Source of the DNA: the human T2T-CHM13v2.0 reference genome, Homo sapiens
Direction: 5' to 3' (one strand)
DNA length: 64,000 nt
Assembly (NCBI RefSeq): GCF_009914755.1
Contig: NC_060935.1
Part shown: piece after piece, positions 1 through 64,000 of the stretch
Numbering within the stretch: the stretch's first letter is position 1
Layout: every line of letters starts with the position of its first letter
Notes under the pieces: generated by a model
What the model was told of the DNA's origin: nothing
Databases searched by the model: none
What the model saw: only the letters and a program-made list of their open reading frames with translations
Made by a program: the position numbers and the translations under genes

Positions 1-2079
1 GGGAGTCCTGGCTCCTGACTGCCCTGACCTTCTTCCTGCCACTGGGCCCATGATGGGGGTCCCCAACTTTCAAGAACACAGGGTAAGGGGTTTGTTTCCC
101 TGGTGGTGGGCGGGGGCATTCCTCAGCTTCGTGATGGGTCCTGAGTTTTCCAAAGGTCAGGATCCATGTCCTGGAAACGGATTCTGCTGTAGATGTGTGC
201 TTTTCTGTGAAATGACAGCTTAGTAAAAATACTTAAACTGGGGCTATTTGGAGACATCTAAGAGGTGGAGTGAGCACAACCTGGCACTAGTCGCCTCCCT
301 CCTGAGGCAGTTGACTGTCCGGCCTCTGCCCCTGGGCCCTTCCTCCTTCCCAGCTGCCCTGAGCCCTCTTCCAGCACCTCCTGTCCCCACCTCACACACT
401 AAGTCTTCCTGCTATTTTTAACTATTTGACATAATTTGCAAAAGAGAGAATAATAGTCCCAGCTCTTCCCAAGGACTTCTTTGTCCGGTGCCCATCTGAC
501 CTTGGCACTTTGTTGTGGGGGTGGCAGTGACCCTGACAAGTTCTCCCAGCCAGCGAGAGCACAGGCCTCCCATACAGTATCGTCAAGGTCAGCAGCCTCC
601 CGGGCAGGGGGGTTCTACTCCCCGCAGAAGCCCTGGCACCATGGCCAACTTGCTCACAGAGGGCACTCAGTCAGACCAAGGTGGGTTGGGGCAGAAAAGG
701 CTCCTTCAGAGATTCAAGGACAGTCACAACTGGTGCTGTGATGGGGCCACCGGGACAAGCACAGTGCAGGCCATTCCCATCAGCAGGGACCCAAGAGGAA
801 GTGGTAGGCTCTGGCAGTGGGGGCGGCTGGCGGTCCTGAAGACAGAGGGCTTTGCAAACCTAGGGGTGGAGGTAGTGGGATGTCAGCACCTGGGCTCCCT
901 GCTCAGAGGAGCTGGCGCCAGGATTCCCAGTGGGTGGGCTTGGGGAGGAGGCTGGAAAGGTTAGCACAGGCGAAAGTGTGGGGCCTAGGAAAGCTGGGCT
1001 CGCTTATTTGGCCAAGGAGGGTGGGGAGGGTTGGAGGAGGTCTAGGGGCCGCTGGAGGTGCAGGGCAGCCCGGGGAGGCAGGGCTATGGGGCCCAGCCAC
1101 GCATTCCACAGGCCTTCTCTCTGCGGGAACAGGAGTGAGGACACAGGCGCTCAGCGTGGCAGGGTGGGAACAGGAAGGTCTCGTGAGCTCTGTGACAGGA
1201 TGGGGCTACAGGAGACAGAGGTAGCAGTAAGCTGGTGAAGAGGCAGGAGGAGGCAAGGAGGACAGGGTGTTCTAGGGTGCCAGCTCAGGCAAGGCTCCAA
1301 GGAGTGGGTGAGTGCTCAGGAGGACGGGGGACCAAGGCCTGGGGTAAGGGGCAGGTGCCCAGGCACTCTAGCATGGCACGGAACAGGGGACAGTCCCAGG
1401 ACATCCGGATGCAGGGGGCTGACACCGCAAAGTTCTTTCCTGTAAAGCACAGCCCGAGGCCTGGGGCTTGGCCCTGGGCAGAGGAAGCCCCCCTTAGATC
1501 TGCCTTGGCAGTAGTGAGGAAAGGGCGTGCACAGACCCCACGCAGCCCGAGGTGACGGGTCAAATGCAAGAGTGAGAAGCCCCCTCCTGAGGGTCCTCCC
1601 CTGCCTCGCCTTCCTGGTGGGCGGCCTGCTTTCCAGCACATGTGGTGGACCAGCCCACATTAGGTCAAAGTGTTAAAAATAGCCGGAGGGCTCAGTATGT
1701 CTGGGGGGGGGGGGGGAATGGGAGGTGCTGAGGGAGGGCCCAGGACAGTTGGGAAGGAGGAAGGGCCCGTGGGGCTGGGGTTGGGACAGTCGGCTCCTGT
1801 AGGTGCAGCAGCCCTGGGGCATGCTCACCTCACCTCACCTCAGCTTTGTAAACCAGGGCCATGGGAGACCCCCTCCCTCTGATGCCCTCTCCCTCAAATG
1901 CCTTTGCCAACGTGTGGCTGAGAGTGCACCCCAGTTCCCCTTGGCCACCCCAGGCAGTCCCAGTCCACTGAGAGCAGCCGCTGTCCTTCTTCCCTCTCCT
2001 GCCTCCTGACCTGGGACCCCACAGAGCTGGGCCTGTCATCACATTTATGGGGCTGCAGCTGACCTGGGAACTCCCTTCC

Positions 2080-2390
2080 TCAGTCAGTCCACAAATATTT
2101 ACCCAGAGCCTCAGGGTGCTCAGTGACCTTTACAAAACAAAGTGCAGAGTCACGTGCCAGGGCACAGCAATCCCGGGCAAAACAGACCGGAACCCCTCCC
2201 TCGAGGAGATCAAGTTGGGGCGGCGCTTTAGAGTTGTGGTCAGGAGGCTGGCTGAGTGGTGACCTTAGGGCAGAGGCCTGAAGGAGCAGTGGAAGTGGAC
2301 TAGGCAGCAACTAGGTGAAGAGTGTTCCAGGAAACACTACACTGTCAGAATCAAGAGATGTTAGGGCCGAGAGGAGCCTCAAAATGGGGG
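2080..2390. mobile_element. Degenerate LINE-2-like fragment
   Basis: Motifs resembling L2 remnants (tcagtccacaaatatttac...; gtggtcaggaggct...ggcagaggcctgaagga); recognised by eye only. Confidence 0.4.
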
Positions 2391-2973
2391 AAGCAAGGCT
2401 GGGAGGGGTGGCCTACCCTGGTCACATGAGAGGTGGGGGCAGAGCAGGCCGGAGCCTCACAGGAAGAGGCCGGTTAGAGTTGGGGGTGGGGCCCAGCTTG
2501 TGTTTCCTGCACTGGCTGCGAGGCGTGAAAGGCGGGCTCCCGGCCAGCACACAGTGACAGTGCAGTTTCCAGACCCAGGCCCTGAGCTGAGGGGCCTCAG
2601 GGCTCAGAAAGGGCCTAGGCCTCAGATCTCTGGTGAGCGGGGAGCCCAAAATGGCCCTGGAGGCCACAGCTCCAGAACTAGACCCGTGGAGAATGGAGGG
2701 CTGGGGCCCTGCACATTCTCAAGCAGTAGTAGCAACACTGTCATTGTCCTGCCCTTGGTATAAGCCTGAAGAACCACCCTTTCTTACCCGGCTTCTGCTC
2801 CCCTTTTCCAGGGGCTCCTGTGGGAAATCCCGGGTACTTCCTGGGACTGGTCTGTCTATATGTTTGGAAACCACAGAGCTGACCTGGCTTCAGAACAAGA
2901 TGTGGGGCTCCAGGCACCCGGGAGACCAGTGACCCTGATTGGCAATAGCCGCAAGAAAGGGCTTGGAGACAGG

Positions 2974-3278
2974 GGCCAGGCGCGGTGGCTACCCCTGTAA
3001 TCGCAGCACTTTGGGAGGTCAAGGCAGGTGGATCACTTGAGGTCAGGAGTTGGAGACCAGCCTGGCCAATGTGGTAAAACCCTGTCTCTACTAAAAATAC
3101 AAAAAAAAAAAAAAAATTAGCCAATGTGGTGGTGTAAGCCTATAGTCCCAGCTACTCGGGAGGCTGAGGCAGGAAAATCACTTGAACCCAGGAGGGAGGG
3201 TGCAGTGAGCAGAGATCACACCACTGCACTCCAGCCTGGGCAACAGAGTGAGACTCCATCAAAAAAAAAAAGAAAAGA
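2974..3278 (+). mobile_element. Alu (AluS-like), full length
   Basis: GGCCAGGCGCGGTGGCT start, central A-rich linker, A tail; target-site duplication (TSD) AAGAAAGGGCTTGGAGACAGG at 2953-2973 and 3279-3299. Confidence 0.95.
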
Positions 3279-3924
3279 AAGAAAGGGCTTGGAGACAGGG
3301 CCCTAACCCTGGAATCCAGATGTTGCCAAAGCAGCCCCCTCCTGTTCCTCTGTCTGCCTGGGAAGAAGCAGGAGTTGGCCACCCACACAGGCAGGGCGGG
3401 CCCTTCACCACCCAGCTCCACCCCGGAATCCAAGGGCCTCTGTTTGCTGCTGTTTTCTGGAACAACTTGTTTTGATCTAGAGAAATCTGCTGACACCGGC
3501 CTTCCTGCTCTCACCCTCCAGCTGGGCAGAGGTATTTTTAGACTTATTTGTAGAGGAAGAGAGCAGAACCCAGGCCCAATGTGTACCCTCCTTACTGTGG
3601 GCACAGCTTTGGCCCCTTAAGGCAGGACAGAGATATCCATGTGGTTGTCTACCCTCAGCTCATCTCTCCTTAAATACATTCCTTTCCCGAGAAAAACGAG
3701 CTGTGTGGAACTTGGAGGCCAGCAAAGCTTCTACATAAGGACCCTCTGAAACAGTGCCCTTTTGTCCTTGAAAACCCAGGGTGGCAAAGGCAGCTCCAGA
3801 TACAAGGGCACAAAGGAGACTTGGTTCCCTTTGTGACAGGGAAGCCTATGCTTTACAGAATCCTATGTTTTGTATGTCAGTAATTCTCCCTACTTAAAAA
3901 AAAAATCTATATATATATATGTAT

Positions 3925-4180
3925 TAGAAAGGGTCTCACTCTTGTTGGCCAGCCTGGAGTGCAGTGGCACAATCATAGCTCACTGCAGCCTCAAAATCCT
4001 AGGCTCAAGGGATCCTGCTGCCTCAGTCTCCCCAGTAGCTGAGACTACAGGCAGTCATGTGCACCTGGCTTTTTTTTTTTTTTTTCTTTCATTTTTTGTA
4101 GAGACAGGGTCTTGCTGTGTTTCCCAGGCTGGTCTCGAACTCCTGGCCTCTAGGCAATCCTCCCACCTTGGCCTTCAAAA
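3925..4180 (-). mobile_element. Alu (AluJ-like), antisense
   Basis: gggtctcactct...ggagtgcagtggcacaatcatagctcactgcagcc...tttttgtagagacagggtcttgctgtgtt; reverse Alu dimer. Confidence 0.9.
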
Positions 4181-4631
4181 GCGAATGGATCCCACTCTTT
4201 TTTGAAAAATAAAATCTACCATAGTTTGTTTCTGGGATTTGGGAATGATGTGTGTGAATTAGAGAGATTTCGAGACCTGAAATAGAGAAAAGCAAGTTAA
4301 GACATCAACTGGGGCCCAGAAACAGCACTACAGCGGGGACGACCCACCTCTCAGATGCCTGGTGAGATAAAGAAAGGTCTGGCTGACTCCACTGCCCAGT
4401 ACTGTGAAGCAGCAGTGAAGACTCCTCCATTGGTTTCATAAGCTGCCCAGCTTTCTAGAACATTTTGACAGACAATTCCCTCTTTCCACACGGTTCTTTC
4501 AGGCCAAATCACCCCACCCCAACCCACCCCTGGAGATACAGTCAGGAAGAGACTGATGGGGCAGATCCTGGAGGAGGCCGCACTGCCGGAATCTTCCCCT
4601 GGCAGAGAAACAGGGCTAAGCAGGCGCCAGG

Positions 4632-4651
4632 GAGCAAGCCTGGGCTTGCCA
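4632..4651. promoter_or_regulatory. p53 response element upstream of NEAT1
   Basis: GAGCAAGCCT GGGCTTGCCA is two RRRCWWGYYY half-sites with no spacer and one mismatch, ~1.47 kb upstream of the TSS. NEAT1 is an established p53 target. Confidence 0.85.
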
Positions 4652-4680
4652 CATCACCACCTTCTGTGCTGAAGGTCAGA

Positions 4681-4855
4681 TGACACACAGTCACCAGTTT
4701 TCCGAGAAGCACAGGGAGGGGTGCATGTCAGGCCCAGCCCTGCCTGCTGATACCACCTCACAGACGCAGGCGAAATGTCTTCACCAGCTTCTTCTCGGTT
4801 GCCAAGGGGGCCTGCTTTCAAGGGGTTGTTTTGTATGGGGTGTGGGTGTTAACCA
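4681..4855 (+). repeat. Copy A of a ~170-bp direct repeat (copy B at 8590-8738) carrying STAT GAS and KLF motifs
   Basis: tgacacacagtcaccagttttccgagaa...gaaatgtcttcaccagctt...ggttgttttgtatggggtgtgggtgtta aligns colinearly with 8590-8738. Confidence 0.85.
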
Positions 4856-5329
4856 GGGAGAGGTTCCTGGCAGGAGTTCCTGTCAGATGCCATTTTCCAT
4901 TCTGGTTACTTGAACCGGGGTCCTTTTTCATCCTCTACCTCAGGGGCCAGAGCTTCCTCATCACCCTGCACCCCCTAGCAAGGGAGGTGCCCGCTACACG
5001 GTCCAAAGTCCTCTCCAGACATTCGGGCCCTGCCCGCCTTGCTGGAGGGCTCAGGAGTTCACCAGGTTTGCTTCCAGAAGAGCCAGGCTGGGGATGCCTG
5101 CTTGCAAATGCAGCAAATAAAAAATAAATAAATAAATAAAAATCACCTTTCTCCCCACCCCCACCCAAATGTAAAATGAGCCGACAGCCTGTCCCTCGGC
5201 TATGTCAGATACTGCTTTCCGCACAATATCTTGGTTTTACATTATTTTGCAACGGCCTCTTCCCACTTAATCCATCCTGAACACACTTCTTGAATGTTCT
5301 ACCCCGGCAGGGATGCGCATTCTCAGGAA

Positions 5330-6140
5330 ACACGTCCCCTCGCCAGGCCCCTGGGAAGAGTCAAAACCACGATGCCTGCCCCTGAAGCGCCCGCGCGGCT
5401 CCACGGGGCTCCATGTTGTCACCCACTAGCTCCTGGACGCTATCAGCCCGCAGCAGGGTTTCCTGGCCAGAGAAACCGCCTGTTGGGGTGCGGAGCGTTC
5501 CACGTCCCCTCGCAGCACCCCGCTGGCCTTCTGGGCCGCCCCGCCCCCAACCCGCGCCCGGGCGCTGACGTCATCGGCCGAGCCCGACTCGGAACCACCG
5601 CCCGAAAGTCACGCGCGCCTCCCGGCGGGACGCGCCCTCTGCAGAGATCCCTCCGCCGCCGCCTGGAATTTTCCAGATGTCCTGCCGGCCCTTCTTTCGG
5701 GCCTCGGCTGGGCGTGGTGACCTCAAGCGACCCCGGCGGCTCCCGTCGCCCACTCAAGAGGGCGCCCCCGCCCGCCACGCCCCCAGCCCCTCTCGGGGAA
5801 GCGCGTCCCCCGCCCGACCTCAACAACATCCGGGAAGAAAAGGGGTCTTCTTCCTCATGGCATTCGCCTCCCAAATGTCACCTTGAGCGCTGTCCGCGAT
5901 CCCAAAAAGCACTGTTAAAGAGAAGCGGGGATACACTGGGGTCCTTGCGTGGGGGCCGCCTGGGAGACCATGCACCGCCCGGGAGTCTCTCCGGGCAGGG
6001 TCGGGGAGGGACTTTTTTGCCGGTGGCCGTGGAGGAATCGTCCCGTTGAGCAATGACCCCGGTGACGCGGCTGAGGGCTATAAAAGCAAAAGTTGTGGCA
6101 AGTCCAGCCGGAGTTAGCGACAGGGAGGGATGCGCGCCTG
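5330..6140 (+). promoter_or_regulatory. NEAT1: NEAT1 CpG-island promoter
   Basis: CpG-dense. GC boxes ~5537-5548, full CRE TGACGTCA 5566-5573, HSE/kB-like CTGGAATTTTCCAG 5663-5676, half-CRE TGACG 6063-6067, TATA box 6079-6085. Confidence 0.9.
6079..6085 (+). promoter_or_regulatory. TATA box
   Basis: TATAAAA 31 nt upstream of the recognised NEAT1 5' end GGAGTTAGCGACAGGGAGG at 6110. Confidence 0.9.
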
Positions 6141-9100
6141 GGTGTAGTTGTGGGGGAGGAAGTGGCTAGCTCAGGGCTTCAGGGGACAGACAGGGAGAGA
6201 TGACTGAGTTAGATGAGACTAGGGGGCGGGCTGGGGGTGCGAGAAGGAAGCTTGGCAAGGAGACTAGGTCTAGGGGGACCACAGTGGGGCAGGCTGCATG
6301 GAAAATATCCGCAGGGTCCCCCAGGCAGAACAGCCACGCTCCAGGCCAGGCTGTCCCTACTGCCTGGTGGAGGGGGAACTTGACCTCTGGGAGGGCGCCG
6401 CTCTTGCATAGCTGAGCGAGCCCGGGTGCGCTGGTCTGTGTGGAAGGAGGAAGGCAGGGAGAGGTAGAAGGGGTGGAGGAGTCAGGAGGAATAGGCCGCA
6501 GCAGCCCTGGAAATGATCAGGAAGGCAGGCAGTGGGTGCAGGGCTGCAGGAGGGCCGGGAGGGCTAATCTTCAACTTGTCCATGCCAGCAGCCCCTTTTT
6601 TTCCAGACCAAGGGCTGTGAACCCGCCTGGGGATGAGGCCTGGTCTTGTGGAACTGAACTTAGCTCGACGGGGCTGACCGCTCTGGCCCAGGGTGGTATG
6701 TAATTTTCGCTCGGCCTGGGACGGGGCCCAGGCCGGGCCCAGCCTGGTGGAGCGTCCAGGTCTGGGTGCGAAGCCAGGCCCCTGGGCGGAGGTGAGGGGT
6801 GGTCTGAGGAGTGATGTGGAGTTAAGGCGCCATCCTCACCGGTGACTGGTGCGGCACCTAGCATGTTTGACAGGCGGGGACTGCGAGGCACGCTGCTCGG
6901 GTGTTGGGGACAACATTGACCAACGCTTTATTTTCCAGGTGGCAGTGCTCCTTTTGGACTTTTCTCTAGGTTTGGCGCTAAACTCTTCTTGTGAGCTCAC
7001 TCCACCCCTTCTTCCTCCCTTTAACTTATCCATTCACTTAAAACATTAGCTGGTCATCTGGTAAGCCCGGGACAGTAAGCCGAGTGGCTGTTGGAGTCGG
7101 TATTGTTGGTAATGGTGGAGGAAGAGAGGCCTTCCCGCTGAGGCTGGGGTGGGGCGGATCGGTGTTGCTTGCCTGCAGAGAGGGTGGGGAGTGAATGTGC
7201 ACCCTTGGGTGGGCCTGCAGCCATCCAGCTGAAAGTTACAAAAATGCTTCATGGACCGTGGTTTGTTACTATAGTGTTCCTCATGGCGAGCAGATGGAAC
7301 CGGGAGACATGGAGTCCCTGGCCAGTGTGAGTCCTAGCATTGCAGGAGGGGAGACCCTGGAGGAGAGAGCCCGCCTCAATTGATGCCTGCAGATTGAATT
7401 TCCAGAGGCTTAGGAGGAGGAAGTTCTCCAATGTTCTGTTTCCAGGCCTTGCTCAGGAAGCCCTGTATTCAGGAGGCTACCATTTAAAGTTTGCAGATGA
7501 GCTTATGGGGGGCAATCTTAAAAAGTCCACAGCAGATGCATCCGGCTCGAGGGGCCATCAGCTTTGAATAAATGCTTGTTCCAGAGCCCATGAATGCCAG
7601 CAGGCACCCCTCCTTTCCTGGGGTAAAGGTTTTCAGATGCTGCATCTTCTAAATTGAGCCTCCGGTCATACTAGTTTTGTGCTTGGAACCTTGCTTCAAG
7701 AAGATCCCTAAGCTGTAGAACATTTTAACGTTGATGCCACAACGCAGATTGATGCCTTGTAGATGGAGCTTGCAGATGGAGCCCCGTGACCTCTCACCTA
7801 CCCACCTGTTTGCCTGCCTTCTTGTGCGTTTCTCGGAGAAGTTCTTAGCCTGATGAAATAACTTGGGGCGTTGAAGAGCTGTTTAATTTTAAATGCCTTA
7901 GACTGGGGATATATTAGAGGAAGCAGATTGTCAAATTAAGGGTGTCATTGTGTTGTGCTAAACGCCGGGAGGGTACAAGTTGGTCATTCCTAAATCTGTG
8001 TGTGAGAAATGGCAGGTCTAGTTTGGGCATTGTGATTGCATTGCAGATTACTAGGAGAAGGGAATGGTGGGTACACCGGTAGTGCTCTTTTGTTCTTGCT
8101 TCGTTTTTTTAAACTTGAACTTTACTTCGTTAGATTTCATAATACTTTCTTGGCATTCTAGTAAGAGGACCCTGAGGTGGGAGTTGTGGGGGACGGGGAG
8201 AAGGGGACAGCTTGGCACCGGTCCCGTGGGCGTTGCAGTGTGGGGGATGGGGGTATGCAGCTTGGCACTGGTACTGGGAGGGATGAGGGTGAAGAAGGGG
8301 AGAGGGTTGGTTAGAGATACAGTGTGGGTGGTGGGGGTGGTAGGAAATGCAGGTTGAAGGGAATTCTCTGGGGCTTTGGGGAATTTAGTGCGTGGGTGAG
8401 CCAAGAAAATACTAATTAATAATAGTAAGTTGTTAGTGTTGGTTAAGTTGTTGCTTGGAAGTGAGAAGTTGCTTAGAAACTTTCCAAAGTGCTTAGAACT
8501 TTAAGTGCAAACAGACAAACTAACAAACAAAAATTGTTTTGCTTTGCTACAAGGTGGGGAAGACTGAAGAAGTGTTAACTGAAAACAGGTGACACAGAGT
8601 CACCAGTTTTCCGAGAACCAAAGGGAGGGGTGTGTGATGCCATCTCACAGGCAGGGGAAATGTCTTTACCAGCTTCCTCCTGGTGGCCAAGACAGCCTGT
8701 TTCAGAGGGTTGTTTTGTTTGGGGTGTGGGTGTTATCAAGTGAATTAGTCACTTGAAAGATGGGCGTCAGACTTGCATACGCAGCAGATCAGCATCCTTC
8801 GCTGCCCCTTAGCAACTTAGGTGGTTGATTTGAAACTGTGAAGGTGTGATTTTTTCAGGAGCTGGAAGTCTTAGAAAAGCCTTGTAAATGCCTATATTGT
8901 GGGCTTTTAACGTATTTAAGGGACCACTTAAGACGAGATTAGATGGGCTCTTCTGGATTTGTTCCTCATTTGTCACAGGTGTCTTGTGATTGAAAATCAT
9001 GAGCGAAGTGAAATTGCATTGAATTTCAAGGGAATTTAGTATGTAAATCGTGCCTTAGAAACACATCTGTTGTCTTTTCTGTGTTTGGTCGATATTAATA

Positions 9101-9844
9101 ATGGCAAAATTTTTGCCTATCTAGTATCTTCAAATTGTAGTCTTTGTAACAACCAAATAACCTTTTGTGGTCACTGTAAAATTAATATTTGGTAGACAGA
9201 ATCCATGTACCTTTGCTAAGGTTAGAATGAATAATTTATTGTATTTTTAATTTGAATGTTTGTGCTTTTTAAATGAGCCAAGACTAGAGGGGAAACTATC
9301 ACCTAAAATCAGTTTGGAAAACAAGACCTAAAAAGGGAAGGGGATGGGGATTGTGGGGAGAGAGTGGGCGAGGTGCCTTTACTACATGTGTGATCTGAAA
9401 ACCCTGCTTGGTTCTGAGCTGCGTCTATTGAATTGGTAAAGTAATACCAATGGCTTTTTATCATTTCCTTCTTCCCTTTAAGTTTCACTTGAAATTTTAA
9501 AAATCATGGTTATTTTTATCGTTGGGATCTTTCTGTCTTCTGGGTTCCATTTTTTAAATGTTTAAAAATATGTTGACATGGTAGTTCAGTTCTTAACCAA
9601 TGACTTGGGGATGATGCAAACAATTACTGTCGTTGGGATTTAGAGTGTATTAGTCACGCATGTATGGGGAAGTAGTCTCGGGTATGCTGTTGTGAAATTG
9701 AAACTGTAAAAGTAGATGGTTGAAAGTACTGGTATGTTGCTCTGTATGGTAAGAACTAATTCTGTTACGTCATGTACATAATTACTAATCACTTTTCTTC
9801 CCCTTTACAGCACAAATAAAGTTTGAGTTCTAAACTCATTAGAA
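6110..9844 (+). ncRNA. NEAT1: NEAT1_1 (MEN-epsilon), ~3.7-kb polyadenylated lncRNA isoform
   Basis: Recognised 5' sequence GGAGTTAGCGACAGGGAGGGATGCGCGCCTGG; AATAAA at 9815-9820 gives ~3.7 kb. Exact cleavage base is approximate. Confidence 0.95.
8590..8738 (+). repeat. Copy B of the ~170-bp direct repeat (copy A at 4681-4855)
   Basis: tgacacagagtcaccagttttccgagaa...gaaatgtctttaccagctt...ggttgttttgtttggggtgtgggtgtta. Confidence 0.85.
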
Positions 9845-9862
9845 TTGTTGTATTGCTATGTT
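9646..9862 (+). terminator. NEAT1_1 cleavage/polyadenylation module (isoform switch)
   Basis: Five TGTA (CFIm motif) at 9646, 9661, 9705, 9743, 9773; ACTAAT (QKI-type) at 9755 and 9784; TCCCCTT (hnRNPK-type) 9799-9805; AATAAA 9815-9820; GU-rich downstream element 9845-9862. Confidence 0.9.
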
Positions 9863-12793
9863 ACATTTCTCGACCCCTATCACATTGCCTTCATAACGAC
9901 TTTGGATGTATCTTCATATTGTAGATTTAGGTCTAGATTTGCTAGCTCCAAGTAATTAAGGCCATGTAGGAGAGCATGGTAACCACAGATAGAACTGGTA
10001 TTATCCCAAGTGGTCTGCAGACTGCTGAGTGGGGATGGGATCTGCTCTCTGTTGAGAGTTGGTAATCATTGGTTTGAAATGTGATGAAACCACTCAAGCC
10101 AATGAAGGTGGGTGTGTAGGTGGGGAGTACTTTGCCATAATATTTTAAAACATTACCTGGTTAGAGTTCTAAGTGGTACTTATTTTTGTTTGGTTAGGGG
10201 AAAGCCTGAATAAAAACAGAAATGGACACATAATATGCATATTCCATAGTCTTTGGGAGGCTGGAATGTGCCTGGGATTTGGGTCTAAGTGTATGCGTAA
10301 TTCTTACCTCACTAAAGAATTTGCCTTGTTTTTTTCCTTTTGGTGAGTGACTAAAACGTCTGGGCTTCCCTGTGTGCGTGCTACAGTAAGCAAGCAGAGG
10401 CTGTGCAAAGGTGTGAGCAGGATCACGTGGAATCTGGAGGATACATCTTGGCTTGCAAACTGCCTCTGTCTCCTGGGTGGGACTGTTCTGTCCTTGCACT
10501 GCTGTTCTGTGTTACCTCTTGGGGTGTAAGGTTTTGCTTACAGGAGACAAACTTTGGGCGTAGAATGGAAGCCACTGCCAGCCTCTGTGCTGAGAAGGAA
10601 GGTGCTTGTTTCAAAGGGAGCAGCAAGGGAGGCTTGTTCTACTCACCTGGGCCTGTTTGCCTGAGAAGGGGAGATAAGGGCTGAACTGGGACTAGCCAGG
10701 GGGACCAACACAAATGGTGGGGGATCATGACCTGAAGGATTCTTTCCTTCCCATGAGCTGCAGGGCTGGTTGCCGTCCTTGCAACTGTGTCTTATTTGCC
10801 TGTGCCGTTATATCTTGGTGACCCCTCCACGTGTACACTACTGACAAACGGGTGGAGTGCTGGGGAGAAGTCACTGTGCCGCCCACCTAGTAAACCTTCT
10901 GTCTGTGCTCATGGCATCTCCAAGATGGGGCACTGCTGTGTGCAGAATCCAGGGTCCTCTTTCTGCTTGCAACTCCTTTCCCTGGATGCCCCAGAAACAA
11001 TCCAGGCCTCCTTTCCTATCTTACCCCTTTGCTTTGCTTTTTACCCCAGCACCTCTATAACCGCCTTCTCTTCTTTTCAGAACTCCTTGTTTCTCATCCT
11101 GTTTTTTATGATTACAAAACTCTTGCTTCCACCCTGGAAGATAACTGCTATAGATGCCTGTATGTAAATGGTGCTGTCTCCAGCAACTGGCATGCTGAAG
11201 AAGAATTGATTCACGGGGTATAAATGTTGGGGATTGGAAGTGGGGATGAAATGGCACTTGTTGATACAGGAGCAGAGAGGTGAGGCCGACTGCTGAAGAC
11301 AGCTCGCCACCCTCCTTGCCTCCACTCCAATCCAGGGGCTGGGGCCACATTCTTTGCCTTCATTTATCCTCAGATCAGGTGAGATCGACAGGAGGTGTTG
11401 ATGGCAGTGCCAGCAATTATTGCTAATCCGTTTGCATCCTTATGCATAGATCTGAATTCAGACTTTGTGAATTTCCAGAGGTGTGGGTAATATAATAGAA
11501 TTCAGTGAGTGGGCATGGCTGATCTTGTGCAAATTAAAAGTTATGGGGCATAAGAATAGCAAAAGTTGAACTTCTTTTAAAAAGGAAAGTACCCTGAGAG
11601 CCAGTATTGGTTGAGGCTCTTCAGTATGCCCAGGTTGGCAGCACTGAGAACCGCAGGAACGGCCTGTTGTTACAAAAAGGAGATTGACTCAGCTGCCCTT
11701 GGTGCATCTGACTGACTATGACTGCTGAGAGATTCCAAGGACCCTTAATGCCAGGGCTAACCTCTCCATGTGCAGTGAGACCTCTGGAGGAAGTGTCATC
11801 CTCTGGCTTTGTGTGGTACTCATTATGGTGCAGTGCGGGCATGAAATGAAGACACCCAAATAGGCTTACAGATACGATATGTTTTAAATGTTCGTATTTA
11901 ACAAAAACATACTGACACTGTTTGGAAATGGCAACAGGAAGATAGCAAAATGAATACTAACATTACGAAAAGATGAACAGGTACATGTTCCAAGGCAGGT
12001 GGCTGTGAACTTCCTCTGAGTGAAGGCATCCCCTCCAGCACCTTTCAGCCTGCTAGTTAGGACGACCCGCCGCCACCCTCCAGGACCTCCAGCCCTGCAC
12101 TGCCTTTCCTCTCTTTTAAATAATTCTTCATTGAGTTCTAATATGTAAAAAAAAAAAGTTTACTGTAAAGTTTGCAAATAAGGAAATTTTTTTTAAAAGT
12201 CCTCAGTAATCTTACCAGTAACAATTGTTATGGGCACATTTGCTTTTGGAAGATTTCTTTTGTATGCATGGGATAAGTACATTTTTAAACAAAAATGGGA
12301 TTATGCCATAAATTCTATTTTGTGACTTTAATATATAGTGAACACCTTTTTTAATGATGACAGGATGTTCCCTTGCATGGCTGTATCAATTTAAACAATC
12401 TTGTTTCAATGGGCATACAGGGTATTTTCTAGTTTTTTTTTCCTCTTAGAAAATAATACTTGCGATGACTTTCCTTGTAGCTCAGACTTTTTCACGTCTG
12501 TTGTTATCTCTTTGGGAATGCTGAATACATACATTTCGAGAAGGAAATGACTGTTAAACTCTTAAGACTTCAGGTTCATATTGCTAAACTGCCCAGCAGG
12601 GAGGGATTTTTTCAATTAGTGTTCTCACTGGTGAGGCAAACCTGATGCCTTCCCCTCTTCCTCAGAACCGGCTTTATCACATTGAAAACCTTTGCTCCTC
12701 CGACGGATCGAGTCTGCTTTCCCTGTGGATGTGAGCATTGCTTTGTCTGCTGGTGACTGAACATCTCTACCATGTGTCAATTGGCCATTTGTG

Positions 12794-12802
12794 GTGTGTG
12801 TG

Positions 12803-12833
<31 letters not shown>
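12794..12833 (+). repeat. (GT)n microsatellite, a UG tract in NEAT1_2
   Basis: About 20 GT units with one GC interruption. Confidence 0.95.
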
Positions 12834-13354
12834 ATGATTTTCTAATTCCTAGTCATTTTTCTATTGATTGTTTTGCAAAAGCCATTTACATCTTAAGGAT
12901 ATTGATAATCTTTTGTTATATTTGATGCAAATATTTTTTTCCAGTTTATAGGTTGCCTTTTAATTTTGTGTTTCAGGTAGATAAAAGTTAAACGATTTTC
13001 TTAGGTTAGTTTATCACTGTGGTTTCTGAACTTGTTATGTGTAGATCTTTTCCACCCCAAGAGTACATAAATATTAATCCATACTTTCTTATGGAACTTG
13101 TATGGTTTCGTTTTTTACATTTAAACCTTCTTCCCCGTGGTGTGTGTTGTGGAATCTGTGTTTGTGTGAGGAGGGGCATGGTGCTCTCAGAACCCACCTC
13201 CTGTGGCCAGAGAGCCCTGTCCTGTGAGGGTGGTTATCACAGTGGCAGGGTTCAATTCAGAAGACCTTGAGGGCAGGCTGATGTTTCCTGAATGGGCCCC
13301 TGGTTGTTGCTTGTCCCTGACTCTCCATTTCCCCATCTGAGTGGATTTGGACCT

Positions 13355-13465
13355 AATAGGGCACTGGAGCTGGTTCGAATCCTGACTGGACTACTTGGCA
13401 ACTTTATGTCTGGGAGCAAGTTACTTAACCTCCCCAAGCCTGTGTCTGTGAAATGCGGGTAAATG
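13355..13465 (+). mobile_element. MIR SINE remnant
   Basis: GGTTCGAATCC (13372-13382) followed by MIR-core-like gcaagttacttaacctc...ctgtgaaatg. Confidence 0.7.
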
Positions 13466-14169
13466 AATGTAGATGTTTGGCAGCAGCTACTCCTTGTTGA
13501 GCTCTCACAGTGAACTCTCCTGCCTCTGCCCTCCTTCCCCGCCTCCCCTGGTGCCTAGCGTCAGGTCTAGCCACTTCCTCCTGGGCCCCTCTCCCTTTTC
13601 TGTGGCTGGCTGCCTGCCCGCCTGGCGCTGGACCTTTCATGTAACGGGAATCAGCATGTATATTCTGGTCTGGTCTGTTTCTACACTTAATTTTGTTTCC
13701 AGTAGTATTTCCCTGTACCGGCAGAGTTCACAAACACATTTGAAGAGGCTTTTTCTCAGGATTCTTAACCTTCCCAAAGGAAGTCCCATGGATGGGTTTC
13801 TAGAAGTCTATAAATGCTCTGAAATTGTATTTTTCTGTGGAAAGCATAACTTTCATCTGCTTGTTCGTGCTCAAAAAAGATCATGAATGAATGATTGCAT
13901 GATTTTATGCCATTGTGCTTATACTAAAGGATATGTAGCCCATCTCTTGAGCTGTTAAACTGTTTTGACTACTTTAAATCGTGCAGCTGTGAGCATCTCT
14001 GTAAATTTAGTGTACACATGTATCCCCTGGAGTGGCATTGCCTCGGCAGTGAGCACTTATGGTTTTATAACTCTCTTCACAGACTCAAATGACTCCAGAA
14101 AGCTACACTTCCTGTTGTGAGTATATGATATCCATTTCCCTACATAGCCACTAACATCAGGTTTTTACA

Positions 14170-15320
14170 ATTTTATTTATTTCTTGCTACTTTAAGAAAT
14201 TTTTGTGGTGAAATACATATAATAGAAGTTGACTATCTGAATCATTTTTAAGTATACATTCAGTAGTGTTAAGTATGTCGCCATTGTTGTACAACCAATC
14301 TCCAGAACTTTTTCATCTTGCAAAACAAACTCTGTACCCATTAAATAACATTAAACATTCCATTCCCTCCAGCCTCAGCAACCCCATTCTACTTTCTGTT
14401 TCTGTGAGTTTGACTATTCCAAGCACTTCATATCAGTTAAATCATGAAGTATTTGTCTGTCTGTGACTGGCTTATTTCTCTGAGCACAGTGTCCTCGAGA
14501 TGCGTCTATGTTGTAGCATATGTCAGAATTTCCTTCCTTTTTAAAAGATCCAAATAATATTCTTATTTTATATCTTTTTTTTATCCATTCATCCATTAGT
14601 GGACACTTGGGTTGCTTTTGGCTATTGTAAATAATGGTGCTATGTACAAATATCTATATTATTGTATTTACAAGTATAATGCTGTAATGTACACACATCT
14701 TTTTGAGATCCTACCTTCAGTTCTTTTGAGTATATAGCCAGAAGTGGTATTACTAAATCTTACGATATTTCTATTTTTAATTTATTGAGGAACCACTGTA
14801 GTTTTTCATAGCAACTGCACCATTTTACGTTCTCACCAAGAGTGCACAAGGGTTCCGAGGTTCCCACATCCTCCCCAACACTTGTTATTTTCTGCTTTTT
14901 TTAGATTGCAGCCATCATAGTGGGTGTGAGGTGACATTTCATTGTGGTTTTGATTTGCATTTCCCTAATGAGGAGTGATGCTGAGCATCTTTTCATATGC
15001 TTACTGGTCATTTGTATGTTGTCTTTGGAAAAATGTCTATTCAAGTCCTTTGACTATTTTAAAAATTGGGTTATTAGAGTTATCGTTGTTGTTGACTTGT
15101 AGGAGTTTCTTTCTATATTCTGGATATTAATCCCCTATCAGATATATGATTTGCAAATATCTTCTCTTATTCCATAAGGTTACTTTTTCACTTTGTTGAT
15201 TGTGTTCTTTGATGTATAGAAGTTTTTAGTTTTGAAATAGTCTAATTTATCTGTTTTTACTTTTGTGGTCTGTGCTTTTGGTGTCATATCCAAGAAATCC
15301 TTGCCAAATCCAACGTTATA
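14170..15320 (-). mobile_element. Old LINE-1 (L1M-type) 3' portion, antisense
   Basis: Reverse L1 motifs tttaagtatacattcagtagtgttaagta, ttatccattcatccattagtggacacttgggttg, gtggttttgatttgcatttccctaatg, ttttggtgtcatatccaagaaatc. Confidence 0.85.
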
Positions 15321-15374
15321 AGGTACTTTTAAGGTATTTTAGTTGTCTTAGTCTATATTTCTGTACTCACCTTT

Positions 15375-15525
15375 CTTTATCCACTCATCAGTTGATGGGC
15401 ATGTAGGTTGGTTCCATATCTTTGCAATTCTGAATTGTGCTGTGATCAGGTGTCTTTTTAGTATAATGATTTACTCTCCTTTGGGTAGATACCCAGTAGT
15501 GGGATTGCTGGATCGAATGGTTTTT
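15375..15525 (-). mobile_element. L1 fragment (L1PB/L1MA-like), paralogous to 16405-16545
   Basis: ttgggtagatacccagtagtgggattgctggatc motif. Confidence 0.75.
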
Positions 15526-15832
15526 ATAATTTTCTATTTTACCACAGTTTCTCTCTGCATTTTTCCTCTTTGACCACTAACCATGTGAAATTCTCATATT
15601 GACCTTTATAATGATCATGAACTCTTAGTATCATTGGGAAGGCCACATTTGCCACTTATGATTGTAAACCTTATCCTCCATTTTTCCTGTTATTGTTGGT
15701 GCAAAAAGCACCTATTATACCAGGACTTTAAAAATCAGTCTGATAAGTCTTTGATAAGTCTAATAATAATAACTGATAAGTCCATTGAATTTGCTTCTGA
15801 TTACTTTTTCTTTAGTAGCTAAACATGTATGT

Positions 15833-16097
15833 ACTCCTATGATTACAATGAACACTCCTCTCCATTTAAATTAATTATTTACATTGATGAAATAGCAAAA
15901 TGTTAATGACTAAATACTGTCTTGGTTTTTTCGTTCCAGGTCAGTCAATATTAACTTCTTATAATTTTCTTTTTTTTCTTTATGTGTGTGTGTGTGTGTA
16001 TTTTTTTTTTTTTAATTTCAATGGCTTTTGGGGTACAAATGGCTTTTGGTCATATAGATGAATTCTACAGTAGTGAAGTCTGAGATTTTACTGCACC
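15833..16097 (+). repeat. Copy 1 of a ~265-bp internal duplication in NEAT1_2
   Basis: Near-identical to 16874-17147, including a (TG)n tract and an L1 tail. Confidence 0.95.
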
Positions 16098-16545
16098 GGT
16101 CACCTGAGTAGTGTACATTGTACCCAATATGTGGTTTTTTATACCTTGCCCCCCTCTTACCCTCCCCACTTTGAGTCTCTAGTGTCCATTATGTCACTCT
16201 GTATACCTTTTTGTACCCATAAGTTAGCTCTCACTTATAAGTGAGAACACACAGTATTTGGTTTTCCATTCCTGAGTTGCTTCACTTAGAATAATATCCT
16301 CCAGCTCCATCCAAAATTGCTGCAAAAAAAAAAAAAACCACAAACATTATTTTGTTCTTTTTTATTGCTAAGTCATATTCCATGGTGTAGAGATACCACA
16401 TTTTATTTATCCACTCACTGGTTGATGGGTTGGTTCCACATCTTTGCAATTGTGACTTGTACTGCCATCAAGTGTCTTTCTGGTATAATGACTTCTTTTC
16501 CTTTGGGTAGATACCCAGGAGTGGGATTGCTAGATCAAATGGTTC
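16000..16545 (-). mobile_element. L1 (L1PB/L1MA-like) 3' end, antisense
   Basis: T-rich tail, then ttttggggtaca...gtctgagatttta...cacttataagtgagaac...cctccagctccatcca. Confidence 0.85.
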
Positions 16546-16873
16546 TTAACATTTTCTCTCTGGATCTATTTCTGGAAATTTTAGGCTCCAGTTTTTGTTG
16601 TTGTTGTTAATAAAATGCAATGGAATGTAATGATCATCACTTTTCATTATGCTTTAAAATCTGGTAAATGGAGGCTAGAACACTCCTGTAAGGCAAGAAT
16701 ATTCTCTCTGTTGGAACTCAAATACACAGAACTGGGTAAATCTCAATCTTAATCTTTGATTCAGGACACAACATGGCTCTCTTTTACTTGCTTTCTTTAA
16801 TTGTTTTTTAATAATGTGGTAAGCATTTCTGAATCTCCTATCCAATACAAAAACTAGGACAATACAGACAGTA

Positions 16874-17030
16874 ACTCCTATGGTTACAATGAACACTCCT
16901 CTCCACTTAAATTAATTATTTACACTGATGAAATTGAAATAGCAAAATTTTAATGACTAAATACTGTCTTTGATTTTTTGTTCCAGGTCTGTCAATATTA
17001 ACTTCTTATAATTTTCTTTTTTTTTCTTTA

Positions 17031-17061
<31 letters not shown>

Positions 17062-17147
17062 TTAATTTCAATGGCTTTTGGGGTACAAATGGCTTTTGGT
17101 CATATATATGAGTTCTACAGTAGTGAAGTCTGAGATTTTACTACACC
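16874..17147 (+). repeat. Copy 2 of the ~265-bp internal duplication
   Basis: Near-identical to 15833-16097. Confidence 0.95.
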
Positions 17148-20100
17148 TTCCACTTATGTGGTCCCACACCACCCGCCTCCCCTGCCGCCTCCTGCCACCC
17201 CCTAGGCCAAGGTAATAATCATCCTGAATCCTGGGTTTATCTCTCACTTGCTTTCTTTTCATATAATTTTGCAAAAGAATCTGATCTAAATGTGTTTTTC
17301 AGAGTATATATTTATATTTTAGCTGTTCTTAGAGAAAATTTATTATTTTGCATGTAATCTTATGGAACATTCTCATTTAATACCATGGTAAGATTCAGCC
17401 CTTGCCCAGGGGATAGTTCATTTAGTTTGTTTACTGGATAGAGCTCATCATGTGACTATACCTCAGTTAGTTTATCAGTTCTCCCATCCATGGTGACTAG
17501 GTTGCCTCTCAGCCTCTCAACAACACTGTTTCTCAGTGTCCTTGTAGAAGTGATATGTGGGTGTTTTCTCCTTACACAGAGTTGAAAGGTGACGACAACA
17601 ACGTTGGCACTACCAATCCCCCACCCTCCAGAGGGGTAACCAGTGTTACCAGTTTGCTGTGTTTCCTGCTACACCTCGCCTTATTCACTTCCATTTGTAT
17701 CTGAAAAACGTGTTGCATGGTTTCTTTTCTATAGAAGTGGTAAAATGCTATTGTGTCCTGTACATTATTGATTACTTTTTTTCATTTAACAGTAGGGAGA
17801 TGCCTGGGAGTACACAGAGAACTGCCCTCATTGTTTTCAACTTCTGCACTGTATGTCTGTGAGTTTAGCCATTCTGCTGTTAATGGAAATTTACAGTATT
17901 CTAATCTTTTGATATTACAAACAGTTCTGTGCGATCATCGTCATACACAACCCCTTGTGCACAATGCATGAGTGTTTCTCAGGGTAGGTACCAAGAAGTG
18001 AAATTCCTGGGTCATAGGGCGTGAGTCCGACATTTTTCTCCATTCTGCCCTGTTGCCCTCCAGAGTGGGTGTCCAGCTTTGCATACCTAAGTATGAGAGT
18101 ATCTGTTGTTCATATCCTCTACGACGCTCCATATATGAAACTTAAGTTTCTGCTAGTTGCCATCTTTGATCTATCATGTATGCAGTGACCTACTAAGACT
18201 GTAATTGGTACAGTAGATTCTTGTCATCTGTGTGTGAATTTAGCATTCATGGGCTTAATGCTGACAAGGCCCCCAGGGTCCAAGACATATAATCATGTAT
18301 AATTTTGTCAAGGTATAATTTTTTAAATTGCTTTTGTCATGTGTCTGCTGGTGATGCCCAACCCAGTGCTCTGCACCCAGGTCACACTGTGGCTTTGTCC
18401 TCTGCTTATGCCTGCATTGCAGCAACTGTCCTGAAGAGACCAAAATTATGCAGATTTAGGTAAGTCCATGGCTAATGTTATTATATTATGTGCTATTGTA
18501 ATGGATGGGGCTGTGGAGTGTATGAATTTATAAATCACTGGTCTTGTAATTAAAATTCAAACACTATAGAAAAAGGCCATGTAGAAGATAAAAGTTCCTC
18601 TATAATCCCGGACCCCTAAGATAACTACTAATGACAACTTCATTTATATTCCTTCAGACATTTTCTGGCTGTGGATGTACTAAAATGTATCCTATTATTC
18701 TCTGCCCTAAAATGGAATCATACAAGGTGTACTGTTATTTTTATGGCTCTATAACATGTCATATTGTACGTGTTGGTATGGTCATTTTAACCATTTTTCT
18801 AGTGATGGCTTTGAGGTTATTTGCAGTTTCCTAGCCATCTCAAAGTGTGCTGCGGGGATCTCTTTTGCATCCCTCTGGGTGCAGAGCTGAGGCACCCAGA
18901 GGCAGTGTCCAGAGGAGGCAGCATCTGTAGGTGTCTTCACCTGCTCTGGCTCTTGGCACATCTGGTTGGTGACACTGTTTTGTGAGATGGGTTGAAAGCA
19001 CGTGCTGCCAAAATAGAATAATGTTGGTCCTCTCCTCATGTGCCGTGGAACTGGGGTAAAACTGCGTAGTGGCTGCAGCTGCCTGTCCATACCGGAATCG
19101 AGTATAACACGGTGCCTGGCTTAGCACAAAACAGTAGTGGGTCCTGCAGGCCCCAGAGTCTAATTCCTGGTATTCTTTCCCCTACACAGATTAAATAAAC
19201 CAAAAACAAACTATTCTAGGAAAGCGTCTGTGACATTTGTAAAAAGTGGTATTTAATGATCTTTTATTCACTTGTCTGTTTAGTTTGTTGAAATCTTAAG
19301 TGGCATCCTGGTCTGGGAAGGAGTGCTGTCTGCGCCTGCCCTCCGCTGGGCACAGCGTGGCTGCTTCAGGGGCTAAGCACACACTTTCTGTCTTCTAAAG
19401 GGCTGCCACATGCCAGGAGCTCAGGTGTGAGCCCGGCTCTGGCTCTTACCTCATAGGGTCACTCATAGGGGCACAGGGAGCAGAACATTGTACACAGCGA
19501 GGCACCACCCGGCTTGGCATCTGCCTCGGTGGACTTACTACCTCTAGAAGGAAATACCTGAGTTCCTCTGGCCTCAGCTCCTAGAGTGACTGGTGTGCTG
19601 TCCCTGTTACTCTTCTGTCAAGGTGACAACTGTGTGACCCATCATCTGTGTGTCAAAGCAAGGCCCTGCCTGGGCCTCTGCTCCTGTGCTGACCCCAAAG
19701 GCAAATGCTTTGCTAGTTTCCTTCCAGTTAATTTCACCTATGAATAGATGTGTGAAAACTGTTCAAAGCCATACCTGCACATGTTTGAACTTCAAACCCT
19801 GTGGGTGATTCAGTGGCATCTTTCTCTAACCCCCAGCCTCCCTTCCCACAGAGGCCACCGTCATGGCCAGTTGCTGCAGTTTCTTTCCAGAGAACCTGTG
19901 TATGTGTAAAGCTGTACAGGCGTGGGTACACCACACAGCCTGTCTTGCACTGTGGACTGTTGAGTTACTAGTACATCTAGGTAAGCACCGCATATCTGTA
20001 TTCATGTCTGCCTTGGTCTTTTCAACATCTGTGTGGTAGCCGTGTTTGAATTACCCATTCCCTTTTTGGGGAACCATTAAGTTGTTTCAGCAATTTTTAC

Positions 20101-20497
20101 TGTAGATAAGGCTATACCGCATATCTGTGTACATGGGTTTTTATGTACATGGGCAAGTATATCTGTGAGAGAAAAGTTTCCTCAGGAGGAATTCTGGGCA
20201 CAGCATGTGTAAATTTCTAAATATGATGGACACCCCCAGCTTCCACCTCAAGGAGGTTGGTCCCATTGACATTTCCCCACACCTTCACCCAGGCTGTGCC
20301 CTTAAACTTGGTTATTTGTCAATGTGAGAAGTGGAAAATAGTATTTAATTGTAGTTTGGATTTGTATTTCTATTGGGTTGTATACTTACTGATTAATAAT
20401 AAGAGCTCTTTACATATTAAGGAAATTAACCCTTTTCAAATACATTCCTATTTCTCACTAATCTTTAAGTTTTATTGTAATATTTTGCTCTTTAGTT

Positions 20498-20509
20498 TAT
20501 ATATATATG

Positions 20510-20541
<32 letters not shown>

Positions 20542-20565
20542 CATATATATATACATATATATATA
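20498..20565. repeat. Compound (TA)n microsatellite
   Basis: tatatatatatgtatatatatatatatgtatata...catatata. Confidence 0.95.
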
Positions 20566-21654
20566 CTAATTTTCTTTTATGGTTCCTGGATTTTGTGAGT
20601 AGTTTGAAAAGGCTAATCCAGCTGAAGATTTTGTTGTTGTTGTTAAACCCCATGTTTTCTCCTAACTCTTTTTATTTTTATTTTGGAGGACTCTATCTAG
20701 ACTTAATTTTAGCATAACAAGTGACAGGGTTAGTTAGCCTGTTGTCCTTACACCATTTTCTGGCTAATACAGCTATTAACTATTGATCTGTCTATTCACG
20801 TGCCAGTTCCTAATGGTTTTACATAGTGTAATCTGCACTTCAAAATAGCGAAGGGAAGCCCTACCTCATTATTCTACTTTTCCAGAATTCTCCTGGCTAT
20901 TCCAGGCTGCATGTTTACCTTAACCTTCCCTGTGATGTCTTCATGCCGTTGTCTTCTTATGCAAGAATAAGGTACGTCTTTCCATCCACTCACGTCTATT
21001 TAATTTGACTTTGCATTACACAGAAAGCTGGTCTTGGTCTGTCTACCTCGGCATCTAGTTGTCCTCACTGCCCCCTAGCCGACCCCACCCCATCTGACTG
21101 ACTACCCCATCACAGAGTACTTTTATTTACGTTTTGCTCTGCCTAATGGTTACTTGATACTGTCACGCCGACAGTGTCCAGTTCAGTGGTCTTTGCAGTT
21201 GAAATGCTCCCGTACACACTGTCTTGTTAAAAATGCCAGTAAGTTCATACAAACCCAGCTTGCACCCAAGGTCACATTCAGAGAGCGTAGGGCTGGGATG
21301 GGTTGTTTTCCAAGCTTCTGCCACTGTGTGGCTAGCTCTTCCCACTGGGAAGTTCTGTGTACCCGGAATGTCGGAGTGGAGTCCTGTTCTAGTGTCCAGC
21401 ACCTGACCCTGTGCCCAACCCCTCAACAGCCTATTCCTGCTGTCCACAGCCTGCTGGAACTTTTTACAAAATATGTTGCCATGCTGGACCCTGGGCACTG
21501 GACATAAGCCCCCTGGCAGCCTTTTTCATGTCACCCAAAGGGGTAATTGTCCTACTGGTGGTCTGTAAGATGAGTTAGGGTGACTTGCTAATAGACATTG
21601 TAAATCTTAATATTTATGTATGTATTTTATTATTACCGGTTTTCCATTTATGAT

Positions 21655-22700
21655 GGTAATATTGTTTCTTCTAAGAATATTTATTTTTCCTTCTAAATAT
21701 TGAGATAAAATTCATGCTTTTGAAATGTTCTATTCAGTGGCTTTTAGTATATTTGCTATGTTGTGCAACCATCGACACTATCCATTTCTAGAACTTTTTC
21801 GTCATCCCAAACAGACGCTCTGTATTCATAAAAAAATAACTTCCTACCTGTCTCTCCCCCTAGTCTTTGGTAACCTTTGTTATACTGGTAAACTTTGTTG
21901 TGCTCTCTGTCTGTGTGAATTTGCCTATTCTAGGGGCCTCATATAAGTGTAATCATACAGTATTTGTCTTTTTGGGTCTGTCTGATTTCACTTAGCGGGT
22001 TTTCAGGGTTCATTCATGTTGCAGCATATAACAGTACTGCGTTCCTTTTTCTGGCTGAATAATATTCCACTGTATGGATAGACCCCATTTTGTTTATTCA
22101 CACATCATTTGGACATTTGGATTATTTCTGGTTTTTGGCTATTATGAACAATGGTGCTATGAACAGTTGCGTACAAGTTTTTGTGTGAACATATGTTTTC
22201 AATTCTCTCATTATATACCTAGGAGTAGAATTACTGGGTCATATGGTAACTGTATATTTTTGAGGAACTGCCAAACTATTTTCCCACGTCCATGCACCAT
22301 TTCACATTCCCACCAGTAAGTAAGAGGGTTCCAATTTCTGCGCATTCTTGCCAACACTAGTTATTATCTGACTTTCTGGTTATAATCATTCTAATGAGTG
22401 TGAAGTAGCCTCTGGTGTCATTTGGATTTGCATTTCTCTGATGAGTGATGCTATCAAGCACCTTTGCTGGTGCTGTTGGCCATATGTGTATGTTCCCTGG
22501 AGAAGTGTCTGTGCTGAGCCTTGGCCCACTTTTTAATTAGGCGTTTGTCTTTTTATTACTGAGTTGTAAGAGTTCTTTATATATTCTGGATTCTAGACCC
22601 TTATCAGATACATGGTTTGCAAATATTTTCTCCCATTCTGTGGGTTGTGTTTTCACTTTATCGATAATGTCCTTAGACATATAATAAATTTGTATTTTAA
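21655..22700 (-). mobile_element. Old LINE-1 (L1MB-like) 3' portion, antisense
   Basis: Reverse L1 motifs ttcagtggcttttagtatatt, gggtcatatggtaact...ttttgaggaactgccaaact, ccttatcagatacatggtttgcaaatattttctcccattctgtgggttg. Confidence 0.85.
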
Positions 22701-22714
22701 AAGTGACTTGATTT

Positions 22715-22998
22715 GGCTGTGCAAGGTGGCTCACGCTTGTAATCCCAGCACTTTGGGAGACTGAGGTGGGTGGATCATATGAGGAGGCTAGGAGTTCGAG
22801 GTCAGCCTGGCCAGCATAGCGAAAACTTGTCTCTACTAAAAATACAAAAATTAGTCAGGCATGGTGGTGCACGTCTGTAATACCAGCTTCTCAGGAGGCT
22901 GAGGCACGAGGATCACTTGAACCCAGGAGGAGGAGGTTGCAGTGAGCTGAGATCATGCCAGGGCAACAGAATGAGACTTTGTTTAAAAAAAAAAAAAA
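22715..22998 (+). mobile_element. Alu within NEAT1_2
   Basis: Dimeric Alu; TSD AAAAGTGACTTGATTT on both sides. Confidence 0.95.
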
Positions 22999-23239
22999 GT
23001 GACTTGATTTAAGGGAAAAAATGACTGGCTATATTCAGTCAGATATGGCAAAAAGTCTCAAGGTGTTAATGTGAATGATTAAGGTCTTGGGGGGGGTGTC
23101 CCCTATCAGACTACAGGTGTTTAGAGGCACAGAAAAAGGTGCAGTTGGGTTCTTAATGTGAAATGATGAGAAGCACAACTCCAGTGTGTCTCTTTGTGTA
23201 GAATGTCAGCAGACACCCCCTGCTAGATGTGCTGGATCA

Positions 23240-23810
<571 letters not shown>

Positions 23811-23914
23811 GAAAAAATAAACTAAGGCAATGACAGTCCCTGGCAAATGCTGGGAGGGAGGCAGCAGTGGTCAGGGAAGGTAACCCTGAAGCAGGACTTG
23901 TAAAGCAAATAAGA

Positions 23915-24179
23915 TTGGGAGGCCAAGGTGGGTGGATCACGAGGTCAGGAGTTCGAGACCAGCCTGGCCAACATAGTGAAACCCCGTCTTTACTAAAAAT
24001 ACAAAAAAATTAGCCAGGTGTGGTGGTGGGTGCCTGTAGTCCCAGCTACTTGGGAGGCTGAGGCAGGAGAATCTCGAACCCAGGAGGCGGAGGTTACAGT
24101 CAGCTGAGACCGCACCATTGCACTCCAGCCTGGGTGACAGAGCAAGATTCCGTCTCAAAAAAAAAAAAAAAAAAAAAAA
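23915..24179 (+). mobile_element. 5'-truncated Alu within NEAT1_2
   Basis: ttgggaggccaaggtgggtggatcacgaggtcaggagttcgag... through a long A tail. Confidence 0.95.
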
Positions 24180-24289
24180 CCAAGAAGAAAAGGAATGAAT
24201 TAGAACTTCTTCTGCTTGGACTTAAGGGCATCATCAGGCAGGTTTTGGGTAGGATAGCAGGGGAGGCAGAGACATAGTCGGGGTCAGTG

Positions 24290-24490
24290 GTCATGAGTGT
24301 GGCTTTGAGCCCAAAAACTTGGTTTCTGTTCCCTACTTTGCCACTCAGTAGTGCATGACTTTGGCCAAATTTCTTAAATTCATGAAGCAAGTTTCCGGGT
24401 GAATGAAATGGGGATAAAAATAGTGTTCAAACCTATCCGTTGGTTTGTGTGAAACTGAAATGAATAGTATCGTGCAGGTACTTGTGAGCA
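24290..24490 (+). mobile_element. MIR remnant
   Basis: gtggctttgagccc...tttgccactcagtagtgcatgactttggccaaatttcttaa...aaatggggataa. Confidence 0.65.
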
Positions 24491-24641
24491 AGGGGAGCTG
24501 CTGTTTCCTGTCCCTTTATGATGGGAAATATCTAGACAAGTTCCCAACCCTCTGCACTGCAGGCTGCATGGCACGGAGGGTCTTGTAACACCAGCTGGGG
24601 CTGGCCTTCTTTTAGGAGCTTCAGTGGTTCTGAAAACTTTT

Positions 24642-24780
24642 ATTTGTTTGTTTGTTTTAGTAGATGTGGGGTCTTTCTGTGTTGCCCGGACTGGTCTCAA
24701 ACTTCTGGACTCAAGTGATCCTCCCCCGCTCAACCTCCCAAAGTGTTGGGATTACAGGTGTGAGCCACTGTGCCCAGCCT
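24642..24780 (-). mobile_element. Antisense Alu monomer (FLAM-like) within NEAT1_2
   Basis: Reverse left monomer; TSD TGAAAACTTTT at 24631 and 24781. Confidence 0.9.
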
Positions 24781-25916
24781 TGAAAACTTTTTCAGGTTCT
24801 TCCAGGGTTACTGGGCTATTAAATATTTCTATTTCATTATAAGTCAGTTTTTCAAAGTTATATTATCTTAATTACCTTTTTTATATGTATTAGTGTAGAG
24901 TAGCATTTTATATTTTGATATCCTCCTTATGCATAGTTTTTCACTTTTTATTCCTAGTTTTTCGTTTTTAATAAGACTTTCAAGAAATTTATTTTATTGG
25001 CCTTTTGAAAAAAGCAGCTTTAGATAAAGTAAGCAGTTCTGCTTTCATTTTATAATTTATTTCTACTTTTGTTTCATTAATCTTTTCCTCCGGCATGCCT
25101 TGGATTTTGTTGTGTTACTCTTTTTCTAGAGGCTCGCATTGTGTGTCTGGTTCACTTATGATCACGCTTGCCTACTTTTAAGAATGGAAGAGGGGAGGTG
25201 GAGGGTGGCTGCACAGTCGAGGGTGTGAGGCAGTCTTGCTCTAGCCCCACCATGCCCTCAGCCCGCTGTGGCCACGCTGGTTCCTCAATTGCTGGGGCGT
25301 GCAGTGTCTGTAAGGGAGGCTACTGATGCCATCCGAGGAAGATGTAAGGTTTCGTGTGGGCAGCGAGAGCCTAGCAGGCATGTGGGGTGCCCAGCAAAGG
25401 GTAACAGTGGACAGTTGTTGCCTCATTCCACAGAGTTTTGATTTTTTTTTTTTTTTTAATGGTCACTCCATCAACATCCCCCATGGCCAGAGCCTGAGCT
25501 GGTCCCCAGAGACACAGGCATTCAGCTGACAGCCTCGCCTTCACGCTGCTGCTGTTCTCATGGGGGACAGGCCTCAGGTGGCAATGCACAAATCATTAGT
25601 TAAGGGCAGTTGTGACAGTTACCAAGGAGTGTAGTCCCCCGCCCCCCGCCCAGTGAAAACAGCCCTAACCAGGGGTGGGGACCTTTGGGCTCTGACCCGA
25701 AGGGTAGGAGAAGCTGGAAGGACAGCATTCCTGTCTGCGAAGGCAGGAGCAAAGCTGCCAGGCTATGAAGGAAATGGCTGGAGCCTGAAGTCATGCAAGC
25801 TGGGGCTGGCAGGGACAGGGCCAACTTCCAGGCCTGGGGGCCACCATGAGGATTCAGGACGTGACCCCCAGGGCACATGAAGGCCTTCCATCTGTATTTA
25901 AGAAAAGACTTTATCA

Positions 25917-26211
<295 letters not shown>

Positions 26212-27576
26212 TTATCTTATTTCCTATATGTTTGTGGTTTCAGTCCTGATGTATAATTTGACCCTAGTTAGAATGGTTATCTGAGGAAGTGGCCTGTACG
26301 ATTTCTGCTTTTTTAAATGTGTGGCTCCCTTTCTTCATTGATTAACGTATGATTATTTTTATAAATGTTCCATGGCAGTGGGAAGGGATTCTCTGTCACA
26401 TTCCACATCTGGATCAGTTCCTCCCCATTTTGTTGGTCAAATCCGATCTGCCATATCCTGTGTAATGACAAGTGAGTTGCATTCTCACCGTCACTCCTGG
26501 GGTCTCTCCGCTTCCCCTGAGCTGGCTCAGCAGTCTGCTCCATGTGTTTTGATGCAGGGTGACCCATTGGTATTCCCGACACTAACGCCCCCGTCTGTGG
26601 ACTGCTTGCTGCTTGGGCTTCACTGTGTCTGGTGTTGACAGTGCAGACCTAAAGGTGTGCACACATGTGCACACACACTCCGCTGTCTTCTTGTTTGCAC
26701 TGGACTTAAATATCTATGAGGGTTATTTTCAACTGCTGAATTTGGAATGATTTTTATATCTTTTCTGCTTTCTGCCCATGTACATGTGTTTATTTTACAC
26801 TGTTGTGATTGGTAGTTACTATGTGGGGACACAATTACTTGGGCTGAAATAATCCACCTGTTCTGGTTGGGGTCCTCTGGGGCATTCCAGGGTGAGAGGT
26901 TGTCACTGCCACCTGGGCCATGTGGGCCGGCACCAGCATTTTGTGGTTACGAATTCTACAGTCACAAATATCTTTGGGCAAATCCCCTTCTATACCTCAA
27001 GGCAGCTTTTGGTTTGCAACCCCACTGGCCAGAGGGAAGGGCCAGTCACTTGGCTCTCTCACTGCCCTGCGCCCCAGATGGTTCTAGGGCTGCTGTTTTC
27101 CCTTGGCCCTGCCAACACCACTGTTTTTACTTCTGCTCATTGGCTGAGTGCAGTGGTTCCTGGAAGCCAGTGGCACGTTTCCCCGCGTAGCTCGCTTATC
27201 CCACAGCACACACCCAAGGGTTCTGTTGCTAACACGCTGAATTAATTCTTTGCTCATCTTACAGAGTGTGTTTTGACTGCCCCCATTTCTGAGGCCTTGT
27301 AAGGCCAGAGCTTTGTTGCTTCATCGGCAGGTTGGGACTTAGATGGCCGTGAATGTTTCCTCTCTGCTGCTGCAGTAAGTAAGTGCCCGCACCATAGTGT
27401 GTTTGGAGGCTGAAGTTGAAGCGAGGCTGTGAGGGGAGATGGACGTGTGAGGAGGGATGATGGGGCTTGAGCAAAGTGGGGGAGGGGGCAAAGGCAGTTG
27501 GCCCAACACATTCCCCACCCCTTTGAGAGGTCTGAGGCCTGCAGACCTGGCTCGGAGCCCACCTGGTAGTCCTCAG

Positions 27577-27578
<2 letters not shown>

Positions 27579-27615
<37 letters not shown>
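27579..27615 (+). repeat. (TG)18 microsatellite, a UG tract near the NEAT1_2 3' end
   Basis: Uninterrupted TG run. Confidence 0.95.
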
Positions 27616-27619
<4 letters not shown>

Positions 27620-27750
27620 GAGAGAAGTTGTGGAGAAATGGGGGGCTGATTCTGCTCAGATTCATCAGGATGAGTAGAAGGCACCCAGCTCTCACCCTGG
27701 CCTGACATGTGTGTCCCTGAGCAGGTTACAGTCCTCTCTGAGCCTCTGCT

Positions 27751-27850
27751 TCCCATCTGGACCCTGCTGGGCAGGGCTTCTGAGCTCCTTAGCACTAGCA
27801 AGAGGGGCTCCAGGGGCCCTCCCTCCATGGCAGCCAGGACAGGACTCTCA
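27751..27850 (+). ncRNA. MIR612: pre-miR-612 hairpin (annotated mature sequence 27766-27790)
   Basis: Recognised mature sequence GCTGGGCAGGGCTTCTGAGCTCCTT; can pair with downstream AAGAGGGGCTCCAGGGGCCCT. Confidence 0.9.
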
Positions 27851-28708
27851 AATGAGGACAGCAGAGCTCGTGGGGGGCTCCCACGGACCCGCCGTGGGCC
27901 CAGGGGAGGCAGAGCCTGAGCCAACAGCAGTGGTGCTGTGGACTGTGGATCCTGAGGGTGGCCTGGGGCAAGTACCGGCTGAGGGTCCAGGTGGGCTTTG
28001 TGTACCTTTGGGTCCTGGGGCCCTGGTGACTTGGACTCCAGGTTAGAGTCAAGTGACAGGAGAAAGGCTGGTGGGGCCCTGTGCTTCCGACTTCATTTCG
28101 AGTGATGGCAGTTCCCAGGAAGGAATCCACAGCTGACGGTGGCTGACAGATCAGAGAATGGAAGGCGAGGCAGGCGGGCGTCTGCGTGACCTCAGGTGCT
28201 TGGGGCCCAGCAGACCCAGAGAACCATTTCCACTAGGCCAGGGTGCCGGAAGTGTCCACAGGTCTTAGGTTCCCTGTTCAGATGAAAAGATTTGTGCCTT
28301 TAATGATAAAAGTGATCTGCATAGAGTCAAAAATTCAAGCCATGGGTATAAAATGCAAGTAAAATCCCTGCCCTCACCTATCCCACCCTACTACACAGAG
28401 ATGTCCTCTCGAGTTTCCTAGACTCACTCTGGAAATTTCTGTATACACACAGAAGCTTGTGCCTCTGCTCGTGAAGGCAGAGGGAGGGAGAGCTGAAGGG
28501 CCAGCACCTTCTCACCTGTGGGCCCCCTCAGTGCTCGGTCCCAGAGCATGCAGGACTGTGCCTCGTGTTCAGTTTGCTGGTCTGACTTCATGCTCCTTGG
28601 GCAGGATATGCATGTGCCATGCTAGGAGACATGTGGATGTGAAGCTGGGGGACAATGTCCCCTGGCTATGCCTTTACAAGGGAAGTAAGGAAGGTAGGAG
28701 GTGAGCCT

Positions 28709-28723
28709 GGGAGGGAGGGAGGG
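28709..28723 (+). other. G-quadruplex motif (GGGA)3GGG
   Basis: Four G3 tracts with 1-nt loops, ending 22 nt before the triple helix. Confidence 0.85.
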
Positions 28724-28745
28724 AGGCGCGGAGCCGCCGCAGGTG

Positions 28746-28833
28746 TTTCTTTTACTGAGTGCAGCCCATGGCCGCACTCAGGTTTTGCTTTTCACCTTCC
28801 CATCTGTGAAAGAGTGAGCAGGAAAAAGCAAAA
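28746..28833 (+). other. 3' triple-helix (ENE-like) stability element of NEAT1_2
   Basis: U-rich motif 1 TTTCTTTT (28746-28753), hairpin CTGAGTGC/GCACTCAG (28755-28781), U-rich motif 2 TTTTGCTTTT (28783-28792), complementary A-rich tract AAAAAGCAAAA (28823-28833). Confidence 0.96.
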
Positions 28834-28892
28834 GGCGCTGGTGGTGGCACGTCCAGCACGGCTGGGCCGGGGTTCGAGTCCCCGCAGTGTTG
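28834..28892 (+). ncRNA. menRNA, a 59-nt tRNA-like small RNA (RNase P/RNase Z substrate)
   Basis: Acceptor stem GGCGCTG/CAGTGTT, mini D-arm GTG-GTGG-CAC, arm GTCCAGC-ACG-GCTGGGC, T-arm CGGGG-TTCGAGT-CCCCG, discriminator G, no encoded CCA. Confidence 0.95.
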
Positions 28893-30396
28893 CTGCTTCC
28901 TTCCAGCTCCCTCCTCCAGGCCTCTCCTCCCACCCCACCAGGGATATCTTGTCTCCTAGAGGGGTAGCATTGGGTGGGGCACCCCAGGCCTCTCCCAGAA
29001 GCCCTCCTGCCCTGCTATCCCCTCCCTCATCCTCTGGGGCCCTGGGAATACAGCAGGGGACGTGGGGCCACAGGCAGCTGATAACTTAGCCCCCTCAGCC
29101 ACTCCTGTGGGAGCGGGAGGGGGACAGCTTGGCGGCTCTGCACCCAAAGCTGTGGGGCCTACCTGGAGTGTCCCCACCCCTCAGGGCATACTCCCCACTG
29201 CCCTCTTCTTCCCAGGATCAACTCACCGCTACCCTCCTCTCCACATCTGAGGACCAGCGTGGCTCTTCCAGGGAGGGCTTGGGGAGATGAGGTCCAAGGG
29301 GAGAGGCCAGAAATCCTGAGGCCTGGGCTGGAGATGGGTGGGCGGACAGGGCCCAACGAACCGGCCCTTGTGCAGGAAGGCCAACAGCTGGGACCACAAG
29401 GTGCCGGGTGGGACAGGGAAGTCAGCCTGTGCTCTCCAGGCACCTGGGACCCAGGAGATCCCCCCGGCTCAGCACCAGCAGAGGCAGCTGCTGTGATCCT
29501 GGGCAGGCAGTGTCCTCCTCCCTCAGTCTCTGCCCCCTCCCATCCCCAAGAGGGAGGCCAGGGGCTCACAGTCCATTTCATGGGCCATGATACTGATGCT
29601 GTCTGCAGTTGGGGCAGCTTGCCTGACCACAAGGCTCTCCAGGGAGCCCCTGCCAATCACTATAATAATCTCCTTTAACGAGTCAGGCCCCATAAGGAAC
29701 AGCCAGAAGCAGGAGAGAGGTATGCAGAGCTGGCCTATGGAGGCTTGCCATCTCTTCTGACCCCACAGAGCCCACTCAGAATACCACGCCCTAGTGGGTC
29801 TTCCCAGCCCAAACTCAAGTCACAGGATGGCACAGGTCCTCTAGGGAGAGCTGGGCTCCCATGGGGTGGAGGGAGCCCCAAACCTCAACAAGGCTGAGGG
29901 GATGCAGTATGCAGGGCCAGGGAAGGGAGCCAGGAGACAGAGGGGCCGAAAGCCAGTCAGCTTTGGTGGAGAGAACCCTTCATGAGGAGCCCTGGCTTGG
30001 GCCTCCTGGTCAAGGAGTGTTTGCAGCAATCTGTAGTCCCTTAGCCCCTGGCAAGTTCTGGTGCCAGAAAATCCCCTCCGGAGCTGGTGTCTCTCTCATT
30101 CAAGGGGTGAGAAGAGGCAGCGTGAAGCCGAGGTCTTGGCCGGCCATGCCTGGGTGGTGAGGCCACAAGTCCACCCCTGCAACTGCAAGGGCAGCAGGGA
30201 GGAGCTGCAGGATCTGCTGTCCTTGGATGTGATCAGCCTGCCACTGGGGACCAACAGGCCTAGACTCATACATGAGCCAAGGCACAGAGCCCAGGACTGA
30301 AGACAGAGAGGAGCCACCACACGGCAAAAGAGCATGGACATCTGAGTGCCACCTAGCCTGTGTGAGACTCCGTTTCTCTATCTCTAAAATGGAGTC

Positions 30397-30945
<549 letters not shown>

Positions 30946-30954
30946 AATACCTGA

Positions 30955-31539
30955 TACTGAAATTTAGGTCTCACAATTCTGGAGGCTGGGAAATCCAAAA
31001 TCAAGGTACAGGCATCTGGGGAGGGCCTTCTTGTTGCATCCTCACATGGTGGAAGAGCAGAAGATGGCAAACCCACTCCCACAAGCTCTTTTTATTTTAT
31101 GTTTTGAGATGGAGTCTCACTCTGTCACCAGGCTGGAATGCAGTGGCACTATCTCAGCTCACTGCAGCTTCCGCCTCCCAAGTTCCGCCTCCCAAATTCT
31201 TCTGCCTCAGCCTTCCAAGTAGCCGGGACTACAGGCGTGCACCACCATGCCCAGCTATTTTTGTATTTTTAGCAGAGACGGGGTTTCACCATGTTGGCCA
31301 GGATGGTCTCAATCTCTTGACCTCGTGATCCGCCCGCCTCAGCCTCCCGAAGTTCTGGGATTACAGGCATGAGCCACCATGCCCAGCCACAAGCTCTTTT
31401 TATAAGGGCCCCAGTCCATTTGTGAAGGAGGAACCCTCATGACCCAATCCCCTCTCAGAGGCCCCCTTTCCAGTATGTCATCTTGGTGATTAGGTTTCAA
31501 TGTGGCTTTTGGAGGGAACACCACATGCAAACCATAGCA
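30955..31539. mobile_element. MaLR LTR (MLT1/MST-like) split by an antisense Alu (~31090-31388)
   Basis: tctcacaattctggaggctgggaaatccaaaatcaagg...cctcacatggtggaag and ccctcatgacc...ttaggtttcaa...aaaccatagca; Alu TSD ccacaagctcttttt. Confidence 0.75.
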
Positions 31540-32862
31540 GGTGGCTTGTCCCCTTCTGTCTGGGGAAGAGAAGAAAAAAGCACACCTTCCTTAGAGTTTC
31601 ACCCATTGAAAAGCAGCACCTCACTCTGGACCTGAGCTGAGGCCGGAGTAGCCGTGGAAGGAGGACATTCTTGTCCTGGGTCCCCAAAGTGCTCTTAACT
31701 CACCCTGCATCAGGCACCAGCCACAGGGCCCTGGGAAACCACTCCAGGGTGCTATGTCAGGGCAGAGAAAGGGGACCTGAAGTCAAAGAGACTTGTGGGG
31801 ATCACCCCATGACCCATCCCCTGCCCTGAGGCAGGACCTTGCTGCCAGAGACAGAATGGGGCCCCTCCATTCAAGGGGGGCTGTTCTCTGGGCATGCCAT
31901 GTGGGGCATGGCCTCAGTCACATCTATAGAAGTGAGATCACAGGGACAAGGTGGCCTAGGAGGAAGGGGTGTGAGGCCCGCTCCCTTCCAGCACCACACT
32001 CACTGCCAGAGTCTAAATCTGCCTCCTGCTGGAGTAGGACTGAGACAGAGGGACTGGTCACCCTATCTAGCCTGAACAGCTGAGCCCAGGGACCCCCATG
32101 AAGCAGGAAGGAACTGGACAAAGGAGCCAGCCAATCTCCTAATTGACAAAGGGGCCAATCCGTTGCCAGACTGCTCCTGGTGGGGCTCCACAGACAACAG
32201 CAGCCTTGCTGTTGACTCCGCCCCCATCTTCCCTCCTCCTGCTGACACCTCTTCAGGTTCCCACCCCCACCCTTCTTTTAGGGCAGGCCTGGTCTCAAAG
32301 ATCTCCACCTACTATGCTCCAGGAGCCATGGTTTCAGCACCTCCCCCATTCAGAGGCCCCTGGGGGCCTGTCTATGGGAGACACTGTGATGCAGGCTGCT
32401 TGGCCACTTCAAAAGCCCTTCTCTAGGGATCAGGACATAGCTACCCTCAGCCAGCGCAGTCCGCATCACCTCAATGATCTGAGTGATGGTATCAAACCCA
32501 GTACTGCACTGAGGAAGCCCTCCATGTTTTTCTGCAGGGCCAGAGAAAGGGGGGTCAATAGGGCCCAGCAGGGGCCTCATCCCTCCAGAGGACAAGAAGG
32601 GCAGCCCCTCCCGGGCCCTCACTCCCTCAGCCCAAAAGGGCAAAGACCAGAGTCTGACCCGCCCACCCACCTCCCAGATGTCTCCCTGTCTTCTCATCAA
32701 GGCGGGTGATGTTATACGCATCTGGGAGCCCCGCAGAAAGCAGCGCAGATTGGATGGAGGGCTCTGCAGAAGATAAGGATTATAAGCTAATTCTCCTGAG
32801 GCCTCAACCCCGCCAGCTGAGGAGCTGACTCCTCAAAGTCTGCAGAGGGTCAGTGTACCTAG

Positions 32863-33565
<703 letters not shown>

Positions 33566-33595
33566 AATTTTTTATTTTTTTAAATAGAGATGGAG

Positions 33596-35777
33596 ATTCT
33601 GTCCCTCTCCCTCTCCCGTCTCCCTCTCCCGTCTCCCTCTCCCGTCTCCCTCTCCCGTCTCCCTCTCCCGTCTCCCTCTCCCTCTCCCGTCTCCCTCTCC
33701 CTCTCCCGTCTCCCTCTCCCTCTCCCTCTCCCTCTCCTTTCCACGGTCTCCCTCTCATGCCGGGCCAAAGCCGGACTGTACTGCTGCCATCTCGGCTCGC
33801 TGCAGCCTCCCTGCCTGATTCTCCTGCCTCAGCCTGCCGAGTGCCTGCGATTGCAGGTGCGCGCCGCCACACCTGACTGGTTTTCGTGTTTTTTTGGTGG
33901 GGACGGGGTTTCGCTGTGTTGGCCGGAGTGGTCTCCAGCTCCTAGCCGTGAGTGATCCGCCAGCCTCGGCCTCCCGAGGTGCCAGGATTGCAGACGGAGT
34001 CTCGTTAACTCAGTGCTCAATGGTGCCCAGGCTGGAGTGCAGTGGCGTGATCTCGGCTCGATACGGCCTCCACCTCCCAGCCGCCTGCCTTGGCCCCTCA
34101 AAGTGCAGAGATTGCAGCCTCTGCCCGGCCGCCACCCCATCTGGGAAGTGAGGAGCATCTCTGCCTGGCCGCCCATCGTCTGGGATGTGAGGAGCCCCTC
34201 TGCCTGGCTGCCCAGTCTGGAAAGTGAGGAGCATCTCTGCCCGGCCGCCATCCCACCTGGGAAGTGAGGAGCGCCTCTTCCCGGCCGCCATCCCATCTAG
34301 GAAGTGAGGAGCGTCTCTGCCCGGCCGCCCATCGTCTGAGATGTGGGGAGCGCCTCTGCCCTGCCGCCCGGTCTGGGATGTGAGGAGCGCCTGGGCCGGG
34401 CAGCGACCCCGTCTGGGAGGTGAGGAGCGTCTCTGCCCGGCCGCCCCGTCTGAGAAGTGAGGAGCCCCTCCACCTGGCTGCCACCCCGTCTGGGAAGTGA
34501 GGAGCGTCTCCGCCCGGCAGCCACCCCGTCCGGGAGGGAGGTGGGGGTCAGCCCCCGCCAGGCCAGCCGCCCCGTCCGGGTGGGAGGTGGGGGGCTCAGC
34601 CCCCTGCCCGGCCAGCTGCCCCATCCGGGAGGTGAGGGGCGCCTCTGCCCGGCCGCCCCTACTGGGAAGTGAGGAGCCCCTCTGCCCGGCCAGCTGCCCC
34701 GTCCGGGAGGGAGGTGGGGGGGGTCAGCCCCCCGCCCGGCCAGCCGCCCCGTCCGGGAGGGAGGTGGGGGGGTCAGCCCCCAACCTGGCCAGCTGCCCCG
34801 TCCGGGAGGGAGGTGGGGGGCTCAGCCCCCCGCCCGGCCAGCCGCACCATCCGGGAGGTGAGGGGCGCCTCTGCCCGGCCGCCCCGACTGGGAAGTGAGG
34901 AGCCCCTCTGCCCGGCCAGCCGCCCCGTTCGGGAGGGAGGTGGGGGGGTCAGCCCCCCGCCCGGCCAGCCGCCCCGTCTGGGAGGGAGGTGGGGGGCTCA
35001 GCCCCCCGCCTGGCCAGCCGCCCCGTCCGGGAGGTGAGGGGCACCTCTGCCCGGCCGCCCCGACTGGGAAGTGAGGAGCCCCTCTGCCCGGCCAGCCGCC
35101 CCGTTCGGGAGGGAGGTGGGGGGGGTCAGCCCCCCGCCCGGCCAGCCGCCCCGTCCGGGAGGGAGGTGGGGGGCTCAGCCCCCCGCCTGGCCAGCCGCCC
35201 CGTCCGGGAGGTGAGGGGCGCCTCTGCCCGGCCGCCCCGACTGGGAAGTGAGGAGCCCCTCTGCCCGGCCACCACCCCGTCTGGGAGGTGTACCCAACAG
35301 CTCATTGAGAACGGGCCATGATGACGATGGCGGTTTTGTGGAATAGAAAAGGGGGCAAGGTGGGGAAAAGATTGAGAAATCGGATGGTTGCCGTGTCTGT
35401 GTAGAAAGAAGTAGACATGGGAGACTTTTCATTTTGTTCTGTACTAAGAAAAATTCTTCTGCCTTGGGATCCTGTTGATCTGTGACCTTACCCCCAACCC
35501 TGTGCTCTCTGAAACATGTGCTGTGTCCACTCAGGGTTAAATGGATTAAGGGCGGTGCAAGATGTGCTTTGTTAAACAGATGCTTGAAGGCAGCATGCTC
35601 GTTAAGAGTCATCACCGCTCCCTAATCTCAAGTACCCAGGGACACAAACACTCTGCCTAGGAAAACCAGAGACCTTTGTTCACTTGTTTGTCTGCTGACC
35701 TTCCCTCCACTAGTGTCCTATGACCCTGCCAAATCCCCCTCTGCGAGAAACACCCAAGAATGATCAATAAAAAAAAA
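33596..35777 (+). mobile_element. Full-length SVA retrotransposon (SVA_D-like)
   Basis: (CCCTCT)n head ~33603-33736, antisense Alu-like domain, GC-rich VNTR ~34120-35290, SINE-R, AATAAA 35766, A tail; TSD AAATAGAGATGGAG at 33582-33595 and 35778-35791. Confidence 0.96.
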
Positions 35778-35780
35778 AAA

Positions 35781-36245
35781 TAGAGATGGAGTCTCACTAC
35801 ATGACCCAGGCTGATCTTGAACTCCTGGGCTCAAGTGATCCTCCATCCTCAGCCTCCCAAAGTGCTGGGATTACAGGTGTGAGACACCCTCCCCAGCCTT
35901 TTTCTTTTTTTTTCATTATAGATTCAGGGGGTCCATGTGCAGGTTTGTTTTACGGATATATTGCATAATGCTGGGGTTTTGGCTTCTGGTGAACCCAGCA
36001 CCCAAATAGTGAACATGGTACCCAATATGTAGTTTTTCAACCCTTGCCCCTCCCACTCTGTTCCCACTCTTGGAGTCCACAGTGTCTGTCATTTCCATCT
36101 TTATGGCCATGTATACCTATTGTTTAGCTCCCACTTACTATATAAGTGAGAACATGTGGTATTTGAGTTTGTTTCTGCATTAACTCAGGATAATGAACTC
36201 CAGCTGCATCCACTTGCTGCAAAGGACGTGATTTCATTCTTTATG
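35781..36245 (-). mobile_element. Antisense Alu monomer (SVA insertion target) plus L1 3'-end fragment (~35900-36245)
   Basis: tagagatggagtctcactac...gctgggattacagg; ttcagggggtccatgtgcaggtttgtt...ttagctcccactta...agtgagaacatg. Confidence 0.8.
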
Positions 36246-36894
36246 GAAGAGCCCCACCCCTACACCCCATGGTCCGCTGCGTCCGACTGGTGGAAGCAGG
36301 ATCTGTGGTGAGATACCTCAGCACAAGCATATGCAGGCCTGTGGTAGACGCCGGAAGTAGGGCCCTTTGTCTCCAAGAATGGGCAGACTCTCAACAGGTG
36401 AAAGAAAAACAGTACTCCAGGTAGGGGCCAAGCAGAAGCAACAGGTCAAAGAAAGGCCTGGAAGTGGAAAAGCCCTGGGTTCAGTTTGCTAAGAGCCCAG
36501 GAGACTAGCTGGATACAAGGCCGGAAGAAGGGTGGGGCTCTGATGCACCAGCTTCTCCAATCTTCCTGGCTCCAGGGAGGAGATGCATTTGAACAATTCT
36601 GAAAAACTTTTGGATCCCAAGTCTGACTCAACATTGTGACTTGCTTACTCCGTGTCACTCTTCTAGATGCTTTTGAAATATATTATCATAACAATGAGTA
36701 AGTTCTATTTCCATTCTCAGAAAAGAAAACTGATTCAAGATTGTGTAACTTGCTGCTTCTGGTTGGTGAGATTTAAAAAAAAAAAAAAGATTATGTAACT
36801 TGTTCAAAGTCATATGGATTACAAACTATAGCGCAGGGACTTAATTTCAGTCTGGCTCCAAAATCTGAACTATTAACAATATTTAAAAGTCTGC

Positions 36895-37901
<1,007 letters not shown>

Positions 37902-38049
37902 TCAATAATTATTTTTACCCAGCATTACAGAATTGAAAAGTTAGGCTCAGAAAGGGCAAATTCTGATTTGGGCTTCAGACCTAGATTTTTTCCTACAATA
38001 AATGATGTAACTATTCTGCCTTAAGAATCTTCTAGCATTTCTCTTTCCA

Positions 38050-38580
38050 ACACGACAGCCAGGGCTGGACTAGCCCCGAGAGTTGCAACGGAAGATGGGC
38101 TACATACAAAGCGGGATGTAATCCTGGGCCGCCCCAACATGCCCCGCATGAGCCGAACCGAACGGCTGGCTCCTTGTAGTTGGGGCCACCTACTTGGGAC
38201 CTCCCCTTCCCTGTTTGCGACCTCTACACCCTGGCCACACTTGGAGCACCGCCGCACAGTCTGTGGGCGACCCCTCGCCACCTCTATTGCTCGGCACTCC
38301 AACCCTGTCTATGTTTAAGCAGAGATGTCCAGAGAGCAGCCGCTCTCAACATCTACCGTATCCCACCGTCTAGCAGGAAGCCCGCTCTCTGTCCAACTCC
38401 GCGGGACCGACTAGAGTACGACGAGGACCGACTAGAGCACAGTGAGGACCGTCCAGAGCGCCCCCTCGGAGAGCCCCAGGGCTTCCAGGACGGCGCCCGC
38501 GCATGCGCGGACGCCGACGGGCGTGGCGAGGGGCGTGGCGAGGAGGTGGGGCTGCTGACCTCAGTCTCCTCTGTCCTCAA
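38050..38580 (+). promoter_or_regulatory. CpG island / putative promoter of the FAU pseudogene
   Basis: CpG-rich; NRF1-type palindrome CCGCGCATGCGCGG 38497-38510; two GGGCGTGGCG (SP/KLF) sites ~38519-38540. Confidence 0.7.
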
Positions 38581-38581
38581 G

Positions 38582-38902
38582 TCGCCTACGTGCGCGCCCG
38601 GGAGCTGCACACTCTTGAAGTGACCGGCCTGGAGACGGTTGCCCAGAGCAAGGTAAAGATAATGATGTATCCCTGATCATCCTTACCCCAGCCACTACTT
38701 GCCTTTCCTCCTGTGGCTTCCCCAGACAACACTCTTGACTCTCCCTTTCCTTTGAAGGCCCATGTAGCATCCCTGGAGGGCCTCATCCCTGAAGATAAGG
38801 TCGTGCTTCTGGCAGGTTCTCCCTTACAGAATGAAGCCACCCTGGGTCAGTGTGGGGTGGAAGCCCTGACAACCCTGGAAGTGGTTGGCCGCAGGCTAGG
38901 AG
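38582..38902 (+). pseudogene. FAUP4: Unprocessed FAU pseudogene (FUBI ubiquitin-like moiety only; probably FAUP4)
   Basis: Exon 38582-38652 encodes YVRARELHTLEVTGLETVAQSK; GT-AG intron 38653-38757; exon 38758-38902 encodes [48 protein letters not shown], then donor GTGAGT. Matches FUBI and FAU intron positions as I recall them; initiator ATG is absent. The symbol is from memory. Confidence 0.9.
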
Positions 38903-39089
38903 GTGAGTGGGGCTACAGGGGCCCCAAACTGGTGTCCAGGGGCAATTCACGACACTTAGACTTACTTGGTTTGCCCTGCACGGTGTGTTACTTTTTTTTT
39001 TCTTTTTTCTTTAGTTCACAATGTCTAAAAGTCAGCTGATTTTGTGTTAAAATTCAGTGTCTGGCTTTGCTTCAAAAATTGGGAAGATC

Positions 39090-39409
<320 letters not shown>

Positions 39410-40292
39410 TCAGGTGACATTGGGCCTGTGTTCCCACATACCAGCAATCTGCCCTAGCTGAGTGGTGGCTGTCCCTTTGGAAGGCTCTACAGTTTGCCAC
39501 CATCTCCACACCTCCCTCTTCCAGGGCCAGCCACCATTTATCATCAGGCTTGCGCTGTTGTTTCTCTTAAAGAAAAGTGAATTCTCTTTTTGTTCCTATG
39601 TCTCTATCAAAAGTGGGAAAATGAAAGATGGATTGATAGCGCCGCGTGTTTCAAGAGAAGTGGGAGCAAGCATATTTCTTTGTGGAAGTATAGTCCTATG
39701 TGTTTAATATGTAACCAAACTTTGTCTGTGTCAAAAGAATACAACTGAAGATGCCATTATGAAACAAACCATGGTGAGAATTTTGACTAGTTTACAGAAA
39801 AGATGCATGATGAAAAACTCAATGAACTTAGAAAAGGACTAAACTTTCTACAGCATTAATCATCGAATACAAATAAAATAAGTGATGCTGCTGTGAAATG
39901 CAGTTACATAATAAGTGAAAAAATTGTCCGTGCTTCAAAATCTTTTACAGATGGTGAGTTTATAAAAGACTGTCTATTGAGTGCAGCGGAAATCATGTGT
40001 CCTGAACAGAAAGAAGCATTTGCAGACATAAGCCTAACCAGAAAAACTGTTGCTCAGAGAGTAAAAGATATGGCTGAGAATTTACAGGATAAGTTGTGAG
40101 AAAAAGTGAGATCATTTGTGACATTTTCTATTGCAGTTGATGAGTGCACATATGTAAATAATACAAGTCAGTTAATTATGTTTATCCATGGTGTTGCTGA
40201 GAATTTTGATATCATTGAAGAACTTTTAGACATGGTACCTATGGCAGATCCAACCACTGAAAGTGACTTATTTTTGTATGTTGAAAAAAGTC

Positions 40293-40595
40293 GGCTGGGC
40301 ACAGTGGCTCATGCCGGTAATCCCAGCATTTTGGGAGGCCGAGGCAGGCGGATCTCAAGGTCAGGAGATCAAGACCATCCTGGCTAACACGGTGAAACCC
40401 CGTCTCTACTAAAAAAAAAATACAAAAAAATTAGCCAGGCGTGGTGGCGGGCGCCTATAGTCTCAGCTACTCAGGAGGCTGAGGCAGGAGAATGGCATGA
40501 ACCCAGGAGGCGGAGCTTGCAGTGAGCCGAGATCACGCCACTGCACTGGGTGACAGAGCAAGACTCTGTCTTGAAAAAAGAAAAAGAAAAAAAAG
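40293..40595 (+). mobile_element. AluY-like element interrupting the transposase ORF
   Basis: The transposase frame (..YVEKS) resumes after the A tail ([11 protein letters not shown]). Confidence 0.9.
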
Positions 40596-40790
40596 TTTCA
40601 AAAAGTTTAATGTTGACTGGTCAAAATTAGTAAGTGTGACCACAGATGGTGCCCCTGCAATGGTCTGTGATAACACTGGACTTGTTGCAAAACTTAAATC
40701 CAAGTTCAAAATGTTTCAAAAAGATACAGAACTGAAATCCATTCACTGCATTAGTCATCAGAAATTGTTTTGTACTAAAAAGTTAAAACT

Positions 40791-52261
<11,471 letters not shown>

Positions 52262-52678
52262 TCAAGCTCAGCTGACCTGAACCGGTTTCTCCTGCAGTGC
52301 CTGTCCACCTGCAGGCAGGGCCTCCTGATCACACCCACCTGTGGTCCACAGCGCCCTCTGCAGCTCTCCCACCACTGGAAGCCTCCTGGTCCCTAGAGGG
52401 AGGCCAGCTTGAGGAAGCCCTGATTTCATAGACTCATCTTGCAGCCTCATCTCCTCCCCATGCCTTTATGAGCTGACAGTTTGAGGGGTTTTTTGTTTGG
52501 TTGGTTTTTGGTTTGGTTTTGTCTTGTTTTGTTTTGTTTTGAGATGGGGTCTCACCCAGGCTGCAGTGCAGTGGTGCTATCACAGCTCACTGTAGCCTTT
52601 ACCTCCCAGGCTCAAGCAATCCCTCCTGCCTCAGCCTCCTGAGTAGCTGGGACTACAGACATGTGCCAGGATGTCTGA

Positions 52679-52903
<225 letters not shown>

Positions 52904-53032
52904 TGAACTCCTGACCTCAGGTAATCCAACCTCCTCGGCCTCCCAAAGTGCTAGGATTACAGGCATGAGCCACTGCACCCGGCTGACTAAATTTTTTAAA
53001 AATATTTTTTAGAGGCCGGGCGTGGTGGCTCA

Positions 53033-53313
<281 letters not shown>

Positions 53314-53399
53314 TTAGAGGCCGGGCGCAGTGGCTCACACCTGTAATCCCAGCACTCTGGAAGGCCGAGGTGGGCAAATCACCTGAGGTCAGAAGTTCA

Positions 53400-53690
<291 letters not shown>

Positions 53691-54189
53691 TCAAACGATC
53701 GATCCTCCCACCTCTGCTTCCCAAAGTGCTGAGATTAAAGGTGTGAGCCACTGTGCCTGGCAAATAAGCTGACATTTTGCTTGACACCTCCTGAGCCAAG
53801 GACACAGACACCCAAGAGATGTCCACAGGCTGCAGAGGTCCAGCTCCTGTGACCAGGCAGCAGCCTCAGTGGAAGAGCACATGTTCCTGGGCCCTACCAC
53901 AGGCTGATGTGGAGAGTCCCTCTGATTGAAAATGCCCAACTCAGGCCACTCCTGCCCGGGAGTGACTGTCTCGCAATAAGATACAGGGCCAGAAGGATCC
54001 AGGAACACAGGAAGAGTTCGGCAGGGCTCAACAGGAGAACAGAAAAGAACTAAAAGCAGAGACACCATGCAAACATGAGGCACACACGCAACAGGAGACA
54101 GAGCAAACTGCAGGAAAAAAGAAGGGCCCTGTTAGCCACACACCGTCCTGTGGGCTACAAGCCCTCCAGTTACAGAGCATGGGAAATAA

Positions 54190-54585
<396 letters not shown>

Positions 54586-55514
54586 TGAGCCACCGTACCT
54601 GGCTGGCTTTGGGTTCTTGAAGGGAAAAGAAAAAGCCCCATGGCAGACCGGACCTGACTGACGGGCAGGAAATCTTAATTCCAGACCTGCTTTCACCTCC
54701 TCACTGCCGGAACCTGGAGCCAGGGCTGGCTGTCTCAGGGCCTCTGCCTACCATTGCCAGGAACTCTCTGTTGCCAGTCTGTATTTGGAGAGGCTGAAGG
54801 GATGAAGGTCCTACCTCACTCTGGAGCCCTCCCCACAGGGCCCCAGCTTGCACCTCGTGCACCAGCTCCTTAGGGGGCAGTGTGCACCCCTGGAAGGACT
54901 CCCAAGGTCTGGGACTTGCGACTCAGGACAGACCATTCCCTGCAGATCATTCATCTGCCAATTTAAGAAATGGGAGAGAGACGGAGGCCCGTCTGCCTCC
55001 CCTGCCAGCTCCTGCTGATTGCTGGTGGCTGCCTCCTGAGTTCTGGGGTCCCTCTCTTGACAGTGGTAAGAGTGCCAGGAACGGAGCGCGTTTGCTGCAC
55101 ACCATTTGCCATTGGTGCATCGAGCACACTCCCAGCTCCAGGATTATGGGAAGACCTTTTTGGGGTACAGACTTCCCCTCCCTGCAACAAAGAGGAGCTC
55201 TTCCATGGCCCCCACCCTGAGGGGCACAGGAGGTCCACGGCCTGGAAACTTCCTATTTCCTGGGGCTGGCCCAGGGCTTCTAGTCTGGCCTTCCATAAGG
55301 CATGGGCCAGGATGCTGGCCCTGGGGGCCTCTCAGCTCAGCCCCACGTGCCCCTCTGTGGACTCTCAGTCTCACGTTTGTCAGGGTTCTGCCATTTAGAA
55401 ATGATCAGCCCACCTCTAGACCAAGTGCCTGCCTGGAATGTCCTGTCCAACTTATCCACCAGCTCATCCTTCCGGGCCTAATTAAGGCCCCACTCCATCT
55501 CTGAAGCCACCCCA

Positions 55515-55610
55515 TGCTCATGACTCTCCCTGACGCAGGTTCCCGACACACCGGGTGACTCAGCTGCAGTGTTTTTCACAGTCCGTGATGCGTCACAGCT
55601 ATTTATAGGT
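55515..55610. promoter_or_regulatory. Putative enhancer motif cluster (AP-1/ARE, CRE-like, MEF2)
   Basis: TGACGCA 55531, GTGACTCAGC 55555-55564, TGCGTCA 55589, CTATTTATAG 55599-55608. Confidence 0.55.
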
Positions 55611-55732
55611 GTGCTTAACTCCCTGTGAGGAAGCACTTCAACCCCCAAACGCAAGTTCCAGAAATATGCTCATAAAGATAAAGATAGAGAAAAGCTCTGG
55701 AAAAATACACAGTGCTGTTGCTTCAGGCAGAG

Positions 55733-55735
<3 letters not shown>

Positions 55736-55764
<29 letters not shown>
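55736..55764. repeat. (GT)n microsatellite
   Basis: About 14 GT units. Confidence 0.9.
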
Positions 55765-55766
<2 letters not shown>

Positions 55767-55840
55767 TTCACTTTTTGCCTCATACATCTCATTGTTTATA
55801 AAATTTATCAATATTACAAAGTTGTAAACAAGGTTATTTA

Positions 55841-56135
<295 letters not shown>

Positions 56136-56414
56136 TCAAAAAAAAAAAAATTATAAATTTCTACACAAAGTCTTGCACATTCCTTTAATTTATTCATAGG
56201 TATTTTATAGTTTGTGTTGCCATGTTAGCAGTTACAAAGTGGCTGGGCACAGTGGCTCACACCTGTAATCCCAGCACTTGGGGAGGCCGAGGCGGGTGGA
56301 TCACAAGGTCAGCAGTTCGAGACCATCCTGGCCAACATGGTGAAATCCCATCTCTTCTAAAATACAAAAAATTAGCCGGGTGTGGTGGTGCACACCTGTA
56401 GTCCCAGCTACTTA

Positions 56415-56603
<189 letters not shown>

Positions 56604-57000
56604 TTAAAAATTAGCCAGGCATGGTGGTTCGTGCCTGTGGTCTCAGTTACTTGGGAGGCTGAGGCAGAAGGATTGCTTGAGCTCAGGAAGTTGAGGCTTC
56701 AGTGAGCCAGGATGGTGTCACTGCATTCCAGCCTGGGAGAGACAGCGAGACCCTGTTTTTGTTGTTGTTTTTTTCTTTTTTAAAGAAAACAAACACCAAA
56801 ACAATAAAAAGAGTGAGGTAGGTAGGACTCATGTCCCAAAATAGTTCTCCCTTTTTAGTTTTTTAATTTTTAATTTTTAAAGAAAGTTTCATTCTGTTGC
56901 CCAGGCTGGGGGGGTGGGGTAGTGGCATAATCGTAGCTCACTGTAACCTGAAACTCCTGTGTTCAAGGGATCCTCCTGCCTCATGCTCCTGAGTAGCTAG

Positions 57001-57378
<378 letters not shown>

Positions 57379-58777
57379 TAGGCTGTTCTTGAACCATTAA
57401 AATGATGTATTTCAATTATGTATATACTATTTATACATATATTAGGATATATCTACATGTGTGTGATATGAATATATATACACATTCACAAGCACATTAT
57501 AAATGTTTGTATGTGTATATATACATACATAGTCATGTACTGAATAATGACATGTCCATCAATGATGGACCACATATGTGACAGTGGTCCCATATACTAC
57601 CATTTTTTTTGTTTTGTTTTTTGTTTTTGTGAGACAGGGTCTGGTTCTGTCACCTGGGGTGGAGTGGAATGGGGCATCTCTGCTCAGTGCAACCTCTGCC
57701 TCCCGAGCTCAAGCAATCCTCCCACCTCAGCCTCCCCATTAGCTGGGACCACAGGTGCATGCCACCACACCTGGCTAATTATTGTATTTTTAGTAGAGAC
57801 AGGGTTTTGCCATGTTGGCCAGGCTAGTCTCAAACTCCTGACCTCAAGTGATCTGCCCACCTTGGCCTCCCAAAGTGCTGGGATTACAGGTGTGAGCCAC
57901 CGTGACTGGCCAGTAGTCAACTTTACAACAGGCCTAGGATGGGAGGTGATTGTCCAACCAACTTTAACTTTACTGTTTGAATTTTAAAAGAAAATACCCA
58001 TGTACTTGGGTATTATTTGTTTGTTTGTTTTTGAGACGGAGTCTGCCTCTGTCACTCAGGCGAGAGTGCAGTGGTGTGATCTCGGCTCACTGCAAGATCT
58101 CTGCCTCCTGGGTTCAAGCGATTCTCCTTCCTCAGCCTCCGAAGTAGCTGGAATTACAGGCGCCCGCCACCACACCTGGCTAATTTTTGTATTTTTAGTG
58201 GAGACAGGGTTTCACTGTGTTGGCCGGGCTGGTCTTGAACTCCTGACCTCAGGTGATCCACCCCCCCTCAGCCTCCCAAAGTGCTAGGATTGCAGGTGTG
58301 AGCGACCACACCCAGCTGTACTTGGGTATTATTAAAAAAATAATAAGTCACAGGATGGAGCCAGGAAGCCTGAAGCAGGTGAACCTATGAGGCAAATGTC
58401 ACGTGCAACAAAGTGTAATTGGCTCTGGCAGCCAAAACCAATTGGACATCTTGGTGAGACAGTCTCCAAATGTGTCACAGGATATAATTTCCAAAGTTAT
58501 AAACATGACTGTCTTTAATGTATGTACCAAAGGTTACTTCAGATGTTAAGAAACTATAATGGTGGAAACACTAGTTCAAAGGGAACTGGAGAGACTGAAA
58601 TACTCAGAGGCACTGAAAAAGCAATGCTGGAATAAGATTGCTGAGTTACATCCAAAAGTACCTGCTGCGCTGCAGGGTAATAAGCCCATTATCTTGGGTC
58701 ATCTTTTCTACCTGACAGAAGCTAGCTATATCTTATCAATCTACTCATCAGAGCCCAGCCTCATCAATGGTGAATAA

Positions 58778-59065
<288 letters not shown>

Positions 59066-59216
59066 TAGCCAGGATGGTCTCGATCTCCTTACCTTGTGAT
59101 CCATCCGCCTCGGCCTCCCAAAGTGCTGGGATTACAGACATGAGCCACCGCGCCCGGCCCACGCCCGGCTATTTTTTTTTTTTGTATTTTTAGTAGAGAC
59201 GGGTTTCACCATGTTA

Positions 59217-59720
<504 letters not shown>

Positions 59721-60399
59721 TTACTGGTTAGAGCTGGGCCAATAGTGGTCTGACCACACGTGGTGGCAGCATTCTGAGCTCTGAGGAGACAACCTGGGCT
59801 CTTGTCTTGAGGCCTAAACTGGGCCTGAGAGAGCAGGAACAAATCTGCCCTCTCCCTAAGCTCAGGGAGTCCACAGCGGGACCCTCACACCCAGTCTAAG
59901 GAGACCACTGGGCAGAGCTGAGATCTTAAGGACAAGCTGGAGTTCCCTCAGTTTTGGGAAAGGAGTTCTGGGGTGAGCGAGGAACATCAGGAGAAGCTGG
60001 AACAGAGAGGGGCAGCCAAGTCCTGAAGGGCCTGCTGTAACCCAAGAGAGAGGCCTGGCTTTATCCAGCAAGGCCAGGGTGCGGTCGGAGCAAAGGTTGT
60101 TTTATTAAAAGCTTCCTATGGCTGGAGCCCAGGAGTTCGAGGTTACAGTGAGCTATGATCACACTACTGCACTCCGGCCTGGGCAACAGAGCCAGACCCT
60201 GTGTTTAAAAAAAATCCTAAAAAGCCACAAAACTTCCTGAATGCAGACAATGTAGGGGTTCAAGGAGCTAGGGAGTACAGCGGAGACAGTGTTTGAACAG
60301 GCCCAGGCCTGGGCAGGTGGCTGCCTTGGATGCCCGAAGGGAAAAACAGAACAAAATCAGGAGGAATTGGAGCCTAAGTGAGGGAGCAGAGGATGAAGG

Positions 60400-61050
60400 G
60401 CGAGAAGGGGGCATGGGGCTGACAAAGCCGGGGTGGCAGCCCGTCCCACCCCACTCAGTGTGGGTTCCCGCGGTCTGTTCGGCGCAGCCACAGGGTCCTC
60501 CCACCACCCTCGCGGCCCTTCGCCAGCCCAGATACCGTTTTCCCGACTTTGGAACGGAGACCACAACACCCGCCCCGGAACTACTGAAGGCTCAAGTTAG
60601 GTCAACCCGGCAGGAAACCGGTTCCCAAATCCCAAGGCGGACCCAGGCCCGCGGTTCCCTCCCTCAAGGCTGGAACAGCGCGCAGTGGCCACCGCCGCCG
60701 GGTCTCCAGCCCCCAGGAGCGCGGCCTCCTCCCGGACTCTCTCCGATGCGGTCCTGCCCTGGGGACACGGCAGGAAGAAGGGACCTGGCTGGGGGACGTG
60801 GCCCCGGCGCGGGGGCAGGGGAGGCAGCGCGGGACTCCCAGCGGCCCCTGCGCGGGTGCCCACCCGCCGTCACGTGACACGCCGGGCGCTGAGTCACCGG
60901 GAAGCATCTGGCTGGGCGGCCGGGATTGGCCAATCTGCGGGACCGTCTGGAGCGGAAGGGCGGTGGTAGCTGGCCCTGCTTCTCCCTCCCCAGGATCTCT
61001 GCACTGGCCTTACGAACTGGGGAGTCCAAGGGGTTCCAGGACGGGAAGGG
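60400..61050. promoter_or_regulatory. CpG island with promoter-type motif cluster
   Basis: GTCACGTGAC 60869-60878, GCTGAGTCAC 60888-60897, GATTGGCCAATC 60924-60935, GC boxes. Confidence 0.75.
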
Positions 61051-61329
61051 GAGTTTGAGACCAGCCTGGGCAACCTGGCCAGACCCGGTCTCTATTAAAA
61101 ATACGCAAAACACACACACCACACACCCCACCCCACACAGCCCACACACCCCACACGGCCAGCAGCCCTTTCTGTCACCGACTCCGTTCCCCTGGCCAGT
61201 GAGCTCTCCGTCCCCTTTTCCTCCCTTTTCGCACACGTGCCTTTCCTGCCTGCTCCCACCTGGTGCCTGAGGCGTCTCTGCGCCTCAGCACTGGCTGTTC
61301 GGTTTGCACTACGGAGGGCAGTGTAGGTT

Positions 61330-62070
<741 letters not shown>

Positions 62071-62109
62071 TTTGCTCTCCTCAGGGGCTGCTGTGGGTCC
62101 AGAGCTGGA

Positions 62110-62440
62110 AGGAGAATGGGCCGCATCCTTTCCTCCTTCCCTCCCCGCAGCAGCAGGGGCTCTGGCTGCGGGGGCGGGCTGAGCTCCGTCCGGGGTGATG
62201 CGAAGGGGGTCATGCCGAGGGGGTGACTCCCAGCTTGCACTGCGTCCCACAGTCGCGCCTCGCCTCGCCTCCCGGAGCCCGAGTCTTCCAAGGGCGCTGG
62301 CAGCTGCGTCAGCTCCCGCTGCCCGCCCCAAGCGTCCAGAGCTAGGAGGGAGTTACGGGGCGAGGCCCAGGGCTTTTCAGGGCCGGGGGTCGTGCGGCCA
62401 GGCGCGGGTGGACTAGGCCAGCGGCCACTGAGGGGCAGAG
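62110..62440. promoter_or_regulatory. Small CpG island
   Basis: High CpG/GC content, GC box GGGGCGGG ~62172. Confidence 0.6.
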
Positions 62441-63319
62441 AGGTCTGGGGTTCTAAGTTTAGCCCACTCCGCGAATGTGGATTGCTTTGTTTGGATGTGA
62501 TTCCCTTTCCAGGTGACTGTAGGTTACCCCCACACTGCCCTGGCATGGAAGAGATTTAGGCTGTCCTAGGCCTTCACCCTTCCCTAAGACGAGAATCCAG
62601 AGGAGGAGCCATTTAACAGCTCCCTGGCTTCTCTCACTTACAGGGAGCTCACTACTACTACTAAAAACATTTTGAAGTTAACACCCCCTTATGCCTGGCT
62701 CATTCGTGCATTCAACAGATGTTTACTGAGCACAGACTGTGTGTTGGAGACTGGCCACTGGTTTACATAACGAGCTGTGATAAAACAAAGTCCCAAGCCT
62801 CTTGGTTGATGTTCTCAGGCTTTTTTGAGGTGTGAATCACTTCTCCCTGGAAGCCCTCCTAGCTATGCCACCCTGGCTTAAGACTGACTTTTGTGCTCTA
62901 GTGGCCCCTCAGGGATTCCCCACATCAGCACTGACTAAATGTCCACTTCCATGAGCTAGAGGAAGGTGGCGCCTCTTATTTGGCCTGGAGCAGGGAGCTA
63001 GGGCTCCTGCAGCCTCCAGATCCCTTACTGGGCGTCAGCTCAAGGGTGGGAAGGCCGGGGGCCTGCACCCCCTGGGAAAGATGTGGGCATTTGTTTCAAG
63101 GCAGGTGGTGGTGGCTGAAGTCTGGAGGCAGGGAGAACGGCTGCGTATTTCAAACTTGTAAGCAAAGGACAGGGGACCTATTACTGGGAAATTTCCCACA
63201 TGTGCCAGGGGGAAGGAACAACCCTCTCCCTGTGGAAGGTGGGGGGAGCGAGCTCACCTCCCAGAGAGACAACTCTGTCACTCTGGCGCCTCTGCCCGCC
63301 CTTGTTCTTCCCTCCATCT

Positions 63320-63600
63320 GAAATCTTCCCCTCTTCTCAAAGCTGGTGTATTCTCATCCTTTAACTCTCCACTCAAATGTCACTTTCCTTGTCAACCCTT
63401 GTCAAAATTGGTCCCCTCCTCTGTTCCCTTTATTCCATCACCTATATTTTCTCAGAACATGTACAGTGCTCATTCACTAGGATTGTTACCCGAATCCTCT
63501 GCTAGAATGTAAGCTCCAGGAAGGTGGAATTCTTGCCTTTTTCCTGCCTTATTTTTACTAGCTGTACCTTGCATAAAGGGTGTTTGTTGAGTGAATGAAG
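63320..63600. mobile_element. LINE-2 3' fragment
   Basis: ctcaaatgtcacttt...ctagaatgtaagctcca...tgtttgttgagtgaatgaa. Confidence 0.7.
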
Positions 63601-63621
63601 TTCTGTCCTAGATCAAGTTAG

Positions 63622-64000
<379 letters not shown>

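What the first reader, a model, noticed from the sequence alone, without database searches (positions are those of the whole stretch)
4681..8738. The upstream enhancer is paralogous to a segment inside the NEAT1_1 transcript
Seen: 4681-4855 and 8590-8738 align colinearly. Shared blocks include AGTCACCAGTTTTCCGAGAA (identical), AGGGAGGGGTG, GAAATGTCTTyACCAGCTTC, GCCAAG and GGGTTGTTTTGTwTGGGGTGTGGGTGTTA; the upstream copy has a ~20-bp insertion. I do not recognise it as a transposon. The best-preserved blocks contain the GAS site (4700 and 8609) and the KLF/CACCC box. Inference: an old ~3.9-kb-offset duplication left twin enhancers on either side of the TSS. NEAT1 RNA also carries homology to its own enhancer, which could allow R-loop or antisense-eRNA feedback. 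I do not recall this being described.
Basis: partly seen in the sequence, partly recalled or inferred. Interest (0 to 1): 0.75.

Follow-up and report, generated by a model that had tools for sequence, protein, structure and literature searches.

The report
Enhancer copy inside primate NEAT1 RNA
A 155-base stretch inside the human NEAT1 gene is an 86%-identical copy of a STAT3-responsive control element just upstream of the gene, likely pasted in by DNA repair during primate evolution, and whether the copy does anything is untested.

Summary
The duplication is real: 4677-4856 and 8586-8740 share 133 of 155 aligned bases, end sharply, and are the only two matches found in the genome. The upstream copy is a known element: its GAS site is the published STAT3 site at -1411 to -1402, 20 bp behind the p53 element's right edge plus the copy's first bases. 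Two published clues give direction: NEAT1 nt 2470-2609, which is the exon copy, aligns only within primates (12 of 64 species), and a mouse ChIP primer maps onto the upstream copy across the 22 bp the exon copy lacks. So the upstream element is likely the old donor and the exon copy a primate insertion; the '20-bp insertion' is likely a deletion in the exon copy. Size, distance and missing poly(A) fit the known class of repair-mediated duplications; two more such pairs lie within 17 kb. Twin-enhancer function is open: motifs are kept more than chance (about 1%, post hoc), but the 20-bp block is not, and no data show activity. R-loop feedback is unsupported. I found no description of this pair in print.

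The parts
4677..4856 (+). Upstream copy, -1433 to -1254 from the NEAT1 start; likely donor
   Evidence: inside RefSeq cis-regulatory region 4350-4934 (hub table) and inside the -1561 to -1251 reporter of PMC5309293 (window 4549-4859)
4632..4651 (.). p53/p63 response element, 25 bp left of the upstream copy; not duplicated
   Evidence: only p53 20-mer with 2 or fewer mismatches in 1-12000; ChIP amplicon 4607-4710 of PMC13548822; mouse primer matches 19 of 23 here
4700..4708 (.). GAS/STAT3 site of the upstream copy, tested in print
   Evidence: -1411 to -1402 in PMC5309293 equals window 4699-4708
4728..4749 (+). 22 bp present only in the upstream copy; likely ancestral, deleted from the exon copy between two TG dinucleotides
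   Evidence: mouse ChIP primer aligns to 4733-4751, 14 of 19, shuffle P = 0.004; no source within 3 mismatches in 264 kb
4838..4846 (+). KLF/CACCC-type box of the upstream copy (motif recalled; binding untested)
8586..8740 (+). Exon copy, NEAT1 nt 2477-2631; likely primate-specific acceptor
   Evidence: nt 2470-2609 aligns in 12 species, primates only, against 41 and 47 for the neighbouring regions (PMC5909464)
8609..8617 (.). GAS site of the exon copy, identical to the tested upstream site; binding untested
8722..8730 (+). KLF/CACCC-type box of the exon copy, in a GU-rich stretch of the RNA
6110..6110 (+). NEAT1 transcription start, between the copies (TATA box about 30 bp upstream)
   Evidence: hub table

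Best explanation
The two stretches are a unique, sharply bounded local duplication, likely made when a DNA break 2.5 kb inside NEAT1 was repaired in a primate ancestor by copying about 180 bp of the gene's own upstream STAT3 element into the exon, where the copy is likely a passenger or weak STAT site. Shown: two copies, 86% identity, sharp ends, no poly(A), p53 element left out. From print: the upstream GAS is a working STAT3 site; the exon segment aligns only in primates. Inferred: direction (upstream to exon), synthesis-dependent strand annealing as the pathway, a later 22-bp deletion in the exon copy, an age of roughly 40-75 million years, and little function of the exon copy.
For: Two matches only in 3.1 Gb with DNA queries of either copy and with two 28-nt patterns at 3 mismatches; the same search finds 79-85% copies of a real repeat. 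Flanks at shuffle level. Length 155-180 bp and gap 3.7 kb match repair-mediated duplications: mean 162 bp, under 5 kb, no poly(A) (PMC2671141). No tail or target-site duplication over 4 bp. Exon segment: 12 of 64 species, primates only; neighbours 41 and 47; the human interval 2116-2610 is 494 nt against 212 nt in mouse. Mouse primer pair spans the p53 element and 4733-4751, about 120 bp. Exon copy is GC-richer (0.52) than its 200-bp flanks (0.35, 0.42). Divergence (14%, CI 9-21%) is like that of Alu pairs nearby (non-CpG median 0.118, 186 Alus). Two more two-copy pairs lie within 17 kb.
Against: No ortholog could be fetched, so the empty site and breakpoint signatures were not seen. The mouse evidence is one 21-nt primer (14 of 19; equal or better scores occur elsewhere in 3300-9800). 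Mouse also fails to align at nt 2290-2434, so only the 12-against-41/47 contrast is specific. Composition likelihoods for the exon copy are mixed (-5.6 to +6.0). Against 'passenger': all 14 motif hits of the upstream copy survive in the exon copy (null 6.0, P = 0.0005; 1.3% of shuffled panels), which a neutral acceptor would rarely do.
Confidence: 0.6

Rival explanations
1. Same origin, but the exon copy was kept by selection as a second, intragenic STAT3/KLF enhancer that backs up or boosts cytokine induction of NEAT1 in primates.
For: 14 of 14 motif hits of the upstream copy are kept (null 6.0; 35 of 2687 shuffled panels, 1.3%, keep all theirs); 46-odd motif columns carry no breaking change; the two neighbouring duplications and 58 of 60 Alu pieces show no such excess. 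The twin GAS is identical to a tested STAT3 site.
Against: The 36-motif panel was recalled and written after seeing the sequence. GAS alone P = 0.24, GAS plus KLF P = 0.053, longest block P = 0.68, mismatch clustering not significant. Reverse direction 14 of 21 (P = 0.05). The p53 element was not copied. The hub table shows a silencer call at 8563-8612; 24 enhancer rows were not shown to me. Constraint could act on the RNA instead.
Confidence: 0.23
2. An old duplication shared across mammals, or the reverse direction (exon sequence copied upstream, creating the STAT3 element).
For: The right half is G/T-rich like the NEAT1 body (keto fraction 0.53-0.59 against 0.45 in upstream flanks); the exon copy has 7 private motif hits and the upstream copy none.
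Against: Exon segment aligns only in primates; mouse primer maps into the upstream copy on bases the exon copy lacks; mouse p53 peak lies at the analogous place (PMC5538433).
Confidence: 0.07
3. The copy was made through RNA (an enhancer or FRMD8 read-through transcript reverse-transcribed into the break), or both copies are remnants of an old dispersed repeat.
For: A FRMD8 isoform exon covers the upstream copy on the same strand (hub table). Very old repeats below about 70% identity could escape the genome search; no Dfam library was available.
Against: No poly(A), no target-site duplication; none of 39 proximal duplications examined by Pace et al. had a tail; no third copy genome-wide or by profile search of 264 kb (best other E = 1.7).
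Confidence: 0.07
4. NEAT1 RNA feeds back on its own upstream element through the shared sequence, by R-loop or by pairing with an antisense enhancer RNA.
For: The RNA is made 4 kb away at very high level; a duplex with a hypothetical antisense transcript would be stable (-242 kcal/mol against -52 and -52 for self-folding).
Against: The invader is far weaker than the resident strand (-138 against -262 kcal/mol, DNA parameters as a proxy); longest perfect run 20 nt. No antisense transcript is listed there; the overlapping FRMD8 exon is same-sense (hub table). The segment is absent outside primates although NEAT1 regulation by p53 is shared with mouse.
Confidence: 0.03

Closest known systems
Repair-mediated duplications (Pace, Sen, Batzer, Feschotte 2009, PMC2671141; parts 1-4 of 8 read)
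   Same: 50-619 bp (mean 162), donor under 5 kb from acceptor, one other copy, no poly(A), mostly primate-age; 22 of 824 carried predicted factor sites, 21 of them kept in the acceptor.
   Different: Their acceptors were found as interruptions of transposons; this one lies in a lncRNA exon and its donor is an experimentally tested enhancer of the same gene. Breakpoints were not verified here.
Doublets, short paired duplications (Thomas et al. 2004; seen only as described in PMC2671141)
   Same: Short, local, two-copy, ascribed to break repair.
   Different: Those surveys took identical or nearly identical pieces under 100 bp; this pair is longer and 14% diverged.
NEAT1 -1.4 kb p53/p63/STAT3 element (PMC5538433, PMC13548822, PMC5309293; passages read)
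   Same: The upstream copy is this element: same GAS site, beside the same p53 element.
   Different: None of the passages read mentions a second copy in the exon. Another paper (PMC6960067, passages) found STAT3 at a different promoter site.
Shadow or twin enhancers arising by duplication (recalled)
   Same: Two similar motif clusters flanking one promoter.
   Different: Activity and redundancy of the exon copy are not shown.

Membership tests
Repair-mediated duplication (Pace 2009) | Length 50-619 bp | tested here: met
   155 and 180 bp
Repair-mediated duplication (Pace 2009) | Copies more than 50 bp and less than 5 kb apart | tested here: met
   3729 bp between 4856 and 8586
Repair-mediated duplication (Pace 2009) | Only one other copy in the genome | tested here: met
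   2 matches; the tool warns that common words are skipped
Repair-mediated duplication (Pace 2009) | No poly(A/T) tail or retrotransposition marks | tested here: met
   junction view and search for target-site duplications: 4-mers only
Repair-mediated duplication (Pace 2009) | Empty orthologous site in outgroups | tested here: inconclusive
   indirect only: primate-only alignment counts in PMC5909464; no outgroup genome held
Repair-mediated duplication (Pace 2009) | Microhomology, filler or deletion at the breakpoints | not testable with these tools
   needs the empty site; a shared CTGAA left of both copies is only a hint
Segmental duplication | Over 1 kb and over 90% identity | tested here: not met
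   155 columns, 86%
Dispersed repeat (transposon) | Many genomic copies | tested here: not met
   2 candidates against 4885 for a control repeat
Dispersed repeat (transposon) | Match to a Dfam or Repbase family | not testable with these tools
   no such library offered; Rfam has no match at either copy
Twin (shadow) enhancer | Upstream copy has regulatory activity | not testable with these tools
   shown in print by reporter deletion and ChIP (PMC5309293); coordinates matched here
Twin (shadow) enhancer | Exon copy has regulatory activity | not testable with these tools
   no chromatin data held
Twin (shadow) enhancer | Motif positions more conserved than the rest | tested here: inconclusive
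   P from 0.68 (longest block) to about 0.01 (post hoc panel with shuffled-panel control)
Duplicated element conserved across mammals | Both copies present outside primates | not testable with these tools
   print argues against it for the exon copy (PMC5909464)

The most novel reading that the evidence does not exclude
Primates gained a second STAT3/KLF enhancer inside the NEAT1 exon by copying the gene's own upstream element without its p53 site, and selection kept it; NEAT1 is therefore wired to cytokines differently in humans than in mice, and the same bases double as a primate-only module of the RNA.
Probability: 0.2. Interest if true: 0.62.

Novelty: new member of a known kind. Interest (0 to 1): 0.38.

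Why it matters
It gives an origin for the one primate-only subdomain noted in NEAT1's short isoform: it appears to be a copy of the gene's own STAT3 element. If the copy is active, mouse models lack one STAT input to NEAT1, and deletions in the 2.5-kb region of the exon would remove DNA regulation as well as RNA sequence. Practical even if inactive: 8 Cas9 sites in the exon copy have 1-2 mismatches to the upstream element, so reagents aimed at nt 2477-2631 can hit the p53/STAT3 element. As a class the event is ordinary: over 800 such duplications are known in human transposon DNA alone.

Tried and rejected
Whole 3.9-kb tandem unit: rejected; flanks and the next unit score like shuffles. One off-diagonal alignment, 823-1329 with 6067-6559 (287 of 445), beat all 50 shuffles but is purine-rich and weak (2950 against maximum 2704); not followed. 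The first shuffle test used gap costs that were too low and was replaced. Third copy near MALAT1 or FRMD8: none in 264 kb. Rfam: no family on either copy. Primer artefact: a common NEAT1 qPCR forward primer and a ChIP reverse primer lie in the shared block, but their partners are unique, so no cross-product is expected. A genome-wide background rate of such pairs was not obtained; only 264 kb was surveyed. A CRISPRi screen paper that might explain the RefSeq region 4350-4934 was not held. The reported isoform-switch role of NEAT1 2.1-2.8 kb is recalled; searches did not confirm it. Numbering of PMC5909464 was matched by length (3,735 nt = 6110-9844), not by primers (one search found none).

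Full report
Observation. The two stretches align colinearly on the same strand. With HOXD70 scoring the local alignment is 4677-4859 with 8586-8743, score 9369, against 100 dinucleotide shuffles with mean 1342 and maximum 2523. Over 4677-4856 and 8586-8740, 133 of 155 columns are identical; the 22 mismatches are 13 transitions and 9 transversions, K2P 0.16, mismatch CI 9-21%. Gaps of 22, 2 and 1 bp all lie in the exon copy. Homology stops at both ends: left flanks were matched or beaten by 105 of 200 shuffles, right flanks by 31 of 200, and the next 3.9-kb unit by 5 of 30. So a short piece was duplicated, not a 3.9-kb unit.

Copy number. DNA searches of the T2T genome with either copy returned 2 of 2 candidates, the two copies. 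Two 28-nt patterns with up to 3 mismatches each gave the same 2 places and 0 for the reversed control. The tool skips common words, so I used a control: a neighbouring repeat piece gave 4885 candidates with copies at 79-85% identity. A profile of the pair found no third copy in 264 kb that includes FRMD8 and MALAT1 (best other E = 1.7). Rfam matches neither copy. Dfam could not be run, so a very old repeat under the donor is not excluded.

The upstream copy is a known element. A p53 element lies at 4632-4651, 25 bp left of the copy and outside it. p53 binds 1.4 kb upstream in human and 1.3 kb in mouse (PMC5538433, passages), and a p53/p63 ChIP amplicon spans 4607-4710 (PMC13548822, passages). 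One other paper found STAT3 at a different promoter site (PMC6960067, passages).

Direction and age. Lin et al. (PMC5909464, passages and supplement table) aligned 14 subdomains of the 3,735-nt isoform across 64 species. Twelve had at least 40 species; nt 2470-2609 had 12, primates only, while its neighbours had 41 and 47. With the start at 6110 that region is window 8579-8718, that is 133 of the 155 bases of the exon copy. In their table human 2116-2610 (494 nt) faces 212 nt in mouse, though mouse also fails at 2290-2434. Second clue: the mouse ChIP primers of PMC5538433 (Table S1). One matches the p53 element (19 of 23). The other, reversed, aligns best within 4656-5200 at 4733-4751 (14 of 19; P = 0.004 for 4656-4900 and 0.015 for 4656-5200 by shuffling; P = 0.62 on the exon copy), giving an amplicon of about 120 bp. 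That site sits on the 22 bp that the exon copy lacks. Equal scores occur elsewhere in NEAT1, so it is the position and orientation that count. The 22 bp lie between two TG dinucleotides and have no local source, as a deletion would. The exon copy is GC-richer than its flanks, but Markov scores are mixed. Together: upstream is likely ancestral, the exon copy a primate gain. Divergence is like that between local Alus (non-CpG pairwise median 0.118, quartiles 0.098-0.151, 186 elements). From recalled primate branch lengths that allows about 40-75 million years; whether the 12 species include a strepsirrhine I could not see.

Mechanism. Pace et al. (PMC2671141, parts 1-4 of 8) describe 824 human repair-mediated duplications: mean 162 bp, under 5 kb apart, no poly(A) in 39 of 39 examined, 513 of 1,136 duplicons primate-wide, ascribed to synthesis-dependent strand annealing. 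This pair meets size, distance, copy number and lack of a tail; breakpoint marks need an empty site and were not tested. The class is common, and the locus has more: 313-438 with 1656-1791 (inverted, 2 genome matches) and 15833-16097 with 16874-17147 (91%). A looser census of 264 kb listed 8 pairs: these three, two inside NEAT1 that look like repeat pieces (one confirmed), and three weaker unverified ones elsewhere.

Is the exon copy selected? Results point both ways. Against: the 20-bp block is ordinary (expected longest run 22.9, P = 0.68), GAS alone P = 0.24, GAS plus KLF P = 0.053, mismatch clustering P = 0.19-0.34. For: with 36 recalled motifs, 14 of 14 overlapping hits in the upstream copy (six clusters) survive in the exon copy (null 6.0, P = 0.0005); the reverse is 14 of 21 (null 8.8, P = 0.05). 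Of 3000 shuffled panels, 2687 had six or more hits and 1.3% of those kept all. The two neighbouring duplications showed no excess (P 0.25-0.41) and 2 of 60 Alu pieces reached P of 0.05. The panel was written after I had seen the sequence, so this is a lead. No chromatin data were available; the hub's table shows a silencer call at 8563-8612 and hides 24 enhancer rows.

RNA feedback. NEAT1 RNA has the same sense as the upstream top strand. With DNA parameters as a proxy, the exon copy pairs with the upstream bottom strand at -138 kcal/mol against -262 for the resident strand, and the longest perfect run is 20 nt. An R-loop is thus disfavoured. Pairing with an antisense RNA would be stable (-242), but none is listed there.

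Novelty. Ten full-text searches (listings seen, ten papers opened) showed no description of this pair. The 545-species NEAT1 study (PMC12941219, passages and first supplement part) has no occurrence of 'duplicat' or 'paralog' and analysed 1 kb of promoter. Most subscription papers are not held, bioRxiv supplements are closed, and I did not check Table S1 of Pace et al. Verdict: a real, likely undescribed member of a known class, joining two published facts that had not been linked; function of the exon copy unproven. Interest 0.38.

Noticed in passing
window 313-438 and 1656-1791: A second two-copy local duplication, inverted, 107 of 138 aligned bases identical (K2P 0.28), only two genome matches; the second copy overlaps RefSeq enhancer 1313-1898 and silencer 1647-1696.
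   Followed up: partly
window 15833-16097 and 16874-17147: A third, younger local duplication inside NEAT1_2 (91%, 777 bp apart) with a TG repeat; its right end runs into what looks like L1 sequence (recalled label) in the first copy.
   Followed up: partly
window 1-17200: Three two-copy duplications lie in 17 kb of the NEAT1 locus and no verified one in the other 247 kb surveyed; a possible germline break-repair hot spot, but the background sample is small.
   Followed up: partly
window 15372-15535 and 16402-16557: Two pieces of a dispersed repeat (4885 candidates genome-wide); used as positive control.
   Followed up: yes
window 8603-8622 and 4690-4710: A widely used NEAT1 qPCR forward primer and a p53 ChIP reverse primer both lie in the shared block (2 and 1 mismatches to the other copy); partner primers are unique.
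   Followed up: yes
window 823-1329 and 6067-6559: Weak purine-rich alignment with the NEAT1 5' end that beat 50 of 50 shuffles; probably composition.
   Followed up: no

What the first reader, a model, noticed from the sequence alone, without database searches (positions are those of the whole stretch)
9783..9838. A textbook 3' splice site is fused to the NEAT1_1 poly(A) signal
Seen: TACTAAT (9783-9789, near-optimal branch point, A9788), a 15-nt pyrimidine tract (9792-9806), ACAG| (9807-9810), then AATAAA four nt later, then a small hairpin TGAGTT-CTA-AACTCA (9824-9838). Established: these bases are usually described separately as QKI (ACUAAY) and hnRNPK (UCCCCUU) sites; SF1 and QKI recognise the same motif; U2AF/U2 snRNP couple to CFIm/CPSF in terminal-exon definition. 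Inference: the NEAT1_1/NEAT1_2 switch may be a decoy acceptor where SF1/U2AF/U2 compete with QKI, hnRNPK and CPSF, making paraspeckle output sensitive to spliceosome status.
Basis: partly seen in the sequence, partly recalled or inferred. Interest (0 to 1): 0.72.

Follow-up and report, generated by a model that had tools for sequence, protein, structure and literature searches.

The report
NEAT1 short-isoform poly(A) site module
The stretch is the known, heavily regulated poly(A) site that ends the short NEAT1 RNA; its published QKI and hnRNPK binding sites together really do spell a consensus-grade 3' splice site, but nothing yet shows that the splicing machinery uses or senses it.

Summary
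The composite is not trivial. It is the only one of 9,499 AG dinucleotides in the window with TACTAAY, a long pyrimidine tract and YAG. A strict version of the pattern occurs once in the whole genome, here, although a reversed control pattern also hits once.

The parts are already explained in print. The ACUAAY motifs are QKI-5 response elements that promote use of this poly(A) site (PMC11367543). The pyrimidine stretch is the hnRNPK repressor site (review PMC6357021). UGUA repeats upstream bind CFIm.

Mouse oligos printed in PMC7025509 show the ACUAAC core, tract, ACAG and AATAAA kept, with branch-to-AG spacing of 21 nt against 22 nt. The hairpin is weak and is not kept in mouse.

No annotated exon starts at 9811, and an exon there would be only 28-34 nt long. 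SF1 binding to these ACUAA elements is already floated in eLife 2026 (PMC13004596). U2AF or U2 engagement remains untested.

Verdict: a known element, a real resemblance, and an open but testable decoy hypothesis.

The parts
9646..9776 (+). Cluster of five UGUA motifs (starts at 9646, 9661, 9705, 9743, 9773). This is the upstream CFIm (NUDT21/CPSF6) binding cluster of the NEAT1_1 poly(A) site.
   Evidence: Positions. The CFIm role comes from PMC7025509 and PMC6357021 passages, which cite Naganuma 2012. That paper is not held.
9755..9760 (+). First ACUAAU core: QKI response element, and also an SF1-type branch motif.
   Evidence: PMC11367543 reports three overlapping QREs just upstream of the PAS under the strongest QKI eCLIP peak, and mutating them lowers cleavage.
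9779..9782 (+). UAAU half-site. It lies 18 nt after the first core and directly before the second.
   Evidence: The bipartite rule ACUAAY-(1-20 nt)-UAAY is quoted in PMC11367543.
9783..9789 (+). UACUAAU: second QKI core, and a near-consensus branch-point heptamer with the branch-type A at 9788, 22 nt before G9810.
   Evidence: The mouse oligos have CACTAAC at the matching place (aligned by eye).
9792..9806 (+). 15-nt pyrimidine tract holding UCCCCUU (9799-9805). This is the published hnRNPK repressor site, and it reads as a polypyrimidine tract.
   Evidence: The hnRNPK role comes from PMC6357021 and PMC7025509 passages. The mouse tract is 14 nt with one U-to-C change (by eye).
9807..9810 (+). 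ACAG: the first AG after the branch-like A. It is a would-be acceptor whose exon would begin at 9811. No function has been shown.
   Evidence: Kept in mouse. No exon starts at 9811 in the hub's RefSeq table.
9815..9820 (+). AAUAAA poly(A) signal of NEAT1_1.
   Evidence: Annotated transcript ends at 9838 and 9844 lie 18 and 24 nt downstream (hub table). PAS deletion switches output to NEAT1_2 (PMC11367543, PMC7025509).
9824..9838 (+). Small 6-bp hairpin ending at the annotated cleavage site. Probably chance.
   Evidence: -4.1 kcal/mol alone, not significant in context. The arms are not kept in the mouse oligo (by eye).
9845..9862 (+). GU/U-rich stretch just after the cleavage site. It is a downstream element of the kind that CstF binds (role recalled, not from a call).
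   Evidence: TTGTTGT at 9845; TGTA at 9849.

Best explanation
Bases 9646-9862 are the canonical, regulated poly(A) site that makes NEAT1_1 and so gates read-through to the paraspeckle scaffold NEAT1_2. CFIm on the UGUA cluster and CPSF on AAUAAA drive cleavage at 9838-9844. A QKI-5 dimer on the paired ACUAAU cores and the UAAU half-site raises use of the site. hnRNPK on the C-rich pyrimidine stretch lowers it.

QKI shares its motif with SF1, and hnRNPK sits on a pyrimidine tract. The two regulator sites side by side therefore read as branch point plus polypyrimidine tract, and the next AG completes a consensus-grade 3' splice site. On this reading the resemblance is a by-product. In cells the site is held by QKI, hnRNPK and the cleavage machinery, and it is not used as an acceptor.

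Shown in print: the QKI and hnRNPK effects and the role of the PAS. Inferred: that the AG and the splice-site likeness have no function of their own.
For: - The motif anatomy is as expected for a poly(A) site: five UGUA upstream, AAUAAA, a GU-rich stretch downstream, and annotated ends 18 and 24 nt after the hexamer (hub table).
- PMC11367543: the strongest QKI eCLIP peak on NEAT1 lies on three QREs just upstream of the PAS. QKI-5 knockdown or exon 7c deletion lowers NEAT1_1 and raises NEAT1_2. Mutating the QREs in a 941-bp reporter raises uncleaved transcripts.
- hnRNPK binds the pyrimidine stretch between the CFIm cluster and the PAS and blocks NEAT1_1 processing (PMC6357021; PMC7025509).
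- No exon begins at 9811 in the RefSeq table. An exon there would be 28-34 nt long, with AAUAAA only 4 nt after the AG.
- PMC13004596: at RAI14, paired ACUAAC branch sites bound by QKI exclude SF1 and are not used. This is a direct analogue of the paired cores here.
- Genome-wide, the loose composite is hardly commoner than a reversed control, 154 against 117. There is no sign of a selected class of such fusions.
Against: - The composite is unusually complete. It is 1 of 9,499 AGs in the window and the only strict match in 3.1 Gb.
- The ACAG and the branch-to-AG spacing (21 against 22 nt) are kept in mouse, although neither is needed for the published QKI or hnRNPK roles (aligned by eye, two species only).
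- U2 snRNP-related proteins and SF1 do associate with NEAT1, and their eCLIP signal is said to favour its 5' terminal region (bioRxiv 10.1101/2023.05.21.541661).
- RBM10 levels shift the isoform ratio (PMC9636673). RBM10's role as a splicing factor linked to 3' splice sites is recalled. The binding region given is only low-resolution.
- QRE mutagenesis cannot tell QKI from SF1, since both read ACUAA.
- After CDK7 or MED1 knockdown some junctions do reach into the NEAT1_1 region. Their coordinates were not visible to me.
Confidence: 0.6

Rival explanations
1. Decoy acceptor, or an upstream element bound by splicing factors. SF1 binds the ACUAAU cores, U2AF65/35 (or PTBP1) binds the tract and AG, and perhaps U2 snRNP follows. 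They compete with QKI and hnRNPK. Through the known U2AF65-CFIm and SF3b-CPSF contacts, or through U2AF65 inhibition of poly(A) polymerase, they raise or lower use of the NEAT1_1 poly(A) site. The isoform ratio then tracks free spliceosome components.
For: - All four sequence requirements of a U2-type acceptor are met, with no intervening AG.
- The layout is kept in mouse.
- SF1 and QKI compete for ACUAA, and the authors themselves say SF1 might bind the NEAT1 elements (PMC13004596).
- The review PMC2874999 lists several precedents. U2AF65 on a pyrimidine tract recruits CFIm 59/25. SF3b contacts CPSF. U2AF35/65 act on the prothrombin upstream element. U2AF65 acts on the poly(A)-limiting element and as a poly(A) polymerase inhibitor when bound upstream of AAUAAA. 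U2 snRNP helps 3' end formation on intronless histone pre-mRNAs.
- SF1, SF3B4, SF3A3, U2AF2 and PTBP1 were found among NEAT1-associated proteins.
Against: - No call places any of these proteins on 9783-9810.
- The only functional data for the cores (QKI-5 loss phenocopies QRE mutation) and for the tract (hnRNPK) are explained without them.
- With AAUAAA 4 nt after the AG, U2AF and CPSF would probably clash rather than cooperate (inference).
- At the RAI14 dual site QKI wins outright over SF1.
- The sign of the predicted effect is undetermined, since the precedents go both ways.
Confidence: 0.27
2. A genuine acceptor used at low level. AG9810 is spliced to an upstream donor: GGUAAGA at 9748 (a 62-nt mini-intron), the donor at 6695, or FRMD8 read-through donors. 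This gives rare isoforms that lose the QKI and hnRNPK sites but keep AAUAAA.
For: - Acceptor quality by tract and branch motif equals or exceeds 4 of the 6 annotated acceptors in the window on pyrimidine count.
- A strong 5' splice-site-like GGTAAGA lies 62 nt upstream.
- RefSeq read-through models show that donors at 82 and 6695 are used with acceptors inside or just before NEAT1 (hub table; one search shows those sites).
- Junctions reaching the NEAT1_1 region appear after CDK7 or MED1 knockdown.
Against: - No annotated exon starts at 9811.
- The terminal exon would be 28-34 nt long.
- A 62-nt intron is near or below the usual human minimum (recalled).
- The GGTAAGA is absent from the mouse oligo (by eye).
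- PMC9591066 saw no splicing within the NEAT1_1 region in its main datasets.
Confidence: 0.08
3. Pure coincidence of motifs with no function at all.
For: The reversed control pattern also hits once genome-wide. The loose composite occurs 154 times against 117 for the control. The site was picked after the fact.
Against: Published mutagenesis and knockouts show that the cores, the tract and the PAS are functional. The block is about 89% identical in mouse (by eye).
Confidence: 0.03

Closest known systems
NEAT1_1 alternative poly(A) site with its CFIm, hnRNPK, QKI-5 and TDP-43 regulators (Naganuma 2012 as cited; Zakutansky 2024, PMC11367543; Modic 2019, PMC6561722)
   Same: It is this very element: UGUA cluster, pyrimidine stretch, QREs and AAUAAA, in the described order and place.
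   Different: None of the passages I read describes the QRE, tract and AG together as a 3' splice site. The nine literature searches that ran and bore on this turned up no such statement. Among the passages I read, the nearest is one sentence on SF1 in PMC13004596.
RAI14 intron 10 dual ACUAAC branch sites under QKI/SF1 competition (PMC13004596)
   Same: Two ACUAA cores sit close together upstream of a pyrimidine tract and AG. QKI binds with high affinity, and QKI-bound RNA pulls down NONO, SFPQ and PSPC1.
   Different: RAI14 is a real intron whose branch sites are used when QKI is absent. Here the AG is followed 4 nt later by a poly(A) signal, no exon is known, and the read-out is cleavage rather than exon inclusion.
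Upstream sequence elements bound by splicing factors (prothrombin F2 element with U2AF35/65; PTB on beta-globin and C2) and the poly(A)-limiting element bound by U2AF65
   Same: A pyrimidine-rich element just upstream of a poly(A) signal that can recruit 3' splice-site factors and changes 3' end processing (PMC2874999; PMC6242934; abstract of PMC2724285 in the listing).
   Different: Binding of U2AF or PTB here is not shown. Those elements have no branch-point heptamer. Details of the poly(A)-limiting element sequence are recalled, as the primary papers are not held.
U1 snRNP at a cryptic 5' splice site upstream of the bovine papillomavirus late poly(A) signal
   Same: A splice-site-like motif in a terminal region that regulates polyadenylation without splicing (PMC2874999). 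A GGTAAGA lies 67 nt before this AAUAAA.
   Different: It concerns the other splice-site type. The NEAT1 motif is untested and is not kept in the mouse oligo.

Membership tests
Canonical mammalian poly(A) site | AAUAAA hexamer with cleavage 10-30 nt downstream | tested here: met
   AATAAA at 9815-9820. Annotated ends at 9838 and 9844 (hub table).
Canonical mammalian poly(A) site | Upstream UGUA (CFIm) motifs and a downstream GU/U-rich element | tested here: met
   Five TGTA between 9646 and 9773; TTGTTGT at 9845.
U2-type 3' splice site (functional acceptor) | Branch-point motif 18-40 nt upstream, polypyrimidine tract, YAG, and no AG in between | tested here: met
   TACTAAT with A9788 22 nt from G9810, a 15-nt tract, and CAG. 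It is the only one of 9,499 AGs with all of these.
U2-type 3' splice site (functional acceptor) | An observed or annotated exon starting after the AG | tested here: not met
   No RefSeq exon starts at 9811 (hub table). PMC9591066 reports no splicing within the NEAT1_1 region in its main datasets. Raw junction data could not be searched.
U2-type 3' splice site (functional acceptor) | A downstream exon of workable length | tested here: not met
   The distance to the cleavage site is 28-34 nt, and AAUAAA starts 5 nt after the AG.
U2-type 3' splice site (functional acceptor) | Binding of SF1, U2AF and U2 snRNP | not testable with these tools
   No CLIP data are at hand. There is only a general statement that U2-related eCLIP favours the NEAT1 5' terminal region.
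QKI response element | ACUAAY core with a UAAY half-site within 1-20 nt | tested here: met
   ACTAAT at 9755 and 9784; TAAT at 9779, 18 nt after the first core. The rule is quoted.
QKI response element | QKI binding and QKI-dependent effect | not testable with these tools
   Reported in PMC11367543: eCLIP peak, QKI-5 loss, QRE mutation. Not re-tested here.
hnRNPK (KH-domain) C-rich site | C-rich pyrimidine stretch between the CFIm cluster and the PAS | tested here: met
   TCCCCTT at 9799-9805 within the tract. The binding claim comes from reviews of Naganuma 2012; the primary paper is not held.
Splicing-factor-bound upstream element or poly(A)-limiting element | Pyrimidine-rich element upstream of the PAS that binds U2AF or PTB and changes cleavage or tail length | tested here: inconclusive
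   The sequence requirement is met. Binding and effect were not testable.

The most novel reading that the evidence does not exclude
The NEAT1_1 poly(A) site is built on a conserved, complete but unusable 3' splice site. Early spliceosome factors (SF1 on UACUAAU, U2AF on the tract and AG, then SF3b/U2) compete with QKI and hnRNPK for the same 28 bases. Through their known contacts with CFIm, CPSF and poly(A) polymerase they set how often Pol II reads through into NEAT1_2. Paraspeckle number then reports the availability of free 3' splice-site factors. The GGUAAGA 62 nt upstream may add a U1 input.
Probability: 0.25. Interest if true: 0.65.

Novelty: already known. Interest (0 to 1): 0.38.

Why it matters
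The NEAT1_1/NEAT1_2 choice decides whether paraspeckles form, and it is altered in stress, differentiation, cancer and neurodegeneration. If 3' splice-site factors read this module, it would link spliceosome load or spliceosome mutations (SF3B1, U2AF1) directly to paraspeckle output. It would also explain why U2-related proteins sit on an unspliced RNA. If they do not, the site is still a clean natural example of how QKI and hnRNPK sites together mimic an acceptor. In that case published QRE mutagenesis should be interpreted with SF1 in mind.

Tried and rejected
- **Hairpin 9824-9838 as a functional structure.** Rejected. It is weak, not significant in context, and its arms are not kept in the mouse oligo (by eye).
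- **A genome-wide class of splice site-poly(A) signal fusions.** Rejected. The strict pattern gives 1 hit against 1 for the control. The loose pattern gives 154 against 117. That excess is too small to claim a class, and the hits could not be annotated.
- **Multi-species conservation through Rfam.** The three NEAT1 families match 6585-6704, 6950-7054 and 7272-7430 only. None covers the poly(A) site.
- **Mammalian genomes.** None other than the window's own assembly is reachable with these tools. Conservation therefore rests on one species.
- **Papers not held.** Naganuma 2012, Gu and Schoenberg 2003 and Gu 1999. Their content is cited only through other papers or as recalled.
- **Searches for spliceosome drugs or mutants changing the isoform ratio**. 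Only the Takakuwa preprint came up, where the drugs were used on paraspeckle-speckle segregation and not on the isoform ratio. PMC6390101 was irrelevant.
- **In vitro U2AF2 iCLIP on NEAT1**. The search found one review and no data.

Full report
**Observation.** They are TACTAAT at 9783-9789, a run of 15 pyrimidines at 9792-9806, ACAG at 9807-9810, four bases CACA, AATAAA at 9815-9820, and the inverted repeat TGAGTT-CTA-AACTCA at 9824-9838. The A at 9788 lies 22 nt before G9810, and no other AG intervenes.

- a second ACTAAT at 9755
- a TAAT at 9779
- five TGTA between 9646 and 9773
- TCCCCTT at 9799-9805
- a GT-rich stretch from 9845

**Is it more than chance?** Within the window I scanned all 9,499 AGs, 4,675 on + and 4,824 on -. 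Only AG9810 has all of the following: TACTAAY 15-44 nt upstream, at least 14 of 16 pyrimidines at -5 to -20, a pyrimidine run of at least 12, and a pyrimidine at -3. With the looser branch motif CTRAY, 8 of 9,499 qualify, 4 per strand. The pyrimidine count for AG9810 is 15 of 16. The six annotated acceptors in the window score 10, 11, 15, 16, 11 and 12.

In the whole T2T assembly the strict composite (ACTAAY, 1-4 nt, 14 pyrimidines, NYAG, 2-6 nt, AATAAA) occurs once, here, and the tool's reversed control also occurs once. A loose composite occurs 154 times against 117 for the control. The arrangement is therefore rare. There is no good sign that the genome selects for it as a class, and the pattern was defined after seeing this site.

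The hairpin folds at -4.1 kcal/mol alone (z -2.95). In 71-nt and 141-nt context the fold is no better than shuffles, with z -0.72 and -0.06.

**What the bases are known to be.** The hub table puts the ends of NEAT1 short-isoform and FRMD8 read-through transcripts at 9844 and 9838, which is 24 and 18 nt after the hexamer. Several papers cover this site.

- *Poly(A) site and hnRNPK.* Passages of PMC7025509 and the review PMC6357021 state that NEAT1_1 is made by CFIm-dependent cleavage at this poly(A) signal. They also state that hnRNPK binds the short pyrimidine stretch between the CFIm cluster and the signal, blocks processing, and so yields NEAT1_2. Both cite Naganuma 2012, which is not held.
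- *QKI.* PMC11367543 (passages and all of section 7) reports three overlapping QKI response elements just upstream of the signal, under the strongest QKI eCLIP peak on NEAT1. Loss of nuclear QKI-5 lowers NEAT1_1 and raises NEAT1_2. Mutating the elements in a 941-bp reporter raises uncleaved RNA.
- *TDP-43.* PMC6561722 adds TDP-43 on GU-rich motifs more than 100 nt upstream.

Each half of the 'splice site' thus already has a tested non-spliceosomal reader.

**Conservation.** No other mammalian genome is reachable with these tools, and the three Rfam NEAT1 families cover only 6585-7430. The methods of PMC7025509 do print guide and donor oligos spanning the mouse Neat1 signal.

At the matching place the mouse has, in order:
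- CACTAAC
- CA
- a 14-nt pyrimidine tract
- ACAG
- CAA
- AATAAA

Over human 9784-9821 I count 34 of 38 identical positions, with two pyrimidine-to-pyrimidine changes and two single-base deletions. Branch-to-AG spacing is 21 nt against 22 nt. The flanks are visibly less alike. The hairpin arms and the GGTAAGA at 9748 are not kept.

The known functions already account for most of the constraint. PMC11367543 says the mouse region lacks the predicted QKI elements, whereas the oligos show that the ACUAAC core is present. The difference probably lies in the strict bipartite definition.

**Evidence on the decoy idea.** Points in its favour:
- PMC13004596 shows that SF1 and QKI compete for ACUAA branch sites. 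It also states that SF1 might bind the NEAT1 elements, so that part is already in print as a speculation.
- The review PMC2874999 lists contacts that could transmit such binding to the cleavage machinery. These are U2AF65 with CFIm 59/25, SF3b with CPSF, U2AF35/65 on the prothrombin upstream element, U2AF65 on the poly(A)-limiting element, and U2 snRNP on intronless histone pre-mRNAs.
- The same review notes that U2AF65 bound upstream of AAUAAA can inhibit poly(A) polymerase. The sign of any effect is therefore open.
- The preprint 10.1101/2023.05.21.541661 finds SF1, SF3B4, SF3A3, U2AF2 and PTBP1 among NEAT1-associated proteins. It says U2-related eCLIP favours the 5' terminal region, but gives no positions.
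- PMC9636673 reports that RBM10 levels shift the isoform ratio, with a binding region given only at kilobase resolution.

Points against it:
- At RAI14 the paired cores are held by QKI and SF1 is excluded.
- No annotated exon starts at 9811.
- An exon there would be 28-34 nt long, with the signal 4 nt after the AG, so U2AF and CPSF would probably exclude each other (inference).

**Verdict.** The element is the known NEAT1_1 poly(A) site with its CFIm, QKI and hnRNPK inputs.

| Reading | Probability |
|---|---|
| The splice-site likeness follows from placing a QKI site beside an hnRNPK tract and has no function of its own | about 0.6 |
| Real but rare acceptor | about 0.08 |
| Pure coincidence | about 0.03 |

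In the listings of the nine literature searches that ran and bore on this, and in the passages I read, I found no statement that the QKI core, tract and AG together form a 3' splice site at this signal. These searches cover only the held open-access library.

Noticed in passing
window 9748-9810: GGTAAGA (GT at 9749) is a strong 5' splice-site-like motif 62 nt before AG9810. As a result 9749-9810 reads as a complete 62-nt mini-intron holding both ACUAAU cores and the tract. GGTAAG occurs 11 times on the + strand of the window and twice in NEAT1_1. By eye it is absent from the mouse oligo. U1 snRNP at a cryptic 5' site upstream of a poly(A) signal is a known repressor in bovine papillomavirus.
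   Followed up: partly
window 6585-6704 and 6950-7054: Rfam NEAT1 conserved region 1 ends in GGGUGGUAUGUAAU, which is the donor at 6695/6696 used in a FRMD8 read-through model. Conserved region 2 begins 11 nt after the matching acceptor at 6939. The two conserved blocks therefore flank a usable intron inside 'unspliced' NEAT1 (hub table).
   Followed up: no
window 8410-8430: A second TACTAAY (8410) in NEAT1_1 is followed 15 nt later by GTAAGT (8425). This is another pairing of branch-like and donor-like motifs.
   Followed up: no
mouse Neat1 poly(A) region (oligos in PMC7025509): PMC11367543 states that the mouse region lacks the predicted QKI elements. The printed mouse oligos nonetheless carry an ACUAAC core at the homologous place and an ACUAAA further upstream (by eye).
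   Followed up: partly
whole window: AATAAA occurs 76 times on both strands against 31 expected from shuffles. Many copies lie in tandem A-rich runs, such as 5116-5140 and 33265-33282, which are probably repeat tails.
   Followed up: no

What the first reader, a model, noticed from the sequence alone, without database searches (positions are those of the whole stretch)
28746..28892. Non-poly(A) 3'-end system: triple helix plus tRNA-like menRNA
Seen: two U-rich motifs bracket a hairpin; TTTTGCTTTT pairs with the genomically encoded AAAAGCAAAA, and TTTCTTTT can act as the third strand (U-A.U triples interrupted by C-G.C). The next base starts a 59-nt cloverleaf with a canonical T-loop, shrunken D and anticodon arms and no CCA. 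Established: RNase P cuts at 28833/28834 to make the NEAT1_2 3' end and RNase Z releases menRNA, as for MALAT1/mascRNA. This is the most striking system in the window, but it is already described.
Basis: partly seen in the sequence, partly recalled or inferred. Interest (0 to 1): 0.8.

Follow-up and report, generated by a model that had tools for sequence, protein, structure and literature searches.

The report
NEAT1 triple helix plus menRNA
This is the well-described end of the human NEAT1 long RNA, where a tRNA-shaped piece is cut off and the remaining A-rich tail tucks into a protective triple helix instead of receiving a poly(A) tail.

Summary
TTTCTTTT (28746-28753) and TTTTGCTTTT (28783-28792) bracket a hairpin. 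The second motif is the exact complement of AAAAGCAAAA (28824-28833). A 59-nt cloverleaf starts at 28834.

Rfam's mascRNA-menRNA model scores 67.2 bits against a cut-off of 42.5. The three-part motif occurs exactly twice in the 3.1-Gb genome, at NEAT1 and at MALAT1, and never in the reversed control.

The 59 nt are identical to the published human menRNA. My helix boundaries match its 2.23 A crystal structure. The third-strand register gives 8 triples plus a C-G doublet, as published. Knockouts of RNase P components block MEN-beta 3'-end processing.

The system is already known, so interest is low.

In passing I found that a purine-rich tract, which holds the known G-quadruplex NEAT1_22619, is strongly complementary to the pyrimidine-rich trailer after menRNA. 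MALAT1 lacks this. I could not test its conservation and found no description of it.

The parts
28746..28753 (+). U-rich motif 1 (TTTCTTTT), the Hoogsteen third strand
   Evidence: The best parallel register pairs U28746-48 with A28825-27, C28749 with G28828, and U28750-53 with A28830-33. The motif is left unpaired in the MFE.
28754..28782 (+). Apical hairpin between the U-rich motifs (29 nt), closed by an A28754/G28782 mismatch
   Evidence: and 48 (I4). It has an 8-bp stem plus a 3-bp distal stem. The first 5 bp (CUGAG/CUCAG) are shared with MALAT1 and the distal part differs. The A-G pair next to the triplex is mentioned in PMC13403906.
28783..28792 (+). U-rich motif 2 (TTTTGCTTTT), the Watson-Crick strand
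   Evidence: Exact reverse complement of 28824-28833 (and 48, I8).
28793..28822 (+). Linker with an imperfect stem (30 nt)
   Evidence: The length agrees with the 29.8 +/- 1.06 bp reported for NEAT1 orthologs in PMC12941219.
28823..28833 (+). Genomically encoded A-rich tract (AAAAAGCAAAA). A28833 is the mature NEAT1_2 3' end, and RNase P cuts between 28833 and 28834.
   Evidence: The RefSeq NR_131012.1 end is at 28833 (hub annotation). No AATAAA or ATTAAA lies between 24818 and 30557. RNase P dependence comes from PMC13408128.
28834..28892 (+). menRNA, a 59-nt tRNA-like RNA. Acceptor 1-7/52-58, D arm 8-17, anticodon-equivalent arm 18-34, T arm 35-51, discriminator G59. RNase Z cuts after 28892.
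   Evidence: RF01684 at 67.2 bits. MFE cloverleaf. Identical to the published sequence. Same helix bounds as crystal structure 8K1E in PMC11693755.
28871..28881 (+). T-arm core GGTTCGAGTCC (B-box-like, with a canonical 7-nt T loop)
   Evidence: The consensus used in the regex is recalled. The T stem-loop superimposes on tRNA in PMC11693755.
28709..28723 (+). Adjacent element, not part of the core system: G-quadruplex motif NEAT1_22619, 22 nt upstream of motif 1
   Evidence: Sequence and NONO binding are reported in PMC7367201.
28893..28942 (+). Tentative: pyrimidine-rich trailer complementary to the purine-rich tract 28690-28739
   Evidence: Prediction only; conservation not tested.

Best explanation
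This is the 3'-end maturation and stabilisation module of human NEAT1_2 (MEN-beta).

Pol II transcribes through the module. The 59-nt tRNA-like menRNA folds into an L-shape whose elbow and 12-bp acceptor/T stack are read by RNase P. RNase P cuts between A28833 and G28834. That cut makes the mature NEAT1_2 3' end and the menRNA 5' end at the same time. RNase Z then cuts after the discriminator G28892.

The freed A-rich end (28824-28833) pairs with U-rich motif 2 (28783-92). U-rich motif 1 (28746-53) lies in its major groove. Together they form 8 triples, 7 U.A-U and one C.G-C, interrupted by a C-G doublet. The terminal A stacks under the apical hairpin, which hides the 3' OH from 3'-5' exonucleases and replaces a poly(A) tail.

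menRNA receives CCA or CCACCA and is short-lived. Its sequence fits that fate: a 5' GG and three G-U pairs in the acceptor stem.

What is shown here is the sequence anatomy, the family score, genome-wide uniqueness and paralogy with MALAT1. The cleavages, the physical triplex, the protection from decay and the menRNA structure are taken from the literature. The link from acceptor-stem weakness to CCACCA tagging of the human RNA is inferred.
For: Anatomy:
- Anatomy and exact complementarity of motif 2 and the A tract.
- The fold leaves motif 1 free, z -2.89.
- The best third-strand register gives 8 contiguous triples with the skip at C28829. PMC13403906 states 8 triples for NEAT1 and 10 for MALAT1, and my script finds 10 for MALAT1.

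Family and uniqueness:
- RF01684 at 67.2 bits, full-length match 1-56.
- Only two RF01684 matches over the cut-off in the genome, NEAT1 and MALAT1, among 68 scored candidates.
- The composite motif has 2 genome hits and 0 in the reversed control.

Paralogy with MALAT1:
- Colinear similarity between 3 kb around each 3' end is confined to window 28741-28898.
- Stems are kept with different bases. In the anticodon-equivalent stem, 3 of the 6 aligned pairs differ on both sides.

No polyadenylation signal:
- There is no AATAAA or ATTAAA from 24818 to 30557.

Literature, read as passages unless stated otherwise:
- menRNA sequence identical to the window (PMC9777231).
- Crystal structure of human menRNA at 2.23 A with the same helix bounds (PMC11693755, whole text).
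- RPPH1 and RPP21 knockouts inhibit MEN-beta 3' processing and reduce its level (PMC13408128).
- The MEN-beta triple helix shows separate Hoogsteen and Watson-Crick melting peaks, and displacing the A tract lowers MEN-beta about 2-fold (PMC10855403).
- The triplex-forming motif has no mismatch in any of 506 NEAT1 and 469 MALAT1 orthologs (PMC12941219).
Against: Nothing found contradicts the explanation. The weak points are these.
- The cloverleaf's folding energy is not exceptional: z -1.16, and 26 of 200 shuffles fold as well.
- An unconstrained fold of the 261-nt precursor prefers an alternative pairing of 28733-28747 with the 5' half of menRNA. It is 5.4 kcal/mol better than the fold with the known modules enforced. 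That model ignores triplex and elbow tertiary contacts.
- The primary papers (Sunwoo 2009, Wilusz 2008/2011/2012, Brown 2012) are not held. I know their content only through later papers.
- The review I read attributes the GG plus weak-stem CCACCA rule to the mouse RNA (PMC10275265). For the human RNA I rely on statements in PMC9777231 and PMC11693755.
Confidence: 0.97

Rival explanations
1. The cloverleaf is an ordinary or decayed Pol III tRNA gene, or a tRNA-derived repeat, that happens to lie after an A-rich stretch. On this view the NEAT1_2 end is made by another route.
For: There is a B-box-like GGTTCGAGTCC with a canonical 7-nt T loop, and a 7-bp acceptor stem.
Against: - ARAGORN calls no tRNA in 28000-29500.
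- The anticodon-equivalent loop has 3-5 nt, and there are no linker residues or variable loop.
- There is no match to my recalled A-box consensus, and no T4 run between 28893 and 29400.
- The best Rfam family is mascRNA-menRNA, not tRNA.
- The only paralog in the genome sits in the same position behind the MALAT1 triple helix.
Confidence: 0.01
2. This is a PAN-type ENE. The U-rich loop would clamp a post-transcriptionally added poly(A) tail made at a downstream cleavage and polyadenylation site, and the encoded A tract would be incidental.
For: The U-rich internal loop architecture is shared with the KSHV PAN ENE (PMC13403906 and PMC10855403).
Against: - There is no AATAAA or ATTAAA for 4 kb upstream and 1.66 kb downstream.
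- The A tract carries a GC that exactly mirrors the GC in motif 2, and a C in motif 1 lies opposite the G. A homopolymeric tail could not satisfy this.
- The tRNA-like element begins at the very next base.
- Published RNase P dependence.
Confidence: 0.01
3. The match is a chance co-occurrence of low-complexity U-rich and A-rich runs beside a GC-rich hairpin cluster.
For: The cloverleaf folding energy is not significant on its own.
Against: - 0 of 100 shuffles contain the two-part motif.
- The three-part motif has 2 hits in 3.1 Gb and 0 in the reversed control, and both hits are followed at once by an RF01684 match.
- The Rfam E-value is 5.5e-13.
Confidence: 0.005

Closest known systems
MALAT1 ENE+A triple helix with mascRNA (the paralogous module 60.6 kb downstream on the same strand)
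   Same: - Same order of parts: U-rich motif 1, hairpin, U-rich motif 2, linker, encoded A-rich tract, then a tRNA-like RNA starting at the next base.
- Same TTTCTTTT, TTTTGCTTTT and AAAAGCAAAA cores.
- Same Rfam family for the small RNA.
- Same RNase P/Z processing.
   Different: - NEAT1 has 8 triples against 10. The base 5' of its third-strand U run is G, and its A run is 5 A long against 13.
- An A-G mismatch closes the apical hairpin, where MALAT1 has C-G.
- Between the motif cores as I delimited them, the linker is 30 nt against 16 nt.
- menRNA starts with GG and has 3 G-U pairs in the acceptor stem. mascRNA starts with GA and has 2 G-U pairs.
- menRNA has a 4-nt D loop and a 7-bp anticodon-equivalent stem. 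mascRNA has 5 nt and 6 bp.
- menRNA is unstable and scarce, while mascRNA is abundant.
- Only NEAT1 has the G-rich and C-rich complementary flanks.
KSHV PAN RNA ENE and other poly(A)-clamping ENEs
   Same: A U-rich internal loop in a stem-loop captures an A-rich 3' end as a major-groove triple helix and protects a nuclear RNA from decay (PMC13403906 and PMC10855403 passages).
   Different: Those elements bind a post-transcriptional poly(A) tail. Here the A tract is encoded, interrupted by GC, and exposed by RNase P.
Canonical pre-tRNA 5' and 3' processing
   Same: The 12-bp acceptor/T stack, the T loop with D-loop GG elbow, a discriminator base, RNase P at position +1, RNase Z after the discriminator, and CCA addition.
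   Different: - There is no 7-nt anticodon loop, no linker residues and no variable loop, and the D arm is reduced. ARAGORN does not call it.
- It is not aminoacylated (stated for mascRNA in PMC11693755).
- The functional product of the RNase P cut is the upstream RNA, not the tRNA-like part.

Membership tests
Rfam RF01684 mascRNA-menRNA | Covariance-model score at or above the gathering score (42.5 bits) over the full model | tested here: met
   67.2 bits, model positions 1-56 of 56, E 5.5e-13, at 28834-28891.
Rfam RF01684 mascRNA-menRNA | Reduced cloverleaf: 7-bp acceptor, 3-bp D stem, long anticodon-equivalent stem with compact loop, 5-bp T stem with 7-nt T loop, no linker residues | tested here: met
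   The MFE equals the centroid structure, with helix lists. The bounds equal those of the crystal structure in PMC11693755.
Rfam RF01684 mascRNA-menRNA | Begins at the base after the A-rich tract of a triple-helix element | tested here: met
   A28833/G28834. The arrangement is the same at MALAT1.
Rfam RF01684 mascRNA-menRNA | Identity with the published human menRNA | tested here: met
   The 59 nt printed equal the sequence given in PMC9777231 section 2.13.
Rfam RF01684 mascRNA-menRNA | Released by RNase P and RNase Z, with CCA or CCACCA added | not testable with these tools
   Literature only: PMC13408128, PMC9777231, PMC11693755.
MALAT1/MEN-beta type ENE+A triple helix | Two U-rich motifs flanking a stem-loop, with motif 2 complementary to an encoded A-rich tract carrying a GC interruption | tested here: met
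   (I8). Genome-wide there are only 2 instances.
MALAT1/MEN-beta type ENE+A triple helix | Motif 1 aligns parallel to the A tract as U.A-U triples, with one C.G-C triple and a C-G doublet | tested here: met
   The register search gives 8 contiguous triples with the skip at C28829. This matches the '8 base triples' in PMC13403906.
MALAT1/MEN-beta type ENE+A triple helix | Physical triple helix that protects the 3' end from decay | not testable with these tools
   Literature only: UV melting and A-tract displacement for MEN-beta (PMC10855403), and a reporter falling from 72.8% to 0.6% when the triplex is mutated (PMC13403906).
MALAT1/MEN-beta type ENE+A triple helix | No cleavage and polyadenylation signal at the 3' end | tested here: met
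   No AATAAA or ATTAAA between 24818 and 30557. In contrast, the short isoform has AATAAA at 9815, 29 nt before its annotated end.
Canonical tRNA gene | Recognised by a tRNA finder, with a 7-nt anticodon loop, linker residues and a variable loop | tested here: not met
   ARAGORN finds 0 genes. The loop has 3-5 nt and there are no linkers.
Canonical tRNA gene | Pol III signals: A box, B box and a downstream T4+ terminator | tested here: not met
   The B-box-like motif is present, there is no A-box match, and there is no T4 run in 28893-29400. Both box consensus sequences are recalled, not taken from a tool.

The most novel reading that the evidence does not exclude
In human NEAT1, but not MALAT1, the triple-helix/menRNA module may be clamped in the precursor by a long helix. 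One strand would be the purine-rich tract 28690-28739, which contains the NONO-binding G-quadruplex NEAT1_22619. The other would be the pyrimidine-rich trailer 28893-28942.

Such a precursor-only helix could compete with the G-quadruplex and with the cloverleaf. It could therefore set the rate of RNase P/Z processing, or couple 3'-end maturation to exposure of a NONO site at the paraspeckle shell.

Support:
- Duplex energy of -59.1 kcal/mol.
- 0 of 2273 pairs at the same spacing in the NEAT1 body are as strong, and 21 of 6375 in the whole window.
- The MALAT1 flanks give -14.3.
- The precursor fold has z -5.24.

Against:
- Both tracts are low-complexity, and purine-rich and pyrimidine-rich runs pair by composition alone.
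- I chose the spacing and boundaries after seeing the pairing.
- With G-quadruplex energies switched on, the model keeps the quadruplex in both precursor and mature RNA, so a simple switch is not supported.
- Conservation could not be tested.
Probability: 0.1. Interest if true: 0.45.

Novelty: already known. Interest (0 to 1): 0.12.

Why it matters
The module is one of only two cases in the human genome where tRNA-processing enzymes make the end of a Pol II long non-coding RNA and a triple helix replaces the poly(A) tail. It sets the stability of NEAT1_2, the scaffold of paraspeckles. It is also being pursued as a drug and antisense target and as a synthetic-biology part.

For the scan, the value is as a positive control. 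A reader without tools located the system to the base and interpreted it correctly. Nothing new about the system itself follows from this window.

Tried and rejected
- ARAGORN on 28000-29500 found nothing. This is expected for a reduced tRNA mimic and does not count against the finding.
- Rfam has no model that hit the triple helix itself. In 26000-31000 at E up to 1, the only hit inside the finding is RF01684.
- A DNA similarity search of the genome with 28735-28900 found only the query itself. MALAT1 is too diverged for that first look, but it was found by the covariance model and by the pattern.
- The primary papers (Brown 2012, Wilusz 2008/2011/2012, Sunwoo 2009) are not held, so I used later papers that cite them.
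- I tested the idea that RNase P cleavage switches the G-rich tract from a helix to a G-quadruplex. With G-quadruplex energies on, ViennaRNA predicts the quadruplex in both precursor and mature RNA, so I dropped the simple version.
- No orthologous vertebrate sequences are reachable with these tools, so I did no covariation analysis beyond the single human paralog pair.
- I made no structure or complex predictions, because the element encodes no protein.

Full report
**1. The observation**

Reading 5' to 3' on the + strand:
- TTTCTTTT at 28746-28753.
- A 29-nt hairpin at 28754-28782.
- TTTTGCTTTT at 28783-28792.
- A 30-nt linker at 28793-28822.
- AAAAAGCAAAA at 28823-28833.
- A 59-nt segment at 28834-28892, followed by CTG, so no CCA is encoded.

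Motif 2 is the exact reverse complement of 28824-28833 (pair I8).

A fold of 28740-28833 recovers the hairpin and the motif 2/A-tract duplex. It leaves motif 1 single-stranded, as a third strand must be. The z-score is -2.89, and 1 of 200 shuffles folds as well.

The 59-nt segment folds, in both MFE and centroid, into a cloverleaf:
- A 7-bp acceptor stem.
- A 3-bp D stem with a 4-nt loop.
- A 7-bp anticodon-equivalent stem with a 3-nt loop.
- A 5-bp T stem with the 7-nt loop UUCGAGU.
- One unpaired 3' base.

Its energy is not unusual for its composition: z is -1.16, and 26 of 200 shuffles fold as well. Energy alone would not establish the cloverleaf.

**2. More than chance**

- The two-part motif occurs once in the window and in 0 of 100 shuffles.
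- The three-part motif (motif 1, a gap, motif 2, a gap, A tract) occurs exactly twice in the 3.1-Gb genome. Both hits are on the + strand of contig 11, at NEAT1 and 60.6 kb downstream at MALAT1. The reversed-pattern control gives 0 hits.
- Rfam's mascRNA-menRNA model (RF01684) scores 67.2 bits over its full length at 28834-28891. The gathering score is 42.5 and the E-value is 5.5e-13.
- Genome-wide, that model finds two matches over the cut-off, at the same two loci. This is among 68 scored candidates, so it is a lower bound.
- ARAGORN calls no tRNA, which fits a reduced mimic.

**3. Anatomy of the triplex**

I slid motif 1 parallel to the purine strand and allowed one skipped base. The best register skips C28829 and gives 8 contiguous compatible triples:
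- U28746-48 over A28825-27.
- C28749 over G28828.
- U28750-53 over A28830-33.

A ninth position, U28744 over A28823, is separated by G28745 and has no Watson-Crick partner.

The same script gives 10 triples for MALAT1. PMC13403906 (passages) states 8 base triples for NEAT1 and 10 for MALAT1. It also mentions the natural A-G pair next to the NEAT1 triplex, which is A28754/G28782 here.

The terminal A28833 pairs with U28783, directly under the apical hairpin, so the 3' end is buried at the helix junction. This last point is my inference from the register.

**4. The tRNA-like RNA**

The 59 nt are identical to the human menRNA sequence printed in PMC9777231, section 2.13 (one search compared).

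PMC11693755 (whole text read) reports the crystal structure of human menRNA at 2.23 A, PDB 8K1E. Its helix bounds are acceptor 1-7/52-58, D arm 8-17, anticodon-equivalent arm 18-34 and T arm 35-51. These are exactly the bounds of my fold.

That paper describes three features. The D arm is smaller than in tRNA. The anticodon-equivalent stem is longer and carries a compact loop. The eight linker residues of tRNA are absent.

The acceptor stem has three G-U pairs (G1-U58, G2-U57, G4-U55), and the RNA begins with GG. mascRNA begins with GA and has two G-U pairs. A weak acceptor stem together with a 5' GG is the stated trigger for CCACCA addition, shown for the mouse RNA (PMC10275265, one passage). 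PMC9777231 and PMC11693755 state that human menRNA is CCACCA-tagged and scarce. Applying the rule to the human sequence is my inference.

**5. Paralogy with MALAT1**

An alignment of the two modules shows all three triplex strands invariant, along with the first 5 bp of the apical stem, the 5' acceptor and D region, and the T arm.

A blastn of 3 kb around each 3' end finds colinear similarity only in window 28741-28898.

Stems are kept with different bases. Using the Rfam register, 3 of the 6 aligned pairs of the anticodon-equivalent stem differ on both sides. All acceptor differences are one-sided changes between standard pairs.

With only two sequences this is weak as statistics. PMC12941219 (passages) reports that the triplex-forming motif has no mismatch in any of 506 NEAT1 and 469 MALAT1 orthologs. 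It also reports co-evolving pairs in the tRNA-like part. Its hairpin and linker lengths for NEAT1, 28.7 and 29.8 nt, match the 29 and 30 nt found here.

**6. Mechanism and its basis**

There is no AATAAA or ATTAAA between 24818 and 30557. The short isoform, in contrast, has AATAAA at 9815, 29 nt before its annotated end at 9844. The RefSeq long isoform ends at 28833 (hub annotation).

[quoted passage not shown] It measured the uncleaved MEN-beta-menRNA junction by nested qPCR.

PMC10855403 (passages) reports separate Hoogsteen and Watson-Crick melting peaks for the MEN-beta triple helix. It also reports a 2-fold loss of MEN-beta when the A tract is displaced.

PMC13403906 reports that a reporter ending in the NEAT1 triplex gives 72.8% of the control signal. 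The reporter gives 0.6% when the triplex is mutated.

The primary papers (Sunwoo 2009; Wilusz 2008, 2011, 2012; Brown 2012) are not held. I saw them only as citations.

**7. Rivals**

- A Pol III tRNA gene is excluded and by the loop sizes.
- A PAN-type poly(A) clamp is excluded in two ways. The GC in the A tract is mirrored in both U-rich motifs. No poly(A) signal is present.
- Chance is excluded.

**8. Surroundings**

The G-quadruplex motif GGGAGGGAGGGAGGG lies at 28709-28723, 22 nt upstream of motif 1. It is the published NEAT1_22619, which folds in potassium and binds NONO (PMC7367201, passages). That paper contains no mention of 'triple helix'.

The purine-rich tract around it (28690-28739; the overlapping stretch 28680-28731 is 85% purine) is complementary to the pyrimidine-rich trailer just after menRNA (28893-28942, 78% pyrimidine).
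- The duplex energy is -59.1 kcal/mol.
- Among 50-nt pairs at the same spacing, 21 of 6375 in the window are as strong. The 15 strongest of these all lie beyond 30 kb.
- 0 of 2273 such pairs inside the NEAT1 body are as strong.
- The equivalent MALAT1 flanks give -14.3.
- The 261-nt precursor folds with z -5.24, and 0 of 200 shuffles fold as well.

Four cautions apply. The tracts are low-complexity. I chose the spacing after seeing the pairing. The shuffles destroy local composition. With G-quadruplex energies on, the quadruplex is predicted in both precursor and mature RNA.

A search for papers holding both 'menRNA' and 'G-quadruplex' gave 4 papers, none about this feature by title or abstract. 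I cannot say it is absent from print beyond that search. I could not test conservation.

**9. Verdict**

The system is already known in detail, down to a crystal structure of the small RNA. Interest is low. The only loose end is the NEAT1-specific flank complementarity.

Noticed in passing
window 28690-28739 with 28893-28942: The purine-rich leader, which holds the G-quadruplex motif, is complementary to the pyrimidine-rich trailer after menRNA, so the two bracket the whole module. The duplex energy is -59.1 kcal/mol. 0 of 2273 pairs at the same spacing in the NEAT1 body are as strong, and the MALAT1 flanks give only -14.3. With G4 energies on, the quadruplex is preferred. Conservation was not tested.
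   Followed up: partly
window 28709-28723: A G-quadruplex motif with four G3 tracts and 1-nt A loops lies 22 nt upstream of U-rich motif 1. It is the published NONO-binding NEAT1_22619. The papers I read do not discuss its position next to the triple helix.
   Followed up: partly
window 28733-28747 with 28834-28848: The unconstrained MFE of the 261-nt precursor pairs the leader, including two bases of U-rich motif 1, with the 5' acceptor and D region of menRNA. This is 5.4 kcal/mol better than the fold with the known modules enforced. It could be a competing precursor conformer or a model artefact.
   Followed up: no
window 24818-30557: No AATAAA or ATTAAA hexamer occurs for 4 kb before or 1.66 kb after the NEAT1_2 3' end. 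How Pol II terminates downstream is not evident from the sequence.
   Followed up: no
window 9815-9844: AATAAA lies 29 nt upstream of the annotated NEAT1_1 (short isoform) end. This is the canonical poly(A) site that competes with read-through to the triple-helix end.
   Followed up: no
window 27757-27842: The mir-612 precursor lies inside NEAT1_2, about 1 kb upstream of the triple helix (RF00959, 107.8 bits against a cut-off of 100).
   Followed up: no
window 6585-7430: The three Rfam NEAT1 conserved regions (RF01955, RF01956, RF01957) hit near the 5' end of the gene at 126, 87.7 and 163.4 bits.
   Followed up: no
window 26049-26196, 30398-30933, 45459-45575, 50383-50530: There are partial Metazoa_SRP hits, with overlapping weak mir-1268, mir-3135 and mir-1972 hits. 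The pattern looks like Alu elements; that label is my recollection and no tool confirmed it.
   Followed up: no
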